From: an uncultured Candidatus Saccharibacteria bacterium | Lineage (GTDB): Bacteria; Patescibacteriota; UBA1384; CAYGGE01 | Assembly: GCA_964349485.1 (NCBI GenBank) | Contig: CAYGGE010000002.1 | Span: 5,737 to 69,736 of the forward strand | Direction of reading: 5' to 3' | Length of the DNA: 64,000 bases | Part shown: piece after piece, positions 1 through 64,000 of the stretch | How the letters are laid out: the number at the start of each line of letters is the position of its first letter | Numbering within the stretch: position 1 is the stretch's first letter | Notes under the pieces: generated by a model | Seen by the model: the letters and a program-made list of their open reading frames with translations, nothing else | Told to the model about the DNA's origin: nothing | The model's database searches: none | Made by a program: the position numbers and the translations under genes

Positions 1-525
1 CGTCTCAAAAGTGGGGGAACGCTGTACTATAACGATCTGCGGAAGTTTGGCTGGCATAAAGTTGTCGATACGGTGACGATCGCTGACGAACTTGGTCAAG
101 AGTTTGCGGGTGTTGATGCCGCCAGTCCGGCATTTACCCTAGAGTATTTTCGAGAGTTCATAATCAAACGGCCGAATGTCCCGATCAAGATGACGATCCT
201 TGAGCAACGCTATATTGCGGGTTTAGGTAATATCTATGCCGCTGAGGCCTTGTGGCACGCTAAAGTTCGACCCGACCGTATGGTAAAGACACTAACCAAA
301 AAGGAACAAGAGGCGGTTTACAAGGGAATTGTACATGTGATCGATCTCTCGCTGAAAAATGGCGGCTCAAGCTTCAACAGTTACATCGATGTAGCGGGCA
401 AGCAGGGGAATTTCTTGCAGTACGCACAGGTGTACAAGAAGGACAATGATTCACTAGGTCACAAAGTTGAGCGCATCAAACAAGGCGGCCGAACCACTCA
501 TTTCTGTCCTGTCTGCCAAAAATAA
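1..525 (+). CDS. mutM: Formamidopyrimidine-DNA glycosylase (Fpg/MutM), C-terminal part. The gene starts upstream of the window.
   Basis: The frame is open from base 1 (RLKSGGTLYYNDLRKFG...). H2TH motif GNIYAAEALWHAKVRP. C-terminal zinc finger ...CPVCQK. Confidence 0.8.
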   Translation, partial: RLKSGGTLYYNDLRKFGWHKVVDTVTIADELGQEFAGVDAASPAFTLEYFREFIIKRPNVPIKMTILEQRYIAGLGNIYAAEALWHAKVRPDRMVKTLTKKEQEAVYKGIVHVIDLSLKNGGSSFNSYIDVAGKQGNFLQYAQVYKKDNDSLGHKVERIKQGGRTTHFCPVCQK

Positions 526-712
526 ACGAGAACCATCATATGAATTATCAAACTACTTGACAGCGAAAATGTACATTGTTAGTATTAATTTAATGATTAC
601 CTTATTTGTTAGCCTCACGCTCATTGCCTTGACCCTCGTCCTTCGACAGGCGGGCAGTGCTTTGGTTAGCGTCAGGATACAATAATCCGATAAGCAACCA
701 GATGAGTAACAG

Positions 713-743
713 CCCGCCCTATAAGAAGGAGCGGGATTTTTTT
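713..743 (+). terminator. Putative intrinsic terminator after fpg
   Basis: CCCGCC...GCGGG stem followed by ATTTTTTT. Confidence 0.4.
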
Positions 744-968
744 GAGGCATAATGCAAATTAACAATCCGATAAAGAAGGGCTGCCAATTACTTTCTCGCA
801 ATAGAAGGTAACTGGCAGTCCTCCTTCCATCATCATAAAATCGAGGGCTGTAAACCTACGTGCTAGGAACGAGAACACCACTCTAATCCTAATTGCTTTG
901 CTACCAATAAGGCAAACCAGAGGGCTGCTCACCCACGAGGTGTGTTGTATGAGGTCACGTAGGTATCC

Positions 969-1042
969 AAGGCGGTAGATCTAACGGGAAAGGTCCTAGA
1001 GTTGAGGGCTCTAGTATGAAGGTTCGAATCCTTCCCGCCTTA
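969..1042 (+). tRNA. tRNA-like gene with a full cloverleaf and anticodon GAG (Leu-type anticodon). It is atypical: class I (4-nt variable region), A1:U72 and U14.
   Basis: Acceptor AAGGCGG/CCGCCTT. D-arm GATC/GGTC with GG in the loop. Anticodon stem TAGAG/CTCTA, loop TTGAGGG. T-arm GAAGG-TTCGAAT-CCTTC. Discriminator A. Confidence 0.5.
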
Positions 1043-1062
1043 TGACCGGTGGTCAGTAATCG

Positions 1063-1094
1063 GGGGAGCAAGTTGCTCCCCCGAAGGACTTTTC
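1063..1094 (+). terminator. Intrinsic terminator downstream of the tRNA-like gene
   Basis: GGGGAGCA-AGT-TGCTCCCC hairpin, then GAAGGACTTTT. Confidence 0.55.
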
Positions 1095-1124
1095 CACAAG
1101 AGTGGTTTGACAGGTTGGTATAAT

Positions 1125-1300
1125 CGCGGTAATATTATTTGTATGATTCTAGCAATGTCACTACAAGTTTCACTCTACGTTAAGCACGCCTTCGTTCTCC
1201 CAAAATGGGACAGCGTGGCTTTAGTGGATGAAGGAGTGTAGTAACTTCGAGCAAACAGTTAAGACCACTAAGGCCCGCAGATCGAAGCGGGATTTTTGTT
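1125..1300 (+). ncRNA. Candidate small RNA of unknown family, bounded by an extended -10 promoter (TGgTATAAT 1116-1124) and a terminator (1274-1300)
   Basis: TGGTATAAT element. CCCGC-AGATCGAA-GCGGG hairpin plus TTTTTGTT. Only a 32-codon ORF with no RBS inside. Confidence 0.3.
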
Positions 1301-1326
1301 GGTTGAACGTTAAAATTGTCTTCATC

Positions 1327-1398
1327 GGAGTGTAGCTCAGAGGTAGAGCATTGCGACTGGGACGCAACGGTCGTCGGTTCAATTCCGACCACTCCGAC
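1327..1398 (+). tRNA. tRNA-Pro (anticodon TGG)
   Basis: Cloverleaf CGGAGTG/CACTCCG acceptor, anticodon loop ACTGGGA with G37, T-loop TTCAATT. C33 is unusual. The overlapping six-frame ORFs are spurious. Confidence 0.75.
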
Positions 1399-1481
1399 TT
1401 GGGCTTGCGGCAGCCTTGGCAACCTCTCGCAAGAGAGCGACCAAAAGTCGTGATATCGTTCGATAGAAAAAGGAGAATAAA

Positions 1482-1866
1482 AGTGGGGCAAGTGTACGCA
1501 GTCCGTCTCGCCAAACGCGAGAAGAGGGATCTTAAACACGATCCCTCAGGTCTGCTCCCAATCCTCTGCCGGGAGCTTGGCGTAGAGACGGCTCGGACGT
1601 TGAATGAGGAGCCGGGCATATTGCTCGGCTTCCCAGTAGGCCAGATCATCGGGTATGCCCGAAGGGGTGACGAGATGATCTTCCGGATCGGTCAAGATGA
1701 GGTTTGGCTTGATAGCCAGATACAGTTCTACTGCGAAAGTGGTACGGAATTGTTTTCCTCAGTCCAGGGCGAACATCCGGCAGACATGGTGGTGAACCGC
1801 CAGCAATTGGCGGGAATCCTGTTACGGGTCCACACCTTACAGGTGACCATCAACGAGCCAGCGTAG
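1482..1866 (+). CDS. Hypothetical protein. The start is assumed at a GTG downstream of the tRNA.
   Basis: An RBS AAAGGAG precedes the GTG at 1482. The frame stays open to 1866. The longer ORF in the six-frame track overlaps the tRNA and is unlikely to be real. Confidence 0.4.
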
Positions 1867-1985
1867 GACTCACACAACCGAATAGCGGTTTCACAGCGCC
1901 GGGGCAGTTTGTCCCGGCGCTTACCGTATTATGCTAATCGATCAAGAGGGTTGCTCAAGGTAATAGAATAAGCTATTATGACCCC

Positions 1986-2726
1986 ATGGAAAATATTTAT
2001 GCTATTATTCTAGCCGCCGGTAAAGGGACGCGCATGAACAGCGAGGCTTTGCCTAAGGTTCTCTTTCCACTTGGTCGGCAAACCATGCTCGAGCACGCTT
2101 TGGCGCCCATTCACGCCTTCGGGATTGAGAAGCCGGTGATTATCATCGGTTTTTTGGGTCATCTAGTCAAAGAGAAACTTGGTCCGGCCTATGTCTATGT
2201 AAACCAAGAACAACAACTTGGCACCGCCCATGCTGTGCTGATGGCCAGACCCGTACTTGAGGGTAAGAAAGGCTGTACAATCATCGTCACTGGCGACCAC
2301 CCATTCTTCAAAGTTGAGACTTTACAACGCTTAACCGATGCAGTACTAGTTAAGGGTGCCACTATCAGCGTGTTGACAATCCAAAGTGCTGAACCAGAGT
2401 TTGACGCCTTCGGTCGCGTAATTACCGATAATGATGGTCATGTATTGCGGATCGTTGAGAAAAAAGATGCTAACCCCGAAGAACTATCGGCATCGTTACG
2501 CAATCTCAGTGCATATGCAGTTGATAATAGTTGGCTATGGCCGGTGCTTGAACGGATTGAAAAGAGCCCAGTGAGTGGTGAATATTATCTAACAGATATT
2601 GTCGGCGAAGCGGTTCGTGAAGGCAAAAAAGTCTTTGCTGTTCCAATAACTGATCCAGCCGAAGCTTTAGGCATTAATACACCAGAACACTTAGCTGAAG
2701 CGGAGCAAATTCTGGCTAGACAGTAG
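1986..2726 (+). CDS. Sugar-1-phosphate nucleotidyltransferase, GlmU N-terminal-domain-like (UDP-GlcNAc pyrophosphorylase). No acetyltransferase domain.
   Basis: LAAGKGTRM and QQLGTAHAV motifs. 246 aa. Confidence 0.75.
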   Translation: MENIYAIILAAGKGTRMNSEALPKVLFPLGRQTMLEHALAPIHAFGIEKPVIIIGFLGHLVKEKLGPAYVYVNQEQQLGTAHAVLMARPVLEGKKGCTIIVTGDHPFFKVETLQRLTDAVLVKGATISVLTIQSAEPEFDAFGRVITDNDGHVLRIVEKKDANPEELSASLRNLSAYAVDNSWLWPVLERIEKSPVSGEYYLTDIVGEAVREGKKVFAVPITDPAEALGINTPEHLAEAEQILARQ

Positions 2727-2740
2727 TTCGGCTATCAATC

Positions 2741-3499
2741 ATGCGTTCTATCAAAACTTCCGGTATCGTCATCAAACGAATCAATCTCGGTGAAGCAGAC
2801 CGACTGTTAACCATATACACGGCCGAAGTTGGGAAGGTTAGGGCGATAGCTAAAGGAAGTCGCCGAACACTCTCTAAGCTGGCTGGTCACCTCGAGCCAC
2901 TTTCATTAACAATCTTTGAACTACATGAAGGGAAAAGTTTTTTTGTGATTACCAGCGCTGATCTAGTGGCTGGTTTTATGGGGATTCAAAACGATCTCGA
3001 AAAGACAAGCCTTGCTTTTTATCTCCTTGAGATGGTCGATGTCTTAACGACCCATGATCATGCCCATGATGCCATCTTTGACTTACTTCGTGATGGTTTA
3101 ACCTTACTGGAGCAACCTGCAGAAACTGTGGGTACACGGTTATTTGTGGTGGCATTTATGTTGAAATTACTGGCCGAAGTTGGCTATCTGCCTGAACTCT
3201 CTCGGTGTGTAAATTGCCAGAAATCTTTGATGCCAGCAGGTAACTACTTTAGTCCGAGTCTGGGTGGGATTATCGATCCTTCATGTCGTCAAGAGGCTTC
3301 TGACCGACTTAAAGTGAGCTCAACAAGCATCAAAGCGATGCGTTTGTTCCTTAGCAGCTCCCTGTCTGTTGTATACCGCTGTACACTTTCTCCTGAAGTC
3401 CTCGATGAGCTCGAGTATATCATCGAAAGTAATTTGCAATATCATGTCGGTCGTGAATTGTACTCTAAGACATTTGTTATGAAAATTGCCAATGGTTAA
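2741..3499 (+). CDS. recO: DNA repair protein RecO
   Basis: N-terminal OB-fold motif LGEADRLLTIYTAEVGKVRAIAKGSRR. C-terminal Cys motif CVNCQK... Confidence 0.8.
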   Translation: MRSIKTSGIVIKRINLGEADRLLTIYTAEVGKVRAIAKGSRRTLSKLAGHLEPLSLTIFELHEGKSFFVITSADLVAGFMGIQNDLEKTSLAFYLLEMVDVLTTHDHAHDAIFDLLRDGLTLLEQPAETVGTRLFVVAFMLKLLAEVGYLPELSRCVNCQKSLMPAGNYFSPSLGGIIDPSCRQEASDRLKVSSTSIKAMRLFLSSSLSVVYRCTLSPEVLDELEYIIESNLQYHVGRELYSKTFVMKIANG

Positions 3500-3523
3500 A
3501 CAGGTACCTTAATTGGCTCTGAC

Positions 3524-3553
3524 TTGACTACTATCGGGTTCAAGGCGTATATT
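3524..3553 (+). promoter_or_regulatory. Sigma70-like promoter (TTGACT-N18-TATATT) for the 73-aa ORF
   Basis: Read directly from the sequence. Confidence 0.45.
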
Positions 3554-3579
3554 ACGGTCATCAAGGAGGTGCGAGAACG

Positions 3580-3801
3580 ATGTCTAAAAGTCGGAAGAAC
3601 CTGGCGATCAGAGTCGACGAGGTAGGAACAGTCACCGCTGGACGTCGCAAAAAGGAGAAACGAGTAGCCGACAATCGATATGCAGATTTCTCAAGAGCTA
3701 ATGAACATGATCCGTCGACAATTGTGCCCGACGAAGCGGGGATAGCGGCTTACAGGCCGCTGGACAGGAGTCGTCGACGCCCTGGTACGTGGCGTGGATG
3801 A
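3580..3801 (+). CDS. Small basic hypothetical protein (73 aa)
   Basis: Strong RBS AAGGAGGTG 7 nt upstream, and an upstream promoter-like element. Confidence 0.4.
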   Translation: MSKSRKNLAIRVDEVGTVTAGRRKKEKRVADNRYADFSRANEHDPSTIVPDEAGIAAYRPLDRSRRRPGTWRG

Positions 3802-3839
3802 GTTGACTATACAGCTAGTCAAACAAGCTGTAGGAGAAC

Positions 3840-4037
3840 GTGATGAAACTTCGATCGTGGATGGTACGGCTGGTTCGTCGTCTTTTTTGTAAACACGATG
3901 ACCACGTCGTCGAACGGTGGGTGGTTACCCCTTATAGCCAACAGTGGCACCGTGTGCATCACTGTGGAGCGTGTCAACGGTCATGGCAAGAGATCAGCTT
4001 TATCCCGCCGTCTAACTTGCCAAGCGAAGAACCGTAA
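3840..4037 (+). CDS. Small Cys/His-containing hypothetical protein (65 aa, H..C..C)
   Basis: RBS TAGGAGAA, then GTG-ATG. Confidence 0.3.
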   Translation: MMKLRSWMVRLVRRLFCKHDDHVVERWVVTPYSQQWHRVHHCGACQRSWQEISFIPPSNLPSEEP

Positions 4038-4343
4038 TGTCTCATATGTCGGTTGTTCAACCCAAAAGGGGAGCAGAGGTGTTCCAATGCTCCCCCGAAG
4101 GTACCCTTGCATCGACCAATACAAAAGCATATACTAGGTTTATGCCTGTGATAGCTTCTACTCAATTCGACACGAGTTTCTAATGGGGCCACGAGTTCCT
4201 CGTAAACTCTGCGTACCGGTTGAGTGGGAGCTAGTCTCGGCAAAAGATATATTGTAATTCTCTCCATATCATTGTACTATACAAGAGTTGACTGGCTTGC
4301 CCGGGACGTGGGTAAGCTTTTTTCGAAAAAAAAGGGGTTCCAG

Positions 4344-4472
4344 ATGAAGTACGTCACCTCCGGTTGTCGGATCCACGAGAAGGCCTGTCGTCCCAGTTTG
4401 CCCACCGGCAAACAGCGAAAGGTCATCAAGCCCCCGATGGTCCGAAACAAGGATGGCGGCTACAAGAAGTAG
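4344..4472 (+). CDS. Mini-ORF (42 aa) weakly resembling the C-terminal TGKQR motif of ribosomal protein bL31. Possible remnant.
   Basis: MKYVTSGCRIHEKACRPSLPTGKQRKV... A GGCGGCACCGG/CCGGTGCCGCC hairpin follows at 4513-4538. Confidence 0.2.
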   Translation: MKYVTSGCRIHEKACRPSLPTGKQRKVIKPPMVRNKDGGYKK

Positions 4473-4550
4473 CGTGAAGGCCGAGTAACGGCCACACGTT
4501 CACAGCGTTAGGGGCGGCACCGGATACCCGGTGCCGCCTTACTCGTCAGG

Positions 4551-4579
4551 TTGACAAACAGTCTAAAAACTGCTATACT
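4551..4579 (+). promoter_or_regulatory. Sigma70-like promoter TTGACA-N17-TATACT upstream of the CAP-domain gene
   Basis: Read directly from the sequence. Confidence 0.5.
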
Positions 4580-4609
4580 TATTAGAGTAAACCCGAACAA
4601 AGAGCGAAT

Positions 4610-5266
4610 ATGATCCCGTGCCTAACCGGCAGGGGAATTTTTATATCGGAAATTACAAAAACTATGATCAACACTCAAACTCTACAATTTACCGACCAAC
4701 TGACGAAGATCCAGGAGAAAGCTCTGTTGGTGCTTTTAGTTATCCCGCTTGCCGTTTCGATCATTAACGCGACCTATTTAGTTCGTCCGGCCCAAGCTTT
4801 TGAAACGGCCAATCCTATTGAGGAACGACTGATTGACTTAACCAATGCCGAACGGGGACGTATTGGGCTACGAGCTTTAACCTTCAACTCAAAATTATCT
4901 ATCGCGGCCGAACAAAAGGCCACCGACATGTTAGCTAAGGGCTATTTCGATCACCAATCACCTGATGGCCGAGCACCTTGGGATTTCATTGAGAGTACTG
5001 GCTATATTTATCTCAAAGCTGGGGAGAACTTAGCCATCGACTTCCCGGAACTTAGTGAGGTTGTTCCTGCATGGATGGCTAGCCCAACCCACAAAGCCAA
5101 CATTGTCAAACCTGATTATGAAGAGATTGGTATTGCTCATGTACAAGGTAACTTTAATGGTCGCCAAACCACGGTTATTGTTCAAATGTTCGGTACCAAA
5201 CCAGTGACTACTGAGAAAGTGCTCAAAGCACTCGCTGAATCAATTAGTTCTCCCTTACCGTTCTAA
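4610..5266 (+). CDS. CAP/SCP (YkwD-like) domain secreted protein
   Basis: N-terminal hydrophobic segment. CAP motifs LTNAERGR...GYFDHQSPDG...GENLA...W.ASPTHKANI. Confidence 0.7.
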   Translation: MIPCLTGRGIFISEITKTMINTQTLQFTDQLTKIQEKALLVLLVIPLAVSIINATYLVRPAQAFETANPIEERLIDLTNAERGRIGLRALTFNSKLSIAAEQKATDMLAKGYFDHQSPDGRAPWDFIESTGYIYLKAGENLAIDFPELSEVVPAWMASPTHKANIVKPDYEEIGIAHVQGNFNGRQTTVIVQMFGTKPVTTEKVLKALAESISSPLPF

Positions 5267-5305
5267 CTGGTTGTACCTCGTAAGTTCTATGGTTACTAAC
5301 GAGAA

Positions 5306-5341
5306 AACCAGTTAACCAGACAACTAGTGAACTAGACAACC
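5306..5341 (+). repeat. Copy of a dispersed CTAG-containing intergenic motif (AACCAGACAACTAG / CTAGACAACC)
   Basis: Related copies at 8812-8865 and 45939-46001. Confidence 0.4.
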
Positions 5342-5387
5342 ACTCCCGGCTCTTTAAAATTACCCAATGTATCTATAGAATGGACTC

Positions 5388-6803
5388 ATGTCACTAACCT
5401 CTCTTGATCCCATTATCAATTTAGCCAAACGTCGTGGCTTTGTTTTCCCTTCCGCCGAGATTTATGGCGGGACTGGTGGAATTTGGGATTATGGGCCACT
5501 TGGGGTGTTACTCAAAAATAATATCAAAAATGAGTGGTGGAAAGCGGTGATACAGCGACGCTCGGATATGGTACCACTCGATTCGGCGATCATTACCAAG
5601 CACGATGTTCTCAAGGCCTCAGGTCATGTCGATACATTTACCGATCCTTTAGTAGAGTGCAAAAACTGCCACACGCGATACCGTGCTGATAAGCCACCGT
5701 TCGACTTGCCAGGCAATGTGTCTGAAAAAGATGTCGATGCAGTCGCAAAGATTACCAGTATCAATTGCCAGCACTGTGGTAAGAGCGTCTGGACGCCACC
5801 GCGTCGGTTTAACATGATGTTTAAAACGAACTTGGGACCAGTCGATAGTGAAGAGGCGATAGTCTATTTGCGACCGGAGACTGCTCAAGGGATATTCACC
5901 AATTTCAAAAATATCCTTGAAGTTAGCCGAAAGAAACTACCATTTGGTATCGCCCAGATCGGTAAGGCTTTTCGCAATGAGATCCAGACCGGGAACTTCA
6001 TCTTTCGAGACAGGGAATTTGAGCAGATGGAGATTGAGTATTTTGTGGCCCCTGAGGACTCGATACGGGCCCACGAGGCGTGGGTAGGGGAGAGGGAGAA
6101 CTGGTACCTAGATCTCGGTATGAAAAAAGACAACATTCGGATTCGCGAGCACGAGGAACATGAACGGGCCCATTATGCCAAATCAGCGTCGGATATAGAG
6201 TACAATTTCCCAGGCATTGGCTTCTCTGAACTCGAAGGTATCGCCAATCGGGGAGACTACGATCTCATGGCTCATCAGATGGCTTCAGGTAGAGAGATGA
6301 CCTATTTTGATGACACAACGGGCGATAAATTTGTGCCATACGTGATTGAACCGTCGGCTGGCTTAGATCGTGCCGTGTTAGCATTTCTTTGTGATGCATA
6401 TACCGAGTATCCGGATGGGCGGCAGGGGAGCTCGGAAAATTCGCCATCCGAAGTAGGTAATCCAAAAGATCAAAACGAATCCGAAACGGTACTTCATTTG
6501 CATCCTAAACTGGCTCCATATAAAGTCGCGATTCTTCCGCTCATGAAAAAAGAGGGCATGGCCGAGCTGGCTTTGTCGGTGGCCCAGGATTTACGTCAGT
6601 CATTTACAGTTACATATGACGAATCAGCCTCAATCGGGCGACGGTATAGGAGACAGGATGAGATTGGCACGCCCTGGTGTGTGACGATCGATTTTGATTC
6701 CCTTGCTGATCAGACGGTGACGATTCGTGATCGAGACACCATGGCTCAACGACGGGTGGCAATCAAAGAACTGGAAACAGTTATTCGTTCACTGTTGACT
6801 TGA
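5388..6803 (+). CDS. glyQS: Glycyl-tRNA synthetase (class II, GlyQS type)
   Basis: GGTGGIWDYGPLG, FRNEIQTGNFIFRDREFEQMEIEYF (motif 2) and a C-terminal anticodon-binding domain. Confidence 0.9.
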   Translation: MSLTSLDPIINLAKRRGFVFPSAEIYGGTGGIWDYGPLGVLLKNNIKNEWWKAVIQRRSDMVPLDSAIITKHDVLKASGHVDTFTDPLVECKNCHTRYRADKPPFDLPGNVSEKDVDAVAKITSINCQHCGKSVWTPPRRFNMMFKTNLGPVDSEEAIVYLRPETAQGIFTNFKNILEVSRKKLPFGIAQIGKAFRNEIQTGNFIFRDREFEQMEIEYFVAPEDSIRAHEAWVGERENWYLDLGMKKDNIRIREHEEHERAHYAKSASDIEYNFPGIGFSELEGIANRGDYDLMAHQMASGREMTYFDDTTGDKFVPYVIEPSAGLDRAVLAFLCDAYTEYPDGRQGSSENSPSEVGNPKDQNESETVLHLHPKLAPYKVAILPLMKKEGMAELALSVAQDLRQSFTVTYDESASIGRRYRRQDEIGTPWCVTIDFDSLADQTVTIRDRDTMAQRRVAIKELETVIRSLLT

Positions 6804-6830
6804 ATAATCAATAGAAATGTATGAAACGAC

Positions 6831-6859
6831 TTTACAATAGTCAGCCAATAGGCTATAAT
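6831..6859 (+). promoter_or_regulatory. Near-consensus sigma70 promoter TTTACA-N17-TATAAT immediately downstream of glyQS
   Basis: Read directly from the sequence. Confidence 0.45.
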
Positions 6860-6888
6860 CATCAACACATTCCCTAATTTGGGTCTGT

Positions 6889-6930
6889 CCAAGGGAGGTC
6901 CTGCGGAGGGTGTCTTCCTTGGTTTTTTTC
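6889..6930 (+). terminator. Hairpin CCAAGGGAGG...CTTCCTTGG followed by TTTTTTTCTT. It is either the glyQS terminator or a leader attenuator.
   Basis: Read directly from the sequence. Confidence 0.5.
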
Positions 6931-7340
6931 TTAGACGTCCAGCCTGTGACAAGGTTGGCCGGCGGGGTGTTGAGCTCGTATGCATCCGCTTGCGAACTGA
7001 GCTTCACCCAAGGCCCGCACCTGGGTAGGTTGAGAATTGCACACCCTTTAGCCGTACTCCGGGGTGTTGCAAGGTGTAAACCCCTAGGTGCGGGCACGCA
7101 TTGACGCCGTTCGTTCGATGCGCCTTCATTGAGCAAACTCATGATTAGGCGATTATGCCATCGAACGACGACGGACACGCACTGACGGTAATCGGTGCGT
7201 TACCCTGAAGATTCCAGCTTGTGCGCCCCTCGCCAGCGAGCAGGGTTGAAGCGCGGCAGTCGAGTCAACGGGGTCCGTTTTCGGATCAATTGATCCAAGC
7301 TTAGCGCTCGTGTCACTGACACGAGCGTTCTGCGTTTTTA
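6931..7340 (+). ncRNA. GC-rich, highly structured non-coding segment (candidate ~400 nt RNA, family unknown) ending in a strong intrinsic terminator
   Basis: No credible ORF. Several long complementary helices: GCCCGCACCT/AGGTGCGGGC, TCGTTCGATG/CATCGAACGA, ACGCAC/GTGCGT, CCCTG/CAGGG. A 10-bp perfect hairpin CGCTCGTGTC-ACT-GACACGAGCG is followed by TTCTGCGTTTTT at 7305-7340. Confidence 0.4.
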
Positions 7341-7354
7341 GTGGAGTTATCCCC

Positions 7355-7383
7355 TTGACGGTGGATGACTGGTGGGATATTAT
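7355..7383 (+). promoter_or_regulatory. mraZ/dcw operon promoter TTGACG-N17-TATTAT
   Basis: Read directly from the sequence. Confidence 0.55.
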
Positions 7384-7430
7384 TATCTTGTAGTGGAAGG
7401 AAGTGGGGAAAAGTGGAAGAGACTGTGGAT
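7361..7430 (+). promoter_or_regulatory. Array of GTGG(G/A)N direct repeats at ~10 bp periodicity. Putative MraZ operator.
   Basis: GTGGAT 7361, GTGGGA 7372, GTGGAA 7393, GTGGGG 7403, GTGGAA 7413, GTGGAT 7425. Confidence 0.45.
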
Positions 7431-7465
7431 AATATTACCTATCTATCTTGGAGTGATGAACAGCG

Positions 7466-7888
7466 ATGTTTATTGGTGAGTATACAAACAAGATTGACGA
7501 CAAAGGACGCTTGGCAGTCCCAGTTAAATTTCGCAGTGAACTCGCCAGTGGCGCAGTCATCACTCGAGGCTTAGACGGCTGTCTTTTTGTATACACTTTG
7601 AGCGAATGGCGTAAATTAACTGACAGTTTAACAAACCTATCATTGACTGCCGCCAATGCACGAGCCTTAAACCGACACATGTTAGCTGGAGCAATGGAGG
7701 TAACGCTCGATAAACAGGGTCGGGTTATCCTTCCGGGTAGTCTTCGTAAATCAGCTGGCATCGCAACCCAAGTAGTCGTTGCAGGTGTCATGAACCGTCT
7801 CGAGATCTGGGATGAGACGAAATGGCGAGAGTACCTAGAGAAAACAGAAGCCGAAAGTACACAAATCGCTGAACAAATTGTATTCTAG
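7466..7888 (+). CDS. mraZ: Transcriptional regulator MraZ
   Basis: MFIGEYTNKIDDKGRLAVP... The MraZ fold is duplicated. It is the first gene of the dcw cluster. Confidence 0.9.
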   Translation: MFIGEYTNKIDDKGRLAVPVKFRSELASGAVITRGLDGCLFVYTLSEWRKLTDSLTNLSLTAANARALNRHMLAGAMEVTLDKQGRVILPGSLRKSAGIATQVVVAGVMNRLEIWDETKWREYLEKTEAESTQIAEQIVF

Positions 7889-7966
7889 TTGTCCGTGGAA
7901 GTGGGGTTACTGGGGGTGAGGAGAGCTCCAGTAACCCGTCTTCTCCGGATAAAGGGAGAGAGTCTG

Positions 7967-8815
7967 ATGCACATACCTGTATTACTCAATGAAACTCTCA
8001 CAACTCTTTCACTGAAACCAGGAGATACCGTCATCGATTGTACACTCGGTGGCGGCGGCCACACCCAAGCCATGCTTCGGGTGATAGGTTCAGGCGGCCG
8101 TTTATTGGGCCTAGACATGGACGAGCGTACCTTAAATCAAACCGCAAAACGATTAGCGGGCTATCCAAATGTGAAATTAGTCGCTACACGCTTCGATCGA
8201 TTAGAAGAAGTTGCTAATGAACAGGGTTTCAGCCAAGTCGAGGCGATCCTCTTTGATCTCGGCATGTCGAGCATCCAGCTGGACGACAATGACCGGGGGA
8301 TAAGTTTTCAAGTCGATGCGCCACTGGATATGAGATTTGACCAGAGCGATACGTTGACTGGCGCAGAGATTATCAGAAGGTGGAGCGAATCTGAGCTTGC
8401 CGAGATCTTCTTCCGCTACGGTGATCTCTATGATGCTAAACGCTTTGCCCGAACAATAGTCGAGGCAAGACGTCAGCAACCGATTGAGACCACATGGCAA
8501 CTTGTTAACACGCTTGGACTAAAAAATCCTGGCGTTAAAGCCAAGCTGTTCCAAGCCTTACGGATTGCCACGAATGATGAGATGACGAGTCTCGAACAGG
8601 CGATTCCCCAGGCGGTCAGTTTGCTCAAGCCCGGTGGGCGAGTAGCGATCATCACTTTCCATTCACTGGAAGATCGGATCGTTAAACATCAGTTTCGTGA
8701 TAATCATCTGCTCAAGCTAGTTACCAAGAAACCGATCGTTCCGAGCCAAGAGGAGATTAAACAGAATACAAGAAGTCGCAGTGCGAAACTACGAGTCGCG
8801 CTGAAGGTTACCTAG
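7967..8815 (+). CDS. rsmH: 16S rRNA (cytosine1402-N4)-methyltransferase RsmH (MraW)
   Basis: MHIPVLLNETL start with RBS AAGGGAGAG. The SAM-MTase motifs are conserved. The longer upstream extension in the ORF track is unlikely to be real. Confidence 0.85.
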   Translation: MHIPVLLNETLTTLSLKPGDTVIDCTLGGGGHTQAMLRVIGSGGRLLGLDMDERTLNQTAKRLAGYPNVKLVATRFDRLEEVANEQGFSQVEAILFDLGMSSIQLDDNDRGISFQVDAPLDMRFDQSDTLTGAEIIRRWSESELAEIFFRYGDLYDAKRFARTIVEARRQQPIETTWQLVNTLGLKNPGVKAKLFQALRIATNDEMTSLEQAIPQAVSLLKPGGRVAIITFHSLEDRIVKHQFRDNHLLKLVTKKPIVPSQEEIKQNTRSRSAKLRVALKVT

Positions 8816-8865
8816 TTGTCTGGTTGTCTAGTTATAGATGGAACTAGACGATGAGACTACTAGTG
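8812..8865 (+). repeat. Copy of the CTAG-containing intergenic motif (CTAGTTGTCTGGTTGTCTAGTT ... GGAACTAGACGATGAGACTACTAG)
   Basis: Read directly from the sequence. It overlaps the rsmH stop codon. Confidence 0.4.
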
Positions 8866-8887
8866 AACGCCCCAAAGGAGAGATAAC

Positions 8888-9292
8888 ATGCTTATGACCA
8901 ATGGAACGATTATCACACCCGGTACCAGACGAAGAACCATTAATCGTCAGGTTAGTCTGGGACCGATATCGATGCGTATAGTGACGATTGTAATAATTGC
9001 CGCATCGGCGATCATTACCATCGCACAGACCACAAAGACGGCCACGGCTAGCTACTTGTTACGCAGTAAGAACAGTGAGCTGGCTGATGTTCGAGAAAAT
9101 GTGAAACGTCTTGAAACAGAAGAAGTTCGCCTGCGAGCCCTTAACCTCAATAATCTGGTAACTCAAGGCGGCGAACCAACGGTTGCACCTTCACCGACCG
9201 AAAAATTGAGCCCATCAGATAAGATCAACCAGCTACCATCGAGCGCCAATCAAAATATTAGTCAGTTGCCACAATCCTCAGTACTCCCCTAA
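8888..9292 (+). CDS. ftsL: FtsL-like cell division protein (single TM plus coiled coil)
   Basis: Its position between rsmH and ftsI. A TM segment IVTIVIIAASAIITIA followed by a heptad-like region. Good RBS. Confidence 0.5.
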   Translation: MLMTNGTIITPGTRRRTINRQVSLGPISMRIVTIVIIAASAIITIAQTTKTATASYLLRSKNSELADVRENVKRLETEEVRLRALNLNNLVTQGGEPTVAPSPTEKLSPSDKINQLPSSANQNISQLPQSSVLP

Positions 9293-9306
9293 AAGAAGGC
9301 AACATT

Positions 9307-11031
9307 ATGAAACGTACGACAAGTGGACTCTCTGGTGCTCGCCTGGTTGTCTTGCAGGTAGCGACGGTCGTAATCACGTTCATCGTGATCGGCCGTCTTT
9401 TTGATCTATCGATAATCCGACATGCCAATGCTTTAATTACGGCAAAAAATCAATACGGGATCACCCAGACACTGCCTGCGACTAGAGGAATCATCGGTCT
9501 GCGCGACTTAAATGGGGGCAAGGACTATCCGGTCGCGATGAACGTTATCTCTTATCAGGTAGTGGCTGACCCGTTTCTGATTAAGGATCCACTGAAGGTC
9601 GCAGCTGTATTAGAGCCGGTGATCGGCATCTCGGTTAGTGATCTTCTGCCCAAACTATCTGATAAAAAGAAACGTTTCGTCATACTCAAAAAAAAGCTGG
9701 TAAAAGAAGACTCGAAAAAAGTTGATGACTTGAATCTACGAGGTATTAGTCTACAGCCAGTTGAGTCTCGACTATACCCAGAACTAACCTTAGCGGCTCA
9801 CACAATTGGTTTTGTCGATGCCAGTGGTGTAGGACGCTATGGGATTGAGAGTTTTTTTAACGAAGATCTGACAGGTTATGATGGCGAATTGGTCGGGGAG
9901 AAAGATGCCAAACGACGCATTATCAGTGAGGGTAAGTCAGCTAAGCCACGTGACGGTACAGTTATTACCTTGACTATCGATCGGAGTCTTCAGTTTATAG
10001 TTGAAAATCAATTACGCGAATCGCTTAAAAAATATGAAGCGGAGGGTGGTTCGGTGGTGATCATGGATGTTAAAACTGGCGCCATACTCGCACTGGCAAA
10101 CGAGCCGGGGTACGATCTGAACACGTTTAACGAGGTTCCTGCTGACCAACAAGAGCGCTTTATCAACCAAGCAGTCAGTGGAACATGGGAGCCGGGCTCA
10201 ATTTTCAAGACATTTACCCTGGCCGCCGCAATTGATCTCGGTCTGATTCAGCCTGACACCAAGGCTGATCTAGGTTGTAGCGCTAAAGTTGATGGCTTTG
10301 AGATACGTAACTCTCAAGACAAGTGTTATCCAACGCCAGACGTTACTCAAATCTTATCTGATTCGATTAACTTGGGAACGATATGGGCGGCCGATAAAAT
10401 AGGTAACCAGGACTTTGGTAAGTACATTTCAGACTTTGGCTTCGGCAGTAAGACGGGCATTGAACTACAGCCTGAGTCGACTGGTAAGGTAAGCGATAGT
10501 AACAAGTGGAAAAATGTTAATCGGGCGACCATCTCATTCGGCCAAGGCTTATCGGCTTCACCACTGCAAATAGTCGCCGCATATGCCTCAATAGGCAACG
10601 GTGGAAAGCTAATGCATCCTTATCTTGTCGCGAAGCGGGTAGACAGTAATGGCAAGGTCGTCGAGACAAAACCTCGCGAAGTTCGACAAGTTATTAAACC
10701 TGAAACAGCCGCCATGATGACCACCATGCTTGAGAAAGTGGTCACCGAGGGTCATGGCAAACGGGCTGCAGTTCGTGGTTATCGAATCGGTGGTAAAACG
10801 GGGACGGCTCAAGTAGTGGGAAAAGATGGCACTTACGAAGAAGATGCCCACATTGGCTCATTTGCTGGGATTTTCCCTGCTAATGAACCGCGCTTCGCGA
10901 TGATCGTAAAGCTTGATCGACCGAAGGCTGTCGAGTTTGCCGAGAGTTCCGCCGCACCAACCTTCAGTGAGATCGCCAAGTGGTTATTGCATTATGCCAA
11001 GGTGCCACCGACTGAAGTTGTATCACCATAA
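9307..11031 (+). CDS. ftsI: Penicillin-binding protein transpeptidase FtsI (PBP2/3 class)
   Basis: SIFK (SxxK), SDS and KTGTA motifs. N-terminal TM. Confidence 0.85.
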   Translation: MKRTTSGLSGARLVVLQVATVVITFIVIGRLFDLSIIRHANALITAKNQYGITQTLPATRGIIGLRDLNGGKDYPVAMNVISYQVVADPFLIKDPLKVAAVLEPVIGISVSDLLPKLSDKKKRFVILKKKLVKEDSKKVDDLNLRGISLQPVESRLYPELTLAAHTIGFVDASGVGRYGIESFFNEDLTGYDGELVGEKDAKRRIISEGKSAKPRDGTVITLTIDRSLQFIVENQLRESLKKYEAEGGSVVIMDVKTGAILALANEPGYDLNTFNEVPADQQERFINQAVSGTWEPGSIFKTFTLAAAIDLGLIQPDTKADLGCSAKVDGFEIRNSQDKCYPTPDVTQILSDSINLGTIWAADKIGNQDFGKYISDFGFGSKTGIELQPESTGKVSDSNKWKNVNRATISFGQGLSASPLQIVAAYASIGNGGKLMHPYLVAKRVDSNGKVVETKPREVRQVIKPETAAMMTTMLEKVVTEGHGKRAAVRGYRIGGKTGTAQVVGKDGTYEEDAHIGSFAGIFPANEPRFAMIVKLDRPKAVEFAESSAAPTFSEIAKWLLHYAKVPPTEVVSP

Positions 11032-11096
11032 TCAGAGCCAAACATATAACGCGCCAAGACTTTACTGACCCACTAAACTAACCTATACTAAACCCT

Positions 11097-12125
11097 ATGG
11101 AAGCAATCTTACTTGATACCAATGCCCTAACGCGCATCTTCGGTCTGACGGTTTTGTCATTTGTAACGTCCATGCTGATCACGCCGGCGTTTACTACCTT
11201 TCTATATAAAAACCGCTTAGGCAAGAAAATCCGCCAAACGGATTTTAATGAAAAAGCGGCGCCAATCTTCTATAAACTGCATAAGCACAAAACCAATACA
11301 CCGACGATGGGTGGATTGTTGATCTGGGGAGTCGCAGCTGTACTGACGATTATCTTTAACCTGTCGCGTCAGGCGACTTGGCTTCCTCTATTTGTCTTAG
11401 TGATGAGTGGGGTGATCGGTGCGATTGACGACCTCTACAATATTAACGGAATCGGACCAAATAATGGTGGACTTCGATTTCGACACAAATTACTGATCTA
11501 TCTGGTCATTGCGGTGATCGGTGCTTTATACTTTGCCTTCAAATTAGAATGGATATATCGCGGGATCCATATTCCTGGAGTAGGCGATATTGCTCTTGGC
11601 TATTGGTACGTCCCACTCTTTATCACGGTCTTAATCGGTACCAGTTTTGCGGTCAACCAAACAGATGGACTCGATGGCTTAGCCGGCGGATTACTGGTTA
11701 TGGCATTTATGGCTATGGGTGGTATTGCTTTCTTCCAGGGACAGTTTGGTCTGTCTGCTTTCGCCGGCACACTAGTCGGAGCGATCCTGGCGTTTCTCTG
11801 GTTCAATGTCCATCCGGCGCGCTTTTTTATGGGCGATACGGGTTCAATGGCTTTAGGCATGACCCTAGCCGTCATCGCCTTCCTGACGAACACCGTCTTC
11901 ATCTTACCAATCATCGGTTTCGTCTTTGTTATTGAGGCATTATCGACCATCATCCAGATCTTCTCTAAGAAATTCTTGAAGAAAAAAGTCTTTCTTTCCG
12001 CACCAATACATCACCATTTAGAAGCGATTGGCTGGACTGAGACACGAATAGTGGAACGGGCCTGGATTATCGGGGCAGTTCTTGCAGTTTTTGGTCTAGT
12101 CTTGGCCCTAGTGGGTCGAGGCTAG
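11097..12125 (+). CDS. mraY: Phospho-N-acetylmuramoyl-pentapeptide transferase MraY
   Basis: Polytopic membrane protein with DDxxN and NQTDGLDGLAGG motifs of GT family 4. dcw context. Confidence 0.85.
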   Translation: MEAILLDTNALTRIFGLTVLSFVTSMLITPAFTTFLYKNRLGKKIRQTDFNEKAAPIFYKLHKHKTNTPTMGGLLIWGVAAVLTIIFNLSRQATWLPLFVLVMSGVIGAIDDLYNINGIGPNNGGLRFRHKLLIYLVIAVIGALYFAFKLEWIYRGIHIPGVGDIALGYWYVPLFITVLIGTSFAVNQTDGLDGLAGGLLVMAFMAMGGIAFFQGQFGLSAFAGTLVGAILAFLWFNVHPARFFMGDTGSMALGMTLAVIAFLTNTVFILPIIGFVFVIEALSTIIQIFSKKFLKKKVFLSAPIHHHLEAIGWTETRIVERAWIIGAVLAVFGLVLALVGRG

Positions 12126-12184
12126 TCTCTCATTAATTTATCTTTTAGGACAATGATTGGTAGTCAATAGTAAGAATATGCTTA

Positions 12185-12213
12185 TTGACAAGTAGCTTGC
12201 AATAGTGTATTAT
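12185..12213 (+). promoter_or_regulatory. Sigma70 promoter TTGACA-N17-TATTAT with an extended -10 TG
   Basis: Read directly from the sequence. Confidence 0.55.
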
Positions 12214-12236
12214 GGATACAAGAGCAATTGAAGATC

Positions 12237-12266
12237 CCGTTCGCGACCAAGCGACGGGTTTTTTGT
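12237..12266 (+). terminator. Hairpin CCCGTTCGC...GCGACGGG plus TTTTTTGTT about 25 nt after the promoter (attenuator or terminator)
   Basis: Read directly from the sequence. Confidence 0.45.
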
Positions 12267-12379
12267 TACGTAACCTGACCGCAATGGACCTTAACAACTC
12301 GTAACCAGTAATAGCATTTATATTCAATGCCATATCTCAACTGTGGCACTGTTATTCAATCAGCAACTAAGGAGATATC

Positions 12380-12556
12380 ATGAGTAAATTAACTACTGAA
12401 CCAGTGATCGATACCTGTGAGACCTGTCAAAATTGGGGAGCCAATCAGTCTAAGAAACATGACGACAAATCTCACCCAGTGGTCGTCATAGATGAAAATA
12501 AGGAGCCAAGCGATGAGCAAGTTGTTCCAGTATATATCGAGAAAGCTTCGGTTTAA
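12380..12556 (+). CDS. Small CxxC protein (58 aa), not in the ORF track
   Basis: Strong RBS TAAGGAGATATC-ATG. MSKLTTEPVIDTCETCQNWG... A terminator follows. Confidence 0.5.
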   Translation: MSKLTTEPVIDTCETCQNWGANQSKKHDDKSHPVVVIDENKEPSDEQVVPVYIEKASV

Positions 12557-12606
12557 AAATCTGCATCTTACTGTCATCGAGGACCGAATGCGACTTACTT
12601 AAGGCA

Positions 12607-12634
12607 AAAAGACCCATTGCGGGTCTTTTTGTTT
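12607..12634 (+). terminator. Intrinsic terminator AAGACCC-ATTGC-GGGTCTTTTTGTTT
   Basis: Read directly from the sequence. Confidence 0.6.
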
Positions 12635-12660
12635 ACCTGTAATCAAGGTATAGTACGACT

Positions 12661-13446
12661 ATGATCCAATCCAAATTATTGCTTCAGTTTCCTGAGCTTG
12701 TACATGGTTATTCCGACCGATTAGATGGCGATATGGGAGCAAAGCGATTAGCTGGTGAAACCTATGGTGCAAACGAACAAGCGAAGTGGCTGGCTAATCG
12801 ACAGCGCATCTTTGATCGGCTGGGTATTCCAACGAGTCAAGTGATATTAGCCAGGCAGACCCATAGTGCCACCGTGGAGTCGCTCAATCTAACACATATG
12901 GGTAAGGCACATGATAATCTAGCCACTTTTGCCTCGGCCGATAGCTTCATCCTGACCGATCCCGATATCTTTGCCACTGTTTTTACTGCCGATTGCCTAC
13001 CTATCTTTTGTTACGAGCCGAAAAAACGTATCGTCGCGGCAATGCATGCCGGGTGGCGGGGGATTGCCTCGGGGATAATCAAGACATCTATTATGCAGAT
13101 CAGATCATCGGGTGGCATGATAGAAGACTTACGTGTCTGGATTGGGCCCCATATCAAGGTCTGTCACTACGATGCCGATCCAACAGTCGACAGTTTTGTC
13201 GAAAAACAGAAGGCATTTCAAAATGCGCCCGGGATTCTTATCGAGAAGGGTAATAAGAAAATGATTGATCTAACTGCCCTTGCTGTGAGACAATTAACTG
13301 AAGCTAGTGTATTTGATCAACATCTTGAGATTGGCGATTGCACTGTTTGCGAAAGAGAAAAATATTACTCCTATCATGCGGTCCACGGTAAGAACATTGG
13401 TCGGATGATGGGGGTTATTGGCGTGAGGAACTCCGATGGATCTTGA
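12661..13446 (+). CDS. pgeF: YfiH/PgeF family (DUF152) purine nucleoside phosphorylase/peptidoglycan editing factor
   Basis: QTHSATV, TADCLPIF, HAGWRG and CHYD motifs. Confidence 0.75.
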   Translation: MIQSKLLLQFPELVHGYSDRLDGDMGAKRLAGETYGANEQAKWLANRQRIFDRLGIPTSQVILARQTHSATVESLNLTHMGKAHDNLATFASADSFILTDPDIFATVFTADCLPIFCYEPKKRIVAAMHAGWRGIASGIIKTSIMQIRSSGGMIEDLRVWIGPHIKVCHYDADPTVDSFVEKQKAFQNAPGILIEKGNKKMIDLTALAVRQLTEASVFDQHLEIGDCTVCEREKYYSYHAVHGKNIGRMMGVIGVRNSDGS

Positions 13447-14809
13447 AGGGAAAAAAGTTGCAGTGATCGGTTACGGTGTGAACAATGCCGAATTGCCACA
13501 ATATTTGAAAAATCAAGGCGCTATCGTCACGATCTGCGACGAAAATGAACTATTAGCTACCGATGACCCAGAACTGTCGTATCAATTGGGTAGTGATTAT
13601 CTAAACAATCTCGAGCGGTTTGAGATGATTTTTCGGACTCCTGGCCTTTCGTACTACACTAAAGAACTGCAAGTCGCAAAGCAGGCAGGATCAACACTTT
13701 CCAGCCAAACAGATCTCTTTATCCGGCATTTTCCGGGAAAAGTTATCGGCGTGACAGGAACCAAGGGTAAAGGGACAACGGCCAGTCTAATTTACGCTAT
13801 TTTGCTCGAGGCAAAACAGCAAGGTGAACTTGATGGATCGATCTATCTTGCTGGCAATATTGGCACCTCCCCTCTTCAATTTCTTGATGCGGCCGGAGCC
13901 CAGGATTGGGCAGTGCTTGAGCTATCTAGTTTCCAGCTCCAAGGACTCGAAATCAGTCCACAGATAGCCGTGATACTTGACGTCACTGTCGATCATCTTG
14001 ACTATCATCGTGACGAAGCCGAGTATCTATCCGCCAAGAAGAATATCGTCCGGTATCAAAAACCTGAAGATGCTGTGGTACTCAATATCGACTCATTGAC
14101 CAGCATACTATTTGCTGAGGAGACACCGGCTGTGACTTACTTTTTTTCGCGAAGAAAAACGGTTGATCAAGGGACTTTTGTTAACATGCAGTCAGGTCAA
14201 ATTGTACTCCGACTTCCCGAACGTGAGGATTCAACAATTTGCGAGACTAAGGACGTACAACTAGTCGGGGAGTACAATCTTAGCAATATCACTGCGGCAG
14301 TCACTGCCGGTGCACTTGCTGGGGCGAGTAACAAGAGTGTTCGTACGGCAATTACCTCGTTTCATGGGCTACCACACCGTTTGGAGCTCATCGCCACAAA
14401 ATCGGGGATTCGTTATTACGATGATTCATTCGCAACCACACCTGATGCGGCAATCGGTGCGATTGCCGCGTTCTCCGAGCCAATTACCCTGATTGCCGGG
14501 GGATCGTGGAAAGGTGTTGACTATAGCGAGCTAATAGAGACGATTAACACTAGTACAGTTACGACCGTAATATGTCTAGGGCCAGAAGGTCAGCGAATCA
14601 AGAAAATGCTTGATGAGCTGGGTTCTACTATACAGGCTGTCACCGTTGCAGGCACAATGGCGGACATTGTTTCTGTAGCCCGTAGTGTTACAAGCCCGAG
14701 AGGAATTGTATTGCTCTCACCGGCTGCTGCCAGTTTCGACATGTTTAGAAACGCCACTGATCGGGGAGATCAGTTTAAGCAAGCCGTTTTGGCTTTACCA
14801 AACGATTAA
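13436..14809 (+). CDS. murD: UDP-N-acetylmuramoylalanine--D-glutamate ligase MurD
   Basis: KVAVIGYGVNNA N-terminal fold. GVTGTKGKGTT P-loop. dcw order. Confidence 0.85.
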   Translation: MDLEGKKVAVIGYGVNNAELPQYLKNQGAIVTICDENELLATDDPELSYQLGSDYLNNLERFEMIFRTPGLSYYTKELQVAKQAGSTLSSQTDLFIRHFPGKVIGVTGTKGKGTTASLIYAILLEAKQQGELDGSIYLAGNIGTSPLQFLDAAGAQDWAVLELSSFQLQGLEISPQIAVILDVTVDHLDYHRDEAEYLSAKKNIVRYQKPEDAVVLNIDSLTSILFAEETPAVTYFFSRRKTVDQGTFVNMQSGQIVLRLPEREDSTICETKDVQLVGEYNLSNITAAVTAGALAGASNKSVRTAITSFHGLPHRLELIATKSGIRYYDDSFATTPDAAIGAIAAFSEPITLIAGGSWKGVDYSELIETINTSTVTTVICLGPEGQRIKKMLDELGSTIQAVTVAGTMADIVSVARSVTSPRGIVLLSPAAASFDMFRNATDRGDQFKQAVLALPND

Positions 14810-14828
14810 TATGTAGAGAGGTGAGCGC

Positions 14829-15944
14829 GTGCCCAAAGACCACAATAAAGGAACGGTCGATTATACCCTACTCCTCATTATCTTCACTTTAGTGGTGATC
14901 GGTTTATTGGCAGTCTCCTCAGCGTCAGTCGTGGTCTCTTTCGATCGATTTGGTCAAAACTTTTATTATTTACGTACCCAGCTTTTTGCAACCCTGTTGG
15001 GCCTGATCGCCATGGCGATCACTACGGCTATCGACTATCGCTATTGGCGTAAACTAGCTTATCCACTAATGCTTGTGACTATCGCCTTGCTTGTCCTCGT
15101 CCTGATCCCTGGTATCGGACGTGAACTAGGAGGGGCTAGGGCCTGGGTCTACATTGGTCCGATTAACTTTCAGCCCTCTGAAATTGTAAAATTGACCTTC
15201 CTTCTCTATTTTGCGGCTTGGCTAGAGCGTCAGGGTGAAGGAGTGCGAAGACTACATACTGGTTTTATCCCGTTTCTAACCATGCTTGGAGTGATTGCCC
15301 TCCTAGTCATGATGCAACCTGATCTAGGCACCCTGACGATCATTGTAGCCATCGCTGTCGCGATGTTTTTTACTGCCGGCGCGAGCTGGGTTCAGATGGG
15401 GGCAATCAGTGCTGGCGCGGTCGGCATTTTCATGCTATTGATCAAAGTTGCACCGTACCGACTCCAGCGTATAGCGACGTTTCTAGAGCCGACAAAGGAT
15501 TGTCTGGGGTCGGGCTATCAGATCTGCCAATCGTTGCTTGGCATCGGTAGCGGTGGGTGGTTCGGTCTAGGTTTCGGCCAGTCGAAGCAGAAGTTTCTCT
15601 ACTTACCGCAAGCTCACACTGACTCAATCTTTGTAATTCTAGTTGAGGAATTGGGTTTTCTGCGAACGACTTTGATTCTCGTCTTGTTTGGACTTGTCGG
15701 TTATCGTGGCTATAAAATTGCCGAGCATGCCCCGGATATGTTCGGTCGTTTGGTAGCGACGGGCATTACTAGTTGGCTAATCTTCCAGACGTTTGTCAAT
15801 ATTGGTGCCGCATTGAGTATCGTGCCATTAACCGGGATTACTCTGCCGTTCATATCCTACGGCGGCTCATCGATGATCCTAACTTTAGCGGCGAGTGGTA
15901 TATTATTAAACATTTCAAAGCAGATTAAGAGTGAGAACGCATGA
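14829..15944 (+). CDS. ftsW: SEDS-family peptidoglycan glycosyltransferase FtsW
   Basis: GTG start with RBS. Ten-TM SEDS protein. QPSEIVKL motif. Confidence 0.85.
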   Translation: MPKDHNKGTVDYTLLLIIFTLVVIGLLAVSSASVVVSFDRFGQNFYYLRTQLFATLLGLIAMAITTAIDYRYWRKLAYPLMLVTIALLVLVLIPGIGRELGGARAWVYIGPINFQPSEIVKLTFLLYFAAWLERQGEGVRRLHTGFIPFLTMLGVIALLVMMQPDLGTLTIIVAIAVAMFFTAGASWVQMGAISAGAVGIFMLLIKVAPYRLQRIATFLEPTKDCLGSGYQICQSLLGIGSGGWFGLGFGQSKQKFLYLPQAHTDSIFVILVEELGFLRTTLILVLFGLVGYRGYKIAEHAPDMFGRLVATGITSWLIFQTFVNIGAALSIVPLTGITLPFISYGGSSMILTLAASGILLNISKQIKSENA

Positions 15945-17056
15945 CAAAAAGACGTATAGTGATTGCTGGCGGTGGGACGGGCGGTCATATTACTCCAGCT
16001 CTTGCAGTTGCAGCCGAATTAAGTAATGAACAGACCGATATTAGTTTTATCGGTCAGGCTTCTGGTATGGAATCTGAGTTAGTTGCCAAAGCAGGCTACC
16101 CCTTCCACGGAATTAAGGCAGGTAAACTACGTCGATATTTTGATCTTGCCAATGTCACCGATCTTTTCAAGACGATTAGCGGTTTCTTTGCCTCATATAC
16201 GAAACTTAAAGAGCTTCGACCCAAGGTTATTTTCTCCAAGGGTGGTTACGTGGCTGTCCCTGTTGCCTATGCCGCCGCAATGCTCCATATTCCGGTCGTT
16301 ACTCACGAATCTGATGCGGTGATCGGTTTAGCTAATCGGTTGATCGCTAAAAAAGCCAGACTGATTTGTACTGGGTTTCCTAGTGTTAACTATCCAGAAT
16401 CACTTCGTAAAAAAATCGAATATACCGGTAATCCAGTCAGGGAAATTTTCGAGCGAAAAATACCCGCGAAAATTGCTCTCTGTGAGCATTACAAAATCGA
16501 CCCAAAATCACCTATAGTTTTAGTGATTGCCGGTAGCCAAGGATCTAGAGCAATAAACCAACTGATTTTCGATAGCCTAGAGAAGCTGCTGCCAACTATC
16601 TCAATTATACATATTACGGGCGTAAATCATCTGAGTGAAGCGAAGTCAGTACGTGCACTACTTCCAGAGGATCTGCGTAAGCGATACTATGTGCATGATT
16701 TCGTAGGTGACGAGCTTCCAGAGTACATGGCATTAGCTGATCTTGTCGTCAGTCGTGCTAGCGCGGCGGTAATTAGCGAACTAGCGATTATGAACAAGCC
16801 TACGATTCTTATCCCCCTACCAACTGCCGCCTCTGATCACCAACAGGTCAATGCCAAAATCTTAGCCAAGGCGAAAGCCGCACTCTTAGTTCCAGAGTAT
16901 GATTTGACGGCTTCGATCTTGCAAGAGAAGCTGATTGCTCTCATCACAGACAATACACAGCTTGAACAGCTCTCAAGGACAATTGGGGCGTTTGCGACTC
17001 CCGATGCATCAGTCAAAATTGCACGTCTGATCGAGCATGTGGCTAAAGAAAGTTAA
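15941..17056 (+). CDS. murG: UDP-GlcNAc--undecaprenyl-PP-MurNAc-pentapeptide GlcNAc transferase MurG
   Basis: IAGGGTGGHITPALAVAAEL. Confidence 0.9.
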   Translation: MTKRRIVIAGGGTGGHITPALAVAAELSNEQTDISFIGQASGMESELVAKAGYPFHGIKAGKLRRYFDLANVTDLFKTISGFFASYTKLKELRPKVIFSKGGYVAVPVAYAAAMLHIPVVTHESDAVIGLANRLIAKKARLICTGFPSVNYPESLRKKIEYTGNPVREIFERKIPAKIALCEHYKIDPKSPIVLVIAGSQGSRAINQLIFDSLEKLLPTISIIHITGVNHLSEAKSVRALLPEDLRKRYYVHDFVGDELPEYMALADLVVSRASAAVISELAIMNKPTILIPLPTAASDHQQVNAKILAKAKAALLVPEYDLTASILQEKLIALITDNTQLEQLSRTIGAFATPDASVKIARLIEHVAKES

Positions 17057-17069
17057 CGAAGAAGGTGAT

Positions 17070-18464
17070 ATGAACCAGTCAAAACCACAGATTCATTTTA
17101 TTGGCATCAAGGGCGTTGGTATGTCGGCTTTGGCCTTGGTAGCTAATGGACTCGGCCACAATGTGAGTGGCTCGGATGTGAATGAACAGTTCATTACTGA
17201 TCAATCGTTGCAAGATGCTGGTATCTTTGTCGCTTCAGGATTTAATGCTGACCATATACCGACCGACACTGGACTTGTGGTGGTCGGAGGATCGTTTGAT
17301 CAAAACAATCCTGAAGTCATCGCGGCGAAGCAGAGAAACCTGCAAATCTTGACCTATTCCGAGTTTCTGGGTCAACTTTCAGATGATCAAAAAACTATCG
17401 CGATCGCCGGCACACATGGTAAAACGACGACTACCGCCCTATTAGCATATATTTTTGAACAATCTGGAGAGAAGCCAAGCTATGTGATTGGTACTGGAAG
17501 CGTGGCAGGCCTCAAGGCACCGGGTGCAGCGGGAGAAGGAGAATATTTTATTACTGAGGCAGACGATTATAAACGCTCAGTTGCCGATCCAACCCCTAAG
17601 TTTCTTGATCTTAAACCCTACGCGGCAATCGTTACCTCTATTGAACATGATCACCCCGATCTTTTCCCTACTTTGCAGTCCTGTACCGATGCTTTCGTAA
17701 AATTTGCGACCAAGCTTAGGCCCGATGGTTTTCTTGTGGTTAATGCCGACGATGCGGGAGTAACTAGCTTGCGGGCGATAATTACTAATAAAAAAGTCAT
17801 TAGTTACGGTCATGACAATGGTGCCGACTATCGGATTACCCTATCGCAAACTGACGCCGAGAGCCCAGTGCGTTTTTCGCTAGTTACGGCGACTACGACC
17901 TATGGACCATTTGAGTTAGGCCTTCGTGGTAGACACAATTTGTCTAATGCCGCCGCCGCCGTGACGATGGCTTTAGAGCTCGGCTTGTCGCCTGCGAAAA
18001 TCCAAGCTATCTTACCAACATTCGAGTCTGTTGAACGTCGCTACGACTATGTTGGCAAGCGGGGAGAGATTGATATTTACGACGATTATGCCCATCATCC
18101 GACCGCTGTTGCCGTAACCTTAGAGACCTTACGTATTCAGTATCGTCGCCGGCCTTTATGGTGTGTCTTCCAGCCACATACTTACTCTCGTACAAAAGCG
18201 TTACTTGAAGAATTTGGTGCGGCTTTTGGTGCGGCTAGTATGGTCATCATTACCGATATCTATGCTTCAGCGAGAGAAACTGAAGTCACGGTCACAGCTA
18301 ACGAACTAGTACGGGCTATCGCCGCAAATCGCGACTCAGTACAATACGTCAGTCACGATACACTAGAAAAGTATCTAAAGGAGAATTTACCCTCTAATGC
18401 AGTATTGGTGACCATGGGTGCCGGGGATATATATAAAATAGGACGAGCACTCCTCGATAGCTAA
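17070..18464 (+). CDS. murC: UDP-N-acetylmuramate--L-alanine ligase MurC
   Basis: IHFIGIKGVGMSALA... GTHGKTTTT. The start is taken at the ATG with RBS GAAGGTG. The ORF-track start lies 11 codons upstream. Confidence 0.85.
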   Translation: MNQSKPQIHFIGIKGVGMSALALVANGLGHNVSGSDVNEQFITDQSLQDAGIFVASGFNADHIPTDTGLVVVGGSFDQNNPEVIAAKQRNLQILTYSEFLGQLSDDQKTIAIAGTHGKTTTTALLAYIFEQSGEKPSYVIGTGSVAGLKAPGAAGEGEYFITEADDYKRSVADPTPKFLDLKPYAAIVTSIEHDHPDLFPTLQSCTDAFVKFATKLRPDGFLVVNADDAGVTSLRAIITNKKVISYGHDNGADYRITLSQTDAESPVRFSLVTATTTYGPFELGLRGRHNLSNAAAAVTMALELGLSPAKIQAILPTFESVERRYDYVGKRGEIDIYDDYAHHPTAVAVTLETLRIQYRRRPLWCVFQPHTYSRTKALLEEFGAAFGAASMVIITDIYASARETEVTVTANELVRAIAANRDSVQYVSHDTLEKYLKENLPSNAVLVTMGAGDIYKIGRALLDS

Positions 18465-18467
18465 TTT

Positions 18468-19532
18468 ATGATAGACAATTCATTACTCGAACAATTGAGG
18501 TTAAAAATCCCAGGGGTGGCTCAAAATGAGCCATTATCGCGCCACAGTACTATCCGTGCTGGCGGTTTAGCAGCCGCATTTCTGGTCACTAAGACAATCG
18601 ATGAGCTGGTCAGTGCCGTTACGGTCGTAAGGGAACTAGGCATACTCTTTCGAATTATCGGCGGTGGCAGCAATACTCTCTTTTCTGATAAAGGTTTTGA
18701 TGGCCTCGTAATTAAAAACCTGGCCAATGGCATCGATATCGCTGGTGCCAGAGAGGAACTTGATCCGATACCTTGGCAGCCAGTGGCCGAGATCCGTCAC
18801 GAAGCGGCTAATCCTAGCAAATATGTTTCATTTCTCGATCTAAATTATGATGAGCGACCTGGCGATACTCTTGTTACGGTTGAGTCTGGGATCAATCTGA
18901 CGGCCCTAATAATTCGATCCCTCGATGCTGGTCTACTTGGTCTTGAGTGGTTTGGTGGTATACCCGGGACGCTCGGTGGGGCAATATACAACAATATTCA
19001 CGGTGGAACTCACTTTATTGGCGAACGAGTCAACAGTGTTGAGGCATTAACTGGAGATGGATCAAGGCAGAGTTATGCACATGAAGAGCTGGCTTTTAGT
19101 TATGACAAGAGTCGTTTTCACGATACGGCGGAGGTAATCCTGCGTGTTGAGCTATCTTTGACTAAAGGCACAAAACTGGAGATTGATCGAGCCGACGATA
19201 CTTTCCGCCAATGGGTTAGACGCAAAGGTGAAATGCAACCAAAGCTCGGTTCGCTAGGCTCAACCTTTCAAAATATTAGCCAAGCTGATCGACAAAAGAT
19301 TGGCGCACCGACGACGTCTGCCGGATGGATTATCGAGCAGGTAGGGTTAAAGGGACATCGAATTGGTGACGCTCAGATTGCACCTGAACATGCCAATTTT
19401 ATTATTAATCACGGTGGCGCGACCTCGAGCGATATCTATGCGCTAATCCGTCTAGCCCAAAAAGAGGTGAAGAAGAAGTTTGGTCTCGATCTTCAACTTG
19501 AGGTGTTTCTGGTGGGAGAATTTGATTACTGA
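18468..19532 (+). CDS. murB: UDP-N-acetylenolpyruvoylglucosamine reductase MurB
   Basis: FAD-binding GGGSNTLF. C-terminal NHGGATSSD ... LEVFLVGEF. Confidence 0.85.
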   Translation: MIDNSLLEQLRLKIPGVAQNEPLSRHSTIRAGGLAAAFLVTKTIDELVSAVTVVRELGILFRIIGGGSNTLFSDKGFDGLVIKNLANGIDIAGAREELDPIPWQPVAEIRHEAANPSKYVSFLDLNYDERPGDTLVTVESGINLTALIIRSLDAGLLGLEWFGGIPGTLGGAIYNNIHGGTHFIGERVNSVEALTGDGSRQSYAHEELAFSYDKSRFHDTAEVILRVELSLTKGTKLEIDRADDTFRQWVRRKGEMQPKLGSLGSTFQNISQADRQKIGAPTTSAGWIIEQVGLKGHRIGDAQIAPEHANFIINHGGATSSDIYALIRLAQKEVKKKFGLDLQLEVFLVGEFDY

Positions 19533-20506
19533 TGGATCTAGTACTTTTACGTCGAAAACTGAAAGGGCGTCTAAAGGAAAATGTAGTCATTCGGGATTAT
19601 GTTGTTTCTTCAGTTGGTGGAGTTGTCGACTACCTTGTAATCTGTGAGACTGTAGAGTCAGTCATAGAAACTGTCACAATTGCTAAAGAAGCGAACACTC
19701 CCATGGTGGTAATTGGTCAAGGAAGTAATGTTCTTTTCTCAGACGTTGGTTATGCTGGATTAGTGATCGTAAACCGGACGAGTCGTTTGTCGGTCATCCC
19801 AGAAAAAAGTCAGGTGATCGCTGATAGCGGCGTTGTGCTAACCCGACTGATGATGGAGTCGGCGGCCCATGACTTAACTGGACTTGAGTTCTTCTCGTCA
19901 CTTCGAGGCACTATCGGTGGTGCAACGGTCAATAATCGACAAGCTAATGGAGTGGCGATCGGTAAGTTTATTAAAGGCGTGACTGTCTTGATGCCTGATG
20001 GTGCAGTTGTTCATCACCCTGTATCATGGCTCGATTTTGAGCCGTTTATCAGTCGACTGATGCGGGTACGAATGGCCGATCAGACAACATTGATCCCCAC
20101 AATTTTAACCGTTACGTTACAACTCTCGCGCAACAAAAAAGAAGAAATTGTCCGAAAGATTCAACATTTTAGCACACTAAATAAGAAATTCTGGCCACTT
20201 GAAGAGCCATCGATTGGGCCTATCTTCCGTGATCCGGCCCTTGATCAACCGGCTGAGGCCTTTATGCAAGACATCGCCCTTAAAAAAATGAAAATCGGCC
20301 GGGCTAAAATATATCCGGCCAATCACAACTTCATCTTGACACACGATCGAGGTTTAGGCGCGGGGAAAACGGTTGATATTGCCCAGCTCGTACTGGCCAT
20401 GAAAAAGAATGTCCTAGATAATTATGGCGTCTTTCTTGAGGAAGCTTTTGAGTACATAGGTAATTGGGAAAACCTAGAGACCGATGCTGACCATACTATT
20501 ATATAA
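19532..20506 (+). CDS. Second MurB-like paralog (FAD-binding PCMH fold) in tandem
   Basis: VVIGQGSNVLFSD ... NHNFILTHDRG ... LEEAFEY. It sits immediately after murB with an overlapping stop/start. Confidence 0.6.
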   Translation: MDLVLLRRKLKGRLKENVVIRDYVVSSVGGVVDYLVICETVESVIETVTIAKEANTPMVVIGQGSNVLFSDVGYAGLVIVNRTSRLSVIPEKSQVIADSGVVLTRLMMESAAHDLTGLEFFSSLRGTIGGATVNNRQANGVAIGKFIKGVTVLMPDGAVVHHPVSWLDFEPFISRLMRVRMADQTTLIPTILTVTLQLSRNKKEEIVRKIQHFSTLNKKFWPLEEPSIGPIFRDPALDQPAEAFMQDIALKKMKIGRAKIYPANHNFILTHDRGLGAGKTVDIAQLVLAMKKNVLDNYGVFLEEAFEYIGNWENLETDADHTII

Positions 20507-20509
20507 CAC

Positions 20510-21550
20510 TTACCCAAAACTGAGTACAGGGTCACGATCTAACTCCTCGATATTCTTAACATAATCGTTGTGTCTTGTCTGATAATATGCCGCTACTGCG
20601 ATCATCGCGGCATTATCGGTGCACAGTTTTTTTAGATTGGGATAGTGGACAGTCACCCCAGATGGCTTAAGGGCTTTTCTTATGGCTTGTCGAAGAGCAG
20701 TGTTGGCGATGACTCCCCCGCCAAGTAAGACTTGTTTGATCTTGTACTGTTTTATAGCTGGAATTAGCTTAATGAGAATTGCATGGATAGCGACACGTTG
20801 GAAGCTAGCGGCAATATCAACGATTTCTTGTTTGTTTAGTTCGTGCCCGTCGGCCGTCATTTTCTTAATCATATAGAGGACAGAAGTCTTCAGGCCAGAG
20901 AAACTAAAGTTGAGGTCGTTAGAATGTTTCATGGGAATTGGGAAGTCGTACGCATTAGCATCACCCTCTTTTGCTAGACTAGCCAATACCGGTCCACCTG
21001 GATAACCAAGGCCGAGCATTCTGGCAACCTTATCGAAAGCTTCACCCATTGCATCGTCAAGTGTCGCACCGACAATCTCGAAGTCGAAGTCGTCTTTGAT
21101 GAGTACTAATTCAGTGTGGCTACCAGAGAGGAGCAGGGCGAGACTAGGGTGGGTGATGGCGTCGATTGAAGATTTACCTGCTTTTGTTTTGGCAAAGTTA
21201 GCATAGATATGACCAATCATATGATTGACCGCGACTAAGGGTTTGTTAGAGAACGTAGCAAGTTCTTTCGCTTTGCGAACGCCGACTTCTAGGGCGATAG
21301 CCAGACCTGGGCCATAGGTCACCGCAAAGACATCGATCTGTTCGAGTGTAAGGCCTGAGCGTTTAAGTGCCAACTTCATGACTGGGTCGAGTTGCTCGTT
21401 GTGGGCCCGTTGAGCGATACTCGGTACGACACCGCCCCACTGTTTATGGAGTTCGATCTGCGAAGATATCGCGTTTGTCAAAATGACATCGTCACGGCTG
21501 ATCGCGACTGAAGTCTCATCACAACTGGTATCGATGGCTAAAATATGCAT
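20510..21550 (-). CDS. tsaD: tRNA N6-adenosine threonylcarbamoyltransferase TsaD (Kae1/YgjD family)
   Basis: MHILAIDTSCDETSVAI and NHMIGHIYA motifs. Confidence 0.9.
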   Translation of the reverse strand: MHILAIDTSCDETSVAISRDDVILTNAISSQIELHKQWGGVVPSIAQRAHNEQLDPVMKLALKRSGLTLEQIDVFAVTYGPGLAIALEVGVRKAKELATFSNKPLVAVNHMIGHIYANFAKTKAGKSSIDAITHPSLALLLSGSHTELVLIKDDFDFEIVGATLDDAMGEAFDKVARMLGLGYPGGPVLASLAKEGDANAYDFPIPMKHSNDLNFSFSGLKTSVLYMIKKMTADGHELNKQEIVDIAASFQRVAIHAILIKLIPAIKQYKIKQVLLGGGVIANTALRQAIRKALKPSGVTVHYPNLKKLCTDNAAMIAVAAYYQTRHNDYVKNIEELDRDPVLSFG

Positions 21551-21584
21551 AACAAGTAATAATTAAAAACGAATAATGAATAAT

Positions 21585-22682
21585 TTATAGTATAGGTTGG
21601 TCTGAGTAGGTGATCGTTCGTTGATGTTCATTATCGCCGTACTCAAGCTTGACCCAAATTATCTTGGCCTCAGCTGTATAGTTACTCAAAACGTCGGCAA
21701 TTTTGTCGGCCCATTCGATCGCTAATACAGCGTTTGAATCTATCATCTTTGCGAGACCTAAATCAACAAACTCTTTACTGTCAAATAATCGCCAGGTGTC
21801 GATATGTATAAACTGATTAGGAGTATCACCGTAATTGAAATTGTACTCCCTAGATAGAGTGAAGGTCGGCGAAGTGATTGGTTTTGTTACGCCTAGGTCT
21901 TGACCAATACCTTTAGAGAGCTGAGTCTTGCCGGCGCCCATCTCGCCGACTAAGGCAAAGATAAGGGCTCGCTCATTGAGATATTGGCGGTATTGTCCAA
22001 CCAATTGTGCACCGATCTCCTGGGTCTCGGCGGCGCTTTCAGTAGTGACAATGGTTGCCTCTGACAATTTAATATCTCCTTGGCGAAGGATAGTTGGCTG
22101 GTCAAGCGTCGTATCGATTACCGTCGACGGTTCATTTTTTTGGAGAGCTCCGGCGTCGATAATTAGATCGATCAATGACTTTTGATGGGCGGAAATGTTT
22201 TCCAAGATGTCGGAGATTGCATACGGTCGTTTTTTGTATGAGGCGTTGGCTGAACTTGCCGTTATCGGCTTACCATATGCGGCTAAGATCTTACGGATTA
22301 CGCTCGAGTCAGGAATTCGAATTCCTAAAGTAGCGCGTTCAGATTCAACACCTTTGGCCACCTTACCTTTGGATTTCGAGATGATGGTGATTGGCCCCGG
22401 GAGAAAGTTCGTATACAGCCGTTGTGCCTCACTATTAAGTTCGACATACTGACTAGCCATCGCCTGGTCGTTTACGGCGATTGATAGCGGTTTACCCTGC
22501 CGGCGAGCTTTATAGCGCAATAATCTATCTACGGCGGCTTGATTAGTCGCGTCGGCGCCTATACCGTAAACCGTCTCAGTCGGGTAGATAACTAAACCAC
22601 CGGCCGCGAGTACACGGCAGGCAGTATCAATAATCTGTTGGGACTGGGTTGTTTTACAATCAAGGGTAATCATAGTCACCAT
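21585..22682 (-). CDS. Fusion protein. N-terminal domain: L-threonylcarbamoyladenylate synthase TsaC/YrdC. C-terminal domain: TsaE (YjeE P-loop).
   Basis: N-terminal PTETVYGIGADA...SANASYK. C-terminal GEMGAGKTQLSKGI...SPTFTLSREY...HIDTWRL. Confidence 0.7.
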   Translation of the reverse strand: MVTMITLDCKTTQSQQIIDTACRVLAAGGLVIYPTETVYGIGADATNQAAVDRLLRYKARRQGKPLSIAVNDQAMASQYVELNSEAQRLYTNFLPGPITIISKSKGKVAKGVESERATLGIRIPDSSVIRKILAAYGKPITASSANASYKKRPYAISDILENISAHQKSLIDLIIDAGALQKNEPSTVIDTTLDQPTILRQGDIKLSEATIVTTESAAETQEIGAQLVGQYRQYLNERALIFALVGEMGAGKTQLSKGIGQDLGVTKPITSPTFTLSREYNFNYGDTPNQFIHIDTWRLFDSKEFVDLGLAKMIDSNAVLAIEWADKIADVLSNYTAEAKIIWVKLEYGDNEHQRTITYSDQPIL

Positions 22683-22759
22683 TTATACTATAAAACGATC
22701 ATTTTTTGAAGTCCCCATGCTCTTCTCACCCTATAAGCAATGACGTATAATGAGTACAT

Positions 22760-23908
22760 ATGAGGTCAATTATATTATCGCTCCTAGAGCGCTATCTTGT
22801 TCGGCTCGCGCAAGTTACTTTGGCGATCGACAAACCGGTGATTATTGGCATTACCGGAAGCGTCGGTAAGACAACCGCCAAAGAAGCCGTATTCCATCTT
22901 CTTGAAACAGCCAAACTACCGGTTCGTAAAACTGGAGGCAACTTAAACTTCGATATTGGTATCGCCATGACAATCCTGGGTTATGATCATAGCCCAGCGA
23001 TCTGGGAATGGCCATGGGCAATATTGATTGTTCATCTCAATTGGTTGTTACAGCTCTCAAGGCTTACCCATTTACCAGAATATTTAGTAGTCGAGATGGG
23101 AATCGATCGACTGGGCGATATGAAACGTCTGACTAAATGGCTTAAACCATCGATTGGGGTGGTCACCTGGATCGGAGAAGGGCACCATCTGGAATACTTG
23201 AAAGATGCCCCAACCATAGCTAGGGAAAAAGGCGAGATGCTGAGGGTCTTACCTAAGAACGGGCTAGCTATCTTGCCAGCTAAAGATCCGAATATTGCAA
23301 TCTTGAAAGCGATGTCTAGTGCTGATACAGAGCTATTTCAGGCGACGGGTGTTGAGTCGATCGAAGAAATACTTGCTATCATTGCCAAGAGACTAGATAT
23401 CCAGGCATCGATTGCTGAAGAGTCAATGCAAACCTTCAAACAACCTAAAGGACGACTTAATATCTTCGTCGGAATAAAGGATACGACTATTCTTGATGAT
23501 TCTTACAACACCAGTCTGCCAGCCATCCGGATGGCTTTGACTAAACTTAGTGAGCTTCAGGCCAAAAGAAAAGTCGCAATTTTGGGTGATATCCTGGAGC
23601 AAGGGGACTATGAAAAGGAACATCATGAAAAGGCGGCTGATCTGGTGCATGAAACTGCCGATCTATTCATTGGTGTGGGTAGGCGCATGCAAAATGTTAA
23701 GCCTGATTATTGGTTCGCTGACCCTGATGAAGCTGCCCTCAAAATCCCCGATCTGCTTGAGGCTGGTGACGGTGTACTAGTTAAGGGTTCGCAAGGTATG
23801 CGGCTGGAAAAAATTAGTTATTCATTAATTGCTGATAAGCGGCAAGCAAAGAGGTTACTCCCCCGTCAGGACAGACGATGGCAACAGATCCCGTTTGGAA
23901 ATCCGTAG
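22760..23908 (+). CDS. Mur ligase family protein, MurF-like (382 aa). It appears to lack the usual N-terminal domain.
   Basis: IIGITGSVGKTTAKEAV P-loop near the N-terminus. C-terminal Mur ligase domain. Confidence 0.55.
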   Translation: MRSIILSLLERYLVRLAQVTLAIDKPVIIGITGSVGKTTAKEAVFHLLETAKLPVRKTGGNLNFDIGIAMTILGYDHSPAIWEWPWAILIVHLNWLLQLSRLTHLPEYLVVEMGIDRLGDMKRLTKWLKPSIGVVTWIGEGHHLEYLKDAPTIAREKGEMLRVLPKNGLAILPAKDPNIAILKAMSSADTELFQATGVESIEEILAIIAKRLDIQASIAEESMQTFKQPKGRLNIFVGIKDTTILDDSYNTSLPAIRMALTKLSELQAKRKVAILGDILEQGDYEKEHHEKAADLVHETADLFIGVGRRMQNVKPDYWFADPDEAALKIPDLLEAGDGVLVKGSQGMRLEKISYSLIADKRQAKRLLPRQDRRWQQIPFGNP

Positions 23909-23975
23909 GGACAGTATATGTCTCATGCCTCATGCAAGAGCTATATACTGTCTGATATAACTCAATCTATATCGT

Positions 23976-24812
23976 GTGGAGGGCACTATCTTTGTGCAGA
24001 CCAAACAGCGGCGTTTCGCTAGAAATAGACATGTCTATCGACAAGACTATACCTATTTCGACCGGACCAAAGAGATAAAACAGGGAGTATTTATCCCGAC
24101 TTGGGTTTTACCACTCTTCTTTGCCTTGGCCACACTTGCTTTCCTGATTTGGTTTTTTACAAGTGCTCCATGGCTTGCGGTGAAACATATTACAATTGAA
24201 GGTCAAGCAACGTCTGAGGTGATCAAGGAAATCAACAAACTTAAAGGTCAAAACGTCTTGTGGTTGTCGATTACCCGACCTGAAACGGCGATCATTCAGC
24301 ATCAACCTAGTATTAAAGAAATCCAAATTCTAAGAGGCATACCGGACACGCTTCGGGTGAAGTTGATCGAACGGAAACCAGCCCTCTTATGGCAAGTTAG
24401 TAACCAACTCTATACGATCGACGCTACGGGCTTCGTCTACAAACAGGAACTGTTGGCTTCGCGCGACGGCACATACATCTACCCCGACACAAATCTGGCG
24501 GTAGTCACCGATACTAAAGGCATTCCTGTCGAGATCGGCCAGACGGCTGTTCGTTCAGATTTCATTAGTTTTATCCAGTTGCTCCAAGAGCGGTTACCTG
24601 CGGATTACGGCCTCAAATTTCTAAGAGCCGAGATTAATGAAACGACTTTCAATGTTTCTATTCTTACCGACGCCGGTTGGAAAGTGATGTTTGATACGAC
24701 CAGGAAGATTGAACCTCAGCTTAAGACGTTAAAAGATGTGCTGGACGTGAAAAGGGCAGAGATAAAAGAGTATCTCGACCTCAGGGTACGGGGCTGGGTC
24801 TACTATAAGTAA
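23976..24812 (+). CDS. ftsQ: FtsQ/DivIB-like cell division protein (TM plus POTRA)
   Basis: Single TM. POTRA-like ...IKEIQILRGIPDTLRVKLIERKPALLWQ...YTIDATGFV. Confidence 0.6.
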   Translation: MEGTIFVQTKQRRFARNRHVYRQDYTYFDRTKEIKQGVFIPTWVLPLFFALATLAFLIWFFTSAPWLAVKHITIEGQATSEVIKEINKLKGQNVLWLSITRPETAIIQHQPSIKEIQILRGIPDTLRVKLIERKPALLWQVSNQLYTIDATGFVYKQELLASRDGTYIYPDTNLAVVTDTKGIPVEIGQTAVRSDFISFIQLLQERLPADYGLKFLRAEINETTFNVSILTDAGWKVMFDTTRKIEPQLKTLKDVLDVKRAEIKEYLDLRVRGWVYYK

Positions 24813-24861
24813 TTACCTAGAGACAGTCGCTTTGCAATGTTATAATCGGTAGGGAGTATAT

Positions 24862-26550
24862 ATGCAAAAGCGCTGGATAGTTGCCCCGCGTACCCAAGAA
24901 GATCTTATCGATCAGTTACTCGACAATCGGGGGATTGTTAGTCGTGAGGCTTTTTTAGCGTTCGATTATGAGAAACTTCATGATCCTATGGGCTTACTGC
25001 AAATGGACACTGTGGTGGCAAGATTAATTAAAGCGATTGAGACTCAAGAACCGATAGCGATTTTTGGCGATTACGACCACGATGGCACACCGGCAGCTGT
25101 TTTGCTAACTGAAGGTATCGAGCGCTGTGGTGGCAAGGTTACAACAGTATATATTCCGACTCGTGCCGAGGGCTATAGTATCAGTATGACCGTCATCGAT
25201 CAATTTGCCTCAAGCGGGATAAAACTTATGGTTCTCGTCGATTGTGGTATTACCAATAAGACAGAGATCGATTATGCCGATAGCCAAGGAATTGAGACAA
25301 TCGTGATCGATCATCATGTGGTTCAAGTCGATAAATTTCCAACTAAAGCTATTGTCATCAACCCGAAACAAGCGGGCGATACCTACCCATTTAAAGAGCT
25401 CTGTGGTTGTGGTTTAGCGTTTAAGACTATTCAGGCCTTAGCCCGAAATACAGGCAAGATATCTGAGGTCGATTTAAAATGGTTTCTCGATCTGGTAGCA
25501 ATCTCCACGGTTTGCGACATGGTTCCTCTTGTCGATGAGAATCGGATCTTGGTCCACTATGGATTGATCGTCCTGCAGAAAACGCGTCGCTTGGGTCTCA
25601 AAAAGCTATTTGATGTGGCCGCGATTGATCCTAAGACCATTAGTACCTATACGGCCGGATTTCTTATTGGTCCGCGATTAAATGCTCCAGGGAGGATGGA
25701 GCGGGCAAGTATCGCTTATGACTTACTTGTCGCAAAAGATAGCGAGGAGGCAACGCAATTGGCAGTCAAATTGAACGAATTGAATATCGAACGTCAGAAT
25801 GAACTGACTCGTGTATTGAAAGATGCCCAAGCGCAGGTGGAGGCTAGGAAACTGCACGAGAAAAAAGTAATATTGGTTACCGGAGATACATGGCCCGATG
25901 GAATTGTCGGATTGGTCGCTGGTCGCCTGATGGATAAATATGGGCGCCCGACGATTGTCTTATCGATTCGGGAGGATGGCTTAGCCAAGGGCTCTGCCCG
26001 GTCAATTGATGGCTTTCATTTGGTTGAATCACTCAAAGAATGCGAACAGTATCTGATAAAATACGGTGGTCATGCAAAAGCAGCTGGTTTAAGCCTGGCC
26101 AGAGAACAGCTTGAACTTCTCTATGATAAGCTGATCGAGATTGCCGAGGCTAGACTATCCGAAGACGATCTTAAGCCAAAAATCCGAATAGACTGGGTAT
26201 TAGGACCCAATGAATTCACCCTTGAGACGGCGCACTTACTTGTTGGCCTTGAGCCGCATGGATTAGGCAATCCAAAGCCAATATTTATGGTTGAGTCGAT
26301 GACAATCACCGACAGTCGTCTAATCGGTCATGAGAGAACTCATCTTAAAATGCAATTGGCATTTCCTGACGATCGACGGATCGACGCGGTAGCCTTTAAT
26401 GCTTCATCACGCATATCTGAATCTTCGGTAGGCGGTGTGATCGACGTTGTAGGTTTTATGGACATCAACTCATGGCAAGATCGAGAGTCAGTACAGCTAA
26501 AAATCGTAGACTGGCGCTTGGCAGAGAAAGGTGATGATGCCAACAAATAA
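24862..26550 (+). CDS. recJ: Single-stranded-DNA-specific exonuclease RecJ
   Basis: DHDGTPAAVLL, VIDHH and DHH/DHHA1 architecture. Confidence 0.85.
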   Translation: MQKRWIVAPRTQEDLIDQLLDNRGIVSREAFLAFDYEKLHDPMGLLQMDTVVARLIKAIETQEPIAIFGDYDHDGTPAAVLLTEGIERCGGKVTTVYIPTRAEGYSISMTVIDQFASSGIKLMVLVDCGITNKTEIDYADSQGIETIVIDHHVVQVDKFPTKAIVINPKQAGDTYPFKELCGCGLAFKTIQALARNTGKISEVDLKWFLDLVAISTVCDMVPLVDENRILVHYGLIVLQKTRRLGLKKLFDVAAIDPKTISTYTAGFLIGPRLNAPGRMERASIAYDLLVAKDSEEATQLAVKLNELNIERQNELTRVLKDAQAQVEARKLHEKKVILVTGDTWPDGIVGLVAGRLMDKYGRPTIVLSIREDGLAKGSARSIDGFHLVESLKECEQYLIKYGGHAKAAGLSLAREQLELLYDKLIEIAEARLSEDDLKPKIRIDWVLGPNEFTLETAHLLVGLEPHGLGNPKPIFMVESMTITDSRLIGHERTHLKMQLAFPDDRRIDAVAFNASSRISESSVGGVIDVVGFMDINSWQDRESVQLKIVDWRLAEKGDDANK

Positions 26551-27850
26551 TAAAACTATCTATGTTTGTGAGAATTGTGGTAACGAAGCATTGCAGTGGG
26601 CTGGTCGCTGTAATTCGTGTGGGGAGTGGAATACTCTACGCGAAGTAAAGGGGTTGGCGAAGACATCTAACGGTCGTGAGTCAACTAGGCTAGGACTGTT
26701 GCCTGTAATTCAGCCGATCCAAGATGTTCAGTCACTCCAGGAAGCTCGACTCCAGACCGGAATGAACGAATTTGACCGGACTCTGGGTGGGGGGATTGTC
26801 GCCGGATCGGTCGTCCTGATCGGTGGTGAACCTGGTATTGGTAAGTCCACCTTACTAATGCAATTAGCTGGCAATATTAAAAATGTGCTCTATGTCTCGG
26901 GCGAGGAATCGGCTAGTCAAATTAAACTTCGTGCTGAGCGTTTGTCGATTCAAGAAGGCGTTGATATATTTACCGAGACTGATGTGACGATTATCTGCGA
27001 TCAGCTGATTGCCCATAAGCCGAATCTAGCTATCCTCGACTCGGTGCAAACTCTTTATGATCCACAGTTTCCCTCGACGCCAGGTAGTATCATCCAAGTC
27101 AGAGAATGCGCGTTACGAGTACAACAAGTTGCTAAAGCGACCGGTATCCCGATTGTGTTGGTTGGCCATGTTACCAAAGACGGTGGCGTTGCCGGACCTC
27201 GTACACTTGAACATCTGGTCGATGTTGTACTATATCTTGAAGGTGAACGACATCGTGGAGCGCGTATCCTACGAACTGTCAAAAACCGATTTGGAGCTAC
27301 CGACGAAATTGGGATCTTTGACATGCAAGAACAGGGTCTTGTCCCGATCGACAATCCATCGAGTTTTCTACTAGCGGAGCGTCAACTCAATAGCTCAGGC
27401 TCTGCGGTTGGCGTTACCCTCGAAGGTACTAGGCCACTGCTGGTTGAGATACAATCACTGACTAACGCCACGGTCTTTGGTTACCCAAAAAGAACAGCCA
27501 GTGGCTTCGATCTGAATCGGCTTAATGTATTAATTGCCGTACTCCAAAAAAGGGCCGGCATAAATCTCTCTAACCAGGATGTCTATGTCAATGTGATCGG
27601 TGGGATCCAATTGCGGGAGCCAGCGGTTGATTTGGCAGTGATTATGAGTCTGGTCTCCGCCCAAAAGAATATACCACTACCGCCTGACTATGCTTTTTTT
27701 GGCGAGGTTGGCTTATCGGGAGAGATTCGATTAGTAAATCAGGCATCAGCCAGAGAAAAGGAAGCCAATCGCTTAGGCTATGGTAAAAAGTTAACTGCCA
27801 AGAACATTAAGCAAGCAATTGACCAAGTATTCACGAAAGTAGGCAAATGA
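26531..27850 (+). CDS. radA: DNA repair protein RadA/Sms
   Basis: CENCGNE...CNSCGEW zinc finger. GGEPGIGKSTLLMQ. Lon-like C-terminal domain. Confidence 0.9.
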   Translation: MMMPTNNKTIYVCENCGNEALQWAGRCNSCGEWNTLREVKGLAKTSNGRESTRLGLLPVIQPIQDVQSLQEARLQTGMNEFDRTLGGGIVAGSVVLIGGEPGIGKSTLLMQLAGNIKNVLYVSGEESASQIKLRAERLSIQEGVDIFTETDVTIICDQLIAHKPNLAILDSVQTLYDPQFPSTPGSIIQVRECALRVQQVAKATGIPIVLVGHVTKDGGVAGPRTLEHLVDVVLYLEGERHRGARILRTVKNRFGATDEIGIFDMQEQGLVPIDNPSSFLLAERQLNSSGSAVGVTLEGTRPLLVEIQSLTNATVFGYPKRTASGFDLNRLNVLIAVLQKRAGINLSNQDVYVNVIGGIQLREPAVDLAVIMSLVSAQKNIPLPPDYAFFGEVGLSGEIRLVNQASAREKEANRLGYGKKLTAKNIKQAIDQVFTKVGK

Positions 27851-28794
27851 TTACAACTCAGTCTCTCACCATCAAGGAGCTTACACTTTTCCTGGCAATC
27901 TTGACTATCGCTGTTATTGCTCTATTTATCACTCGTCGGCTACTCAAGGTCTCATTTCCATACTTTTTTATGGGTTTAACGGGTTTGATCATTGGTTTGA
28001 TTATTGGCAGTATGGTTGCTTCAGTTCTCTCAGGTCTGCCTGGCGAGTATGGACGAATATTGCCGATTATTGTACAGGTTTTTGTGGCCGTCGGTCTCCT
28101 TGACCTGTTCATCGCTCAAACAAGACCGGTTACTAATTATATCGAGCGTGTTTGGGGCAATGTGCTCGCCAATCCAGACGAAACAAATCGACATGATATC
28201 ATACTGGATACTTCAATTCTGATCGATGGTCGGATCGAGGAATTGATCAATACAGGCTTTATCATCGGTAAATTGATCGTGCCCCAATTTGTGTTACTCG
28301 AGCTACAACAAGTCGCTGATTCAAACGATAGTCGTAAACGGTTACGAGGTCGACGGGGGCTTGATTGCTTACGCCAACTCCAACAAAACAGTCGGATTGC
28401 CTTAGAGGTCACCCAAGATCGATTAGGTGAGAAAGAATCAGTCGATCAGAAATTAGTTAGATTAGCCAAACGTCGGGGCTCACGACTCATGACACTTGAT
28501 TCTAACCTTGCCAGAGTTGCGCAGATCCAATCGGTCATCGTGATCAATATTCATGAACTAGTAGCCGGCTTACGACCGTTGCTGATGCCAGGGGAGCAAC
28601 TGACAGTCAAGATCGTCCAGAAAGGGAAGGAAAAAGGACAAGGCGTCGGTTATATGCCTGATGGAACCATGATTGTCGTTGAAGACGGTGACCGTTACAT
28701 TGGGGAAGATGCGGAGTGTGAAGTGACTCGTATCTACCAGACGACGGCTGGAAAGATGATCTTTGTTGCACCGGTTAGTCGAAAGATAAGATAG
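27847..28794 (+). CDS. Membrane-anchored PIN domain plus TRAM domain protein (YacL-like)
   Basis: N-terminal TM segments. PIN motif ILDTSILIDGRI. C-terminal TRAM-like barrel GEQLTVKIVQ...VTRIYQT. radA-adjacent as in Firmicutes. Confidence 0.65.
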   Translation: MITTQSLTIKELTLFLAILTIAVIALFITRRLLKVSFPYFFMGLTGLIIGLIIGSMVASVLSGLPGEYGRILPIIVQVFVAVGLLDLFIAQTRPVTNYIERVWGNVLANPDETNRHDIILDTSILIDGRIEELINTGFIIGKLIVPQFVLLELQQVADSNDSRKRLRGRRGLDCLRQLQQNSRIALEVTQDRLGEKESVDQKLVRLAKRRGSRLMTLDSNLARVAQIQSVIVINIHELVAGLRPLLMPGEQLTVKIVQKGKEKGQGVGYMPDGTMIVVEDGDRYIGEDAECEVTRIYQTTAGKMIFVAPVSRKIR

Positions 28795-28811
28795 TATGCC
28801 AAATACGTCGG

Positions 28812-31667
28812 TTAGAGTGTTTGTCCTACGTACTGAGTTGTCGATTGATTCTCGTTTTGATTAGTATCGACGGGTCGTAGGGTAAAGTAGTATCGTTGAC
28901 CACTGCTCAGTCCAGTTAGCGTTAAATTGCTTGTCGTGCCAGACTTACTTTCTGGTTCACTTGCGTAACGCAGACCTAATGAACCGGAGCTCTCTGATAC
29001 ATAAACTCGAGTTTTAGACAGATCGCTATCATTTGGATTTTGCCAGTTGATCTGGATTTGACCTTTGCCGGGGGTGATAGTGACTCCACTTACATTGCCT
29101 GGCGCGTTTGATTCCTTATCTACTGTGATAGAGATAGAGGTTTTATTTTTTCGGCCATTTCCATCTTGGGCCTCGGCTACTATCGTATGATTGCCATTGG
29201 TAAGTTGCTTAGCGTCGTAACTCATGCTAAATGGACTCTCGTTACTGGTGCCTATCGAATTACTATCGATAAAGAATTCAATCTGCTTAAGGTTAAATGG
29301 ACTACTGGCTGAGGCTTCTAAAGTGAAGTGGTCGTTTAAAGTCTCACCATTTACGGGCCGACTGATGGAAATTTGTGGCCGATTTTCACTAGTAAACTTA
29401 TCACATTTTCCAGTCGGGGGGAGATTGTTCAAACCATTTTGTTCAGCCCAAGCTCGAACCGGTCCCTCCCATGCTGGGTCAGAGGGTTTTTCGGAACGCA
29501 CGCTTGCATAGTATCGTTCTTCTGTCTCGTCGATTGGGGTTTCGTCAGACGCAAGTAGATCGGTTCCTGTACATAATCGGACTTTAACGTGTACATCATC
29601 CTGTTTAGTTGGTACTTGCCAGCTGGCGAAAACGTCGGTGATCGTACTGTTTGGAGGGGTGGCATCACTGGGTAATTTGTTAGATAATTTATCGATTGTT
29701 ACTGTTTTAATACCTGAAGGTCGGAAGAATGACTCATTGGGCAAACTCTTTATGGCATTATTCATGTACTGTTTGAAAATGGGTACAGCGGCGTTGGCAG
29801 CTAACACACCTTTTCCGAGCGGTGAATGGTCATTGTTGCCTGTCCAAACGACGGTGACCAATGACGGTACGTATCCAGCCGTCCAAGCGTCACGAACGTC
29901 GCTTTTACTATCACTTATGCCGTTTGTAGTGCCGGTCTTAGAAGCTACTTGCCGATTGCCAAAGGACAATAGGTTGCCGAATATTGGTTGTTTAGCGATC
30001 TGATCGGCAAGCATATCGCTCATCTGGAAGGCGATCTGAGGGTCAATCGCCTGCTTGCGACCTTTGTCTGGCTTGAACTCCTCAATCACTTTGCCCTTAA
30101 GATCTTCGATCTTCAGCACTACCGTGATGTCTTGCCTAACTCCGCCATTGGCGAAGGTGCCGTAGGCTTGTGCCAATTCCAATGGTTTGACCTCAGCGGC
30201 ACCGAGCACTAAGGACAGACCGTAACGATCCGGTTGGTCAAGGGTTGTAATCCCTAAATCCTCGGACGTTTTGATTGCATCCTTAATGCCTACCAAGGCG
30301 AGAGCTTTCACGGCGGGGATATTTAATGATTGACCAAGAGCTTCACGCATTGTCTTCGGTCCGGTGTACTGACCATTGAAGTTATTTGGCTTGTAACCAC
30401 CGCCGAAATCTGTCTGGAGATCGTAGAACACAAAAGCTGGGTTGTATTTTAACTTAAGGGCTGCGGCGTAAACTAATGGCTTGAAGGCGGAGCCTGGCTG
30501 GCGCTTTGCGGTGATGACATTAAATTGACCACCGATCTCGCTGTCAAAATAGTCGGCGCTACCGACCATCGACAAGATCTCACCAGTCTTTGGATTGAGA
30601 GAGACAAGGGCAGCGTTTTGGATGCCATATCTTTGACGATTCTGGGCAGCTCCGTCAGCCACGGCTTGCTCTGCGAATCGTTGCTGTTCGACATCGAGCG
30701 TGGTGGTGATTTTTAGACCCTTATTAAAAATCTCTGGACCGTATTTTTCCTCAATTACATCGCGGACATGCATCACAAAATGGGGAGCCAGAATAGTGTC
30801 CCGTCTGGGAACAGTAACGAGCTTCTGGGCTTTCGCGGTATCAACCTCCGCTTGCTTGATGTAACCAATTTTCGACATCTGGGTTAAGGCATAGTCACGG
30901 CGTATTTTCAGTTCATCAACATGTGAGCCGTATGGAGAATAGTAGCTTGGCCGTTGAACCATGGCCGCTAAAGTCGCGCCCTCTGAAAGGGTTAACTCGG
31001 TAGCCTTCTTGCCAAAGTAGGTCTCACTCGCCGCTTCAATGCCGTAAATCTGTCCACCGAACGGAATTTCATTCAAGTAGAGCTCGAGAATTTTATCTTT
31101 GGGAAACATGACTTCGAGTTCAATAGAGAGGATTGCCTCTCGAATCTTTCGATCGAATCGTTTGGCCCCCGACTGAATAATTGCATTCTTTACTAGTTGC
31201 TGAGTTAATGTTGAACCACCATATGCTGTTGTTCGTCTCGTGATATCGTAGTAGGCCGATCTGAGCAGGGCGCGAAAATCAATACCTTTATGACTGTAGA
31301 ATTTTTTGTCCTCTAAGGCGATAAATGCTTGTTGAACATGGCTTGGGATCGAGGAGAGCGGGATAGATATCCGACGCTGCTCACCAGATATGGCGTAGAG
31401 GAGATGTTCGCCAGTTCGATCATAGATCTTGGTGGTTTGCTGAGCTTCTAGGTTGCGACGGATACCTTGAGGGGTCGGTAGATCTTTGGCATACCATGCA
31501 AAAAGCAATGTAATACAGCCCAGCCCAGCTAGTGAGGCCATGATGAAGTACTTTTTTAGCTTCTTTTTGTTCAGATTACGTCCCGATAACCGCTTGCGCA
31601 GATCCTTTGCATCGATTTGCAATGGGTTATGGAAAGCAGACAAAAACCGCCATTTTTTCATGTCCAT
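28812..31667 (-). CDS. Class A penicillin-binding protein (GT51 transglycosylase plus transpeptidase) with a C-terminal Ig/Fn3-like extension
   Basis: GT51 motifs EDKKFYSHKGID, GGSTLTQQL. TPase SAFK, SLN, KTGTT. About 200 aa of extra C-terminal beta-rich repeats. Confidence 0.85.
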   Translation of the reverse strand: MDMKKWRFLSAFHNPLQIDAKDLRKRLSGRNLNKKKLKKYFIMASLAGLGCITLLFAWYAKDLPTPQGIRRNLEAQQTTKIYDRTGEHLLYAISGEQRRISIPLSSIPSHVQQAFIALEDKKFYSHKGIDFRALLRSAYYDITRRTTAYGGSTLTQQLVKNAIIQSGAKRFDRKIREAILSIELEVMFPKDKILELYLNEIPFGGQIYGIEAASETYFGKKATELTLSEGATLAAMVQRPSYYSPYGSHVDELKIRRDYALTQMSKIGYIKQAEVDTAKAQKLVTVPRRDTILAPHFVMHVRDVIEEKYGPEIFNKGLKITTTLDVEQQRFAEQAVADGAAQNRQRYGIQNAALVSLNPKTGEILSMVGSADYFDSEIGGQFNVITAKRQPGSAFKPLVYAAALKLKYNPAFVFYDLQTDFGGGYKPNNFNGQYTGPKTMREALGQSLNIPAVKALALVGIKDAIKTSEDLGITTLDQPDRYGLSLVLGAAEVKPLELAQAYGTFANGGVRQDITVVLKIEDLKGKVIEEFKPDKGRKQAIDPQIAFQMSDMLADQIAKQPIFGNLLSFGNRQVASKTGTTNGISDSKSDVRDAWTAGYVPSLVTVVWTGNNDHSPLGKGVLAANAAVPIFKQYMNNAIKSLPNESFFRPSGIKTVTIDKLSNKLPSDATPPNSTITDVFASWQVPTKQDDVHVKVRLCTGTDLLASDETPIDETEERYYASVRSEKPSDPAWEGPVRAWAEQNGLNNLPPTGKCDKFTSENRPQISISRPVNGETLNDHFTLEASASSPFNLKQIEFFIDSNSIGTSNESPFSMSYDAKQLTNGNHTIVAEAQDGNGRKNKTSISITVDKESNAPGNVSGVTITPGKGQIQINWQNPNDSDLSKTRVYVSESSGSLGLRYASEPESKSGTTSNLTLTGLSSGQRYYFTLRPVDTNQNENQSTTQYVGQTL

Positions 31668-31751
31668 CCTTTTATATGGGGAAACTAGCTTTCAGGTTAG
31701 TGTTAGTATACAATATGAGAAAAGTCAGAACAAGTAACCAAAGTACATTTT

Positions 31752-32930
31752 ATGGTAATTAATGAATTAATAAGTCGTAACGTGACTGAAGTCATCGACG
31801 TCAAACATCTAGAGGCCGTCCTACGAGGTGGGAAGAAGCTTCGAGTGAAGTTGGGGATAGACCCCAGTAAGCCCGATCTTCATATCGGTCACGCGGTGCC
31901 TTTACAGAAGTTACGTTCATTCCAAGAATCTGGACATACAGCGATCTTGCTTTTTGGTGACTACACGGCGCAGTTGGGTGACCCATCTGATAAAGTGGAG
32001 ACCCGGGATCTGCTATCAATTGCCGAAACCCGAGCAAACGCCAAGGCTTATCTAAAACAAGTCGGCCAAGTCCTCGACCTTAAGAGGATTGAGGTTCGCT
32101 ATAATTCAGAATGGTATAACTCGCTTAGTATGCGAGAGACAATTATACTATTGTCGAAAGTCAGCCTTAATCACCTCATGAGTCATGAAACTTTTGTTAA
32201 TCGATTGAACAAAAGTCAGCCTCTACTGACCCATGAAATCATCTATCCAATCATGCAGGGCTACGACTCAGTCATGCTTAAAGCCGATCTCGAATTGGGT
32301 GGCCAAGATCAGAAGTTTAATTGCTTGATGGGTCGTTTTATGCAGCGAGCCTACAACCAGCCAGAACAAGATGTCATGCTCTTTCCATATCTTCACGGGA
32401 CTGACGGTCAACAGAAGATGTCGAAGAGTTTAGGTAATACAATTAATCTGGCTGATAAGAGCATCGATATGTATGGTAAGACCATGTCAATTCCCGATGA
32501 ATTGATTATTGAATACTTCCAACTAACCACCCATTTACCCAGTGAGACTATCCAGACTATCCAAAAAGAGCTAGCCGATAGTGCGACCAATCCACGAGAC
32601 GTAAAGATGCAATTAGCTCGAGAAATTACAAGTATATATCATGGCATAGCTTCAGCGACTAAGGCCGAAGAGACCTTTATTACCCAATTTCAAAAAGGTC
32701 AAATTCCAGACACGATGCCTGAGAAGAAACTCAAAGCTAGTTATAAAACGGTCGTGGCAGCACTGATCGACAGTGGACTAGTCGAGAGTGCCTCAGAAGC
32801 CCGTCGGCTAGTCGAACAAGGTGGTGTGCGGTTTGATGGAAAGGTTATGAACGATCCGCTATCTCCAATTAGAATCAAAAAAGGTCAACTTATTCAGGTT
32901 GGTAAACGTCGATTTGTTAAGGCACGTTAA
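31752..32930 (+). CDS. tyrS: Tyrosyl-tRNA synthetase
   Basis: HIGH (DLHIGHAV), KMSKS and a C-terminal S4 domain. Confidence 0.8.
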   Translation: MVINELISRNVTEVIDVKHLEAVLRGGKKLRVKLGIDPSKPDLHIGHAVPLQKLRSFQESGHTAILLFGDYTAQLGDPSDKVETRDLLSIAETRANAKAYLKQVGQVLDLKRIEVRYNSEWYNSLSMRETIILLSKVSLNHLMSHETFVNRLNKSQPLLTHEIIYPIMQGYDSVMLKADLELGGQDQKFNCLMGRFMQRAYNQPEQDVMLFPYLHGTDGQQKMSKSLGNTINLADKSIDMYGKTMSIPDELIIEYFQLTTHLPSETIQTIQKELADSATNPRDVKMQLAREITSIYHGIASATKAEETFITQFQKGQIPDTMPEKKLKASYKTVVAALIDSGLVESASEARRLVEQGGVRFDGKVMNDPLSPIRIKKGQLIQVGKRRFVKAR

Positions 32931-32944
32931 ACACAGGATATATT

Positions 32945-34660
32945 ATGGTTCAATCACAACTTCATGAACTGACTTTATTAGCAACGCGGCGAGCCTACCC
33001 CGATATAGCGTTACCCCAATTTGTGGTAAGCCATCCAGAGAACGAAGATCACGGCGATTATAGCGTTAACATCGCTCTAGTATTAGCGAGGCAAATCAAC
33101 CAATCATCGTCGTCTGTCGCTGATAATATATTGAGTAACTTTGGGCCTATGGCAATCGTCGATCGAGTAGAGATCGCAGGTCCTGGTTTTATTAACTTTT
33201 ACCTAAAGCCTAATTTCTTTTGGTCACATGTCGAACAGGCCATCGAACTAGCTAGCAACTATGGGCGCGATCAGGCGGTTAGTGGAAAAAGAATTATCTT
33301 TGAATACGGACAACCTAACACCCATAAAGTTGCCCATATTGGTCATCTTTACTCCTATTGTTACGGTGAGAGTTGTTCTCGCTTACTGGAAGCAACCGGA
33401 TCTGATGTTATAAGAGCCAATTATCAAGGCGATATTGGACCGCATGTCGCCAAATGTCTATTCGCTTATCTGAAAAATAATTTACCAGATCCAGAGAGTC
33501 TTTCCGATAAGGTCGCATATCTCCAGGAGTGCTACCAACAAGGATCAACTGCCTACGATGATCCAGAAATAAGTCACGAAATTGATGAACTAAACCGAAG
33601 ACTCTATCGTCACGATCCAGAGATAATCTCTGTGTGGGAAAAGACTAGACAATGGAGCCTCGATGCGTACCGCGAATTTGAGGCCCGGTTGGGTATTCAC
33701 TACGATCGTCATTATCTGGAAAGCGAAGTCTATTCGGCAGGTACAAAGGCCGTAACAGATGCAGTCGGTAAATATTTTTTGCAAGATGATGGAGCAATCA
33801 TCTTTCGAGGCGAGCCTTACGGTTTACACACTCGAGTTTTCGTCAATCGACATGGCAATCCAACCTATGAAGCCAAGGATATCGGTCTGATCCAGAAAAA
33901 ACGCGAGGAATATGATTTTGATTTAGCGATTGTCGAGACTGGCAATGATCAAAAAGAATATTGGCAAGTCGTAAAACAGGCGATTGAATTACTCTTCCCT
34001 GAAATTATCGGAAAGTTGACGACTCTTCATCACGGCATGGTTAATCTTTCGACCGGTAAAATGTCCAGTCGCAGTGGTGAGATCCTCACTGCCTTCTCGC
34101 TTGTCGAGAATGTAAAAGATCGGATTAGAACATTCATAAACGAGCATCGTGACTATCCTGATTCGGAAGTTGAAAGAATAGCTGAGATTGTCGCCATCGG
34201 AGCAATTAAGTACTCCTTGCTTAGATCCTCGGCTGGAAGAGATCTAATGTTCGATATCGAGACAAGTATCTCGTTTGAAGGCAACTCTGGACCATATTTG
34301 CAGTATACCTACGCCAGATGTCAAAGTGTCTTAGTAAAGTCTAATTTTAGTGAGGCAAACGTCAATGCACTTAGCGAACTACCCTTAGATAAGCTCGAGC
34401 CGAAAGAACTGGCCTTGCTTAGATATATTTATAGATATGGTGAAACAATGAATGAGGCTGCTACAAGTTATGCACCACACATGTTGGCTACGTATCTGTT
34501 TGAACTGGCCTCACGCTTTGGAGCCTTTTACGGTGAACATCATATCATCACTGACAATGAGGCTACAACCGAGCTCCGGCTCAGTCTGACTGCTGCCACC
34601 TCACAAGTACTAAAAAATGGACTCCACCTATTGGGAATCGATGTTGCCGATCGTATATAG
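32945..34660 (+). CDS. argS: Arginyl-tRNA synthetase
   Basis: HIGH variant AHIGHL. DALR anticodon-binding domain. C-terminal ...YGEHHI... motif. Confidence 0.9.
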   Translation: MVQSQLHELTLLATRRAYPDIALPQFVVSHPENEDHGDYSVNIALVLARQINQSSSSVADNILSNFGPMAIVDRVEIAGPGFINFYLKPNFFWSHVEQAIELASNYGRDQAVSGKRIIFEYGQPNTHKVAHIGHLYSYCYGESCSRLLEATGSDVIRANYQGDIGPHVAKCLFAYLKNNLPDPESLSDKVAYLQECYQQGSTAYDDPEISHEIDELNRRLYRHDPEIISVWEKTRQWSLDAYREFEARLGIHYDRHYLESEVYSAGTKAVTDAVGKYFLQDDGAIIFRGEPYGLHTRVFVNRHGNPTYEAKDIGLIQKKREEYDFDLAIVETGNDQKEYWQVVKQAIELLFPEIIGKLTTLHHGMVNLSTGKMSSRSGEILTAFSLVENVKDRIRTFINEHRDYPDSEVERIAEIVAIGAIKYSLLRSSAGRDLMFDIETSISFEGNSGPYLQYTYARCQSVLVKSNFSEANVNALSELPLDKLEPKELALLRYIYRYGETMNEAATSYAPHMLATYLFELASRFGAFYGEHHIITDNEATTELRLSLTAATSQVLKNGLHLLGIDVADRI

Positions 34661-34677
34661 AGGTCTGTTCTCGGAGG

Positions 34678-36942
34678 CTATTGGAGCAATGTAAATTCGT
34701 AGAGCTCTTTATCGACTACAACCCATGCTTTATGGGTTTTGGGGTTGGCGCGGATGAGTCTTATCTTCTTCTGCCATTCCTTAGGTAAGAAGTATTGGTG
34801 AACGAACTGACCGTTCTTGTCGAACTCCATTATACGTGGTGCAACTTTATCATTACCACGATCGGTAAGATAGTAGTTATTCGCGTCTTCAATGGCGAAA
34901 AAATTAAGAGGGTCACTAATCGTATCGTAAGGTTTGGGTAGGTTAGTTAGTTTGAAATCAAGCTGTTTGCCTCGCCCATATTTTGTCACTGCTCCCGTTT
35001 TGTGGAGTACAAAGACCGAACCATCGATGGCCAGGCTGATCCCGTCTCTTAAACTGACCCTGTTAGTTTTCGTATATTCTTCGGCTGTTGCTACAGCACC
35101 AGAAAGAGTATATTTCCAAACTTCGCTCCCTGCTGGGTCTAGGAGATAGACGATACCACCGAAACTACTTAGCCCTGTAGCAATTGGGAACGACCCGGCC
35201 GCTAGTGCTAACTTGGTTAGAGTTCGTCCGACGAGCGAATAGAGCTGACCATCGTACGTTTGGAGCGTTAGTTTGTCGGAGTTGTTGTCGAGATGAATTT
35301 GATTGACGGCTGAACTGACTGGAATGGTAGCGAGGAGAGTTGGTTCGCCACCAGTCAGTAAGATACTCTTCATGTCACCGTCTGGCGTGGAGTAATAGAA
35401 CCTACCTTCGGCGATCAGTCCAGTTTGGATACTGTCGGTCAGTGTAAATAATGGTCCATCGACCGTGACACGAGTAGCGCCGGCCAAGGTGTCGAGCTCA
35501 CGATTTGCCTCTTCAACTAAGATCGCAGCGCTTTTTGTAGCTTCTGGATCGGCCTCAATTTGCTCACTTAGCGCGAGTAGCTCGAGGAGCGATGTGCGGG
35601 CCAGATCGTTATTGCCATAGATTTTAGCCTGCTTAGCCTGTTTGGCTAGATCATTCATCTGGGAGACCATGGCTTTGGCCACGGCTGGATTGATAGTTTC
35701 CTTTTTCTGACGAAACTCAATACTAGTGCCAATCGCTACGAGCAAGATGAGAGCGGTCACAATATACCAGGTGCGTGGTGAGCGTTTAATCGCGGCCCCT
35801 AATTGGCCAATTGTACCCATGATGATATTTATAATAGTTTGAATCAATAATGTGAAATTGTTAGCACGATGTTTTTTTGAGGTGTAATGATTGACGACCG
35901 GACCACCTTCTCGTTTACTTGATAACGGTGGTAGATTGAGAGCTAGTCGAGAGGGGATAATCTGTTTGAATGATAGACCAAACTTGTTAGCACTAGGCTC
36001 TGCCTTGTTTTTAAGCATAGCCAAGACTTGAGAGCCGTTCGAAGCTGCGCTTGCGGTCAGATCGACAGTTTTTGGCTTAATCTGTTGGGTATAAATCTTA
36101 TTAACTAACTGTCCTGCCTTTCTGGCCCCGCGATCGAGATGCTTGCCTAGCCATGTCGCAAAATGAATAATAGGAGTGCTGATTTGTTTGGCCTGATATC
36201 GAACAATACTCCACGTAGAATCAATCTGTTGGTCTAGATAAATTGTATCGGTACGAAGGATGAGCGAAGAATTTTCTGCACCTTGGGTTGTTTCAAAATG
36301 GATGATGATCGCGTTGGCTTTTCGAATCTTCATCTGCTTCAATCGTCTTGCAATAGCTTTTCCAGCCTCTTCAAGGGGGAGTTTAAGTAATGGCAGAAGG
36401 TCTTCAGTAGCTAACGCCTGATATGTTCCTGGACTACCGAGGAAGATGGTATCATCTGCTGAGAGTTCGCCGGTAATCATGTTACCAAAGATTTGACCTG
36501 GTTTTTGTTCATTTTGTGTGTCATCGGTTACACGATTTAGCTTACCGTCACGTAGATAGTAGGCTTCAGCCACACCCGTAAAGGCGAGGTGAATTTCATC
36601 GCCGACGACTAAGGCTATCAATGCATGGATAGTGTGGGAAAAGCTTTTCTCATTGTCGCGTTCGAGCTGGTCAAGTAGCCGGTTAGCCTTACTTAATGCA
36701 TATTCAAAGCATTCGAGAGGTGTATGCTTCTCTTGTCGATAGTACTCCCGACTGATCATGTTAATCAGGGAAGAGCCAACCGAGGCGACGCTATTCCACG
36801 GTGAGTCAATTTGGAGAACAAAGTAGAGTTTACCGAGATGATGATCGGCGACATCATTAGCCGATACGACTTTTGAGGTCAAAAAGACTTCAGGCAATTT
36901 ACCCGAATTGGTCAGCCGTATATGAGAAGGAACAAACGACAT
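34678..36942 (-). CDS. Large hypothetical membrane protein. N-terminal degenerate PP2C-like domain, a central TM and a C-terminal beta-propeller-like domain.
   Basis: HALIALVVGDEIHLAFTGVAEAYYLRDGKLNRVTDD resembles PP2C, but the DGxGG metal ligands are absent. TM WYIVTALILLVAIGT. Confidence 0.45.
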   Translation of the reverse strand: MSFVPSHIRLTNSGKLPEVFLTSKVVSANDVADHHLGKLYFVLQIDSPWNSVASVGSSLINMISREYYRQEKHTPLECFEYALSKANRLLDQLERDNEKSFSHTIHALIALVVGDEIHLAFTGVAEAYYLRDGKLNRVTDDTQNEQKPGQIFGNMITGELSADDTIFLGSPGTYQALATEDLLPLLKLPLEEAGKAIARRLKQMKIRKANAIIIHFETTQGAENSSLILRTDTIYLDQQIDSTWSIVRYQAKQISTPIIHFATWLGKHLDRGARKAGQLVNKIYTQQIKPKTVDLTASAASNGSQVLAMLKNKAEPSANKFGLSFKQIIPSRLALNLPPLSSKREGGPVVNHYTSKKHRANNFTLLIQTIINIIMGTIGQLGAAIKRSPRTWYIVTALILLVAIGTSIEFRQKKETINPAVAKAMVSQMNDLAKQAKQAKIYGNNDLARTSLLELLALSEQIEADPEATKSAAILVEEANRELDTLAGATRVTVDGPLFTLTDSIQTGLIAEGRFYYSTPDGDMKSILLTGGEPTLLATIPVSSAVNQIHLDNNSDKLTLQTYDGQLYSLVGRTLTKLALAAGSFPIATGLSSFGGIVYLLDPAGSEVWKYTLSGAVATAEEYTKTNRVSLRDGISLAIDGSVFVLHKTGAVTKYGRGKQLDFKLTNLPKPYDTISDPLNFFAIEDANNYYLTDRGNDKVAPRIMEFDKNGQFVHQYFLPKEWQKKIRLIRANPKTHKAWVVVDKELYEFTLLQ

Positions 36943-37074
36943 GTCAGATCCCTCCTGTCACGGTCACTAACTCAAACCAGAGAACTGCCTCGTAAATGTT
37001 TGCCGAGGACCTTTCTCCTATAATATGAACAGTATAACAGAAAAATAGTACTGAAAGAATTGGCTTACAAAATG

Positions 37075-37413
37075 TTAGTTAATGTAGCTGCCGATTTTTT
37101 CGATATTGGCGGCGAGGATGAAGTCGTTATCTGACAATCCTTTGATGGCGTGAGTTTGAAGTGCGATGGTTACTTTATTGTAGTTGATGGTGATGTCGGG
37201 GTGGTGACCTTCTGCTTCGGCAACGAGGGCAATCTTATCGACAAAGGCGATTGCCTCCACAAAGTTTCGGAAGGTGAACAGATGTTGGATTACCTTATCA
37301 TGCTCCACGATCCACTTGAGCGTCAACTCTTTTTGAAGAGTCTCAATCTCAGGCTTCGTCAATGGGGGAACGTTGCCTTCACAAGGGACGCAGTGTTTTT
37401 CAGTTAAGCTCAT
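37075..37413 (-). CDS. Pterin-4a-carbinolamine dehydratase (PCD/DCoH)
   Basis: EGHHPDITINYNKVTIALQTHA signature. Confidence 0.8.
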   Translation of the reverse strand: MSLTEKHCVPCEGNVPPLTKPEIETLQKELTLKWIVEHDKVIQHLFTFRNFVEAIAFVDKIALVAEAEGHHPDITINYNKVTIALQTHAIKGLSDNDFILAANIEKIGSYIN

Positions 37414-38981
37414 GATGTCTCTTTCAAGTTATAGAGTGATTGGTATTTGGTTCGAATATAATCAACAAAATATTGGGCAGAGAGTGGTTCGCCAGTTACG
37501 TGCTCGATTAGCTTGGCTGCACTGTAGTAGCGACCATGGGCGTGCACATGTGAGCCCAGCCATGTTTTTATGCTACTGAAATCGCCGCTGGCCATCTCGG
37601 CATCCATATTGGGCAAGTCTTGTTGCATCTTACTGTATAACTGAGCAGCATAGAGAGTACCGAGAGTGTAGGTTGGGAAATAACCAAAATAACCGCTTGA
37701 CCAGTGGACATCCTGGAGTACTCCTAGCGCATCGCTTGGAACATCGATTCCTAAGTATTCCTTCATCTTCGCGTTCCAAAGAGCCGGAAGATCTTCTGGC
37801 TCGATAGTACCTTCGATTAAACCTTGCTCAATCTCAAAACGTAAGATGATGTGTAGGTTATATGTCACCTCATCGGCTTCAGTTCGAATGAGCGAAGGCG
37901 TGACACAGTTAATGGCTTTTAGGAATTCTGCAAGCTCGATATTCTCAAACGGTTTAGGGAAAGTCTCTTGCAGTTTTGGATAGAAATGGTCCCAGAAGGG
38001 CTTGCCCAAGCTTATCTCTGTCTCCCAGAGCTTGGATTGTGATTCATGGATGCCCAGAGAGATGGCTTCAGCTAAAGGTGTGCCGTAACATTCACAAGGC
38101 AGACCTTGTTCGTAGAGCGCATGGCCGACTTCATGGGTGGTGGTCAAGATGGCGTAGAGTAAATCTTTTTCGTTGTAACGAGTGGTTATCCGGACGTCTT
38201 CCGGATGTAAAGTTTGGGTGAATGGATGAGTACTCGCATCGATTCGGCCACAAGAGAAGTCATAACCGATCTGCTTGGCGATATGCTCGTTAAACTTGAT
38301 TTGAGTATCGATCGGGTAGGAGCCATCAAGTATGGTCCGGTCGATTGGTTGACCAGCGTCTTGGAGCTGTTTGAGGAAAGCGATAAGAAAGCGCTTGAGT
38401 TCAGCAAAGATGGGAGCTATCTCGCTGGCTTTGACACCAGGCTCGAAAGTGTCGATTAAGGCATCGTAAGCTGATTCCTGGTAGCCAACATAGTTGGCTT
38501 CCTGACGTTTTAACTCGATCATCCGTTTGAGCTGGGGGAGGAAAAGAGCAAAATTATTGGTTTCTCGAGCCTCGGCCCAGATGTGGTGTGCTTCACTGGT
38601 GACTTGTGTCAGCTCTTTAACGAAAGCCGTTGGTAGCTTCTGCTCTCGTGCGTACTCCAACCAAACTTCTCGGACAATTGCCGCTTCCCTATCAGGGAGA
38701 TTGCCAGCATCGAGTTGGGCTTTGGCTTTAGTCAGACAGCCATCGTCATCGATCGCTAAAAAACGTTCGTGGAGTAAGCCAGCCAGATAGCTCATGGTCT
38801 CGCCCCGTAATGACGCGCCTTTTTTGGGCATCTTAACTTGCTCGTCCCAAGAAAGGAGAGCCAACGTAGACTTAAGATGGGAGAGCTCACGAAGTCGCTC
38901 GCAAAGTTCACTACAGTGGATGTATTGCATAATGTCCTTTGACCTGCAGTATAACAATATACGTCTGGTTTGAGAAGGCAC
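37410..38981 (-). CDS. M32 carboxypeptidase (Taq-type)
   Basis: HEVGHALYE, HESQS and DxRxxxxEA-like motifs. Confidence 0.85.
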   Translation of the reverse strand: MPSQTRRILLYCRSKDIMQYIHCSELCERLRELSHLKSTLALLSWDEQVKMPKKGASLRGETMSYLAGLLHERFLAIDDDGCLTKAKAQLDAGNLPDREAAIVREVWLEYAREQKLPTAFVKELTQVTSEAHHIWAEARETNNFALFLPQLKRMIELKRQEANYVGYQESAYDALIDTFEPGVKASEIAPIFAELKRFLIAFLKQLQDAGQPIDRTILDGSYPIDTQIKFNEHIAKQIGYDFSCGRIDASTHPFTQTLHPEDVRITTRYNEKDLLYAILTTTHEVGHALYEQGLPCECYGTPLAEAISLGIHESQSKLWETEISLGKPFWDHFYPKLQETFPKPFENIELAEFLKAINCVTPSLIRTEADEVTYNLHIILRFEIEQGLIEGTIEPEDLPALWNAKMKEYLGIDVPSDALGVLQDVHWSSGYFGYFPTYTLGTLYAAQLYSKMQQDLPNMDAEMASGDFSSIKTWLGSHVHAHGRYYSAAKLIEHVTGEPLSAQYFVDYIRTKYQSLYNLKETS

Positions 38982-39033
38982 GGGGCTTCATGGGCAAAAA
39001 AAGACCTTGCTTGGTCGCAATAGTAAAGTTTTT

Positions 39034-39109
39034 TGGTCAGGGTGGCGGGGCTCGAACCCGCGACCTCCGGACCCCCAGCCCGACGCGCTACCAACTGCGC
39101 TACACCCTG
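39034..39109 (-). tRNA. tRNA-Pro (anticodon GGG), CCA encoded
   Basis: Reverse complement CAGGGTG...CACCCTG-A-CCA. Anticodon loop CTGGGGG. Confidence 0.8.
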
Positions 39110-39477
39110 TTTACGAACTATACATTATTCGTTAATAACTATTAATTTGTACTGTAGCTCCGGTGAGCGAAATGCCGTTGGTCTCGATTGGTGCAAGGTT
39201 GCCTTTCTAGTTGCCTAGAAGTGTATCGGCAGAGACCGCCGATACGGTATTCCAGTCGCTCAGTCATAAAATAACCAAGAACCGGAAGTGGCGAACCGTG
39301 GGTGCCCGCACGTTTGGTCCACGGACCAAACAGATATGAGGCCGTATCATCCGCCTCTACGATATAAACGAGACGAACGATGACCCAGTTGCAAAATGTT
39401 GAAAGCCCAACGACAAATCGTCACCGAGAGCTATAGGTACTCTAGCATAAGTAGAACATGAATTAAAGGGAAATAAC

Positions 39478-40113
39478 CTAGAAAATGCCAGGACTGCCGC
39501 CACCCATAACTAGACCGTATACGGCTCGTGCCGGAGTGAAGATTAAGGTTTGTAGCAATGGAAAACCGGCGTAGGAGAGAACAATTAATCCGATCAGCAG
39601 ATAAGAGCCGTATCGCTCGAGGTGCAAGTAGGTCTCAAAATCTAAGAAAGTACCGAGGATCTTTGAACCGTCGAGGGGAGGGATCGGGATCAGGTTGAAG
39701 AACATCAAGATTAGGTTGTACCAAACTATTGTCTGGGTGAAGATCATGGCGATCGAGCCAGTTTCTGGTTGAAACAGATAATTAAAGCCAGTGAACAACA
39801 GTGCTAGCAACAGATTAGAGATGGGTCCGGCCAAGGCGACTTTCAAATTATCAACCATTGGATTGCGAAAATTGTTAGGATTGACCATAACTGGTTTAGC
39901 CCAGCCTACGCCGATGACTAAGATCATGATGGTGCCAATCGGATCGAGGTGGGCTAGGGGATTGAGGGTCAGACGGCCCATCGACTCGGCAGTGGGGTCA
40001 CCAAGTCTCTTGGCGATAAAAGCGTGGGCTGCTTCATGAATCGACAAAGCCATAACCAGTGCGATTGCCAGGATAACGAACAATAGCGGATTCTGACCTA
40101 GGAGCTGGAGCAT
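39478..40113 (-). CDS. M50 family (site-2 protease-like) membrane metalloprotease
   Basis: HEAAHAFIAKRLGDPTA HExxH motif. Polytopic. The start is taken at MLQLL with RBS GGAGG. Confidence 0.7.
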   Translation of the reverse strand: MLQLLGQNPLLFVILAIALVMALSIHEAAHAFIAKRLGDPTAESMGRLTLNPLAHLDPIGTIMILVIGVGWAKPVMVNPNNFRNPMVDNLKVALAGPISNLLLALLFTGFNYLFQPETGSIAMIFTQTIVWYNLILMFFNLIPIPPLDGSKILGTFLDFETYLHLERYGSYLLIGLIVLSYAGFPLLQTLIFTPARAVYGLVMGGGSPGIF

Positions 40114-40210
40114 GATGAGACCTCCATTCTTGCACTTATTGCTTCTGTATGATACCATAGCAACGTCGTCAGTCGAAATTACTCTGTTTTGTATCAAGCA
40201 AGGAAACTAC

Positions 40211-40432
40211 ATGAAAATGCCAATTCTTACTTTCCGTGATTACTGTGTGATCTGCGGTAAAGGCCCACAAATGGGGCTCAACCGGCCGCACTCCTTAAAG
40301 AAGACCAAAAAAGTTATCCGACCAAACCTTGGGGTCTGGAACAACCTCAATATTTGCGCTTCCTGCCGAAAGAGCCTTTCCAAGCCCGAACATATTAAAA
40401 AAGTTCAGGTTAAAGAGCCAACCGCCAATTAA
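40211..40432 (+). CDS. rpmB: Ribosomal protein bL28
   Basis: CVICGKGPQMGLNRPHSLKKTKKVIRPNL...CASCRK. Confidence 0.7.
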   Translation: MKMPILTFRDYCVICGKGPQMGLNRPHSLKKTKKVIRPNLGVWNNLNICASCRKSLSKPEHIKKVQVKEPTAN

Positions 40433-40457
40433 TCTAGTTCATTAGAAAATCGGCAAC

Positions 40458-40487
40458 TAAAAAATCCCGTTTGCACGGGATTTTTTA
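40458..40487. terminator. Bidirectional intrinsic terminator AAAAAATCCCG-TTTGCA-CGGGATTTTTT
   Basis: Read directly from the sequence. Confidence 0.6.
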
Positions 40488-40502
40488 GTTTGAAAAGCCT
40501 GA

Positions 40503-40877
40503 TTACTCTTCAGAGGTGTTGCTGGTTGCAGCATCGTCAGAGACGGGAGCTGGTGTAGCGGCAGGAGCTTCGCCTCGGTCTGCAGCTTGCTTCTGTCGGA
40601 AACAGTCAGCACACAGAACGTTGCTAGGATCGCGGGGCTCGAAAGGCACTTCACCCTCTGCACCACAGTTGGCGCAGGTGATTTTGTGCATTGTTCGAGG
40701 ACCACGATTGTCCCGGCCACCGGCACCACCGGCTTGCTTCTGCTCTTTAATCTTGCGTCGGCAATCGGCACAGCGAATTGGAGCAGAGAAGCCCTTGGAG
40801 TTGTAAAACTCCTGTTCGGATGCGGTCCAGACAAAGTCTGTGCCACAATCACGACAGGTAAGCGTTTGGTCTTGCAT
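40503..40877 (-). CDS. Duplicated zinc-ribbon protein (two Cx2C...Cx2C modules) with an acidic Ala/Pro-rich tail
   Basis: TCRDCGTDF...CADCRRK and TCANCGAEG...CADCFRQK. Locally elevated GC. Confidence 0.5.
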   Translation of the reverse strand: MQDQTLTCRDCGTDFVWTASEQEFYNSKGFSAPIRCADCRRKIKEQKQAGGAGGRDNRGPRTMHKITCANCGAEGEVPFEPRDPSNVLCADCFRQKQAADRGEAPAATPAPVSDDAATSNTSEE

Positions 40878-41259
40878 GGTTCATTTCACCTATTTCGGTT
40901 TAGTACCACGGAGGAAAATTTTCCAGGGGGTAATAACCATTTGTCTAAGGGGACTCGACGCACCCTACGGATTTTCCTACGGGGTACCCTTACAATGCCT
41001 AGATTATAGCAGAATGAGTTAGAATAGTCAATCGGTTAGTTACTCCATTGACAAAAACGGATATTTCATGCAGTATATGTTACGAACGAGCCACTCTCGA
41101 ACAGTACTCGTTTTTTGACGGATCGTCCGTCAAAGCGGTTTCCATAATATAATGACTGTAAAAAGCATTCAAGGGCAGATCGCGCCAACGTTGCGCGTGA
41201 GGGTCTACATCTACTAACACCCCCCCTAATAACACCTCCCTAACGGGACTCTCGATCTT

Positions 41260-41297
41260 CTGGGCCGGCCATTTCTGTGGCCGGCCCAGCTTTTTTC
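41260..41297 (+). terminator. Very strong intrinsic terminator (12-bp GC stem CTGGGCCGGCCA/TGGCCGGCCCAG plus CTTTTTTC)
   Basis: Read directly from the sequence. Confidence 0.6.
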
Positions 41298-41407
41298 TGC
41301 GAGCGATACAATCCAGAGAACTGTCCCTAACTTAGTGCGTATTATAGTCATTGGTAAATGTTAAGTGTGGTATAGTGTTTACTACTATTCGAATTTAGGG
41401 AGCATAT

Positions 41408-41722
41408 ATGGCGAACAAATTACTTTTCTCGACGCTTATGAATGTCTCTCTTGCAGGGCTCTATATTTTTGGCATCTCACAATTTCTCTTTTACGGTGAA
41501 AAAATTTTTAACGCAACTGAAGATAGTAATTTGGCACCATTCCTGTTGTTACTTCTTTTCTCCCTCTCAGCCGCCGTAGTGGGCAGTCTAATTTTCGGTC
41601 AGGCCGTCATTTTTTTCCTGGAAAATAAACGATTAGAAGGCATAAAATCAGCTTTTTACAGTATCGGTTGGTTATTCTTATTCACCCTCATCATCGTTGT
41701 GGCTCTAGTCTTGATTAAATAG
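41408..41722 (+). CDS. Small hypothetical membrane protein (3 TM)
   Basis: RBS GGGAG. Hydrophobic. Confidence 0.4.
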   Translation: MANKLLFSTLMNVSLAGLYIFGISQFLFYGEKIFNATEDSNLAPFLLLLLFSLSAAVVGSLIFGQAVIFFLENKRLEGIKSAFYSIGWLFLFTLIIVVALVLIK

Positions 41723-41763
41723 TTATCAAAAAAAGGACAGAGCAGTCGGCTGTGACTGCTCTG

Positions 41764-42630
41764 TCAGAGATATGGGTTTGGTGCGTCGTTGATCAGAACG
41801 TGCCCCTCGATCGTCCGAAGAAAATCGAGCAACTTTGGGTTATCATTCCCAAAGAAGTAGGTTTGACGACCTTCGTCTGTTATTCCCTCCATGAAGTGCT
41901 TTCCGGACTTTAGTCGTGCGATCACGTCGTCAAGGTAGTAAGTCCTCGAATGTTCGGCGTGGTGCAAAGGCTTATTATGCCGTATCTGTAGATGGAGGAG
42001 AGCGAACTCCGGCATATTAAATGTGTGGAAATAGATCTCTGTGCCCTGTGGCTCATCGATTCCATACACATTCGCAAGCTGATCGTAGACATGTTCTCGC
42101 AGTCGCTCGAGGCTGGTGACATCTGACGCCTCAAGATCGAGTGGTGTCGCCAGGTATCGTACACACAGCTCTTCTTCGATCTCTCGTATACGCAGTTGTA
42201 ACAGACGATCGACTGTAATCGGTCCATCCTGTGGATCATGGCGCAGGAAAGGCTCGATTGCCCTGTGCGCATGCCAGGCTACCAGTTCGAGCCGACCAGT
42301 GTTTCTCCAAGATCTCGCAAAGTTCTGGAAGAGAGTCTCAGGAGCGTACTTGGGTAAGTTTGGTCGGACGAAAAAGGCACCATCAGCAGTCCTGCTGAAC
42401 AAGCTTGGACACTGGTTGAGAAAATCCCGATCAACGGATGGCGCACCGTTGAGGAATTCTCTAACGAAGTCAGGGAGTCTTACCTGGTGGTAGGCAACCC
42501 TCAGATTCTCAAGGGTGTTGTCCGGAAACCGGACAATTTGACAATATGGTATACCGTAGCGATTATCCTTATTCCGGTTCATTGCCTTAGCTTTCTGGAC
42601 TAGTGTTATACGGGTCAGAACACCAAACAC
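41764..42630 (-). CDS. Hypothetical protein with Rx(4-6)H-like HEPN-type motifs
   Basis: HAHRAIEPFLRH and RHNKPLHH. No confident family assignment. Confidence 0.4.
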   Translation of the reverse strand: MFGVLTRITLVQKAKAMNRNKDNRYGIPYCQIVRFPDNTLENLRVAYHQVRLPDFVREFLNGAPSVDRDFLNQCPSLFSRTADGAFFVRPNLPKYAPETLFQNFARSWRNTGRLELVAWHAHRAIEPFLRHDPQDGPITVDRLLQLRIREIEEELCVRYLATPLDLEASDVTSLERLREHVYDQLANVYGIDEPQGTEIYFHTFNMPEFALLHLQIRHNKPLHHAEHSRTYYLDDVIARLKSGKHFMEGITDEGRQTYFFGNDNPKLLDFLRTIEGHVLINDAPNPYL

Positions 42631-42773
42631 TCTAGATTGTATATTCTGAGCGTGATAACAGCATATACTAGCTTACCTGACCACTTTAGTCAATGTATTG
42701 AGTAGGTCTTGTGCATGTTGTAAAATGACCTAACTAACAACAAAGGGTTGTTCATGCCTGAGAAGGAATAGAA

Positions 42774-43127
42774 ATGTACCTCGTGACAATTTCTGGTCTG
42801 CCGCTGGTTCTGACCTATGGTAGTGTAGCCAAGGATCTTGCAATGAAGTTGGTGCCAGAAGCAATCAAGATGCACGATCCTGAAGCTGAAGTTGTAGTCT
42901 TTGAACCTGCTGATCTTGTTCAATGGCGTCGCGGTGAGGTCATGATGTGTAGGATCGATTCTGACCGCTTCGATAACATCAGTCACAGACAGGCAGTGGT
43001 AAGTGCTGTCGCCGATGCATTTCGGGGCATAAGGAGTTCAATGATCAGTGATACGACCGAGCTTAAGACGTGTAAGGTCGTTATCTACACTGGTCTGCTA
43101 AACATCGATCTGGAAACAATTATCTGA
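42774..43127 (+). CDS. Hypothetical protein (117 aa)
   Basis: RBS-like AAGGAATAG. A GC hairpin follows downstream. Confidence 0.35.
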   Translation: MYLVTISGLPLVLTYGSVAKDLAMKLVPEAIKMHDPEAEVVVFEPADLVQWRRGEVMMCRIDSDRFDNISHRQAVVSAVADAFRGIRSSMISDTTELKTCKVVIYTGLLNIDLETII

Positions 43128-43407
43128 GGACAAAGGAGCCTTGCGTCCGGTGGCTGTAGCTACCGGACGAACTCGTTATATATGCAATATATTAGATTCT
43201 AAAGATAGACATATTTCAAAGAAGGTATCGGGGTAATGTCTGTACTCGTATTTTTGGCAGGCCATCGCCGAAATTGTTAGAACTCTTTGTACTAAGAACA
43301 CAGATCTCATAATTCCTGAGTTTGCGATAACTTAAAAGGCGACCCATACGAGGGGCCGCCCTGCCAGCTAACTGCTGGTGCAATATTTGATTATGTTGCG
43401 CCTACGA

Positions 43408-44220
43408 CTAGGCTGCGACGCTCAGTCCCTTCACGCGAGCCGGATCGAGCTTGCTGCCACCTTTGGGGAAGATGGTGGCGTAGCCGAGCATCAGCATGTT
43501 GAAGTGGATGCGGCCGTCACTGATGTTCTGCGGGACGGTGTGTTCGGCATTGACGGTCAGGCGGTTGATATGCCAGAGCTCCCACTCGCCGTTCTCGGGG
43601 TTAATACGAGCCGTCCACTCGCCTTCGATGATGACCTGGCCGTTCTGGATCTCCATGCTTTTGATCGGTCCGCGGTAGGCCACGCCGTCTTCGACAGACT
43701 CCAGATCGCCACCGATCAGATCGGTTCTGGCGAGCACCTGGTCCCAGCGAAGGTGAGCTGGGCCGCGACCCGTAGCGTTGGAGAGCATCAGGATCTCTTC
43801 GGGCGGATCCCAGCGATCCCGCACGCTCATCGTATCCTGAGTTTCCAGATACCGATAGGGGACGTAGACGGTCTTGCCGTGGGGCGGTGCCCAGAGGGTC
43901 ACTTCGGCCTGCTCGTTGTCGGTCGGATGACAGCCGCTGATGACGCCGTAGACCTCCTTGGGCTCGCCGTAGTAGATCCAACTGATCCAGACGATGGTAG
44001 CGGTGGTGCGCTTGGCCTCTTCAGCCTCCCGCTCCGTCCGTTCCCATCCTTCTTTCCAGGTCTGGAACTCGGCTTCCGAAACACGAAGGTGCTCGGGCCG
44101 TTCGTCCTTGATCATCTGGAAGCCCGCGAAGCGGCCTTCCCGACAGGCGGACTTGGCGAGATATTCCCGATCCCGCTTCTGTTCTTTTGCCCACTGGTTC
44201 TTCATCCATCGCTCGTTCAT
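43408..44220 (-). CDS. Hypothetical protein encoded in a ~62% GC segment (likely horizontally acquired)
   Basis: Strong RBS GGAGGAG before ATG. Trp/Glu-rich sequence. The +strand 285-aa ORF over the same span looks like an antisense shadow. A minus-strand hairpin terminator lies at about 43340-43375. Confidence 0.45.
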   Translation of the reverse strand: MNERWMKNQWAKEQKRDREYLAKSACREGRFAGFQMIKDERPEHLRVSEAEFQTWKEGWERTEREAEEAKRTTATIVWISWIYYGEPKEVYGVISGCHPTDNEQAEVTLWAPPHGKTVYVPYRYLETQDTMSVRDRWDPPEEILMLSNATGRGPAHLRWDQVLARTDLIGGDLESVEDGVAYRGPIKSMEIQNGQVIIEGEWTARINPENGEWELWHINRLTVNAEHTVPQNISDGRIHFNMLMLGYATIFPKGGSKLDPARVKGLSVAA

Positions 44221-44427
44221 CGGTCTCCTCCATAGGCCGTCATGGTGACGGCGGTAGCGAACGACTAAAGTATCGAATTAAAGAGCGCCAGAGGATAGAG
44301 GTAGTAATACTGCACCTCGATCGTGACGCAAAAGTATAGCATAAATCATCAGGTTTGTCAACCTGTTAAGAACTAAAAAACAGCGGTTCAGCTGTATCAG
44401 TTGAAATTCATATTTTTATAGAAGTGA

Positions 44428-44967
44428 TTAGCTTAGTAAGCGTTTAATTTCATCATGCTTCTCTGGGTGTTTTTCTAACCAAAGATGAACGCCTCGCTCT
44501 ACGTTTTCAGGGGTTGGAACATAACTAATAACATTCAGATTAGCGGGCTGGTTGATCGGTTCTGGATCGTACTTTCGTTTCAGCTTTAGGATAATTTCAA
44601 TAGCTCTAAGTCTAACAGTCCAGTCTATATCACTAAGATACTCATAGGTCTTAGCGCCATCTTTTTCAATGGCTGTGGCATTGATAGTTTTTGTTGCCAA
44701 TGTAGCGGCCTTTAGTAAGTCAGCTACCCACTTATCAGATAATCCTGATTCTTCTAGCTGATCTGAAAAATCAAGTTTTCTCAAGTTCTCGTGGCCTATC
44801 TGTGCTGCGCTTTCTCGACTAGTCACATCATAAGCTCTAGACGCTGCTTCTGTTGCATTCCTGGTCTCAATGTACTCTTTGACGAAGACATGTTCTTTGA
44901 TCGTTTTTGGAGGACGTGTAGACATGCTATTGTCGGGTCGCCACAGTGTGCTAGAGATCCACGACAT
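44428..44967 (-). CDS. Phage terminase small subunit-like protein
   Basis: HVFVKEYIETRNATEAASRAYDV...IGHENLRK resembles the Terminase_2/P27-type HTH region. Confidence 0.5.
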   Translation of the reverse strand: MSWISSTLWRPDNSMSTRPPKTIKEHVFVKEYIETRNATEAASRAYDVTSRESAAQIGHENLRKLDFSDQLEESGLSDKWVADLLKAATLATKTINATAIEKDGAKTYEYLSDIDWTVRLRAIEIILKLKRKYDPEPINQPANLNVISYVPTPENVERGVHLWLEKHPEKHDEIKRLLS

Positions 44968-45874
44968 TGTTAATAATGAGTGGGGTTATCGTACCAGGAA
45001 GCTGAAGAAAACGGGTGGTAAACCACTCCATCCCTCCATGCTCTACGACATGTTTAAGAACCCGCTTTACTATGGTCAAAACATCCGTCCTGATGGAACG
45101 GTCCACCAATGTGCCCATAAGACCATGGTGACAGAAGAGGAGTTTTGGCGAGCTCAAATCTTACTTGGCCGTAAAGGACGCACCCGTTCTAAAACCCACA
45201 CATTCGCCTACACGGGGTTAATTCAATGTGGGGAGTGTGGATGTGCCGTGACAGCCGAAGAGAAGCATAAGATCAATTTAAACGGTGGTATGCGGCACTA
45301 TATTTACTACCACTGCACGAAAAAGAAGCTCGATCACAAATGTACTCAACCATCATTTGAGCAAAAGGCTCTCGAGCGCCAAGTTGATGCCCAATTGGAG
45401 AGAATGGCGATCTCAGAGAAGTTCAAGGACTGGGCAATTAAATATTTAAAAGAAACCAGCGAAGATCAGATGAGTCAGTACAATCAAATTACCAAAACGC
45501 AGCAAAGCGCTTATGCTGATGTCGAGAAGAAGCTTGGCAAATTGCTTGATCTAAAACTGAACGAGCTCATAACCGACGAAGAGTACAAGACTAGTAAAGA
45601 ACAATTACTAGCCGAACAAGTCGGTATCGAAGAGCAACTAAAGGCAAATAAGTACAGCTCACATAATTGGATCGAACTAGCCGAAAAAACCTTTGATTTT
45701 GCCTGTCACGCCCGTTACTGGTTCCAAAATGGTACCCTTGAAGATAAAAAAATAATCCTTCAAACCATCGGAGGATCGAACCTCTCGCTGAAGGACAAAC
45801 AACTACGATTTGAACCAGATAATATCTTCACTGTGCTGGCAAATCGGGACAAAAATTCGGATTGGCAGGGGTAG
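44870..45874 (+). pseudogene. Large serine recombinase remnant. Recombinase domain, Zn ribbon and coiled coil are present. The N-terminal resolvase catalytic domain is missing.
   Basis: ...GYRTRKLKKTGGKPL..., CGECGC...YYHC zinc ribbon, C-terminal coiled coil. The stop overlaps the tRNA-Trp 3' end. Confidence 0.6.
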
Positions 45875-45936
45875 AAGGAATCGAACCCTCGTATCAGGTT
45901 TTGGAGACCTGCGTTCTACCATTGAACTATACCCCT
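45863..45936 (-). tRNA. tRNA-Trp (anticodon CCA), CCA encoded
   Basis: Reverse complement AGGGGTA...TACCCCT-G-CCA. Anticodon loop CTCCAAA. Confidence 0.75.
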
Positions 45937-45938
45937 GT

Positions 45939-46001
45939 GCTAGCTATCTGGTAGCTAGTTGTCTGGTTTTTATACCTAACTAGACAACTAGATTACTAGA
46001 C
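45939..46001 (+). repeat. Copy of the CTAG-containing intergenic motif with inverted repeat CTAGTTGTC...GACAACTAG
   Basis: Read directly from the sequence. It lies between tRNA-Trp and rpmG. Confidence 0.4.
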
Positions 46002-46003
46002 AT

Positions 46004-46171
46004 CTATTTAACTTCTTTATGTGCAGTGGTTTTCATGCATTGTGGGCAGTATTTTTTGAGTTGCATGCGATCCGTACCAGAGTTGATCTTATTCTTACTG
46101 GTTCGATAATTAGCCCGACCACATTCTGGGCAGGATAACGAAAACTCGAAGCGGTTACCTTTTTTAGCCAT
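46004..46171 (-). CDS. rpmG: Ribosomal protein bL33
   Basis: MAKKGNRFEFSLSCPECGRANYRTSKNKIN...KKYCPQCMKTTAHKEVK. Not in the ORF track because it is under 60 aa. Confidence 0.8.
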   Translation of the reverse strand: MAKKGNRFEFSLSCPECGRANYRTSKNKINSGTDRMQLKKYCPQCMKTTAHKEVK

Positions 46172-46257
46172 ATGAACTCCTAGAGATAATAACGCATATT
46201 ACTTAATAGATTATGTGGGGCTATGGTACTTCTCGTCGCATAGCTCCTCGAAGCAAG

Positions 46258-46333
46258 TGGAGCCACCTGTCGGATTTGAACCGACGACCCGCTGTTTACA
46301 AAACAGCCGCTCTGGCCACTGAGCTAAGGTGGC
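46258..46333 (-). tRNA. tRNA-Thr (anticodon TGT), CCA encoded
   Basis: Reverse complement GCCACCT...AGGTGGC-T-CCA. Anticodon loop TTTGTAA. Confidence 0.75.
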
Positions 46334-46334
46334 A

Positions 46335-46409
<75 letters not shown>

Positions 46410-46477
46410 ATTTTTGCAAATGAAGCAAGAAAGTATCAAACATCTCACAGGGGTAGCTTCTCACCAATTCGCCGATA

Positions 46478-46563
46478 TGGTGCCGGGTGAAGGATTCGAA
46501 CCTCCGTAGCCCGAAGGCGTCAGATTTACAGTCTGATGTAATTGGCCACTCTACCAACCCGGC
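46478..46563 (-). tRNA. tRNA-Tyr (anticodon GTA), class II with long variable arm, CCA encoded
   Basis: Anticodon stem-loop TCAGA-CTGTAAA-TCTGA. Variable arm CGCCTTCGGGCTACG. Confidence 0.75.
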
Positions 46564-46631
46564 ACACCAAATAAGCCTGAATCACCTGACAAATGTACCA
46601 TATTGTTTGACTTTTGCCAAGGGACGATGAG

Positions 46632-47159
46632 TTACTTTTCTCGAAGAGCTTTGAGAATTTCTTCTCGGACAATCTTACGCAGTACTTTAGCCATCTCGTC
46701 GGTTGCAATAGGCTCAGACGATGGATCAGACACCTCTTCATCTAGATCGGAGATGATGGCCGCTTCTGCCTCATCGATATCCTCAGACAATTGTCGTTCG
46801 GTTTCATCAAGATCTTTCATGAGGGCCGCTTCTGTCTCATCGATATCCTCTGAAATAGCTTCCTCTAACTCATCAAACCCTCCTACCAAGGTCTCGGTTT
46901 GTTGACTGACTGAACGCTGGATGAAGATGGCGAGATAGATCGCTTCAAGCGACACCACTGTCGTTAGGATCAGCAGTACTGTGTCGAGAGCGACGCCAAA
47001 GGCGACTAGTGCAAAGATGATCAGAAAAAACAGGGTATGGAGAAACAGTGAAGTCGTTGAGCCAACCCAAATCATGGCCCTATTGGTCATGCGATCGAGT
47101 ATTGGGGGTTCTTGTGGTGTTCTCACCGCCACTTTTCTTGTTGTGCGCTTTCCGTTCAT
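46632..47159 (-). CDS. DUF1003-like two-TM membrane protein with an acidic repeated C-terminal region
   Basis: LDRMTNRAMIWVGSTTSLFLHTLFF... Repeats of L.KDLDETE / SEDIDE.EAA. The +strand ORF 46603-46905 is a shadow. Confidence 0.45.
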   Translation of the reverse strand: MNGKRTTRKVAVRTPQEPPILDRMTNRAMIWVGSTTSLFLHTLFFLIIFALVAFGVALDTVLLILTTVVSLEAIYLAIFIQRSVSQQTETLVGGFDELEEAISEDIDETEAALMKDLDETERQLSEDIDEAEAAIISDLDEEVSDPSSEPIATDEMAKVLRKIVREEILKALREK

Positions 47160-47258
47160 CTCTCCTCCTCAAGTCTCACCTTAACAAACAAAAAACTGCA
47201 TCTGTTTCGTCGAGGAGACTGCAGTTTGTAGCTTACACATTAACACAGGTAAGCAGGA

Positions 47259-47789
47259 TTAACCAGAGCCGTTGATACACTTAGACTCAAAACGATCGTT
47301 AAGGAAGTAGAGCATGGCAGCTGACGCCGTGGCAACATTGAGCGAATGACCGGCTCCGAGCATCGGCAGGTGTACAGTCTTATCGACACGAACTAGGATA
47401 TCTTGCCCAATTCCATCGGTCTCATGTCAGACAATCAGCGCAAGCGGAAAGTTGTAATCAACTAAACGGTAGTCGACGCTATGCATACTTTTTTCAAGGG
47501 CCACAATTTGATAATCTCTTGCTCTCAGCTCACTAATTGCCAATTCAGTCGTGTCGAAATGTTTGAAATCGACGCTATCAATCCCTGCCAAGCCAGTTTT
47601 TCGAAGTTCTTTGTCGGCCCGCTTACTAACCCAATCCGGCCTCTGGTCATGCGTAATTTTTGGATAACCGCTTAGACCACAAAGGTAAATGGCCTCAAGA
47701 TTCACTCCATCTGCAATGCGAAACAATGATCCGACATTGTAGAGCGAACGGATATTATCGGCAATTATCACGATCGGTAGACGAGTCAT
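47259..47789 (-). pseudogene. trmL: SpoU/TrmL-family tRNA 2'-O-methyltransferase carrying an in-frame TGA (47427-47429) at the conserved Gly of the LIVGxE motif
   Basis: N-terminal part VIIADNIRSLYNVGSLFRIADGV. After the TGA the same frame continues: HETDGIGQDILVRVDKTVHLPMLGAGHSLNVATASAAMLYFL (SpoU motifs 2 and 3). Confidence 0.7.
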
Positions 47790-47877
47790 GAATTTGTTCC
47801 TAGTTATCCCCATATTGCAGGGTATCATATCTAATGCGACAATGAGCCTAATATTCGAGTAATCCCTGGAGGTTTCG

Positions 47878-47985
47878 ATGGATGATCACAGCGCAACACC
47901 TGCTGACGACATGAACGACGAAGAAGCTGGCAAAAAGGAAGATGCTGGCATGATGACTAGCGAGCCAAGCACCGACGAAGAATAG
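47878..47985 (+). CDS. Mini-ORF encoding a 35-aa acidic peptide
   Basis: RBS GGAGGT 5 nt before ATG. Immediately followed by a strong terminator. Confidence 0.3.
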   Translation: MDDHSATPADDMNDEEAGKKEDAGMMTSEPSTDEE

Positions 47986-48000
47986 GCCTGTAAAGTCTCG

Positions 48001-48030
48001 AAAAAAGTCCGCTTTGGCGGACTTTTTTTG
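48001..48030. terminator. Bidirectional intrinsic terminator AAAAAAGTCCGC-TTTG-GCGGACTTTTTTT
   Basis: Read directly from the sequence. Confidence 0.6.
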
Positions 48031-48037
48031 TAAACAT

Positions 48038-48841
48038 TTAAACTCGGCCCGCCTTGACGTCGTCTAGCATTTTACGATATTTGCGGTTAGCTGGGTCATA
48101 TTTCAAAGCCTGTTCAAGTGAGTGCATGGCTTTAGCTGGACTGCCAAGATTAAGATAGGAGATGGCTAGATTGAAATGGCGGCTCGCTACCCCAGGCTCA
48201 AATTTAATAGCCTGTTGAAAGGCGTCTCTGGCATCTTCGTAGTTCTTCTGTTCTAGGTAGATAATTCCAAGTCGGCTGTAGATCTTGGGGTTAGTTGGAT
48301 CTTCAGTGGCCAGTTTTAGATATAGTTTCTCAGCTTTACGATAATCTTTGATCGCGAATAGATCATCGGCTTCTTGATTGAGATTCTTAGCCTTCGATCG
48401 GAACGATGGAATTGGTTCATTTTTCGGTGCGGTCTCTGTTAAGATCGGTTCAGCAACTGACTTGGCCTGCTCTAGGTCAGTCCAAAATTCATGTGGCCTC
48501 GAAGTATCATTGGTAACAGGCTCTGCAGGCGCGCGTACTGTATTGACTGGTTGTTTTGGGAGACTAAACTTTGGCAAATTAATCTTTGGTGCATTAAATT
48601 GAGGCCATTGAAATGCCGGTTTGTTGATAGTTTTGGGCGGTGCTGGCTTATCTTGTGTGGTTCGTTTAATGTCCGCTCGAGGAAACTTTATCAGTTTAGG
48701 TAGTTTTGGTAGCTGAAAAGAGGGCGCTGTTGTTGCCGTAGATTGATCTTGTTTGGCTAACTCTATCGCCTCAGGGAGGCGACGGATGAGGACTATAAAA
48801 GCGATGGCGAGGGCGATGACAATAATAAAAGCATAAATCAT
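48038..48841 (-). CDS. Membrane-anchored TPR-repeat protein
   Basis: N-terminal TM. Pro-rich linker. C-terminal TPR repeats. Confidence 0.6.
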   Translation of the reverse strand: MIYAFIIVIALAIAFIVLIRRLPEAIELAKQDQSTATTAPSFQLPKLPKLIKFPRADIKRTTQDKPAPPKTINKPAFQWPQFNAPKINLPKFSLPKQPVNTVRAPAEPVTNDTSRPHEFWTDLEQAKSVAEPILTETAPKNEPIPSFRSKAKNLNQEADDLFAIKDYRKAEKLYLKLATEDPTNPKIYSRLGIIYLEQKNYEDARDAFQQAIKFEPGVASRHFNLAISYLNLGSPAKAMHSLEQALKYDPANRKYRKMLDDVKAGRV

Positions 48842-48869
48842 AGGATTTCTCTCATGCTAGCAAGTAAAA

Positions 48870-49547
48870 CTAACCCTTAGTATAGAGCTCCAGGGCTAAA
48901 TTATCAAGTAAGAGACGCCTGTTGACGTTGGTTTGGGCCGCCGGTAGGTAGTCCATGATAATCTGCTGTTTTTTAGGTTGATGTTCGAACTCTTGCAACC
49001 AGGCCTCTAATACCGTCGAAAGTCCGAACTCACTCTCGGCAATTTCTTTTGCAGTCTCAAAATATTCAACTAGTGACTTGGCAGTCAATGCGGAGACAAG
49101 GTCAGAAATAGATGAGTTGGTAGATGTGCTGATGACCTGACAGCGCGAACGAATTGTAGGGAGAAGTGCATCGATCTGGGTGGTCGCTAGGATCAGGTAA
49201 GTTCGGGACGGTGGTTCCTCGAGGGTTTTTAGTAGGGCATTGGCAGCTTCTGCAGTTAACTGTCTGGCATCGGTGATGGCTATTAGTTTAATCGGGCTGT
49301 TGTAAGTACTCATCCCGACAAACCGCCTGATGTCCCGGGCATCCTTAATTTTCAAGGGCTCTAAACCGTCAAACAAAATGTAATCAGCCGGGCTGATGGC
49401 CAGTTGTAATAAAAATTCACTAATCAATCGCCTCGCTTCTTCATGAGGTATGAGCAGTAGTGTTGCATGATGGAGTTGGCCCGATCGATAGTTATCGAGG
49501 AGAATATTGCCCATGGTTTGACTATCATACCATAGCCGAGACAGCAT
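48870..49547 (-). CDS. holB: DNA polymerase III delta-prime subunit-like (HolB)
   Basis: ANALLKTLEEPP and TIRSRC motifs. Degenerate Walker A. Confidence 0.7.
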   Translation of the reverse strand: MLSRLWYDSQTMGNILLDNYRSGQLHHATLLLIPHEEARRLISEFLLQLAISPADYILFDGLEPLKIKDARDIRRFVGMSTYNSPIKLIAITDARQLTAEAANALLKTLEEPPSRTYLILATTQIDALLPTIRSRCQVISTSTNSSISDLVSALTAKSLVEYFETAKEIAESEFGLSTVLEAWLQEFEHQPKKQQIIMDYLPAAQTNVNRRLLLDNLALELYTKG

Positions 49548-49634
49548 AAGGTTTGTAAAGACGGGTGTGAGTTCACCTCGCTTGCGTTGCGTATCTGGGG
49601 ACTTTCGTTATAATGGTGCCATAAGGGAGTATCT

Positions 49635-50315
49635 ATGAACGCGATTATGTTGAAAGATGTACAGAAGGTCTATCGCACAGGAACACTACTCGTTCCAGTT
49701 CTCTTAGGGATCGATTTAGAGGTCAAAAAAGGGGAGATGGCGGCGATCATGGGGCCATCGGGGAGCGGAAAGTCGACCCTTATGAATATCATTGGTCTTC
49801 TTGATCGACCAAGTCAGGGCGAACTCATTCTCGACGACAAGCCGATCGATCTTTCCATGCCTGATAGCCGATTGGCGAAGATGCGCAGTCAGAGTATCGG
49901 CTTTGTTTTTCAATCATTTAACCTTTTACCGAGGATATCAGCGCTCGCGAACGTCCTGCTGCCTGCCAGTTATGCCAAGGGAAACCGTGCGGATCAGGAG
50001 AAACGGGCGGTGAGTTTGCTTCGCCAAGTTGGTTTAGCCGAACGAATGTTGCACAAGCCGACCGAATTATCTGGTGGAGAAAAGCAACGGGTGGCCATCG
50101 CCCGGGCGCTCATGAATAATCCAGAAATTGTTTTAGCCGACGAGCCTACAGGAAATCTGGACTCAAAAAGTGGGGCCGAGATCATGGCTATCTTGAAAGA
50201 CCTAAATAAAAAAGGCAAGACGATTATTGTCATCACCCACGATCCAAACATTGCCAGACAGTGTGATCGGATCATCCAAATTGAAGACGGTAAAGTGGCA
50301 GGGGGTGTCCGATGA
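49635..50315 (+). CDS. ABC transporter ATP-binding protein (MacB/LolD family)
   Basis: GPSGSGKST, LSGGEKQRVAIARAL and ADEPTGNLD motifs. Confidence 0.9.
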   Translation: MNAIMLKDVQKVYRTGTLLVPVLLGIDLEVKKGEMAAIMGPSGSGKSTLMNIIGLLDRPSQGELILDDKPIDLSMPDSRLAKMRSQSIGFVFQSFNLLPRISALANVLLPASYAKGNRADQEKRAVSLLRQVGLAERMLHKPTELSGGEKQRVAIARALMNNPEIVLADEPTGNLDSKSGAEIMAILKDLNKKGKTIIVITHDPNIARQCDRIIQIEDGKVAGGVR

Positions 50316-51526
50316 CTGAAAATATTAAATCCGCCCTCCTTTCAATCTGGAGCAATAAGATTCGAAGTGTACTGAATATCCTTGGTGTAGTAATTGGTGT
50401 TGCCTCAGTGACGATCCTAATTGCTTTAGGTCAAGGTCTCAAGAATGACGTCTCAGGCATGATCCAAGGATTTGGTACCAATGTTATTGCAATCATTGCC
50501 GGTAAGATCGACACCAACAGTCCAACCAGTCAAGGCGGAACCAATCCGGCCAGTTTTATTTCTGGCGACATCTTAACACTCGCCGATGTTGAAACTATCC
50601 AAAAATCAGCCGATATTGTAGCCTCGGCACCTATCAGTTTGGCAACGGGGTCAATCCGTTACGGCGAAAAACAGACCGTACCAGTAGCCATGGGCACCTT
50701 CCCAAACTTTTTGACTGCCTACCAACTGCTTAAGATCGACAAAGGAGAGATGTTTACTTCACGGGATGCCGGCAACGTGATCGTCCTTGGCAAACAGGCG
50801 GTAAAGGATCTATTTGGCGATAAAGAGCCTATCGGTGAAACAGTCAACTTAGCGAAGACCGATTTTAAGGTTATCGGTACGACTAAAGCCCTAAAGAGTT
50901 CGGCGGCCTTTGGATCGGAGATGGACTCAATCTCGATTCTGCCATTCGATGCCGTGACTGCGATGAATAAGGGACAGGCTAAAATTGCCCGAATCGTGGC
51001 TAAGGCAAGCGATACAGCTGACGTGAAGCAGGTTAAAACTACTCTTAAAACAGCCTTGCTCGATAATCACAAGGGTGAAGAAGATTTTACAGTGTTAACT
51101 CAAGACGATCTGCTTGGTTTATTCAATACTTTTCTTAATCTGGCGACTACCATGGTCACTGCGATCGCCGCTATTTCGCTGATCGTCGGTGGTATTGGAA
51201 TAATGAATATCATGCTGGTGACCGTGACTGAACGAACCAGAGAGATTGGTTTAAGAAAGGCAGTTGGCGCTACCAAGTCTGCTATCCTCTTTCAATTTTT
51301 GGTGGAGGCGGTGATTGTCACCTTTGTGGGGGCGACCCTTGGACTATTGATCGCCTTTATCGCGGCGAGCGTCGTAACGGCCAAAACCGACCTGACACCA
51401 TCGATTACAGGATCAACAATCCTATTAGCCGCTGGCATTTCTATTGTGATCGGCGTCATCTTCGGCCTCTGGCCTGCGGTCCGTGCCGCCCAAAAAGATC
51501 CGATCGAAGCGTTAAGGTATGAGTAA
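50312..51526 (+). CDS. ABC transporter permease of FtsX/MacB type with a large extracytoplasmic domain
   Basis: N-terminal TM, about 200 aa periplasmic domain, C-terminal 3 TM FtsX-like. Confidence 0.85.
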   Translation: MTENIKSALLSIWSNKIRSVLNILGVVIGVASVTILIALGQGLKNDVSGMIQGFGTNVIAIIAGKIDTNSPTSQGGTNPASFISGDILTLADVETIQKSADIVASAPISLATGSIRYGEKQTVPVAMGTFPNFLTAYQLLKIDKGEMFTSRDAGNVIVLGKQAVKDLFGDKEPIGETVNLAKTDFKVIGTTKALKSSAAFGSEMDSISILPFDAVTAMNKGQAKIARIVAKASDTADVKQVKTTLKTALLDNHKGEEDFTVLTQDDLLGLFNTFLNLATTMVTAIAAISLIVGGIGIMNIMLVTVTERTREIGLRKAVGATKSAILFQFLVEAVIVTFVGATLGLLIAFIAASVVTAKTDLTPSITGSTILLAAGISIVIGVIFGLWPAVRAAQKDPIEALRYE

Positions 51527-51595
51527 CTAAAATCTGATATAGAAGATTTATTACATCTTATGTTCTAAGTGTTTGGGGGCTTTGAAGAGGAAATC

Positions 51596-52549
51596 ATGGA
51601 TTATGTTCGTCCATTTTCAAAACTCGCTAGCCGTGATGTAACTATTGCGGGCGGTAAGGGTGCTTCACTTGGTGAAATGACTGGCCGAGGCATCTCTGTC
51701 CCTCCAGGCTTTGTGATATTAACCACGGCTTTCGAGCAATTTATTGATTCTGCTGAACTCCACAATGAGATTGAATCTCAATTGGCGAAAGTCAACCATC
51801 ATGAGATGGAGACTATCGAGCGAGCTTCCGAGCATATACGAAATCTCATCATGACGGCCGTCATGCCTGAAGCTATTAAGAAAACTATTCTTCATGATTA
51901 CCACGAGCTTGACGCGCCATTCGTGGCCGTTCGCTCATCAGCTACAGCGGAGGATGGAGCTAATGCCTCATGGGCGGGGGAGCTTGATAGTTTTCTTAAC
52001 ACGACGAAGGAGACTTTGTTAGAAAATGTTATGCGTTGCTGGGCTTCACTCTTTACCCCTCGGGCTATTTTTTACCGGATTGAAAAGGGCTTTCAGTCGA
52101 GCAAAGTTTCTGTGGCCGTCGTTGTGCAACAAATGGTCGAGTCTGAGGTTTCTGGTATCGCCTTTTCGGTCCATCCCGTGACCGAAGACCAAAACCAGCT
52201 TATTATTGAAGCTGCCTGGGGCTTAGGCGAGGCAATAGTATCAGGATCGATTACACCCGATAATTATGTTATTGATAAGCGGGACTGGTCGATCATCGAT
52301 TGCTATAAAGCGGATCAAGAGCGAGAGATCGTGCGAAAACCGGCCGGCGGCAATGAATGGGTCGTGGTCTCAGAAACTAAACGATCGATCCAGAAACTTT
52401 CAGATGCTAAGTTGATTGAATTAGCGATGCTTGTTGTTAAAATTGAGCAACATTACGGCTTCCCCTGCGATATTGAATGGGCGATGGTCAAAGAGAGGCT
52501 TTACGTCCTTCAGTGTCGTCCAATTACTACTCTTAAAGAGCCAAAATGA
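51596..52549 (+). CDS. PEP/pyruvate-binding (PPDK_N-type ATP-grasp) domain protein
   Basis: VTIAGGKGASLGEMTGRGISVPPGFVI... The start is taken at MDYV with RBS GAGGAAATC. Confidence 0.65.
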   Translation: MDYVRPFSKLASRDVTIAGGKGASLGEMTGRGISVPPGFVILTTAFEQFIDSAELHNEIESQLAKVNHHEMETIERASEHIRNLIMTAVMPEAIKKTILHDYHELDAPFVAVRSSATAEDGANASWAGELDSFLNTTKETLLENVMRCWASLFTPRAIFYRIEKGFQSSKVSVAVVVQQMVESEVSGIAFSVHPVTEDQNQLIIEAAWGLGEAIVSGSITPDNYVIDKRDWSIIDCYKADQEREIVRKPAGGNEWVVVSETKRSIQKLSDAKLIELAMLVVKIEQHYGFPCDIEWAMVKERLYVLQCRPITTLKEPK

Positions 52550-52559
52550 TATATAAAAT

Positions 52560-53987
52560 ATGAATATTGATGTCTTCAAAAATGCTTTAGCCGAAGATCG
52601 CTTCAAGCAGAAGGGAAGCGTGACGCCTCTCTACTTATTGGGGGCGGGTATGAGTGGATTTAACATCAAGCCGATCCTTGGATATGGATATACCGATTTT
52701 CTTTATATCTATAAGGAAAGTTACGGTGAAATGCATTACTTAATACGCGACTTTAATGATATGTGGCAGATAATCAAAGCGAAACTGGCTCACAATCCTC
52801 ATTACTTAGCTCAGGTTCGTCGTGATTATCAAGATCGATTAGTCGAGCATGAGGATCTATACCACATGATAGATAAGACCGATCTAAGTGCTTTGAACGA
52901 TACTGAATTGCTGAAAGTATTACGACAAACAAACACCTTATATATTAATAATGCTTGTGGTACCGCTCATATTTGTGAGGCTGTCAGCCACAATGCTGAG
53001 GCGGAGCTCATTGCACACCTCCCAAAAAGCCTTACCGATAATGACAATTTTGCCGAATTATTCGCGACTCTGACAGCGCCAACCGAACAATCATTTTTGA
53101 GTCGTGAGGAAGATGAGCTGGCCCGCATTGCCACACTAAATGAATCCGAGCTAGCCTCGGCCCTTGAGAAACATCAGAAACGCTACCACTGGGTCAATAA
53201 TAGTTATGCTGGTGATAAGTACCTGTCAATAGATGATTTTAGAGGTAGATTAGGTCATGCCGAAGCACTATCTCTTAGGAAGGATATGAATGCAGAAAAA
53301 AACGCGCTGTTTTTACGTTATCAGCTCAATGAATCAGCGCGAATGACGATTCATTTGATCGATTTTACTGCGAGCTGGCAAGATGAACGGAAAGGCAATA
53401 TTCTTAAAACGATTCATTATCTTGATCGACTTTTGCTGGAACTGGCTCGCCGTACAAAAATTGACATTCGTTATTTACGCTATCTTTTCCCAAGCGAGCT
53501 TGAAAAAGCACGTGTATTGGCCGATATTGAAGGGAAGCATAGCCAAATAAGAGTCAGATACGAAGGTGTTGCGATCTATACAGATGAAAAGCGATTAATC
53601 ACTGCGACTAGGGAAGATTACTCTCATATCGTCAATTTGATTAAAGGCCTTGCTCCTGATGCTGACGGAGTAGTCAGGGGTTTAGTCGCCCGAAAAGGTA
53701 TGATTAGTGGTAGGGTAGCTATCGTTCACGATGTCACTGAACTAGACAAAGTTAAAAATGGCGACATTATCGTTGCCTCTATGACCCGACCGGAGTATAT
53801 GCCAGCCTTACGAAAAGCGGCGGCCATTGTGACTGATGAAGGTGGAATTACCTGTCATGCGGCGATTGTTGCAAGAGAGTTAGGGGTACCATGTATTATC
53901 GGTACTAAGCATGCCACCACTGCTTTGAAAGACGATGATTTTGTAGTGGTCGATGCGAACAAAGGTGTCGTCTCAATACTTTATTGA
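52560..53987 (+). CDS. Protein with a C-terminal PEP-utilising-enzyme mobile (swivel His) domain. Likely the partner of the preceding ORF.
   Basis: C-terminal GMISGRVAIV...TDEGGITCHAAIVARELGVPCIIG. Confidence 0.65.
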   Translation: MNIDVFKNALAEDRFKQKGSVTPLYLLGAGMSGFNIKPILGYGYTDFLYIYKESYGEMHYLIRDFNDMWQIIKAKLAHNPHYLAQVRRDYQDRLVEHEDLYHMIDKTDLSALNDTELLKVLRQTNTLYINNACGTAHICEAVSHNAEAELIAHLPKSLTDNDNFAELFATLTAPTEQSFLSREEDELARIATLNESELASALEKHQKRYHWVNNSYAGDKYLSIDDFRGRLGHAEALSLRKDMNAEKNALFLRYQLNESARMTIHLIDFTASWQDERKGNILKTIHYLDRLLLELARRTKIDIRYLRYLFPSELEKARVLADIEGKHSQIRVRYEGVAIYTDEKRLITATREDYSHIVNLIKGLAPDADGVVRGLVARKGMISGRVAIVHDVTELDKVKNGDIIVASMTRPEYMPALRKAAAIVTDEGGITCHAAIVARELGVPCIIGTKHATTALKDDDFVVVDANKGVVSILY

Positions 53988-54061
53988 ATCCCAATCTGGT
54001 CCATTATTCGGTATACTATAATTTGATTCAAAGTAATTTCCAGTAAGACATTCTATCTTCC

Positions 54062-54090
54062 TTGACGCCCTATAGGGCGGTTGGTATTAT
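54062..54090 (+). promoter_or_regulatory. Sigma70 promoter TTGACG-N17-TATTAT with a 12-bp palindrome GCCCTATAGGGC in the spacer
   Basis: Read directly from the sequence. Confidence 0.5.
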
Positions 54091-54130
54091 GGATGTACAA
54101 GGTTAAATCTGTTCTTGAGGAGGGGATTAG

Positions 54131-57100
54131 GTGAAGCTTCGTTTTTCTGGATATGCTCACTATTTCGTTGCAGCCTGTTTTGTGGTGGGCTTAGTATTGA
54201 GCCAAGGATCAAATCCAACTCGAGCCTACGCCGCTCCTCCATGTAATGGTGCGGCTGGTTTGCGTTATACTGAGATTGCGACCGATAATGCCCACGATCA
54301 GCAAGATACCACCTTGTACAAAAATCTACCTAATGGTCGTAATCCAGGTGCTGATCCCTTTCTTGCAGTGACTGCTTCAGGTGGCCAACAGTCCAGAGCG
54401 GTGATTGGGTTTGACTTGTCAGCGTTACCGGCCGATATTATCGTTCACTACGCACAGCTAGTACTTGGGAGTCCCTTGGGAAGCTCACGAGTTTTCTTTT
54501 CTGGCAGCCGAGGGGTCAGCGCTTATCGATTAACTCAACCTAATTGGTCAGAGATTAAGGCGAACTGGAATCGTTACAATACATTTCTGTTTGGTAATCT
54601 GGCTTGGAACAGTGCAGGTGGGGACTTCGACTCAAGTGATCGACGTGCGATTAATGGGGTCGAGTATGCCTGTTACCCTGAGGTCATCGAGAAGGATGTC
54701 GCGACCGTCACTGACTGGGTCGCTAGTACACTAAACGGTACTAAGCAGCTTGACTTACTGTTAAAACAACCAGGAGTGACTGGTGTCTATCAGTTTAAGA
54801 GTTCCGAGGCTAGCGGGTCACAAGGCTACGGTGATCGGCCGGCTCTTGGTGTGGTTTACTCACATATTATTTCTGGCTACGTTTTTAACGATAGCAATGC
54901 CAATGGTGTCCGGGAAAATGGCGAAGTTGGTGTCAGTGATATCCCTATTCAACTAAAAGTTAGTAATACAAGTGCGGTTGCAGGGGCGACTGCTAGCGAA
55001 ATGGGGGACCCTGGTCACTACCGTTTTTTTAAAGAACTGACTGGTTCAACAGCTAATGAATATCTTGACGGTACAAAGCAATACAAGGTTGAAGCACTCA
55101 TAAGCGGTAGGCAGCGGACTGACAGTCCGTGGGTACCAACTACCGATTCGCCTAATACAACTCCCTTCGCTAACCCTCGCCGTGACTTGGGAGTCGCCTA
55201 CTCACCTATTCAATTTTGTGTAAAAGATGCCACTACAGGTGCTCCGATTGCTGGAGCCGATGTGACAGTTCCCTGGACGATTATCCGCGGCGGCAGTTCA
55301 GGGCAAGATGGGCATCTCATTACTGATTCTGAAGGTAAAACTGATCTCAGTAAGATCGATTATACACTAGTGCCAGTTGGCTATACCGGTTTTGCTAGAG
55401 TGAAAGTAAACGGATATCAGTTGGGTGCCATGACCTGGTCGAGAATACTCGGTGACTCAGCTCCTAAATGTCTTCCACTTAAGCCATTGCCAAAGTTTTG
55501 TGTTGTTGGGCAAACTGATTCAGCCGATGCTGTGCCGATTGTTGGAGCTCATGTTGAACCAAACCCACCGTCAAACGATATGATTCGAACCGATCTTTCC
55601 TCTCCTGATAATCGTGGCTACTTGATTACTGGCAATGATGGTCGGACAAACCCGACATTTCTCGAACCTGACCGTATGTCAGCCAATAGCACGGCGAGAG
55701 CCAAAATTACGGCCAATGGATTTGTAACTAAGGAAGAGCAATGGACATTCAATGGTGATGCTTTGCAACCGGCCTGTTTTGTATTGACAAGATCAGATTC
55801 GGCTCCACTACCGACCGTCCAATTTAAAATTAACGACAGCGTAACTGGATCTGGAGTGGCTGGGGCAAGGATCAGCGGTAATTACATCCTCGGTAATCCA
55901 CCCAATCCTGACACACCAAAGCTAGTCACGGGTAGCGATGGAAAGACTGATACGAGCCATGTGAACATTCCATTTCTTCAATCGGTGGGCAAAGGGGGGA
56001 GCATGGGTGCTACCATCACTCACCCAGCATATATCGATAAATCTACAACCTGGATTTACGATGCTATCTTAGGCCAATTGGTGCCAATTACGTTTGTTCC
56101 AGCTAAATTGCAGTTTTGTGCCCGGGATATCCAAGCTATTACAACAAAAATTGCGGGTGTCAAAATTGAACTACCGACTGCAGGGGTCATACGCTCTAAT
56201 CCTCCGAATCCTGACGCCCCAAACCTAATTACGAAAGCAGATGGTTGCACCGATTCTACGTATCTTGATTACAATACACTCAATAATTTGGTGAGTCAGA
56301 ATCAGAACTTAACCGGAACTAAAACGGGCTATGAATCCAAGACAATAGTTTGGCAATATCTAAAACAAGCTAACCAAGTTGTCAATATCGATTTAACTCG
56401 ATTCACTCCACCGTCGGCTGACTTGTCGATTACGAAGACTTTTACCGATGGTTCAAGAGTTAAGACTTTGATGCAGGGCGAGACTGGTACCTATCGTTTG
56501 ATCGCTAAAAATACCAGTACGACAGTGGTGGCGACAGATGTATTGATTCGAGATATCCAGTCTGACGATCACCCCACGACTGATGCTCACCGCGTTGCCT
56601 GGTTGCCAAACACTGCCGAAAGTACAAGTAATCCACATCAACTTGATTGGACGCGAACCGATCTCCAGCCTGAGCAGACAGTCACACATGAACCTGAGTT
56701 TATAGTTCGCTGTAATGCCCCACTGACTAGTCCGACAAGCCCATTACGTAACTTAGCCCTGGTCACCGCCACGACCACCGATCCGAGTCCAGCCAACAAC
56801 ACCGATAACGATCTCAGACTGTTTATTGTTCCTGGTGATGCCCGCCTATCACTAGCTGTGACGTCGACACCATCGGTTGTTCAGTCAGGCAATTCTTTCG
56901 TGCTCAGCTCACAGTTGACCAATAATAGTCTCACCACGGACGCTCGACATGTGACATTGTCAACCATTTTGCCAAGCCAACTGAGACCGCAAGCTGGTTC
57001 GACAACCGGCGGAGGAATTATTGCTGGACAGAAAATTAGTTGGGTCATCGATCGATTGGCGAAAGGTACTACCTCTACCTATTCGGTGTCGGCCACTGTT

Positions 57101-58447
57101 AATCAAAATGTCTCGGCTCAGATCGTCAATCTCAATGTCTCTGCTGTTTCACTGGCCGCCGACCCAGCCGGTAGTTGTGGGACGGCCTCGGCAGTCAGTT
57201 CGATTCGAATCAATGGCCCTCTCTCGACCATCAGTAAAAAAACTTCGACAGCCGACGTTGAAAAAGGTGAGGAGTTTATCTACTACGTTCGCCTGAATAA
57301 CCAAGGCAACAGTGATTTGTCGGCGACGGCCACCTTAACTGATCAGCTTGATCCTCGCCTAGAGTTTGTTCGACAAGATAGTTGTAAGGTCATCGACGTC
57401 ACCGCTGAAGATGTCGCGCTTGGCTCATTGTGTGGTGCCGATCAATCGCCAAATCCAACTGTCTCTGGCCAAACATTGAGTTGGAGCGTGAGCCGGGTGA
57501 CTGCCAACACGGCGATAGTATATCCAGTTGTGGTTAAGGTTCGTAGTACAGCTACAGCAATCAGCTGTCCTGACCTGATCAACAACGACTTAATCATAGA
57601 TCAGGGTGGTGTGACAGCTAGAGTTAGTTCAGGGGTAAATTTCTACGCGGCCCAATGTCTTGAGGGTAATCTCTACGCCAGAAATGCCAATGCACGCGGT
57701 GGGGTAAACGAAGGAATAAAGATTACGGGTAGCGACGTGATTATCGCCCCGCAATCAGTTCTCGCCTCAACTCAGAGCATAGTCTGTACCTCTCCAAAAT
57801 GCGCCAATGTCCCTTGGAAGATCGCCAATTATGAGGAAGCCACGTCGGTAGGGTTGAACTTTACTGACGTCAAGAAGCGGATGGAGCGCAATAGTTTACG
57901 GGTTTCATCAGGTCAAACCACCTTGAAGTCCAATAATTTGAGTGGCGGCTTCAACTTTTACACGGGGACGAACGATGATAGCTATCGGGCAAAGGCCCAA
58001 TTCCCTGAAGGACGGGTATGGTACACCGGCGGTGACCTGACGATCGACACGGGCGTTACAGGACGAGACTTTGTCTTTACCGGCAAAGGGACAATCATTG
58101 TCGGTGGCAATCTATACGTCACTGGTCAAGGAAAACTCAAATATAAGAGCGAATCGTTTCTTAGTCCAGGCAATTCAGTATCTGACGCGGTTGGATTCAT
58201 ATTGGCTAATGGCAATGTGTCTGTTGGTGCGGATGTCCGTCAAATCGTTGGTGCATACTATGCGCCTAATGGCAATATTAACTTCGACGGACCAGGGACG
58301 GGCCAGCTAAGACCTGCCAATGGTATCTTTATTGGGAGTTCGATCAATGTCGATCGCAATAAAGTAGTCTTTCGCTACAATAATCGGCTGAACAGTTCTG
58401 CTGGTGCGCCACCTGGCTTCTCGTTCGCCAGTTCGCCTGGTAAGTAA
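54131..58447 (+). CDS. Giant (1438 aa) secreted repeat protein, DUF11-like conserved repeat domains. Putative adhesin or pilus-associated surface protein.
   Basis: GTG start with RBS GGAGGGG. Signal peptide. Repeated about 70-aa modules (..NPPNPD.P.L.T..DG.TD...). DUF11-like LSITKTF.. repeats. Confidence 0.75.
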   Translation: MKLRFSGYAHYFVAACFVVGLVLSQGSNPTRAYAAPPCNGAAGLRYTEIATDNAHDQQDTTLYKNLPNGRNPGADPFLAVTASGGQQSRAVIGFDLSALPADIIVHYAQLVLGSPLGSSRVFFSGSRGVSAYRLTQPNWSEIKANWNRYNTFLFGNLAWNSAGGDFDSSDRRAINGVEYACYPEVIEKDVATVTDWVASTLNGTKQLDLLLKQPGVTGVYQFKSSEASGSQGYGDRPALGVVYSHIISGYVFNDSNANGVRENGEVGVSDIPIQLKVSNTSAVAGATASEMGDPGHYRFFKELTGSTANEYLDGTKQYKVEALISGRQRTDSPWVPTTDSPNTTPFANPRRDLGVAYSPIQFCVKDATTGAPIAGADVTVPWTIIRGGSSGQDGHLITDSEGKTDLSKIDYTLVPVGYTGFARVKVNGYQLGAMTWSRILGDSAPKCLPLKPLPKFCVVGQTDSADAVPIVGAHVEPNPPSNDMIRTDLSSPDNRGYLITGNDGRTNPTFLEPDRMSANSTARAKITANGFVTKEEQWTFNGDALQPACFVLTRSDSAPLPTVQFKINDSVTGSGVAGARISGNYILGNPPNPDTPKLVTGSDGKTDTSHVNIPFLQSVGKGGSMGATITHPAYIDKSTTWIYDAILGQLVPITFVPAKLQFCARDIQAITTKIAGVKIELPTAGVIRSNPPNPDAPNLITKADGCTDSTYLDYNTLNNLVSQNQNLTGTKTGYESKTIVWQYLKQANQVVNIDLTRFTPPSADLSITKTFTDGSRVKTLMQGETGTYRLIAKNTSTTVVATDVLIRDIQSDDHPTTDAHRVAWLPNTAESTSNPHQLDWTRTDLQPEQTVTHEPEFIVRCNAPLTSPTSPLRNLALVTATTTDPSPANNTDNDLRLFIVPGDARLSLAVTSTPSVVQSGNSFVLSSQLTNNSLTTDARHVTLSTILPSQLRPQAGSTTGGGIIAGQKISWVIDRLAKGTTSTYSVSATVNQNVSAQIVNLNVSAVSLAADPAGSCGTASAVSSIRINGPLSTISKKTSTADVEKGEEFIYYVRLNNQGNSDLSATATLTDQLDPRLEFVRQDSCKVIDVTAEDVALGSLCGADQSPNPTVSGQTLSWSVSRVTANTAIVYPVVVKVRSTATAISCPDLINNDLIIDQGGVTARVSSGVNFYAAQCLEGNLYARNANARGGVNEGIKITGSDVIIAPQSVLASTQSIVCTSPKCANVPWKIANYEEATSVGLNFTDVKKRMERNSLRVSSGQTTLKSNNLSGGFNFYTGTNDDSYRAKAQFPEGRVWYTGGDLTIDTGVTGRDFVFTGKGTIIVGGNLYVTGQGKLKYKSESFLSPGNSVSDAVGFILANGNVSVGADVRQIVGAYYAPNGNINFDGPGTGQLRPANGIFIGSSINVDRNKVVFRYNNRLNSSAGAPPGFSFASSPGK

Positions 58448-58458
58448 TCTAACTGTCT

Positions 58459-59139
58459 ATGAAGGGAATTGTCATGGATAATCCAATACCGGCCGGGCCG
58501 TCCGATGCTGTCTTCCCTCCACGGGAGGCAAGTCAGCAAGCAAGAAGCATTGCACCAATTACCGCCATTACTCGACCGTACGATGTTATCTTTGCAGTAT
58601 TGGCTGCCCTACTAGTCTTACTTGGTATCTTTATTCTCTATTCCGGTACTGTTTCAACCAATGCCCGGATTAGACGGGCTGAGAGTTCAATTGCTGAGGT
58701 AACAGCGATTATTAATCGAGAGCCCCTAGCTGGTGTAGGTCGTCAAGCCGATCAGTTGGTAGCAGTAGTTGACGGCTACGATAAGGTGATCACCGCACAG
58801 CATGATTTCACACGGTTGCTTGATGATATTGCTGTTCGTGTTCCATCAGAAGTGAAAATGCTATCCATGTCGGCTGATTCAAAAGGTCAGTTCCGATCAA
58901 CTTTACGCGCCAAAAGTTTTATCGCCGCCGGGAAAGCGATTCTCGGCTTACGCCAGGCCAAACATTTAAAAACCGTGACACTTGAGACTATCAGTTTCGA
59001 CCCAAAAACGAGCGCTGATATAGACTTTTCAATTCTAGCGACAGTTGAACTTTCAATGTTGCAAGGTACGGAAGGTACAACATTTGATCAAACATTAAAA
59101 CCGAACCTTTTTGCACCTGATAATATTAAAAGTCAGTGA
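58459..59139 (+). CDS. PilN-like type IV pilus assembly protein (single TM)
   Basis: TM YDVIFAVLAALLVLLGIFIL. Its position in the T4P locus. Confidence 0.45.
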   Translation: MKGIVMDNPIPAGPSDAVFPPREASQQARSIAPITAITRPYDVIFAVLAALLVLLGIFILYSGTVSTNARIRRAESSIAEVTAIINREPLAGVGRQADQLVAVVDGYDKVITAQHDFTRLLDDIAVRVPSEVKMLSMSADSKGQFRSTLRAKSFIAAGKAILGLRQAKHLKTVTLETISFDPKTSADIDFSILATVELSMLQGTEGTTFDQTLKPNLFAPDNIKSQ

Positions 59140-59145
59140 GGAAAT

Positions 59146-59715
59146 ATGAATAGTTACGCCCTACACATTAAACCTTCAGTAATCATTATCGTTAGCTGTT
59201 TATTGTGGGTAATAGCCGGGACTTACTTCTTCGGTTTGCCATTGTCGCGTGAACTGGCAGCGCGAACTGCAGTTCTAGCTCAAAAAGAACGCCAATCAGA
59301 GCGACTAACTAAGCGACAAAAAGCACTTACATCACTGCAAACCAAGCTAGGTAACTACGATGCCCTACTTCAACGACTGTCAATTGCCTATCCGAGTGAT
59401 GAGCAGGTAGTTGAAGCGATGGTACAGATTCAGTCGATGACAGTCCAGGCTGGGCTCAATATCATCGAGCTTAAACCGACACGGGCGCAGGCAGGTGGCT
59501 TACCGGTTAATTTAACCACATCGGGTAACTATGCTAATACGATCGTGTTTCTAAACCAATTGAAGCACAACATTCGTCCAGTAAGAGTTGACGCCTTTTC
59601 TTTGGCTAAAGCAACCGATGGTAGTGAAAATATAATTGCCACCTATCAACTAAGTCTTGGATTTGCTTCAGTAAGTCAAGTAGTAACTTCTCCTTCAACC
59701 AAGGAGAGTCCATGA
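59146..59715 (+). CDS. PilO-like type IV pilus assembly protein
   Basis: N-terminal TM, coiled coil and a C-terminal periplasmic domain. Locus context. Confidence 0.45.
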   Translation: MNSYALHIKPSVIIIVSCLLWVIAGTYFFGLPLSRELAARTAVLAQKERQSERLTKRQKALTSLQTKLGNYDALLQRLSIAYPSDEQVVEAMVQIQSMTVQAGLNIIELKPTRAQAGGLPVNLTTSGNYANTIVFLNQLKHNIRPVRVDAFSLAKATDGSENIIATYQLSLGFASVSQVVTSPSTKESP

Positions 59716-59960
59716 AAATGACCCCAACTGCCATCTTTGGTCTCATTGCTTGTCTAAGCATTGTCTTGATCTATGGTTGGTTAATTCGTGGCGGCTTGCG
59801 AAAGCCAGCAATTAATTATACTCCGACAAATGAACCTGCAGTCACCGCAGACTCGATCTTAACCGATCAATTCTTTGCTAAGTTACAACTACGTAATACC
59901 AATGGACCATTACCGATTACCGTTACCAAAGAGGAGCTGGGAACAACTAATCCTTTTTAG
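59712..59960 (+). CDS. Small TM protein in the pilus locus
   Basis: Overlapping start. One TM. Confidence 0.35.
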   Translation: MKMTPTAIFGLIACLSIVLIYGWLIRGGLRKPAINYTPTNEPAVTADSILTDQFFAKLQLRNTNGPLPITVTKEELGTTNPF

Positions 59961-59965
59961 AGCCT

Positions 59966-62227
59966 ATGAATGCATCAGTTTCAGACTCACCACTACTTGC
60001 TGAACTGCTTAAATCTGGTCGTCTTACGCCAGAGGTTATTTCGAACATCCCAGATGCGGTCAAACAAGCTGATCTTGAGACATATCTGATCGCCGAAAAA
60101 TTAGTCACCGATGCTGAGATTGTTGAGGCATACGCCGCCCTTTATCACTTACCGTTCGTCCGTTTAAGTACTCGCGTTATTGACCCAACAGTGCTACGCC
60201 TAATCCCAGAACTGATAGCTAGACGTTATGATGTTGTCGCTTATCAGAAGGAAGGTGATATTGTCCATGTTGCCCTATCTGCTCCAAAGCGTATGGTTCA
60301 AACAGGGAACGTCGGCCTCTTAAAACGGTTGCAACAAGAACTCAACCTACGTATCGCTCCGGCATTTGCTCCACTATCTGAAATTCGTCAGGCTTTCGCT
60401 GGCTATAATGCACGAGAAGACGAAAAAGATTCCAACTCAGGCGCAAGCCAGGCTTCCAAGAGCGAATCAGTTAATCTAGCAGTCCAAGTCATTCCTAAGG
60501 AAGTTTCATTTGATGGACTGTCGATAGTCCCCGACGTCTTGGCCACTTTTCCCTACGAAGTCGCCAAGCGTTACCAAGTAGTGCCCTTTGCGAAGCCGAA
60601 GATAGGTGCCCTATCAGTAGCAGCGCGCAATCCTGACGATCCTACACTACGAGAATTACTACAGTTTGTGCAGAGTCGAAATGCACTAGCAATTACAGTC
60701 TATCCGGTTAACGAAGCCAATTTTGCCCTAGCACTATCTCAGTATCAAGTAAAATCTGCCGCTGCCCCTAGTGTTGGTGATATTGGAGCTCCACAGCAAG
60801 GAACTATTCAGCCAGTCGATGACCTGCCCGTCGCGACTAGGACTGAGCAGATCATTCCAGAGATAAAATCAGAAGAGGTTTCGACCCTTTCGACAGCCCC
60901 GAAAGCCTTTGATCCAGAACGCTATCATTCATCTTTACCATCAGAAAATCTCATTATCACCAATCAAAATACCGAGAATATTCTTGAGAGCTACTTTGCC
61001 AAAGAGCCTCGTCAAGTTAATGACGTCATCGAAATTGTTCAATCGGGCAATATCCCTCGAGTAGTTGCAGGGTCGATCGCCTATGCAATTATCTTGCGTG
61101 CTTCAGACATTCATATTGAAGCGGCCAAGGAAAAAGTCCGTTTGCGCTATCGGATCGATGGTGAACTGACCGATATCCTCTACCTACCTCGGGTCATGTT
61201 AGCCCCGCTTGTTTCTCGAGTAAAAATCTTGGCCCAAATGAAGATCGATGAAAATAGAGTGCCACAGGATGGTCGTTTTAATGTCAGTTTCCACGGACGG
61301 GAGATCGATATTCGAGTCTCCACTTTACCAACAATCCACGGCGAAAAAGTGGTGATGAGAATTCTAGATCGAGCGGCTGGAGTGATGACACTTGCCGATA
61401 TGGGACTTGACGGAACGAACCTTAAACGAGTCGAATCGAGCATGAACAAAGCCTACGGCATGTTGCTGGCAACCGGACCGACTGGTTCCGGTAAGACAAC
61501 TACCCTTTATGCGATCATGCAACAGATCTCCAAACCTGAAGTCAATGTCGTCACGATAGAAGATCCAGTGGAGTATGAGTTGCCAGGGATCAACCAAACT
61601 CAAATCAAACCAAAGATCGGGTTCAATTTTGCCGATGGGCTCCGAAGTATCTTACGCCAAGACCCGAACGTGATTATGGTCGGCGAGATTCGGGATAAGG
61701 AGACTGCTGAGATGGCGACTCAAGCCGCTCTCACCGGTCACCTAGTACTCTCGACTTTGCATACTAACAACTCTAGTGGAGCCATGCCACGCTTAGTCGA
61801 TATGGGAATCGAGCCTTTCCTAATTACATCTTCAGTCAATGCGGTCATCGGTCAACGTTTAGTACGCCGTATTTGTCCCGATTGTAAGCAAGTGGCAAAG
61901 TTGCCCGAAGCAGTCTTGACGAAAATTGCCAACGAGCTGGCAATCGCCAATGTTGCGTCAGAGCTTAAGGATCAAACCAAATGGCAGATTGTTGCCGCCA
62001 AAGGCTGTGCTAAATGTCACAGCGGTTATCGTGGTCGAATCGGACTGTTTGAGATATTAACTCTAAGTGAAACAATCGAATCACTTGTTGTCAAAGGCGA
62101 ATCAGCTTCGGTTATCGAATCGGCTGCAGTCAAAGAGGGGATGATTACCTTAAAGCAAGATGGTCTGGCTAAGGTTGTCACTGGCTTAACCACGCTTGAG
62201 GAAGTCTTGAAAGCGACTGAGGAGTAG
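59966..62227 (+). CDS. pilB: Type IV pilus assembly ATPase PilB (GspE family) with tandem N-terminal T2SSE_N domains
   Basis: GPTGSGKTTTLYA, Asp box, His box and a tetracysteine motif CPDC...CAKC. Confidence 0.85.
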   Translation: MNASVSDSPLLAELLKSGRLTPEVISNIPDAVKQADLETYLIAEKLVTDAEIVEAYAALYHLPFVRLSTRVIDPTVLRLIPELIARRYDVVAYQKEGDIVHVALSAPKRMVQTGNVGLLKRLQQELNLRIAPAFAPLSEIRQAFAGYNAREDEKDSNSGASQASKSESVNLAVQVIPKEVSFDGLSIVPDVLATFPYEVAKRYQVVPFAKPKIGALSVAARNPDDPTLRELLQFVQSRNALAITVYPVNEANFALALSQYQVKSAAAPSVGDIGAPQQGTIQPVDDLPVATRTEQIIPEIKSEEVSTLSTAPKAFDPERYHSSLPSENLIITNQNTENILESYFAKEPRQVNDVIEIVQSGNIPRVVAGSIAYAIILRASDIHIEAAKEKVRLRYRIDGELTDILYLPRVMLAPLVSRVKILAQMKIDENRVPQDGRFNVSFHGREIDIRVSTLPTIHGEKVVMRILDRAAGVMTLADMGLDGTNLKRVESSMNKAYGMLLATGPTGSGKTTTLYAIMQQISKPEVNVVTIEDPVEYELPGINQTQIKPKIGFNFADGLRSILRQDPNVIMVGEIRDKETAEMATQAALTGHLVLSTLHTNNSSGAMPRLVDMGIEPFLITSSVNAVIGQRLVRRICPDCKQVAKLPEAVLTKIANELAIANVASELKDQTKWQIVAAKGCAKCHSGYRGRIGLFEILTLSETIESLVVKGESASVIESAAVKEGMITLKQDGLAKVVTGLTTLEEVLKATEE

Positions 62228-62320
62228 TGGTGTTTGTAACACTTCGGATGATAAACAATGCTATACTATAGTTCATAGTACCGAAAAACCTGCTGATTAG
62301 TACCTGTTTAAGGAGGAGTG

Positions 62321-63418
62321 ATGGCTGACAGCCAACCGTCTGCACAAGTCGCGATTAGCACTGCGTCGACCCGCATGAAGAAACTACTCGATGAGGCGAT
62401 TGCGAAGAAAGCTAGTGATCTACATGTGGCTGTTGGTGTGCCACCCATCTTGAGGGTAGACGGGAAACTTGCAGCGGTTAGCGGGCAGGATCCGCTTACG
62501 CCTGTCGAAACCCGAAAACTGGCGGAAAGTCTCATGACTGAGGCCCAGCTTGAACGGCTCCTTGAGCAACGCGATATTGATTTCTCATTCGGTTATCAGA
62601 CAATGCGTTTTCGAGCTAATATATTCTTTGAACGGGGGAGCATCGGGGTGAGTCTACGTCTTATCCCCAAGGAGCTTCAATCTATAGGTGACCTAAAATT
62701 ACCGAGCTTTCTGGAGAAATTTACCTTACCGACTCAGGGTTTGGTACTGATTACCGGTCCAACCGGTCACGGTAAGACCACTACCGTCTCTGCCCTGATC
62801 AAGCATATTAACGATACGCGACGAGAGCATATTATTACGATTGAAGATCCAATCGAGTACATCTTTGAGCACAAGAAGAGTGTTATTCAGCAACGAGAAG
62901 TTGGTAGTGATGCCACAAGTTTTGCGAGTGCACTTCGAGCCGCCTTGAGAGAAGATCCGAACATTGTTGTCTTGGGCGAGATGCGTGACCTGGAGACAAT
63001 TGAAGCGGCTTTAACCGTTGCTGAGACCGGTCATCTGGTGTTCGCTACGTTGCACACAAATAACGCCGCTCAAACCGCTGACCGTATCATCGATGTTTTC
63101 CCGCCTCACCAACAGACCCAGATACGTAGTCAACTGGCCAATGTTCTCCTAGGAATTGTGTCTCAGCGGTTGCTACCAAGAGTCGCGGGCGGCCGGATCG
63201 TGGCGGCTGAAATAATGATTGCCAATGCCGCAGTTCGTAACTTAATTCGTGAGGGTAAGGCCCATCAGCTCAATAACATCATCCAGACTTCAGCGGCTGA
63301 AGGAATGATCGGTCTCGATAAGATCCTGGCTGAGTTAGTGACCAAGGGTGAAGTGACGATTGACGACGCTTTAACCTGGGCGAACGATCCAAAGCAGTTC
63401 AAATCAATGGTGTATTGA
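62321..63418 (+). CDS. pilT: Twitching motility ATPase PilT
   Basis: GPTGHGKTTT. LREDPNIVVLGEMRD. RBS AGGAGGAG. Confidence 0.9.
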   Translation: MADSQPSAQVAISTASTRMKKLLDEAIAKKASDLHVAVGVPPILRVDGKLAAVSGQDPLTPVETRKLAESLMTEAQLERLLEQRDIDFSFGYQTMRFRANIFFERGSIGVSLRLIPKELQSIGDLKLPSFLEKFTLPTQGLVLITGPTGHGKTTTVSALIKHINDTRREHIITIEDPIEYIFEHKKSVIQQREVGSDATSFASALRAALREDPNIVVLGEMRDLETIEAALTVAETGHLVFATLHTNNAAQTADRIIDVFPPHQQTQIRSQLANVLLGIVSQRLLPRVAGGRIVAAEIMIANAAVRNLIREGKAHQLNNIIQTSAAEGMIGLDKILAELVTKGEVTIDDALTWANDPKQFKSMVY

Positions 63419-63532
63419 ACACAATCTTAAAGCCAAATTACAGATGTTAATTTTAAAACTCAATTATAAAAATATTGAAACAGAAATCTGACAAATATTT
63501 TATAATTTGACGACGGAATACGGATTTAGCTC

Positions 63533-64000
63533 ATGACAATGCCCATCATCAACTACGTTTCAATCCGCGATAAGGCATTTCTGTCACGCCAGTTAGCGAC
63601 CATGATGAGTAGTGGTATTCCACTAGCCCAGTCGATCAACGTGCTGGTGGCTGAGACAGACAATCCTCTGATTCGGGGGACACTCAGTCAGATTGTTCAT
63701 GATCTCGAAGGGGGACTGTCTTTTTCATCGGCGATTGAGAAGCATGCCTATCTCTTTAACAGTACTTATGTTGCCGCGACACAGGCTGGTGAGGCCAGCG
63801 GTAAGCTTGAAGATGTCTTGCTTGATTTGGCGCTCCATATCGAGCGAGAGAGCGCCGTTGTCAGTAAGATAAAGAGTGCGATGATCTACCCGGTCTTTAT
63901 TATCCTGGCTATGTTGGCCGTCATTACGCTCATGATGATTCGCGTTTTGCCTCAACTCAAAGTCATCTTCAATGAGAGCGGAGTTGAGTTACCGGTAGCT
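63533..64000 (+). CDS. pilC: Type IV pilus platform protein PilC (GspF family). N-terminal part; it continues beyond the window.
   Basis: MTMPIINYVSIRDKAFLSRQLATMMSSGIPLAQSI... GspF repeat. Confidence 0.75.
   Translation, partial: MTMPIINYVSIRDKAFLSRQLATMMSSGIPLAQSINVLVAETDNPLIRGTLSQIVHDLEGGLSFSSAIEKHAYLFNSTYVAATQAGEASGKLEDVLLDLALHIERESAVVSKIKSAMIYPVFIILAMLAVITLMMIRVLPQLKVIFNESGVELPVA

Follow-up and report, generated by a model that had tools for sequence, protein, structure and literature searches.

The locus raises a simple question: when a leucine anticodon, GAG, is found on the body of a class I tRNA with a short variable region, is the gene an unusual tRNA, a tRNA-derived element or a pseudo-tRNA? 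These were the three options left by the initial annotation of the 64,000-nucleotide stretch of DNA analysed here (the window). The interest of the case lies both in the rarity of class I tRNAs with leucine anticodons in bacteria, and in the unusual island of genes in whose company this one is found. This analysis favours an unusual tRNA, with the island context keeping the other two options alive.

A complete cloverleaf with a leucine anticodon

The gene occupies 74 nt of the forward strand (969-1042), and is recovered by ARAGORN, by Rfam and as a minimum free energy fold. ARAGORN, which finds seven tRNAs in the window, names it tRNA-Leu(gag), and the Rfam model RF00005 covers it from end to end (model positions 1-71 of 71) at 44.5 bits, above the gathering score of 29 bits, with E-values of 3.4e-6 in a search of the whole window and 6.3e-8 in a local search. 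Both tools therefore pass the gene through the tRNA-finder check that had been proposed for it, at a score that is the lowest of the seven window tRNAs, the other six reaching 58-72 bits in Rfam. The minimum free energy structure of the same 74 nt is itself a cloverleaf (-27.5 kcal/mol, z=-2.4), in which all 21 stem pairs are intact, one of them being G.U.

Read from the 5' end, the acceptor stem AAGGCGG/CCGCCUU sets A1 opposite U72 and G3 opposite C70, with A73 as the discriminator; U8, A9 and C26 can be read from the sequence; the D-stem GAUC/GGUC, with one U.G pair, closes a 10-nt loop (UAACGGGAAA) that supplies U14, A15 and G18G19, with A15 paired to U48; and the anticodon stem UAGAG/CUCUA carries the loop UUGAGGG, which gives U33, the anticodon G34 A35 G36, and G37. 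The variable loop, GUAU, has 4 nt, or 3 nt if a C26:G44 pair is counted, and the T-arm, GAAGG-UUCGAAU-CCUUC, has a canonical T-loop. No CCA is encoded, and a U directly follows the discriminator. Every structural feature that the initial annotation had listed is thus borne out, from the complete cloverleaf with its canonical T-loop and D-loop GG, through the leucine anticodon and the 4-nt variable region, to A1:U72, U14 and A73.

Set against the core positions of a tRNA (U8, A14, G18G19, A21, U33, R37, T54-Psi55-C56, A58 and C61), the gene has all but A14, which is replaced by U14; in the fold, this U14 could pair with A21, extending the D-stem to 5 bp. Of the disrupted stems or loops that would mark a pseudogene, U14 is the sole aberration, and no stem has a mismatch. 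Type II tRNALeu have a variable arm longer than 10 nt that forms a stem-loop, where this gene has the four nucleotides GUAU, yet the leucine anticodon with a 3' G37 that also marks type II tRNALeu is present in the loop UUGAGGG. Four assemblies made independently for one organism carry the gene without a single difference, and the window is 100% identical to contigs in the ENA, NCBI and Logan metagenome assemblies. The feature is confirmed as a genuine, structurally complete tRNA cloverleaf. The combination of class I body and leucine anticodon had been called atypical for bacteria, which it is, though not without precedent, as the type I tRNALeu(CAA) of Streptomyces coelicolor has the same combination (PMC6614811).

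A hypervariable junction between fpg and an NTP-transferase gene

The gene order across the locus is fpg, the island, an NTP-transferase gene, recO, a CAP-domain gene, glyS and mraZ, and Candidatus Berkelbacteria supplies the nearest named homologue of the Fpg protein (46% identity). The 3' portion of an rRNA operon is located about 6 kb 5' of the window; in it, a group I intron bearing an ORF for a LAGLIDADG endonuclease splits the 23S gene (L001 1-3229), after which comes the 5S gene. Such an intron, like the Fpg match, suggests a probable member of the CPR/Patescibacteria.

Relatives were defined as a clade by Fpg homologues of 60-78% identity, and 11 of their loci were compared, making 12 species together with the window. 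The order of fpg, the NTP-transferase gene and recO is constant in these 11 loci wherever their contigs reach. The spacer between fpg and the NTP-transferase gene varies from 56 nt to 2.9 kb across the 12 species, and its content, which includes non-homologous orphan ORFs, is unrelated between species save for a few cassettes. tRNAs are found at this junction in four of the 12 species, namely the window and the relatives at loci L125, L134 and L132, with eight of the 11 relatives having none. The window has the GAG tRNA and a tRNA-Pro(UGG); L125 has a tRNA-like gene and tRNAs with GAU and UAU anticodons; L134 has a tRNA-like gene, a GAU tRNA, a Pro-like tRNA with the loop UCCCAAG and a UAU tRNA; and L132 has a Pro-UGG tRNA without the D-loop GG, and an 87-nt tRNA-like RNA. 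The junction is therefore a hypervariable island of RNA genes. The comparison with related genomes that the initial annotation had proposed finds an orthologue of the GAG tRNA at none of the 11 related junctions.

Wider searches were equally negative. Three pattern scans of IMG/VR viral contigs returned no relative of the GAG tRNA, and pattern scans of JGI metagenomes returned none with the exact anticodon arm and T-loop, and none with the loops fixed and the stems free to vary. BLAST against GenBank phage genomes gave only generic tRNA-Pro matches or T-arm fragments, BLAST against E. coli genomes gave no match, and the rest of the window holds no second copy or relative. A scan of reference-genome contigs for TTGAGGG-N12-14-GGTTCGAATCC was discounted as a source of relatives: the 120 matches listed all lay inside class II variable arms, with no class I GAG tRNA among them, and belonged to tRNA-Ser(UGA/CGA) in all but one case, which was a tRNA-Leu(CAA). 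As no relative was found in the data searched, the GAG gene has no covariation or conservation in its support. As far as accessible data go, which here means the related junctions and the viral, JGI, phage and E. coli sequences searched, the gene appears to be specific to one species, and is a rare curiosity rather than a conserved new system.

An origin of the island in a phage or other mobile element was also considered and set aside, as the locus has no integrase, the orphan ORFs have no PHROG match, and the flanking direct repeats are short and at chance level.

Small transcription units around the GAG tRNA

The forward strand on either side of the GAG tRNA is occupied by compact transcription units. 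The first (557-745) comprises a promoter (557-585), a hydrophobic ORF of 30 codons (593-685) and a terminator (713-745), and is homologous to L134 1660-1870 and L125 7320-7530. Between this unit and the tRNA leader is a stable long hairpin (773-826; ~20 bp, -29.6 kcal/mol, z=-7.9), which includes the 11-bp stem-loop that had been placed at about 779-818, and which is larger than was then described. The 3' arm of this hairpin overlaps a weak sigma-70-like promoter candidate on the forward strand, CTGGCA-18-TAAAAT (812-841), with 9/12 matches in a consensus scan; it is the only promoter candidate for the GAG tRNA, and would start transcription ~120 nt 5' of it. The tRNA leader (849-968, forward strand) is closed by an inverted repeat, 849-862 with 956-969, the second arm of which reaches the 5' end of the tRNA, but the fold of the leader is no more stable than those of shuffled sequences (z=-0.2), making its structure uncertain.

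Immediately 3' of the tRNA, a forward-strand mini-hairpin that begins with the U just after the discriminator, UGACC-GGU-GGUCA (1043-1055), folds with 5 bp, and a similar one, GGCCA-GUU-UGGCC, lies 3' of the tRNA-like gene in both L125 and L134. It is followed by a G+C-rich, terminator-like inverted repeat of 11 bp (1060-1084, forward strand; fold z=-4.6). This had been taken for a hairpin terminator, of which the hairpin itself is present, but its T tract is weak, consisting of TTTT at 1089-1092, 6 nt further on, and it is not among the calls of a terminator scan of the window. At the equivalent position, both L125 and L134 have a canonical terminator.

The next forward-strand unit opens with the motif TTTTCCACA and a strong promoter, TTGACA-17-TAATAT (1090-1135; 10/12 matches in a promoter scan), both invariant in the window, L134 and L125. 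These precede a small ORF of 28 codons (MSLQVSLYVKHAFVLPKWDSVALVDEGV; 1155-1241, forward strand), or 29 with the stop, the length of which is kept in the same three species. Non-synonymous differences between the three exceed synonymous ones, so the ORF can be regarded as putatively coding only; it is paralogous to that of the 593-685 unit. The unit ends, still on the forward strand, at an intrinsic terminator, CCCGC..GCGGG followed by ATTTTTGTT (1274-1300), called by the terminator scan and invariant in the three species. Beyond it is the second island tRNA, tRNA-Pro(UGG) (1326-1398, forward strand; called by ARAGORN and given 63 bits by Rfam), which has C1:G72 and A73, and again no encoded CCA. 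An orphan ORF of 127 aa (1483-1866) begins just 3' of this tRNA, and a 171-aa reading of the same frame, from a start at 1351, would overlap it; with no match in Pfam or PHROG, and nothing homologous to it in the corresponding spacers of the relatives, it may not be a real gene.

The small units form a paralogous set, with two in the window (557-745 and 1107-1300), two in L134 (1660-1870 and 2673-2885) and two in L125 (7320-7530 and 8288-8498). In every one, a CTTGACA-17-TAnnAT promoter precedes an ORF of ~29-31 codons, which leads into a GCCCGC..GCGGGATTTTTGTT terminator. The ORF of the 557-745 unit (MITLFVSLTLIALTLVLRQAGSALVSVRIQ) would encode a hydrophobic sequence resembling a transmembrane segment, and on that basis looks like a type I toxin or a small membrane protein. 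An interpretation of 1107-1300 as an sRNA was dropped in favour of a small ORF, because three species preserve the 29-codon frame and the unit has a peptide-coding paralogue. The products of these units may be small peptides or sRNAs. On the minus strand, three promoter-like sites (1132-1173) face back over the small-ORF promoter towards the hairpin at 1060-1084, which could end transcription in both directions; an antisense RNA, comparable to those of type I toxin-antitoxin systems, is possible.

The island tRNAs are a class apart

None of the 11 tRNA or tRNA-like genes in the islands of the four species encodes CCA, compared with all five of the core tRNAs in the window (Pro-GGG, Trp, Thr-UGU, Thr-GGU and Tyr, at 39034-46563), and this absence sets the island tRNAs apart as a class. 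Precursors without an encoded CCA undergo RNase Z-type 3' processing, followed by CCA addition, both of which the island tRNAs would need. As RNase Z prefers a U after the discriminator, the T/U at this position in nine of the 11 island genes fits such processing of CCA-less precursors.

The quality of these genes varies widely. The tRNA-like genes of L125 (8115-8188) and L134 (2500-2573) differ from each other at 1 of 74 nt, and combine normal acceptor, D and T arms with a long stem, ending in a loop of 4 nt, in place of the anticodon arm. That of L132 (7765-7851), at 87 nt, resembles them in its normal acceptor, D and T arms, but its "anticodon" arm is branched. The tRNA with the UAU anticodon, corresponding to the Ile codon AUA (L125 8864-8936 and L134 3228-3300), is well formed, and only its loops differ between the two species. 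It carries G3:U70 and A73 with an Ala-like D-arm, and the G3:U70 acceptor pair is the identity mark of AlaRS; from its sequence, it could be a miscoding tRNA that inserts Ala for Ile, or an unusual tRNAIle2. The GAU tRNA, in which a G73 accompanies the GAU anticodon, has two stem-breaking changes in L134, on a contig with only 4x coverage. In the Pro-like tRNA of L132, the D-loop GG is gone and the T-stem is mismatched; L125 has no Pro copy, and the window copy is intact. The Pro-type tRNA of L134 (3150-3221) has C1:G72 and A73, but ARAGORN assigns it as Trp(cca). Its loop UCCCAAG matches the normal tRNAPro(UGG) loop, CUUGGGA, exactly in reverse complement, and so looks like a hairpin inversion; the contig has ~4x coverage. 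A similar inversion was considered for the GAG tRNA and rejected, as its anticodon hairpin is canonical in the present orientation (U33, G37), and the reverse complement would give C33.

Several island genes are consequently unable to decode normally, these being the tRNA-like genes of L125 and L134, the 87-nt gene of L132 and the Pro-type gene of L134. Nevertheless, the intergenic DNA surrounding the island genes is ~78% identical between L125 and L134, and the island tRNAs are far better conserved than these flanks, which argues that island genes can be under selection. The order of elements 3' of the GAG tRNA (mini-hairpin, hairpin, TTTTCCACA, promoter, small ORF and terminator) is the same as that 3' of the tRNA-like gene in L125 and L134, placing the GAG tRNA in the slot equivalent to that gene. 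The likeness between the two RNAs is no better than generic tRNA similarity. A nearest-neighbour comparison with the 175 tRNAs of the fetched loci was uninformative, most of that set being tRNA-Ser. Between the small-ORF terminator and the GAU tRNA, L134 (~2907-3055) and L125 (~8520-8665) also share a ~150-nt imperfect hairpin (-81.7 kcal/mol, z=-6.7; ~92% identical between the two; no Rfam match), possibly a palindrome of the MITE type, or else a structured RNA.

Which amino acid would the GAG tRNA carry?

The codons that the GAG anticodon would read, CUU and CUC, make up 615/16,719 codons (3.7%) and sit on conserved Leu columns of Fpg, and the genetic code is standard for both, with each read as Leu. 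Bacterial LeuRS does not read the anticodon, and recognition of the GAG tRNA would therefore depend on its body. The identity rules applied for the other synthetases were G3:U70 for AlaRS, positions 72 and 35 for ProRS, position 35 for ArgRS, and position 36 for ValRS, IleRS and PheRS. By these established rules, the GAG tRNA lacks the mark of AlaRS, having G3:C70, those of ProRS, having U72 and A35, those of ValRS, IleRS and PheRS, having G36, and that of ArgRS, having A35. The adjacent bases G36-G37 form a TrmD substrate motif typical of CUN-reading tRNALeu.

The identity set of E. coli LeuRS comprises A73, A14, A15:U48, G18G19-U55C56 and U54-A58 (PMC6614811). The GAG tRNA has all of this set except A14, which is replaced by U14. 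This substitution counts against charging, since LeuRS takes A14, or the U8-A14 pair, as an identity element both in E. coli and for the two tRNALeu types of S. coelicolor. In the latter species, a single LeuRS charges the type I tRNALeu(CAA), whose variable loop is 5 nt long; loop length and U8-A14 are both important for this charging, which the leucine-specific domain of the enzyme enables (PMC6614811). The GAG tRNA departs from the S. coelicolor type in both respects, having a 4-nt loop and U14. Leucylation is therefore plausible, though probably impaired. The window does not encode LeuRS, no synthetase gene adjoins the GAG tRNA, and no partner protein is evident nearby, the neighbours being fpg, the NTP-transferase gene and recO. 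The frequency of CUY codons means that charging with Leu would make the tRNA harmless and useful, and that charging with any other amino acid would be costly.

Weighing the explanations

The explanation we favour, while holding it only tentatively, is that the GAG gene is an accessory, lineage-specific, CCA-less type I tRNA that is charged by LeuRS and delivers Leu to CUC and CUU codons. A precursor of ~250 nt would be transcribed from the weak promoter near 812-841, with transcription ending at the 1060-1084 hairpin; RNase P would cut at A1, an RNase Z-type endonuclease would cut after A73, the CCA-adding enzyme would complete the 3' end, and TrmD would methylate G37. LeuRS would then charge the tRNA through A73, A15:U48, G18G19 and U54-A58, with U14 probably making this inefficient, and the charged tRNA would read CUC and CUU as Leu, beside or in place of a canonical type II tRNALeu. 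This explanation is favoured by the agreement of two independent detectors and by a loop competent for decoding, in contrast to the visibly damaged Pro-like tRNAs of L132 and L134. It is weakened by U14, by the lowest Rfam score in the window and by a D-arm unlike that of tRNALeu, as well as by the lack of an orthologue in the 11 relatives, and by the tRNA-like RNA, devoid of an anticodon loop, that fills the same slot in L125 and L134.

A different history, rather unlikely on balance, is one in which the gene is a young, redundant tRNA copy of no lasting function, duplicated or acquired into a recombination hotspot, with an anticodon or body that has drifted, and now decaying as its neighbours in the sister species are; it may still be transcribed, with little or no part in translation. 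In its favour, the gene occurs in only one of the 12 species, and the content of the junction is wholly replaced between them, at lengths from 56 nt to 2.9 kb. The Pro-like island tRNAs also look like one family at differing stages, from the intact window copy, through those of L132 and L134, to L125, which has none. The GAG gene shares the lack of an encoded CCA that separates the island from the five core tRNAs, in addition to its U14 and low Rfam score. Yet its 21 stem pairs are all intact, as are its loop signatures except for A14, and it has its own trailer hairpins within a conserved cassette layout, while other RNAs of the island are under purifying selection, judging by L125 and L134. 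The tRNA-like genes of L125 and L134, almost invariant without an anticodon arm, and that of L132, with its branched arm, imply that selection on the island can maintain the form of a tRNA in the absence of an anticodon, and the elements 3' of the former recur in unchanged order 3' of the GAG gene. It is conceivable, if quite improbable, that the GAG RNA too does not decode. It might then be a module for processing or stabilising the island transcripts, a decoy or substrate for some toxin or enzyme that binds tRNA, or a donor of aminoacyl groups to a non-ribosomal reaction, with the GAG incidental. However, an RNA of this sort would not be expected to keep a fully canonical anticodon arm, with a 5-bp stem, a 7-nt loop, U33 and G37; its resemblance to the L125 and L134 tRNA-like RNA is at the generic level, and no partner protein is evident nearby.

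If the GAG tRNA does decode, its body, unlike tRNALeu in class, D-arm and U14, could suit another synthetase, which would place a different amino acid at CUC and CUU, as deliberate or tolerated mistranslation of the kind attributed to tRNAProX. The sister islands do mix bodies and anticodons (UAU on G3:U70 and A73, GAU with G73, and a Pro body with a CCA-reading loop), and natural mistranslating tRNAs exist in bacteria (PMC10404621). We nonetheless regard this dual identity as extremely doubtful: G3:C70, U72 and A35/G36 leave no other synthetase's identity set recognisable; no synthetase gene adjoins the tRNA, whereas tRNAProX is normally encoded with ProRSx (PMC10404621); and, with CUY at 3.7% and on conserved Leu sites, efficient miscoding would be highly toxic. 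A more speculative, and very unlikely, proposal takes the whole junction, across this CPR clade, to be a cassette array that makes and keeps non-standard tRNAs, CCA-less and with anticodon and body no longer matched. Such RNAs would serve miscoding, either programmed or conditional, or would act as decoys or substrates in a conflict system aimed at tRNAs, and the interleaved small hydrophobic ORFs would belong to the same system. The uncoupled examples are the GAG anticodon on a non-Leu class I body, UAU on an Ala-type acceptor, a Pro body with an inverted loop, and tRNA shapes without anticodons. An accessory tRNA charged with Leu is still the reading that we prefer, with the reservations set out above.

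Comparison with known systems

Whichever reading holds, this locus illustrates that a "tRNA-Leu" named from its anticodon can mislead. A gene that is decaying, or that does not decode, would show the birth, drift and death of tRNA genes in a recombination hotspot. The plasmid tRNA cluster of Anabaena PCC 7120 and the tRNA arrays of mycobacteriophages are likewise made up of extra tRNAs, often CCA-less and in part aberrant or pseudogenes, that are located in variable or mobile DNA and are redundant with the core set. By comparison, the island described here is tiny, with two tRNAs in the window and two to four in the relatives, is interleaved with units of promoter, small ORF and terminator, and has no integrase, phage or plasmid signal. 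The tRNAProX and ProRSx system of Streptomyces offers a parallel for the same mismatch of anticodon and body, for a patchy, strain-specific distribution, and for annotation by anticodon alone (PMC10404621). However, tRNAProX keeps G72 and A73 and has its own ProRSx, whereas the GAG tRNA has U72, A73 as its sole Pro element, and no adjoining synthetase.

The closer parallels are with tRNALeu of type I. Those of animal mitochondria are class I, have A73, and are substrates of a bacterial-type LeuRS that ignores the bases of the anticodon, but they are organellar, with reduced D and T loops, whereas the loops of the GAG tRNA are canonically bacterial save for U14. The type I tRNALeu(CAA) of S. 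coelicolor (Fan et al., NAR 2019, PMC6614811), compared here by its published description, likewise joins a leucine anticodon to a short variable loop, and coexists with type II tRNALeu in the same species; its charging by the single LeuRS means that bacterial leucylation can do without the long arm (PMC6614811). The GAG tRNA differs from it in anticodon (GAG rather than CAA), in loop length (4 nt rather than 5 nt) and in having U14 in place of the U8-A14 pair, as well as in lacking an encoded CCA and in belonging to another phylum, probably within the CPR rather than the Actinobacteria. If the GAG tRNA is charged with leucine, the case bears on how reduced CPR genomes, whose tRNA sets are often judged incomplete, are annotated, and the gene would represent the second bacterial lineage known to have a short-arm tRNALeu after that of S. 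coelicolor, and the first with U14, widening the substrates known for bacterial LeuRS and bearing on the rules of tRNA identity.

Follow-up and report, generated by a model that had tools for sequence, protein, structure and literature searches.

A CTAG motif as the probable core of a young, lineage-specific family of short-unit intergenic repeats that start at stop codons

The palindromes of the REP family carry a conserved GTAG tetranucleotide at their 5' end. REPs are able to stabilise mRNA, to attenuate transcription and to act on ribosomes when situated within 15 nt of a stop codon (PMC5082802). In cyanobacteria, hairpins are formed between the genes of operons, e.g. hupS-hupL, by the 7-bp repeats termed STRR, whose role possibly lies in transcript stability (PMC2670836). 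Insertion sequences of the IS630 and IS5 types, as well as the MITEs related to them, target the TA dinucleotide within CTAG or YTAA (PMC2170065, PMC3189936). Our search of the literature for such repeats in Patescibacteria or Saccharibacteria found nothing relevant.

In the present study we analysed a dispersed CTAG-rich motif within a 64-kb stretch of DNA (hereafter referred to as the window). The original prediction had placed copies of this motif at positions 5306-5341, 8812-8865 and 45939-46001, and the sequences were indeed present at all three locations. The exact 12-mer CTAGTTGTCTGG occurs at 5316-5327 (- strand), 8812-8823 (+) and 45955-45966 (+) of the window, and the identity shared by the three sites extends to a 14-mer, CTAGTTGTCTGGTT. 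Three copies of the 14-mer were detected in the window, as compared with a mean of 0.00 in 100 shuffles:

5314..5327, - strand: copy 1 of the 14-mer CTAGTTGTCTGGTT, exact match
8812..8825, + strand: copy 2 of the 14-mer, exact match
45955..45968, + strand: copy 3 of the 14-mer, exact match, with an inverted partner, CTAGTTGTCTAGTT, at 45978-45991 (- strand)

All six copies of the shorter word GTTGTCTRG in the window are located inside these sites (1-3) and are intergenic. The phased pattern CTRG-N4-CTRG-N4-CTRG was found in five copies in the window (0.04 expected), and is confined to the same three sites. Since approximately 90% of the window is occupied by coding or tRNA sequences and only about 10% is intergenic, the intergenic position of all three clusters does not reflect chance placement. 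The premise that CTAG is under-represented fails for this genome, as 190 occurrences were observed versus 184 expected from trinucleotide frequencies. The gene labels assigned earlier (glyQS, rsmH, tRNA-Trp and rpmG) are correct: GlyRS, MraZ, RsmH and FtsI were identified by NCBIfam, tRNA-Trp by ARAGORN together with Rfam, and L33 by Pfam on the called gene. The landmarks that border the motif copies are as follows:

5388: GlyRS start codon (ATG)
8813-8815: RsmH stop codon
45863-45936, - strand: tRNA-Trp
46004-46171, - strand: rpmG

The window was extended using contigs of the same strain, which gave approximately 78 kb of reachable sequence of this organism. A search of the ~78 kb with a profile of the arms revealed no family copies beyond four sites, i.e. 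the three described above and one further, degenerate copy (site 4). A possible relic, CTAGTTGCCTAG, with one mismatch to the arm of site 3, is located at 39207..39218 (+) in intergenic DNA beside tRNA-Pro; its nhmmer E value is 11, and this low-confidence match may be due to chance. The commonest 9-mer, GCTCTTTAA, which adjoins site 1, was dropped, as its remaining copies are mostly coding and unrelated.

Analysis of the four sites revealed that each of them is an array of a single 8-nt unit, CTRGTTnn, whose complement reads nnAACYAG. An array contains 3-5 units, and the usual layout is that of two inverted arrays, which let the DNA or the transcript form a hairpin of the 20-bp class (55-75 nt). 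The elements, which occupy gene junctions that are otherwise minimal, are composed of the following parts:

5264..5341: site 1, whole element, between the stop codon of a CAP/YkwD-family gene (TAA 5264-5266) and the glyQS promoter
5264..5314, + strand: hairpin of site 1, UAACUGGUU ... AACCAGUUA, with an inner CUCGU/ACGAG stem
5306..5341, + strand: direct 8-nt array of site 1, AACCAGTT AACCAGAC AACTAGTG AACTAGAC AACC, with period-8 self-similarity and phased CTRG
8807..8868: site 2, palindromic, between the rsmH stop codon and an ftsL-like gene (ATG 8888), with arms 8807-8833 / 8842-8868 and an 8-nt loop
45940..46006: site 3, palindromic, filling the gap from the rpmG stop codon (TAG, - strand, 46004-46006) to the 5' end of tRNA-Trp (45936)
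L321:12386-12462 (window-equivalent 64577-64653): site 4, degenerate copy AACTGACAACTAGTTACCTTAAGTAACTAGACAAC, about 0.6 kb past the window end

Site 4, found on the extension of the window by a same-strain contig (L321), lies after the stop codon of a pilC-type gene and before a pilin gene. Sites 1 and 4 are largely direct arrays, and sites 2 and 3 are inverted. No two sites agree in unit number, loop or overall layout; it is the arms that align. With arms of 27 nt (78% complementary), site 2 is the longest inverted repeat of the 64-kb window. At site 3, the palindrome extends from 45941 to 46006, and the core arms (45955-45968 / 45978-45991) are 14 nt long and 93% complementary. The inverted repeat CTAGTTGTC-N16-GACAACTAG proposed for this site is present, but its spacer comprises 19 nt (45964-45982) and not 16.

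The predicted folding energies were as follows: (i) -21.9 kcal/mol on the + strand and -30.9 kcal/mol (z -2.7) on the - strand for the hairpin of site 1, (ii) -29.4 kcal/mol (z -5.2) for site 2, (iii) -29.5 kcal/mol (z -5.5) on the + strand and -22.2 kcal/mol (z -2.4) on the transcribed - strand for site 3, and (iv) -35.8 kcal/mol (z -4.4) for site 4. At sites 2 and 4 it is the sense strand that folds better, at sites 1 and 3 the antisense strand. Such a lack of strand preference fits an element inserted in either orientation. None of the elements has a match in Rfam, in which only sub-threshold, generic hairpin matches of site 3 to models of miRNA precursors were obtained.

A feature common to all four elements is their start, which falls on the stop codon of the gene upstream:

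Site 1: CAP/YkwD-family gene, TAA 5264-5266, with CTGGTTGT directly after the stop
Site 2: rsmH, TAG 8813-8815, the stop being the first CTAG of the element
Site 3: rpmG, TAG, the stop being the first unit of the element
Site 4: pilC-type gene, TAG, with the hairpin's first paired base 4 nt further downstream

At the overlap of site 2 with the end of rsmH, which had been pointed out earlier, the TAG is supplied by the element itself. The elements are rich in stop codons: each site contains 7-10 of them, distributed over all three sense frames, versus 3.7 expected per 70 nt.

Several other features were observed around sites 1 and 2. In the start region of glyQS (window 5373-5390), the ATG lacks a Shine-Dalgarno sequence and is preceded by a -10-like box, TAGAAT, that ends 7 nt ahead of it; the corresponding boxes of two relatives (L191:~475-492 and L194:~5635-5652) are TAAAAT and TACAAT. 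Judging by these sequences, the mRNA from which glyQS is translated in this clade is probably leaderless or nearly so. The glyQS-mraZ intergenic space (6831-7340, +) begins with a sigma-70-like promoter, TTTACA-17-TATAAT (6831-6859), followed by approximately 450 nt of G+C-rich sequence and a strong canonical terminator with a T-run (7303-7329). This region contains no ORF with a Pfam match and has no Rfam match at E<=1; it may represent an unannotated non-coding RNA or a decayed gene. The relatives keep a long glyQS-mraZ gap, in which little conservation outside the mraZ promoter was revealed by blastn. The mraZ promoter itself (TTGACG-17-TATTAT; 7355-7430, +) is followed by four GTGG(A/G) boxes at a spacing of about 10 nt (7393-7430), and both promoter and boxes are almost invariant across four genomes of the clade. 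This sequence looks like the MraZ operator. Finally, the mraZ-rsmH spacer contains a strong hairpin (7889-7952, +; -40.6 kcal/mol, z -4.9) without an Rfam match; the same hairpin is present in a relative of 78% identity (L191:3079-3132), where an A-to-G change in the 3' arm converts a U-A pair into G-U.

The neighbourhood of site 3 may also carry traces of another element. Next to the 3' end of tRNA-Trp (45863) lies an N-terminally truncated gene of a large serine recombinase (44870-45874), with Zn_ribbon_recom as its only domain; it overlaps a small-terminase-like gene (44428-44967; Terminase_2), beyond which there are several ORFs without a family match. The genes following rpmG/tRNA-Trp differ in the relatives, and the region 44428-45874 looks like the remnant of an integrated element.

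We investigated whether the motif is shared by other strains and by related bacteria. Contigs from four metagenome samples are 100% identical to the window, and the sequence of site 3 is identical in three other contigs. No empty-site allele was found among the contigs of the four samples, all 100% identical. The relatives were retrieved with RsmH, which gave a clade at 59-78% identity, and with L33 (60-85%), and the comparison set consisted of seven loci with a total length of 88 kb. Against GTDB species representatives, the best GlyRS identity among the matches listed was 55% (Dehalococcoidia, Berkelbacteria). The host is not a cyanobacterium, as indicated by the group I intron of its 23S rRNA gene, the presence of only two HIP1 sequences (GCGATCGC) in the window and the GlyRS matches listed. 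The 23S rRNA gene is situated upstream of the window (L324:1-3229, window-equivalent -8015 to -4787) and is followed by 5S rRNA. Its intron occupies L324:473-720, and an ORF encoding a LAGLIDADG homing endonuclease (L324:993-1463) lies just downstream of the intron, inside the 23S match. Such an arrangement is typical of bacteria of the candidate phyla radiation and gives a hint as to the affiliation of the host, an uncultured lineage that is probably Patescibacteria-like.

The gene order is conserved in the relatives, and none of their seven loci (88 kb) contains the motif, whether searched for as GTTGTCTRG, as the phased array or with the arm profile. The gap between rsmH and ftsL, which is 72 nt in the analysed organism, has a length of only 12-13 nt in its two closest relatives (76-78% identity; L191 and L192), and their junction contains no hairpin. 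This difference in length points to site 2 as an addition in the lineage of the analysed organism. At the position of site 1, one of these relatives (L191) has the same C-terminal codons and TAA stop, followed by a hairpin and T-run terminator, and a canonical terminator of this type is also present in a third relative (L194). In the rpmG/tRNA-Trp gap of another relative (L199), an unrelated G+C-rich hairpin was found.

A different repeat was identified in L193 (GCA_034680565.1), which carries its own element of approximately 150 nt in two copies of opposite orientation (L193:2296-2445 and L193:5722-5880). The copies match each other with nhmmer E values of 1e-45 to 1e-50, and both start at stop codons, namely those of rsmH and mraY. 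The arms of this element are built of 7-nt units (TAACAAC/TGACAAC) around a shared core, GAGTCCTTCGGACGTTTTATAGTTT, and a 12-mer, AACTGACAACTA, is common to an arm of this element and to site 4. The RsmH of L193 is only 5 residues longer, and in both organisms the respective repeat overlaps the end of the rsmH reading frame. Several repeat families of one style, each lineage-specific and located at stop codons, are thus present in the clade. A further relative, L198, has a short TAACAAT/TAACAAG run before rpmG. In the same locus, the sequence directly after the rpmG stop codon (L198:10169-10185), TAGTTCACTAGTA, contains an 11-mer, GTTCACTAGTA, which also ends site 2 (8858-8868, minus strand); the match may have arisen by chance or be what is left of a repeat of this style.

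What the elements do, if anything, can be read in several ways. One explanation is that the hairpins are selected for an RNA function, i.e. as a processing or RNase III site, a 3'-end stabiliser or an attenuator, and were recruited repeatedly at gene ends, their shared sequence resulting from gene conversion or the copying of modules. The strong folding at sites 2, 3 and 4 (z -4.4 to -5.5) and the start of every element at a stop codon are in agreement with this, as are the hairpin of unrelated sequence kept by L199 between rpmG and tRNA-Trp and the terminator hairpins at the site-1 position of the relatives. However, none of the four hairpins is followed by a U-tract or T-run and none of the sites was found in the terminator scan, though canonical terminators are present elsewhere in the genome; moreover, at two of the four sites it is the antisense strand that is more stable, the short rsmH-ftsL junction of the closest relatives does without a hairpin, and no matching family exists in Rfam. 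We therefore regard selection for an RNA function as unlikely. We consider it highly improbable that the motif is a DNA-uptake signal or a genome-maintenance word read by the type IV pilus/competence machinery encoded in the window. It is true that the 12-14-mer is conserved exactly and forms inverted pairs at gene ends (the DUS of Neisseria often occur as inverted pairs behind genes), and that a type IV pilus cluster is present, with site 4 lying between its pilC-type and pilin genes. Known uptake sequences, however, occur about once per kb and also inside coding DNA, whereas the density observed here is roughly one per 20 kb (4 sites in 78 kb), with no copy inside coding DNA. Nor did viral contigs contain matches above chance: the 14-mer was detected in 107 stretches, and each of the 80 listed carries a single match, which we read as chance background. 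Integron attC sites and CRISPR were also considered and rejected, as the sequences show neither RYYYAAC/GTTRRRY ends nor a cassette array nor regular spacers.

Ribbon-helix-helix (RHH) proteins provide another model, since they read short tandem units: MetJ binds 8-bp met boxes, omega 7-bp heptads and ParG 4+4-bp boxes. By analogy, the arrays could be an operator or a centromere-like site for a protein of this kind, with the 14-mer as its putative high-affinity core. Their strict 8-nt phasing, the occurrence of the units as direct repeats at sites 1 and 4 and as inverted ones at sites 2 and 3, and a perfectly conserved core with drifting flanks would suit such a protein; a constant 12-14-mer with variable flanks can also indicate selection for a sequence-specific binder. 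In addition, the units AGACAACT / AGACAACC resemble the met-box AGACGTCT at 5-6 of 8 positions, and site 1 overlaps a -35-like sequence, TAGACA. This explanation nevertheless appears rather improbable in view of the absence of the motif from the orthologous junctions and from the 88 kb of the relatives, and of the flanking genes (glyQS, ftsL/ftsI, tRNA-Trp and pilin), which form no obvious regulon. Neither site 2 nor site 3 is located at a promoter, the small ORFs tested yielded no RHH protein and no further candidate regulator, and the MraZ boxes of the clade are GTGG repeats (7393-7430) unrelated to the motif. Two related proposals were rejected. As a general promoter element the motif fails, because only site 1 has a -35-like sequence with a suitably spaced -10 (TAGACA at 5333, 16 nt, TAAAAT in the promoter scan), an arrangement that does not extend to the other sites. 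A role as MraZ box was dismissed, since the boxes conserved in the clade are GTGG repeats; the 7393-7430 region lacks the CTAG motif. We infer that the elements are not conserved protein-binding regulatory sites.

The repeat family described here is real, young and lineage-specific, and represents an ordinary kind of small dispersed repeat. In the best reading of the data, the CTAG motif is the conserved core of this small intergenic family. On the whole, we consider it fairly probable that the elements are lineage-specific, dispersed palindromic intergenic repeats of short tandem units, with any effect most likely exerted at the RNA level. Of the three options put forward in the original prediction (regulator binding site, REP-like element, MITE footprint), it is the REP/MITE-like alternative that is favoured, in that the copies are intergenic, palindromic, able to form hairpins and absent from orthologous junctions, one of which holds a different repeat in a relative. 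The option of a conserved regulator site is not supported, given the absence of the motif from 88 kb of the relatives and the lack of an obvious function shared by the four flanking gene sets.

Most likely, the elements originated as a selfish or neutral repeat that was copied into gene junctions and grew by slippage. Their arrival would postdate the split of this lineage from its sequenced relatives. They probably entered by insertion, or by being copied in, at the TA of a stop codon, after which the 8-nt unit would have multiplied through local slippage. Such copies would be kept at gene ends, where the few stop-proximal nucleotides may be the only dispensable DNA of these junctions. Because the units carry TAG/TAA in all three frames, insertion would cost the upstream protein nothing, and an element so rich in stops could even overlap the end of a reading frame. 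The compactness of the junctions would be the simplest explanation of the stop-codon position. By analogy with known elements, a preference for TA targets in CTAG or YTAR would produce the same picture, and with four copies it is inseparable from the repeat unit. Neither the window nor its extensions contained a transposase, a RAYT or any other mobilising gene, and no parent IS was found in these sequences or in the loci of the relatives. If functional, the repeat might act, as do REP or STRR elements, as an RNA hairpin at the 3' end of the upstream cistron. It could then shield this cistron from 3'-5' exonucleases, attenuate transcription in part or, as its stem starts right at the stop codon, interfere with terminating ribosomes.

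Metagenomic data provided hints of a broader distribution. The perfect palindrome had no matches in JGI metagenomes, and the degenerate 3-unit phased pattern gave, among the matches listed, many or mostly plain 8-nt microsatellites. Nevertheless, intergenic inverted pairs of degenerate 8-nt CTRGTTnn/nnAACYAG arrays were found in unrelated contigs (L214, L220, L222, L254, L257, L259, L260, L261 and L280) with GC contents of 0.28-0.71; some of these pairs immediately follow a stop codon (L222) or precede a tRNA gene (L259). These arrays are a lead rather than a result, because the search pattern selected for them. It is a speculative and quite improbable idea that the elements of the window, the 7-nt-unit element of L193 and the metagenomic 8-nt arrays form one undescribed class, i.e. 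stop-rich, short-unit hairpin repeats that colonise post-stop positions in many bacteria and share a mechanism (a dedicated binder/nuclease or stop-targeted insertion). That similar inverted arrays of 7-8-nt units occur well beyond cyanobacteria is a hint worth a systematic survey rather than a fact established here. For annotation, it is worth mentioning that some gene junctions of this lineage contain young hairpin repeats, which provide the upstream gene with its stop codon and could pass for regulatory sites or small RNAs. If abundant genome-wide, they would be a handy strain marker and a natural experiment on the effect of stop-codon hairpins on operon expression in a reduced genome.

Comparison with known systems shows that each of them resembles the elements in part. 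Operators of RHH proteins (MetJ, omega, ParG) are likewise composed of tandem 7-8-bp units in direct and inverted arrangement, but they are located at the promoters of a regulon or in a plasmid centromere and are conserved together with the protein, whereas no conservation, regulon or candidate protein was found in this case. Small MITEs derived from IS630/Tc1 or IS5 elements share with the repeats their terminal inverted repeats (sites 2 and 3), a size of tens of nucleotides and a variable presence between relatives. TA or CTAG borders sites 2 and 3 on both sides, and CTAA/CTAG borders site 1; since CTAG itself belongs to the repeat unit, a target-site duplication would be inseparable from it. 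Unlike typical MITEs, the elements have no common full-length consensus or fixed structure, and only the arms are shared.

The REP/BIME elements of Enterobacteria and Pseudomonas are similar in being extragenic, imperfect palindromes that are species-specific, close to stop codons and often situated between co-directional genes. The arms of the elements described here, however, begin with CTAG or CTGG and not with a 5' GTAG, they consist of tandem 8-nt units, and the elements (55-75 nt) are longer than a single REP. Genomes with REPs contain tens to hundreds of copies and a cognate RAYT (TnpA-REP) gene; in the ~78 kb, there are four copies and no RAYT or transposase-like gene. The closest analogue is the STRR, which are also dispersed, intergenic and hairpin-forming and are built of short tandem units (7 bp in STRR, 8 nt here and 7 nt in L193); unit length and sequence differ, the known heptamers are absent and the host is not a cyanobacterium. 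As each known kind matches only in part, the motif is therefore not filed as a member of any one of them, and is best described as working like the STRR, REP and MITE elements.

Follow-up and report, generated by a model that had tools for sequence, protein, structure and literature searches.

A candidate large structured non-coding RNA between glyQS and mraZ in an uncultivated, probably patescibacterial lineage

The gap between glyQS and mraZ in the 64-kb stretch of DNA analyzed here (the window) appears to hold a plus-strand gene for a structured non-coding RNA, representing a new and very narrow family in an uncultivated and probably patescibacterial clade. We favor this reading with a little better than even confidence. 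The first-pass annotation had proposed an unclassified, lineage-specific large structured RNA at this position, and the proposal stands: the RNA belongs to no Rfam family, carries no coding signal, and has helices maintained by compensatory changes in a related lineage, L084. At the level of sequence comparison between these two lineages, we show that selection acts on the RNA fold, with helices persisting through compensatory changes and hairpin tips free to vary, and that it acts as well on the sequence of two invariant junction regions. We class the RNA as a new family within an established type, the orphan large structured non-coding RNAs.

With glyQS ending at 6803 and mraZ beginning at 7466, the gap measures 662 nt; the window also encodes a type IV pilus ATPase, PBP1A and a dcw cluster. 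The neighbors of the RNA are glyQS, mraZ and rsmH, and among these neighbors we saw no link of the RNA to MraZ boxes, glycine or tRNA-Gly. A candidate sigma-70 promoter (TTTACA-N17-TATAAT, plus strand, 6831-6859), recognized from the outset, matches the consensus at 11 of 12 positions; the site is flanked by the glyQS stop codon (6803) and a strong hairpin, T1, and predicts a transcription start near 6866. T1 (6889-6929, plus strand), which was absent from the first-pass annotation and of which a terminator scan reports only a sub-hairpin, resembles an intrinsic terminator, with a stem at 6889-6898/6913-6922, inner pairs at 6899-6902/6907-6910, and then U7 (T7 in the DNA, 6923-6929). It stands between the promoter and the conserved core of the RNA (6934-7340) and probably doubles as the glyQS terminator; it is the sole terminator after glyQS in the window, and relatives have a terminator within 50 nt of the glyQS stop. 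The core closes with a canonical intrinsic terminator (7303-7339, plus strand), initially described as a 10-bp stem with a U-run and here resolved as a 12-bp stem (7303-7329) with a 3-nt loop followed by CTGCGTTTTT. Its tail, TGCGTTT, is kept in relatives and forms the right-hand edge of the variable region. A promoter scan places the mraZ promoter (TTGACG-N17-TATTAT) at 7355-7383 and, across the gap, finds no promoter between T1 and the core. Since the sole good promoter lies upstream of T1, synthesis of the core would need read-through of T1. For the RNA itself, promoter and terminator are found on the plus strand only. The region is also GC-richer than its surroundings, as first noted, with values of 0.555-0.585 across 6900-7299 versus 0.43-0.49 in the flanks.

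Counted from the predicted start near 6866, the RNA spans ~475 nt, and its conserved core (~6934-7340) ~410 nt. The plus strand of 6866-7340 folds at -219.4 kcal/mol, compared with -169.3 +/- 6.6 for dinucleotide shuffles (z -7.5), and the minus strand of the same segment gives a z of -5.5. In a rough survey, the other gaps longer than 200 nt in the window, those holding tRNAs excepted, were less GC-rich and/or less folded. The predicted architecture comprises two multi-helix junction domains (P2-P3-P4 and P6-P7-P8/9/10), the hairpins P1, P5 and P11, and the terminator, all on the plus strand, and the two ends of the RNA are unpaired with each other. The 5' domain of the core (6934-7170), delineated by folding between anchors and by comparison with L084, begins with the P1 hairpin (6939-6945/6952-6958). 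P2 (6960-6964/7105-7109), which is kept in L084, closes a three-way junction with P3/P3a (6965-7009; P3 is conserved in L084) and the long 13-bp hairpin P4 (7013-7025/7083-7095), and is followed by the hairpin P5 (7111-7120/7159-7168). The 3' domain (7167-7282), defined by a covariance-model match to L084, contains P6 (7171-7176/7273-7278, extended by GA/UC pairs at 7167-7168/7281-7282), the 9-bp hairpin P7 (7177-7185/7192-7200), P8 (7203-7205/7270-7272), P9 (7210-7214/7262-7266) and the variable P10 (7217-7260), and the P11 hairpin (GGATC-AATT-GATCC, 7283-7296) lies beyond it. Of four helices originally singled out by eye, three are used in the minimum free energy fold: GCCCGCACCT/AGGTGCGGGC (7013-7022/7086-7095) within P4, TCGTTCGATG/CATCGAACGA as P5, and ACGCAC/GTGCGT within P7. 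The fourth, CCCTG/CAGGG, is unused in that fold and has no counterpart in L084.

L084 encodes GlyQS and MraZ proteins 81% and 79% identical to those of the window and carries a collinear homologue of the RNA; its gap is identical in four assemblies from different samples, except for one base in L199. Four-fold degenerate sites of glyQS, mraZ and rsmH are 37% identical between the window and L084, which is to say saturated, so unconstrained DNA would have been randomized and the helices and 10-nt invariant strings that the two lineages retain reflect purifying selection. The shared islands occur in the same order (TGGCCGGCGG, ACGACGGAC, GGGGTCCGT, GATCnnnnGATC, TGCGTTT), and folding the segments between these anchors yields the same architecture in both. 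A covariance model of the window's 3' domain alone (R1; 7167-7340, structure set manually) matches L084 2327-2517 from end to end, scoring 42.8 bits (E~5e-9). In the R1 alignment, standard pairs fill 98.9% of cells; shifting the partners by 1-3 columns lowers this to 25-39%. Both sides have changed in 12 pairs (three in P7, one in P11, and eight in or around the terminator stem). This alignment is fitted to the model; RNAalifold, run independently on the same alignment, returns P6, P7, P8, P11 and the terminator. The terminator stem has six pairs changed on both sides, and P11, which reads AGATC-GCTC-GATCT in L084, has one compensatory and four invariant pairs.

When the whole core is placed in a manual register (P1, P2, P3, P5-P9 and P11), 33 of its 54 pairs are unchanged, 5 have changed on one side and 16 on both, and none is broken. 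Double-sided changes account for three of the P1 pairs and six of those in P5. The base of P5 in L084 shares three nucleotides with the 3' strand of P2, so that the four proximal P5 pairs and P2 cannot form together there; the six distal P5 pairs, all compensatory, lie outside this overlap. P3a, P4, P10 and the hairpin tips differ wholly in sequence and length between the two lineages and still form hairpins. Because the helices in both lineages contain G-U pairs on the plus strand and no A-C pairs, the strand is fixed as plus. Homology of the 5' domain on its own is marginal: a single-sequence covariance model (R2) misses L084 with default filters, and only with filters off does it place the expected segment, L084 2090-2330, in matching register, at a score (9.1 bits, E~0.09) that noise matches also reach. 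The 5' half is assigned to the family because it is collinear with the 3' half, contains an 18-nt island, and has matching helices. Window and L084 thus have in common the collinear series P1-P11 plus terminator and the strings TGGCCGGCGG, GACGACGGAC, GTTACCC, CGGGGTCCGT and GATCnnnnGATC, with the 5' half marginal by model score. The covariation comes from a single pairwise comparison, as recognizable copies occur in two lineages only.

Within this shared framework, the invariant sequences comprise the island TGGCCGGCGGnGnGTTGA in the 5' domain and the strings GACGACGGAC, GTTACCC and CGGGGTCCGT in the 3' domain. Constraint is strongest at two sites. The first includes the base of P1, P2 and the 5' strand of P3 (GUCCAG ... 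UGGCCGGCGGnGnGUUGA), and the second is the P6-P7-P8 three-way junction (GACGACGGAC, GUUACCC, CGGGGUCCGU); P11 and the terminator flanks are constrained as well. No loop or tertiary motif is conserved between the two RNAs. We propose that the molecule acts as an RNA, most likely in trans, and that the invariant junctions would be its working parts, where a protein, a small molecule or other ligand, or a second RNA would bind, with the variable hairpins serving as scaffolding. The core would be made by read-through of T1, from either the 6831-6859 promoter or glyQS, and T1 may gate its synthesis. Alternatively, T1 may simply be the glyQS terminator and the core a read-through product. In L084, the position matching 6831-6859 holds no promoter of comparable quality, and no site upstream of its RNA reaches 9 of 12 matches; a long helix followed by UUUU does lie directly before GUCCAG, that is, before its core.

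The distribution of the RNA is patchy. The GlyQS clade contains 18 relatives at 67-81% identity and none closer, a GlyQS scan of GTDB species representatives gives a best identity of 56%, and the nearest named MraZ proteins (59-66% identical) belong to Magasanikbacteria, Parcubacteria and Pacebacteria, all Patescibacteria. The window thus probably comes from a patescibacterial lineage, an assignment with which its pilus ATPase, PBP1A and dcw genes agree. The glyQS-mraZ order is kept in nine further lineages and even in relatives at ~50% identity, with gaps that range from 266 to 774 nt (266 in L197, 455 in L201, 474 in L196, 643 in L087, 662 in the window, 760 in L084 and 774 in L085); in L195, a desaturase gene is inserted in the gap. 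MAFFT and blastn comparisons of the relatives' gaps reveal clade-wide conservation only in the mraZ promoter/operator. The inserts differ between lineages, all those measured are unusually structured (z -4 to -10), and each relative's insert is closed by a terminator that immediately precedes the conserved mraZ promoter. Promoter-like sites occur in the inserts of L087 (11/12) and L085 (10/12). The 266-nt gap of L197 is in effect empty, its content being limited to the terminator of glyQS and the promoter of mraZ.

Searches for further copies among these relatives returned little. With the single RNA sequence as query, nhmmer finds only the same genome among all fetched loci, and neither R1, R2 nor a two-sequence covariance model (R3) gives a convincing match in relatives other than L084, also with filters off. 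A 13.7-bit R3 match in L203 is explained by the terminator tail common to these loci together with a local hairpin, and the sole R1 match in 190 other loci (L063 3300-3461, minus strand, 20.8 bits) consists of generic hairpins lacking P8 and P11. Metagenomes scanned with an mraZ-operator pattern yielded contigs that were for the most part unrelated, along with a few relatives at ~50% identity that lack the RNA. Conservation in related genomes, on which the first-pass annotation had staked its proposal, is therefore found in one lineage, L084, and most related genomes lack the segment.

The case of L203 is particularly informative. Its MraZ is 95% and its four-fold sites are 57% identical to those of L084, its sample of origin also yielded an L084-type contig, and from TTGCGTTTA rightwards the two are 80% identical in nucleotide sequence over 3.4 kb. 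Left of TTGCGTTTA, their local alignment scores below shuffles. As neutral DNA is still alignable at this divergence, the RNA has been replaced or lost in L203, with a breakpoint at the terminator tail. The glyQS-mraZ gap is thus a hot spot of turnover. Because sister lineages are without the RNA, we infer that it is accessory and dispensable rather than a housekeeping molecule.

One alternative is an element acting in cis at the glyQS-mraZ junction, a long structured 3' UTR made only by read-through from glyQS. Rather than being a free-standing RNA, it would stabilize the transcript or insulate the dcw operon, which MraZ controls, from glyQS transcription. Such an element would account for the lack of a terminator from the glyQS stop to T1 and of a promoter from T1 to the core, for the terminator that closes each relative's insert just upstream of the mraZ promoter, and for the unusual structure of all the inserts. 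We nonetheless consider it improbable: one terminator suffices in the short gap of L197, the invariant 10-nt junction strings and internal compensatory changes exceed what an insulator needs, and the 11/12 promoter favors separate transcription.

Alternatively, the gap could be a hot spot for selfish or horizontally moved non-coding insertions or their remnants, with the window and L084 sharing the same cargo by chance. The patchy distribution and sharp breakpoint between L084 and its sister L203, the desaturase gene found at the same place in L195, the variation of cargo by lineage, and the GC content above that of the flanks all fit such a history. Evidence of mobility is, by contrast, missing where we looked for it. 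The RNA is present in a single copy with no repeat elsewhere in the 64-kb window; blastn of phage and plasmid collections finds no match; in viral contigs, the pattern ACGACGGAC-N85-115-CGGGGTCCGT has five matches, all attributable to chance when judged by R1, and a second pattern has none; and no terminal inverted repeats, target duplication or mobility gene were seen at the locus. We rejected a mobile element (a MITE or an IS-derived RNA) on its single copy and on the absence of matches in phages, plasmids and viral contigs. Even in an inserted sequence, the compensatory changes would still point to selection on the RNA fold, and we regard such an insertion as a doubtful account of the locus.

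A second element came to light in the same clade. About 1.5 kb upstream of glyQS in L085, L087 and L196 lies a nearly invariant element of ~125-135 nt, which we term element E; it is upstream of a CAP-domain gene and has no Rfam match. Element E shows a weak collinear resemblance in sequence to window 7106-7209, with a chain score of 45 versus 26 +/- 6.6 for 1228 genomic windows, 7 of which score as high (empirical p~0.006). One might therefore see the RNA as a relocated and expanded relative of E, given the six collinear exact blocks common to both and the complementary distribution of the two: the window and L084 have the large RNA without E, and L085, L087 and L196 have E without the large RNA. 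The likeness, however, was spotted post hoc, and a profile of E run with nhmmer has no match to the RNA. L084 shares no blocks with E (its chain score of 18 is below shuffles), the longest block, GATTATGCCAT, falls in a portion of the RNA that is variable between the window and L084, and the complementary segments occur in a different strand order. The chance that the RNA derives from E is, in our judgment, slim.

We also weighed whether the region is a functionless spacer that is GC-rich and foldable by chance. Random GC-rich sequence does fold well, and the comparator here is one lineage only. Against this stand the fold z of -7.5, a covariance-model match at E~5e-9 to a genome with saturated neutral sites, and the absence of a single broken pair among 54 aligned; we find a chance spacer very hard to credit. 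A protein-coding origin fares no better. The open reading frames in the gap (129 aa on the minus strand at 6789-7178, and 49 and 64 aa on the plus strand) are mechanical only: none has a Pfam match, and six-frame tblastn of gap pieces against the relatives' gaps finds no translated similarity. The initial view that the gap has no credible reading frame is borne out, and the protein-coding homolog that would have spoken for a different interpretation was not found among the relatives.

Returning to the structured RNA we propose, the comparison with Rfam suggested by the first-pass annotation turned up no known family. Across the 64-kb window, cmscan with all 4227 Rfam families reports only seven tRNAs elsewhere (gathering score and E<=0.05), and a permissive scan of 6700-7500 (E<=10) gives only SNORD21, symR, rdlD and PreQ1, at 13-22 bits and far under their cut-offs, which we regard as noise. 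In the relatives' loci, cmscan likewise finds no Rfam family. ARAGORN finds no tmRNA in the window, and in neither lineage does the RNA contain the hallmark strings of RNase P (CR-I and CR-V), the T-loop, a plus-strand CCACCA, SRP domain IV or group II domain V. The earlier statement that it matches none of RNase P, tmRNA, SRP and 6S, made by eye, therefore holds when these families are searched by model.

Individual candidates were set aside on specific grounds. RNase P RNA gives no hit at E<=10, CR-I (GAGGAAAGUCC) and CR-V are absent within 2-3 mismatches in both the window and L084, and as an essential RNA it would not be missing from this locus in L203, L197, L085, L087, L196 and L201. For tmRNA, ARAGORN and Rfam are both negative, and the plus strand has neither a T-loop nor CCACCA. 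SRP and 6S RNA give no hit at E<=10, and the fold is multi-branched rather than a rod, with no SRP domain IV motif inside the RNA. The sole loose look-alike of SRP domain IV falls in the mraZ operator. Group I and II introns are without an Intron_gpI, Intron_gpII or group-II D1D4 hit at E<=10 and without flanking tRNA halves; we also dropped a group II domain V reading of the P3a hairpin (6972-7004): the hairpin opens with GAGC and carries a 3' bulge, but L084 does not conserve it and Rfam gives no hit. A T-box leader would be misplaced, as the element is downstream of glyQS, and the T-box string occurs only as look-alikes with three mismatches; read as a T-box, T1 has no Rfam hit and is not conserved in L084. 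OLE, GOLLD, ROOL, HEARO, raiA and all other Rfam 15 families have no covariance-model match in the window or its relatives beyond the seven tRNAs elsewhere and noise. Introns of Patescibacteria are known to escape routine annotation software (PMC13011429), which suggested a group I intron in a tRNA; we found neither tRNA halves nor an Intron_gpI hit to support one. Although its size and GC-richness fall within the range of RNase P RNA or tmRNA and Patescibacteria introns do go unannotated, we find it scarcely conceivable that the RNA is a highly diverged representative of a known family (RNase P, tmRNA, SRP, 6S, group I/II intron, T-box, OLE, GOLLD, ROOL, HEARO or raiA): it has only four noise matches at E<=10, lacks every hallmark motif sought in both lineages, has unpaired ends and no flanking tRNA halves, and sister lineages do without it.

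Outside the housekeeping set, few bacterial structured RNAs exceed 300 nt, and those that do have repeatedly proved to be ribozymes or the cores of ribonucleoprotein machines. Patescibacteria have tiny genomes with little spare DNA, so a selected, folded RNA of 400 nt is unlikely to be idle. What sets this locus apart is that the strongly folded insert in one gap between conserved genes changes with nearly every lineage and is replaced between very close relatives; if it is true that these inserts are RNAs with related roles, the gap would be a natural setting in which to study how structured RNAs arise and are replaced at a rapid pace. A more ambitious interpretation, which we think unlikely, is that the RNA represents a new large class in which the two junctions form a binding or catalytic core, T1 switches synthesis, and the gap is a fast-turnover site for 'RNA cassettes' that are possibly related to element E. 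With a family so far of two lineages, we present the RNA as a lead rather than a discovery.

Several known systems invite comparison. The mraW RNA motif (RF01746) is a short actinobacterial motif upstream of mraW/rsmH, located in the leader of the operon. Like it, the window RNA is a structured RNA by the start of the dcw cluster, but its own terminator precedes the mraZ promoter, and cmscan does not match it to the motif. Terminator-gated leaders serve as the expression platforms of riboswitches or attenuators. The window locus may resemble them in its arrangement, with a promoter followed within ~25 nt by a strong hairpin and U-run (T1) ahead of the main product, and a competing pairing between UUCCCU (6870-6875) and AGGGAG (6892-6897) is conceivable from the sequence. 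In contrast to such leaders, it has no recognizable aptamer, its leader of ~60 nt is not conserved in sequence with L084, and the product is an RNA rather than an open reading frame. With bacterial RNase P RNA (RF00010, RF00011), the window RNA shares a length of 350-450 nt, GC-richness and many helices; unlike RNase P RNA, it has no P4 strands and no pairing between its 5' and 3' ends, and it is not conserved among close relatives.

The closest parallels are OLE, GOLLD, ROOL, HEARO and raiA, large orphan non-coding RNAs that were found as GC-rich intergenic regions (Breaker/Weinberg surveys). The window RNA matches none of these in sequence or structure, it is confined so far to two lineages and absent from sister lineages, and it has no conserved loops or tertiary motifs, its conserved nucleotides being limited to the two junctions. 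In general character it is nonetheless of their kind: a non-coding, multi-domain RNA of several hundred nucleotides with its own terminator, lying in a GC-rich gap of a lower-GC genome, whose fold is kept by compensatory change.

A small non-coding element of ~125-135 nt (element E) lies upstream of glyQS, the gene preceding mraZ, in three lineages related to the window organism, and probably represents a conserved, as yet unclassified, small RNA. All three copies lie outside the window, on the relatives' contigs L085 (2535-2670), L196 (1202-1336) and L087 (2367-2504), and are flanked on one side by a 116-aa ORF on the minus strand and on the other by a CAP-domain gene. The three copies of element E are 93-97% identical, against just 76-80% identity for the GlyQS proteins of the same lineages; one stretch of ~75 nt is 100% identical in all three. 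In the predicted structure, a closing helix (UGUUCAGGCAAG/CUUGCCUGAACA) encloses an inner helix (UUCGAACGA/UCGUUCGAG). Searches of element E against Rfam returned nothing at E<=10, and viral contigs yielded no match.

Six exact, collinear blocks (GCCGTTC, GATTATGCCAT, TCGAACGAC, ACGGACA, TAATCG and CCTGAA) are common to element E and positions 7106-7209 of the window, within the candidate structured RNA between glyQS and mraZ. This chain scores 45 versus 26 +/- 6.6 for 1228 genomic windows, 7 of which score equally high. A profile search with element E found no match in the window RNA, and none of the six blocks is present in L084, a lineage that carries a homologue of the window RNA and whose GlyQS is 81% identical to that of the window.

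Among relatives, the glyQS-mraZ gap differs in content. In L195 (4456-5921) it holds a fatty-acid desaturase gene on the minus strand and a 68-aa ORF, showing that this gap accepts insertions. L196 (4182-4655) and L201 (2704-3158), whose GlyQS proteins are 86% identical, share a different insert, with a conserved 5' block (TGAGCTGCTATTG ... GTGGCGG) followed by folded, divergent sequence; this may be a further, rapidly evolving RNA occupying the gap. The L085 gap (5411-6184) looks like two or three small transcription units in tandem, with an internal promoter at 5726-5754 (10/12) and terminator-like hairpins followed by T-runs visible by eye; the terminator scan did not list these hairpins on the plus strand.

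Elsewhere in the window, three intergenic gaps fold better than mononucleotide-shuffled sequence: 4268-4609 (z -5.1), 41010-41407 (z -6.3) and 40198-40586 (z -4.0). None of the three matched Rfam.

The mraZ promoter itself (TTGACG-N17-TATTAT) is set among GTGG repeats at 7361, 7372, 7393, 7403, 7413 and 7425, with a period of 10-12 nt, and the block GTGGAAGGAAGTGGGGAAAAGTGGAAnnnnCTGTGGATAA is kept clade-wide and also in relatives of ~50% identity. This region (7355-7432) looks like an MraZ operator. The final GTGG repeat, TGTGGATAA (7424-7432), at the same time matches the DnaA-box consensus perfectly.

Follow-up and report, generated by a model that had tools for sequence, protein, structure and literature searches.

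Positions 12185 to 12634 of the window (the whole stretch of 64,000 nucleotides that was analysed) hold a real and conserved mini-operon, set between the cell-wall genes mraY and pgeF in a neighborhood that comprises ftsI, mraY, pgeF and murD. The initial annotation had correctly placed its promoter, a hairpin followed by six U residues (terminator T1), an SD-led 58-aa open reading frame (ORF-A) and a second terminator (T2); a second, overlapping reading frame (ORF-B) had been overlooked. The features are as follows:

12185..12190, + strand: -35 hexamer, TTGACA, invariant in all 10 sequences in which the region is available
12208..12213, + strand: -10 hexamer, TATTAT, after a 17-nt spacer; TAnnAT or TATACT in all 10 sequences
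~12220, + strand: predicted start site (an A), 7 nt downstream of the -10 hexamer
12220..12267, + strand: T1 overall, consisting of a 5' A-rich tract, the hairpin, U6 and then GUU
12220-12235, + strand: 5' A-rich tract of T1, part of the predicted short transcript
12236-12258, + strand: T1 hairpin, CCCGT(T)CGC-GACCAA-GCGACGGG, with a CCCGT/ACGGG base, a bulged T at 12241, a CGC/GCG top and a GACCAA loop
12259-12264, + strand: U6 of T1, directly after the hairpin
12265..12379, + strand: leader between T1 and ORF-A, unstructured and with no conserved internal promoter
12369..12374, + strand: SD of ORF-A, AAGGAG, 5 nt before the ATG
12380..12556, + strand: ORF-A, 58 aa, net charge -5, with an N-terminal (I)D(G)I motif, an optional CxxC and a C-terminal VPVYxQ
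12500..12505, + strand: SD of ORF-B, AAGGAG, inside ORF-A codons and 7 nt before the ORF-B ATG
12513..12602, + strand: ORF-B, 29 aa (MSKLFQYISRKLRFKNLHLTVIEDRMRLT), net charge +5, in the +1 frame relative to ORF-A, with a 44-nt overlap
12603..12634, + strand: T2, GGCAAAAA-GACCC-ATTGC-GGGTC-TTTTTGTTT (also written GGCAAAAAGACCC-ATTGC-GGGTCTTTTTGTTT), MFE -18.9 kcal/mol, z = -3.8
12649..12663, + strand: pgeF restart, with a -10 hexamer TATAGT at 12649-12654 and the pgeF ATG at 12661, 6 nt between them and no SD

The same order of elements recurs in 10 other sequences (designated below by L numbers) from a narrow, Berkelbacteria-like clade of the CPR, making 11 with the window. Wherever the region can be seen (10 of 10 sequences), promoter, T1 and ORF-A follow one another in that order, with identical 17-nt promoter spacing and a fixed distance from the -10 hexamer to the hairpin; it is this recurrence at constant spacing that puts the arrangement beyond chance. 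The -35 hexamer itself, in contrast, follows the upstream stop codon at anything from 0 to >150 nt. Across the clade the cassette sits at the mraY|murD junction, and its structure is retained when a neighbor is exchanged: in L102 the place of mraY is taken by a gene for another protein, of 879 aa; in L106 a gene other than pgeF lies downstream. Relatives without the cassette run directly from mraY to murD or pgeF, with gaps of 37-63 nt and no terminator after mraY. A promoter-T1 unit devoid of ORF-A was found neither in 866 kb of related DNA nor, by exact-seed search, in the JGI metagenomes. Conservation of the block in 11 sequences, one of them with an upstream gene other than mraY, bears out the initial description of a self-contained transcription unit. 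The cassette is new and lineage-specific, and it is neither a riboswitch nor a known RNA.

The promoter agrees with the consensus at 11 of 12 positions and has the sequence attributes of the Sigma-70 type (a -35 hexamer, a spacer of 16-18 nt, a -10 hexamer); the 64 kb of the window, both strands counted, offer only 5 sites this good, and it is expected to be active. Initially it had been given as a consensus promoter, TTGACA-N17-TGtTATTAT. TTGACA-N17-TATTAT is present, but the TG abuts the hexamer (GTG-TATTAT) instead of standing in the TGn register of an extended -10, and a promoter tool also says "no" to such an extension. The spacer AACGGYCGKAAA, which is conserved in five relatives and absent from the window, could be a protein site. 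(A putative antisense promoter within the ORFs, TTTAAA-17-TATACT on the minus strand, was considered and discarded: it arises from PVY codons particular to the window, and the relatives do not conserve it.)

The leader hairpin and U-run are where they had been reported, and the relatives keep them at the same distance from the -10 hexamer: the hairpin begins 22 nt past that hexamer, ~16 nt past the predicted start site. T1 folds with an MFE of -16.6 kcal/mol and z = -3.4 (orthologues, z -3.3 to -6.0) and has the sequence form of an intrinsic terminator: 8 bp with one bulge, -12.6 kcal/mol for the hairpin only, then U6. There are nine distinct versions, each of 8-11 bp, whose upper helices differ in sequence yet remain paired (pairs were counted from individual folds; MAFFT/RNAalifold misaligned the variable upper helix). 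The product predicted to be terminated at T1 is ~45 nt long and nearly all paired. T2, the clean terminator that had been noted after the 58-aa frame, also covaries: its stem carries compensatory changes in L005 and every other relative. Neither terminator appears in the list of a simple terminator scan, probably because T1 has its bulge and an A/U extension of the T2 stem consumes the T-run, not because the hairpins are weak. To what RNA family, then, does T1 belong? T1, T2 and the ordinary gene-end terminators of the window have a GCAAAAA-stem-UUUUUUG form in common, and covariance models of T1 (R1 and R2) recover the orthologues plus ordinary terminators (the window's 40447-40491, at 24.7 bits); a look-alike at 4598-4646 reaches only 11.7 bits. 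Since the models catch ordinary terminators, T1 belongs to no RNA family apart from "terminator of this genome". The short leader motifs GACCGC, ACCTTAACAA and ATCTCAAC were rejected as signals: they are too common elsewhere to carry meaning alone.

Beyond T2, a TATAGT/TATAAT-N6-ATG layout precedes pgeF in the window and in L005, L098, L099 and L105, and the remaining pgeF-bearing relatives also have a -10-like hexamer just ahead of the start. With its -10 hexamer only 6 nt before the ATG and no SD, pgeF is predicted from the spacing to have a leaderless mRNA.

ORF-A is protein-coding and under purifying selection, as judged from its conserved frame, its excess of synonymous changes and its SD. 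The strong ribosome-binding site originally claimed for it is the AAGGAG 5 nt before the ATG at 12380, and SD-like GGAG/AGGA precedes ORF-A in the listed sequences, most weakly in L104. The proteins of the relatives range over 50-77 aa and carry net charges of -4 to -13; indels are in frame, pN/pS is 0.23-0.42, and the 9 changes that separate L005 and L095 are all synonymous. The early reservation that the peptide might not be conserved falls away with these figures. The label "CxxC protein" does not fit the family: a single CxxC in the window becomes CxCxxC in some relatives, the homologues in L098, L100 and L104 have no cysteine, and what is conserved are the IDGI and VPVYxQ motifs. A zinc ribbon, or another small CxxC metal-binding protein, was considered and rejected, the cysteine pairs not being conserved. 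AlphaFold2, applied to 9 sequences, returns no fold (pLDDT 61, pTM 0.16); the protein is predicted to be acidic and, apart from its short conserved C-terminal motif, disordered.

ORF-B, which has an AAGGAG-N7-ATG of its own, occurs in 9 of the 11 sequences, in the +1 frame every time and with an overlap of 44-56 nt. Its products are 29-35 aa long and carry a net charge of +3 to +6. A hydrophobic stretch followed by D-R is conserved past the ORF-A stop, with synonymous changes in R, D and L codons, and pN/pS is 0.33-0.42; frame conservation beyond the overlap, together with the SD, marks ORF-B also as coding and, on this comparative evidence, as under purifying selection. The SD lies 4-7 nt before the ATG wherever ORF-B exists, weakened to AAGGAA in L095. 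L100 and L101 lack both ORF-B and its SD but have ORF-A: absent from 2 of 11 sequences, ORF-B is therefore not essential to the cassette. (Descent of ORF-B from the N-terminus of pgeF, as a relic, was dropped at a profile-profile probability of 0.2%.)

A word-indexed protein search with the 58-aa peptide as query returned only the query itself; an eight-sequence ORF-A alignment returned those eight and one extra; and an exhaustive HMM search of 1.84 billion representative proteins found ~10 members of the ORF-A family, of which only P0023 and P0024 were newly added. (P0022, a 710-aa repeat protein, aligns only at a Cys-Gln-Asn stretch and was set aside as spurious.) The cassette proteins have no significant profile match in Pfam, NCBIfam, PADLOC, PHROGs or PDB sequences; the best sub-significant matches, DUF7582 (E = 0.011, 15.5 vs 27 bits), phrog_10867 (E = 0.042) and angiostatin (E = 0.0066), were dismissed as chance. 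In the JGI metagenomes, back-translated peptide motifs gave 407 pattern matches, zero of them confirmed, and the exact 19-nt 5' tract gave 10 matches, all by chance and none followed by the hairpin; one viral-contig scan found nothing.

How might such a cassette work? The explanation that we favor, tentatively and at somewhat short of an even chance, is that it is an autonomous, insulated small-gene unit inserted in the cell-wall/division cluster where mraY meets murD, and that it serves as a sensor-less attenuator/insulator abutting its own promoter: a ~45-nt hairpin RNA would come out, and a minority of transcripts would reach the acidic and basic proteins. The near-consensus, housekeeping-type promoter would initiate at ~12220, the transcript would open with the A-tract of T1, and most polymerases would halt at ~12262-12267, freeing the hairpin RNA; read-through from mraY would likewise be blocked by T1. 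Polymerases that get past T1 would make an mRNA of ~400 nt ending at T2, to be translated into ORF-A (acidic, disordered, with its VPVYxQ) and ORF-B (basic, from its own SD within ORF-A and in the +1 frame). The leaderless promoter would then restart pgeF-murD expression. Passage through T1 would be either a constitutive leak or factor-dependent antitermination, with no RNA sensor involved. There is a counterpoint to such gating: a strong promoter that fires into a strong terminator squanders transcription, unless there is a role for the short RNA or for a regulator.

Promoter, hairpin with U-run, and gene make up the layout of an attenuator, and attenuation through an alternative antiterminator had been proposed at the outset. 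Is the leader, then, a metabolite- or tRNA-sensing riboswitch, or a classical attenuator with alternative folds or a leader peptide? We give this next to no credence. Antiterminator attenuation is unsupported because only ~16 nt precede the T1 hairpin, pairing with the U-run rather than with its 5' arm, and because the leader downstream lacks structure (fold z = +0.67); the conserved sensor and mutually exclusive antiterminator fold of a riboswitch are not found in it. ORF-A starts 115 nt past the U-run of T1, in keeping with the ~110 nt first reported, but leader length after T1 varies from 49 to 122 nt in the relatives; it is shortest (49-55 nt) in L102 and L005, and L005 is missing ~60 nt of the window's leader. 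The Rfam scan that had been recommended gave the leader no family: 4227 models run over the whole window at gathering thresholds found tRNAs only, and a search of 12050-12750 at E <= 10 found only the sub-threshold SSRC38 (17.8 vs 80 bits) and PyrD leader (16.3 vs 47 bits). Nor does a conserved short ORF overlap T1, as it would in a leader-peptide attenuator: the sole leader ORF starts with UUG at 12228, its frame is altered by a loop indel in L005, the UUG becomes UAA in L095, and L098 has no such ORF. (A promoter scan of the + strand from 12126 to 12660 found no promoter-like site besides the cassette promoter; TATATT at 12319-12324 of the window and TTAACA-16-CATATT in L098, both read by eye, might act as weak promoters within the longer leaders.) A plainer possibility, which the initial annotation had raised against itself, is that T1 just ends the mraY operon upstream of it and that the promoter fell by chance between the stop codon and T1. 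T1 is of ordinary terminator form, after all, and in the window, L005, L099, L100, L101 and L104 there is no other terminator from the mraY stop to T1. We nevertheless judge it very unlikely: in L098 a strong hairpin with a U-run of its own (z = -5.75) already follows mraY ahead of the promoter; in L106 a long inverted repeat can be seen by eye at that place; the 879-aa protein gene takes the place of mraY in L102; it is the promoter-to-T1 spacing that is fixed and the stop-to-promoter spacing that varies; and mraY does without a terminator where the cassette is absent.

Two further readings shift the weight to the products. The short RNA ending at T1 may itself be the functional product, an sRNA or a protein-binding RNA, with the ORFs separate or secondary; we regard this as possible but doubtful. 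In its favor, the predicted transcript is the part of the whole intergenic region that the window and L005 conserve best (identity at 49 of 51 columns, with flanks and promoter spacer scrambled), the promoter is near consensus, T1 looks strong, and promoter-proximal termination RNAs can gain functions in trans (PMC7547250). Against it, the 5' A-rich tract is predicted to pair with the U-run and GUU, so that the RNA is nearly self-paired and only a non-conserved loop of 4-6 nt is left free as a seed; the 5' tract differs among lineages (AAGAGCAAUUGAAGA, AAGCAAACAAAA, AUUGAGAAAGAGAAA); the GCAA/A-tract is general to the terminators of this genome; and the unit is always coupled to ORF-A in the related DNA and, by exact seed, in the JGI metagenomes. 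Alternatively, the two proteins may act jointly, as a toxin-antitoxin-like or inhibitor/partner pair in which the acidic, disordered protein neutralizes the small, basic, amphipathic peptide, possibly one directed at the envelope or at MraY/MurD-linked steps; T1 would then hold expression low because ORF-B is harmful. This would fit the opposite charges of ORF-A and ORF-B in every genome, their overlapping, translationally linked genes with the acidic partner first, the disorder predicted for ORF-A save its short C-terminal motif, the tight gating of transcription and the constant mraY|murD location. It is distinctly unlikely all the same: toxin, antitoxin and defence families give no match in the five protein collections searched, ORF-A has no DNA-binding domain, in contrast to type II antitoxins, and it persists without ORF-B in L100 and L101, where an orphan antitoxin is possible but awkward. 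It is a proposal about protein function and is compatible with the insulated, sensor-less attenuator that we favor.

Which known systems does the cassette resemble? At lambdoid PR'-tR', an immediate terminator yields a short "6S"/StxS RNA and is opened by the Q antiterminator (PMC7547250). The parallel is that a constitutively strong promoter runs at once into an intrinsic terminator, that the default product (for the cassette, a predicted one) is a hairpin-ended short RNA, and that only read-through would give access to the downstream genes. The differences are that 1) no Q-like gene lies near the cassette, which does not have the makeup of a Q-type unit; 2) its first 15 transcribed nt contain, on reading by eye, no -10-like pause element (TAnnnT); 3) T1 begins at +1, as against tens of nt downstream in PR'-tR'; and 4) the cassette belongs to a chromosomal cell-wall cluster and not to a phage. 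The sRNAs of the 3'UTR type, DapZ and MicL, have their own promoter and a terminator in common with the upstream gene. Here too a promoter stands ahead of a terminator able to end the preceding transcript, and the product consists of a 5' tract, a hairpin and a U-tail; but the 5' tract of the cassette is only ~16 nt long, rich in A and variable, and is expected to base-pair with the U-tail of the same RNA; small ORFs invariably follow the unit downstream, and some relatives have a separate terminator for the upstream gene. With classical attenuators (trp/pyrBI, riboswitches, T-boxes, RAT/ANTAR) the cassette shares a terminator between promoter and coding region, and output that would need read-through; it differs in having no aptamer, conserved leader peptide, alternative fold or Rfam family, and neither the two-hairpin ANTAR element nor a RAT-like one. 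Type II TA systems and dual-coding ORFs offer the parallel of an acidic first and a basic second product, overlapping genes and tight transcriptional control, but the cassette encodes much smaller proteins (50-77 aa and 29-35 aa), their genes overlap by 44-56 nt in the +1 frame instead of by a 1-4 nt stop/start overlap, and no homology to toxin, antitoxin or defence families was found.

In the CPR, or Patescibacteria, genomes are tiny, regulators that can be recognised are few and genetics is lacking; conserved non-coding architecture is therefore among the few ways to see how they control their genes. The cassette presents a clean, testable case in which a terminator without a sensor would gate a consensus promoter, and with it come two previously unrecognised small-protein families, one in an overlapping frame, both of which standard annotation misses or half-calls. 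Its place within an otherwise continuous mraY-murD operon is a hint that envelope synthesis may have a lineage-specific modulator here. If it is merely a leaky insulator around two accessory peptides, the outcome is a useful annotation correction that leaves the field unchanged. A bolder and, in our estimate, unlikely reading makes T1 a true sensor-less switch over the pair of overlapping small genes, whose products would modulate peptidoglycan precursor synthesis at the MraY-PgeF-MurD step in an ultra-small CPR bacterium. It would be opened by polymerase speed and NTP pools, or else by a protein that acts on the hairpin as it emerges or on the DNA of the promoter; candidate proteins are a factor on the AACGGYCGKAAA spacer and the basic ORF-B peptide acting as an arginine-rich antiterminator.

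In Mycoplasma pneumoniae, 5'UTR structures causing premature termination have been proposed to tune about 29 genes (PMC6721554). That organism also has a small genome and few regulators; there is no sequence relationship. Of the five best promoters in the window, three have a hairpin and U-run no more than ~65 nt downstream, the two others besides that of the cassette lying at 4551 and 6831. Were the switch reading true and these two gated alike, this could be a general, transcription-factor-poor mode of gene regulation in these organisms.

The cassette between mraY and pgeF is essentially the self-contained micro-operon that the initial annotation took it to be. The observation is confirmed but its content is revised: there are two overlapping genes instead of one, a CxxC motif is not a conserved feature, and the leader is a plain terminator without a sensor. 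The window belongs to a Berkelbacteria-like organism of the Candidate Phyla Radiation (CPR); among species-representative genomes, its closest MraY matches are MAGs labelled Berkelbacteria or Saccharibacteria (89, 81, 79 and 63% identity).

Features of the cassette and its neighbours (window coordinates)
9307-11031, ftsI, division/cell-wall cluster
11097-12125, mraY, same cluster, directly before the cassette
12185, -35 TTGACA of the cassette promoter (N17 spacer; 11/12 consensus match together with the -10)
12208, -10 TATTAT of the cassette promoter
12236-12258, T1, leader hairpin CCCGT(T)CGC-GACCAA-GCGACGGG, with U6 at 12259-12264
12380-12556, ORF-A, 58 aa, start AAGGAG-N5-ATG
12513-12602, ORF-B, 29 aa, MSKLFQYISRKLRFKNLHLTVIEDRMRLT, own AAGGAG 7 nt upstream
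12603-12634, T2, second hairpin with U-run, end of the cassette
12661-13446, pgeF/YfiH (Cu-oxidase_4), directly after the cassette
13436-14809, murD, after pgeF; ftsW and murG come next

The promoter, the 58-aa frame with its strong ribosome-binding site, and both hairpins with their U-runs are thus present as first described, except that the TG ahead of the -10 lies outside the extended -10 register. ViennaRNA folding gives energy z-scores of -3.4 for T1 and -3.8 for T2. Neither was listed by a consensus scan for terminators, which we attribute to the bulge in T1 and to the reach of the T2 stem into its A/U flanks.

Relatives' DNA, fetched with MraY and PgeF as search handles, yielded the cassette at L005/L096, L095 (a strain variant), L105 (a truncated contig), L098, L099, L100, L101, L102, L104 and L106. 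Every sequence with a visible 5' part (10 of 10) carries a TTGACA -35, a spacer of exactly 17 nt and a -10 of the form TAnnAT or TATACT; six nucleotides after the -10 an A-rich tract starts, followed by a GC-rich hairpin and five or six U, mostly then GUU. The stop codon of the upstream gene, in contrast, lies at varying distances before the -35, between 0 and over 150 nt, so that promoter and hairpin constitute one unit. In L102 this unit stands behind a different, 879-aa gene; in L106 (assembly GCA_034680565.1, 2900-3310) it precedes a 136-aa ORF without a Pfam match, in place of pgeF, and then murD. The cassette is therefore not tied to pgeF in every case. L006, L007 and L103 are without the cassette: mraY runs into murD or pgeF across short gaps with no terminator. 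In L008 (Berkelbacteria GW2011_GWE1_39_12) pgeF lies behind an unrelated 380-nt spacer that has its own terminator and, at 5010-5200, two or three copies of a ATTAAAGCAATCAGGAA-like repeat; neither ORF-A nor ORF-B is present there.

ORF-A is truly coding, as judged by its pattern of substitution. The exact peptide occurs on seven contigs of the same species; homologues of 50-77 aa in relatives have in common (I/L)DGI at the N-terminal end and (V/A)(P/A)VYxQ at the C-terminal end; pN/pS is 0.23-0.42 (window, L005 and L105 compared), indels are in frame, and all nine substitutions between strains L005 and L095 are synonymous. "CxxC protein" is the wrong label, because the cysteines vary or are absent: the window clade and L102 have CxxC; L099, L101 and two further family proteins (P0023, P0024) have CxCxxC; L098, L100 and L104 have no cysteine. 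The family is very small: when 1.84 billion representative proteins were searched exhaustively by profile, only two were added to the known members. Pfam, NCBIfam, PADLOC, PHROGs and PDB sequences returned no matches, and the AlphaFold prediction is disordered (pLDDT 61).

The second gene, missed at first reading, came to light in the relatives' DNA. ORF-B occupies the +1 frame and shares the last 44 nt of ORF-A in the window; 9 of 11 sequences have it, each time in the +1 frame and overlapping ORF-A by 44-56 nt. The internal Shine-Dalgarno site accompanies it and is missing in L100 and L101, both of which are without ORF-B. A conserved hydrophobic stretch and then D-R lie past the ORF-A stop, where synonymous codons turn over (R as CGA, AGA or CGG; D as GAC or GAT); pN/pS is 0.33-0.42. 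In every genome ORF-A is acidic (net charge -4 to -13) and ORF-B basic (+3 to +6). Profile searches of six-frame translations covering 866 kb of CPR DNA placed ORF-B nowhere outside cassettes. ORF-B shows no relationship to the N-terminus of PgeF.

What, then, is T1? Attenuation control had been suggested, but a riboswitch or alternative-fold attenuator finds no support: only about 16 nt precede the hairpin, the remainder of the leader shows no structure (z = +0.67) and is in part missing from L005, the sole leader ORF is not kept in relatives, and an Rfam scan of the locus gave no matches. A special RNA family fares no better. T1 exists in nine distinct versions, each a hairpin of 8-11 bp with an energy, counted without its flanks, between -11 and -16 kcal/mol; the base CCCG/CGGG is retained in eight of the nine, and the upper helix differs in sequence by lineage while maintaining its pairing. 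Because of pairing between the A-rich 5' tract and the U-run, the transcript predicted from +1 as far as the GUU past the U-run is nearly a single long hairpin. Covariance models of T1 also match T2 and ordinary terminators at gene ends in the window (40447-40491 and 38988-39038), all of the form GCAAAAA-stem-UUUUUUG, which makes T1 a canonical terminator of the genome. Nor is it simply the terminator of mraY: in L098 a separate strong hairpin with a U-run (z = -5.75) stands between mraY and the cassette promoter, and L106 has a long inverted repeat, seen by eye, in the same place.

Between T1 and ORF-A the window offers no promoter-like site, and the interval shrinks to 49-55 nt in L102 and L005; most simply, then, read-through of T1 would account for the expression of ORF-A and ORF-B. 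A strong promoter would be gated by a sensor-less terminator, doubling as an insulator against mraY read-through; the two small genes would be reached by read-through, either as a fixed leak or under the control of a protein or of polymerase kinetics; and the transcript would end at T2. The T1-ended by-product of about 45 nt, predicted to be abundant, may have a role of its own.

Transcription of pgeF would restart at a -10 (TATAGT or TATAAT, often with TGn ahead) exactly 6 nt before the ATG (12649-12663 in the window, same position in L005, L098, L099 and L105). None of these five has a Shine-Dalgarno site before pgeF, so a leaderless mRNA is predicted.

The cassette is a lineage-specific version of a known kind of arrangement. 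Its nearest worked example is lambdoid PR'-tR', a constitutive promoter terminated at once and opened by Q, whose short RNA StxS became a regulator (PMC7547250); the defining Q features are, however, missing here. Premature termination has also been proposed as a regulatory layer in the genome-reduced Mycoplasma pneumoniae (PMC6721554).

Two features of sequence hint at regulation. One is the promoter spacer AACGG(T/C)CG(T/G)AAA, containing the near-palindrome ACGGCCGT, which may be an operator. It is kept in five relatives with only about 40-47% PgeF identity to the window (L005 4015-4027; L095 2622-2634; L099 2547-2559; L101 2592-2604; L102 2600-2612), though replaced in the window, L098, L100, L104 and L106, and occurs at no other promoter among the fetched loci. 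The other is that three of the five best promoters of the window (4551, 6831, 12185) have a hairpin and U-run within about 65 nt downstream.

Other promoter-then-hairpin sites in the window
4551 (+), promoter TTGACA-17-TATACT
4612-4645 (+), hairpin GATCCCGTGCC-TAACC-GGCAGGGGAA with U5
4665 (+), ATG of a ~200-aa membrane-anchored protein
6831-6859 (+), consensus promoter TTTACA-17-TATAAT
6889-6930 (+), hairpin with U7

At the first site (4551-4665), whose protein we provisionally take to be CAP/SCP-like, a score of just 11.7 bits with the T1 model does not establish homology to T1; if translation began at an in-frame ATG at 4610 (AAGAG 5 nt upstream), the hairpin would fall within coding sequence. 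The second (6831-7345, +) is the similar layout already noted after glyQS. Beyond its U7 hairpin a 415-nt ORF-less stretch folds at -194.8 kcal/mol (z = -6.8); its last element, immediately ahead of mraZ, is a strong hairpin followed by U5 (~7297-7340). It matched no Rfam family even at E <= 10, tmRNA is ruled out, and by its predicted folding it is a candidate novel structured RNA.

The T2 loop UCUCAC(G) is conserved in L098 (2960-2990), L100 (2200-2230), L101 (2970-3000) and L104 (2115-2150) while the stems covary, which suggests constraint beyond termination.
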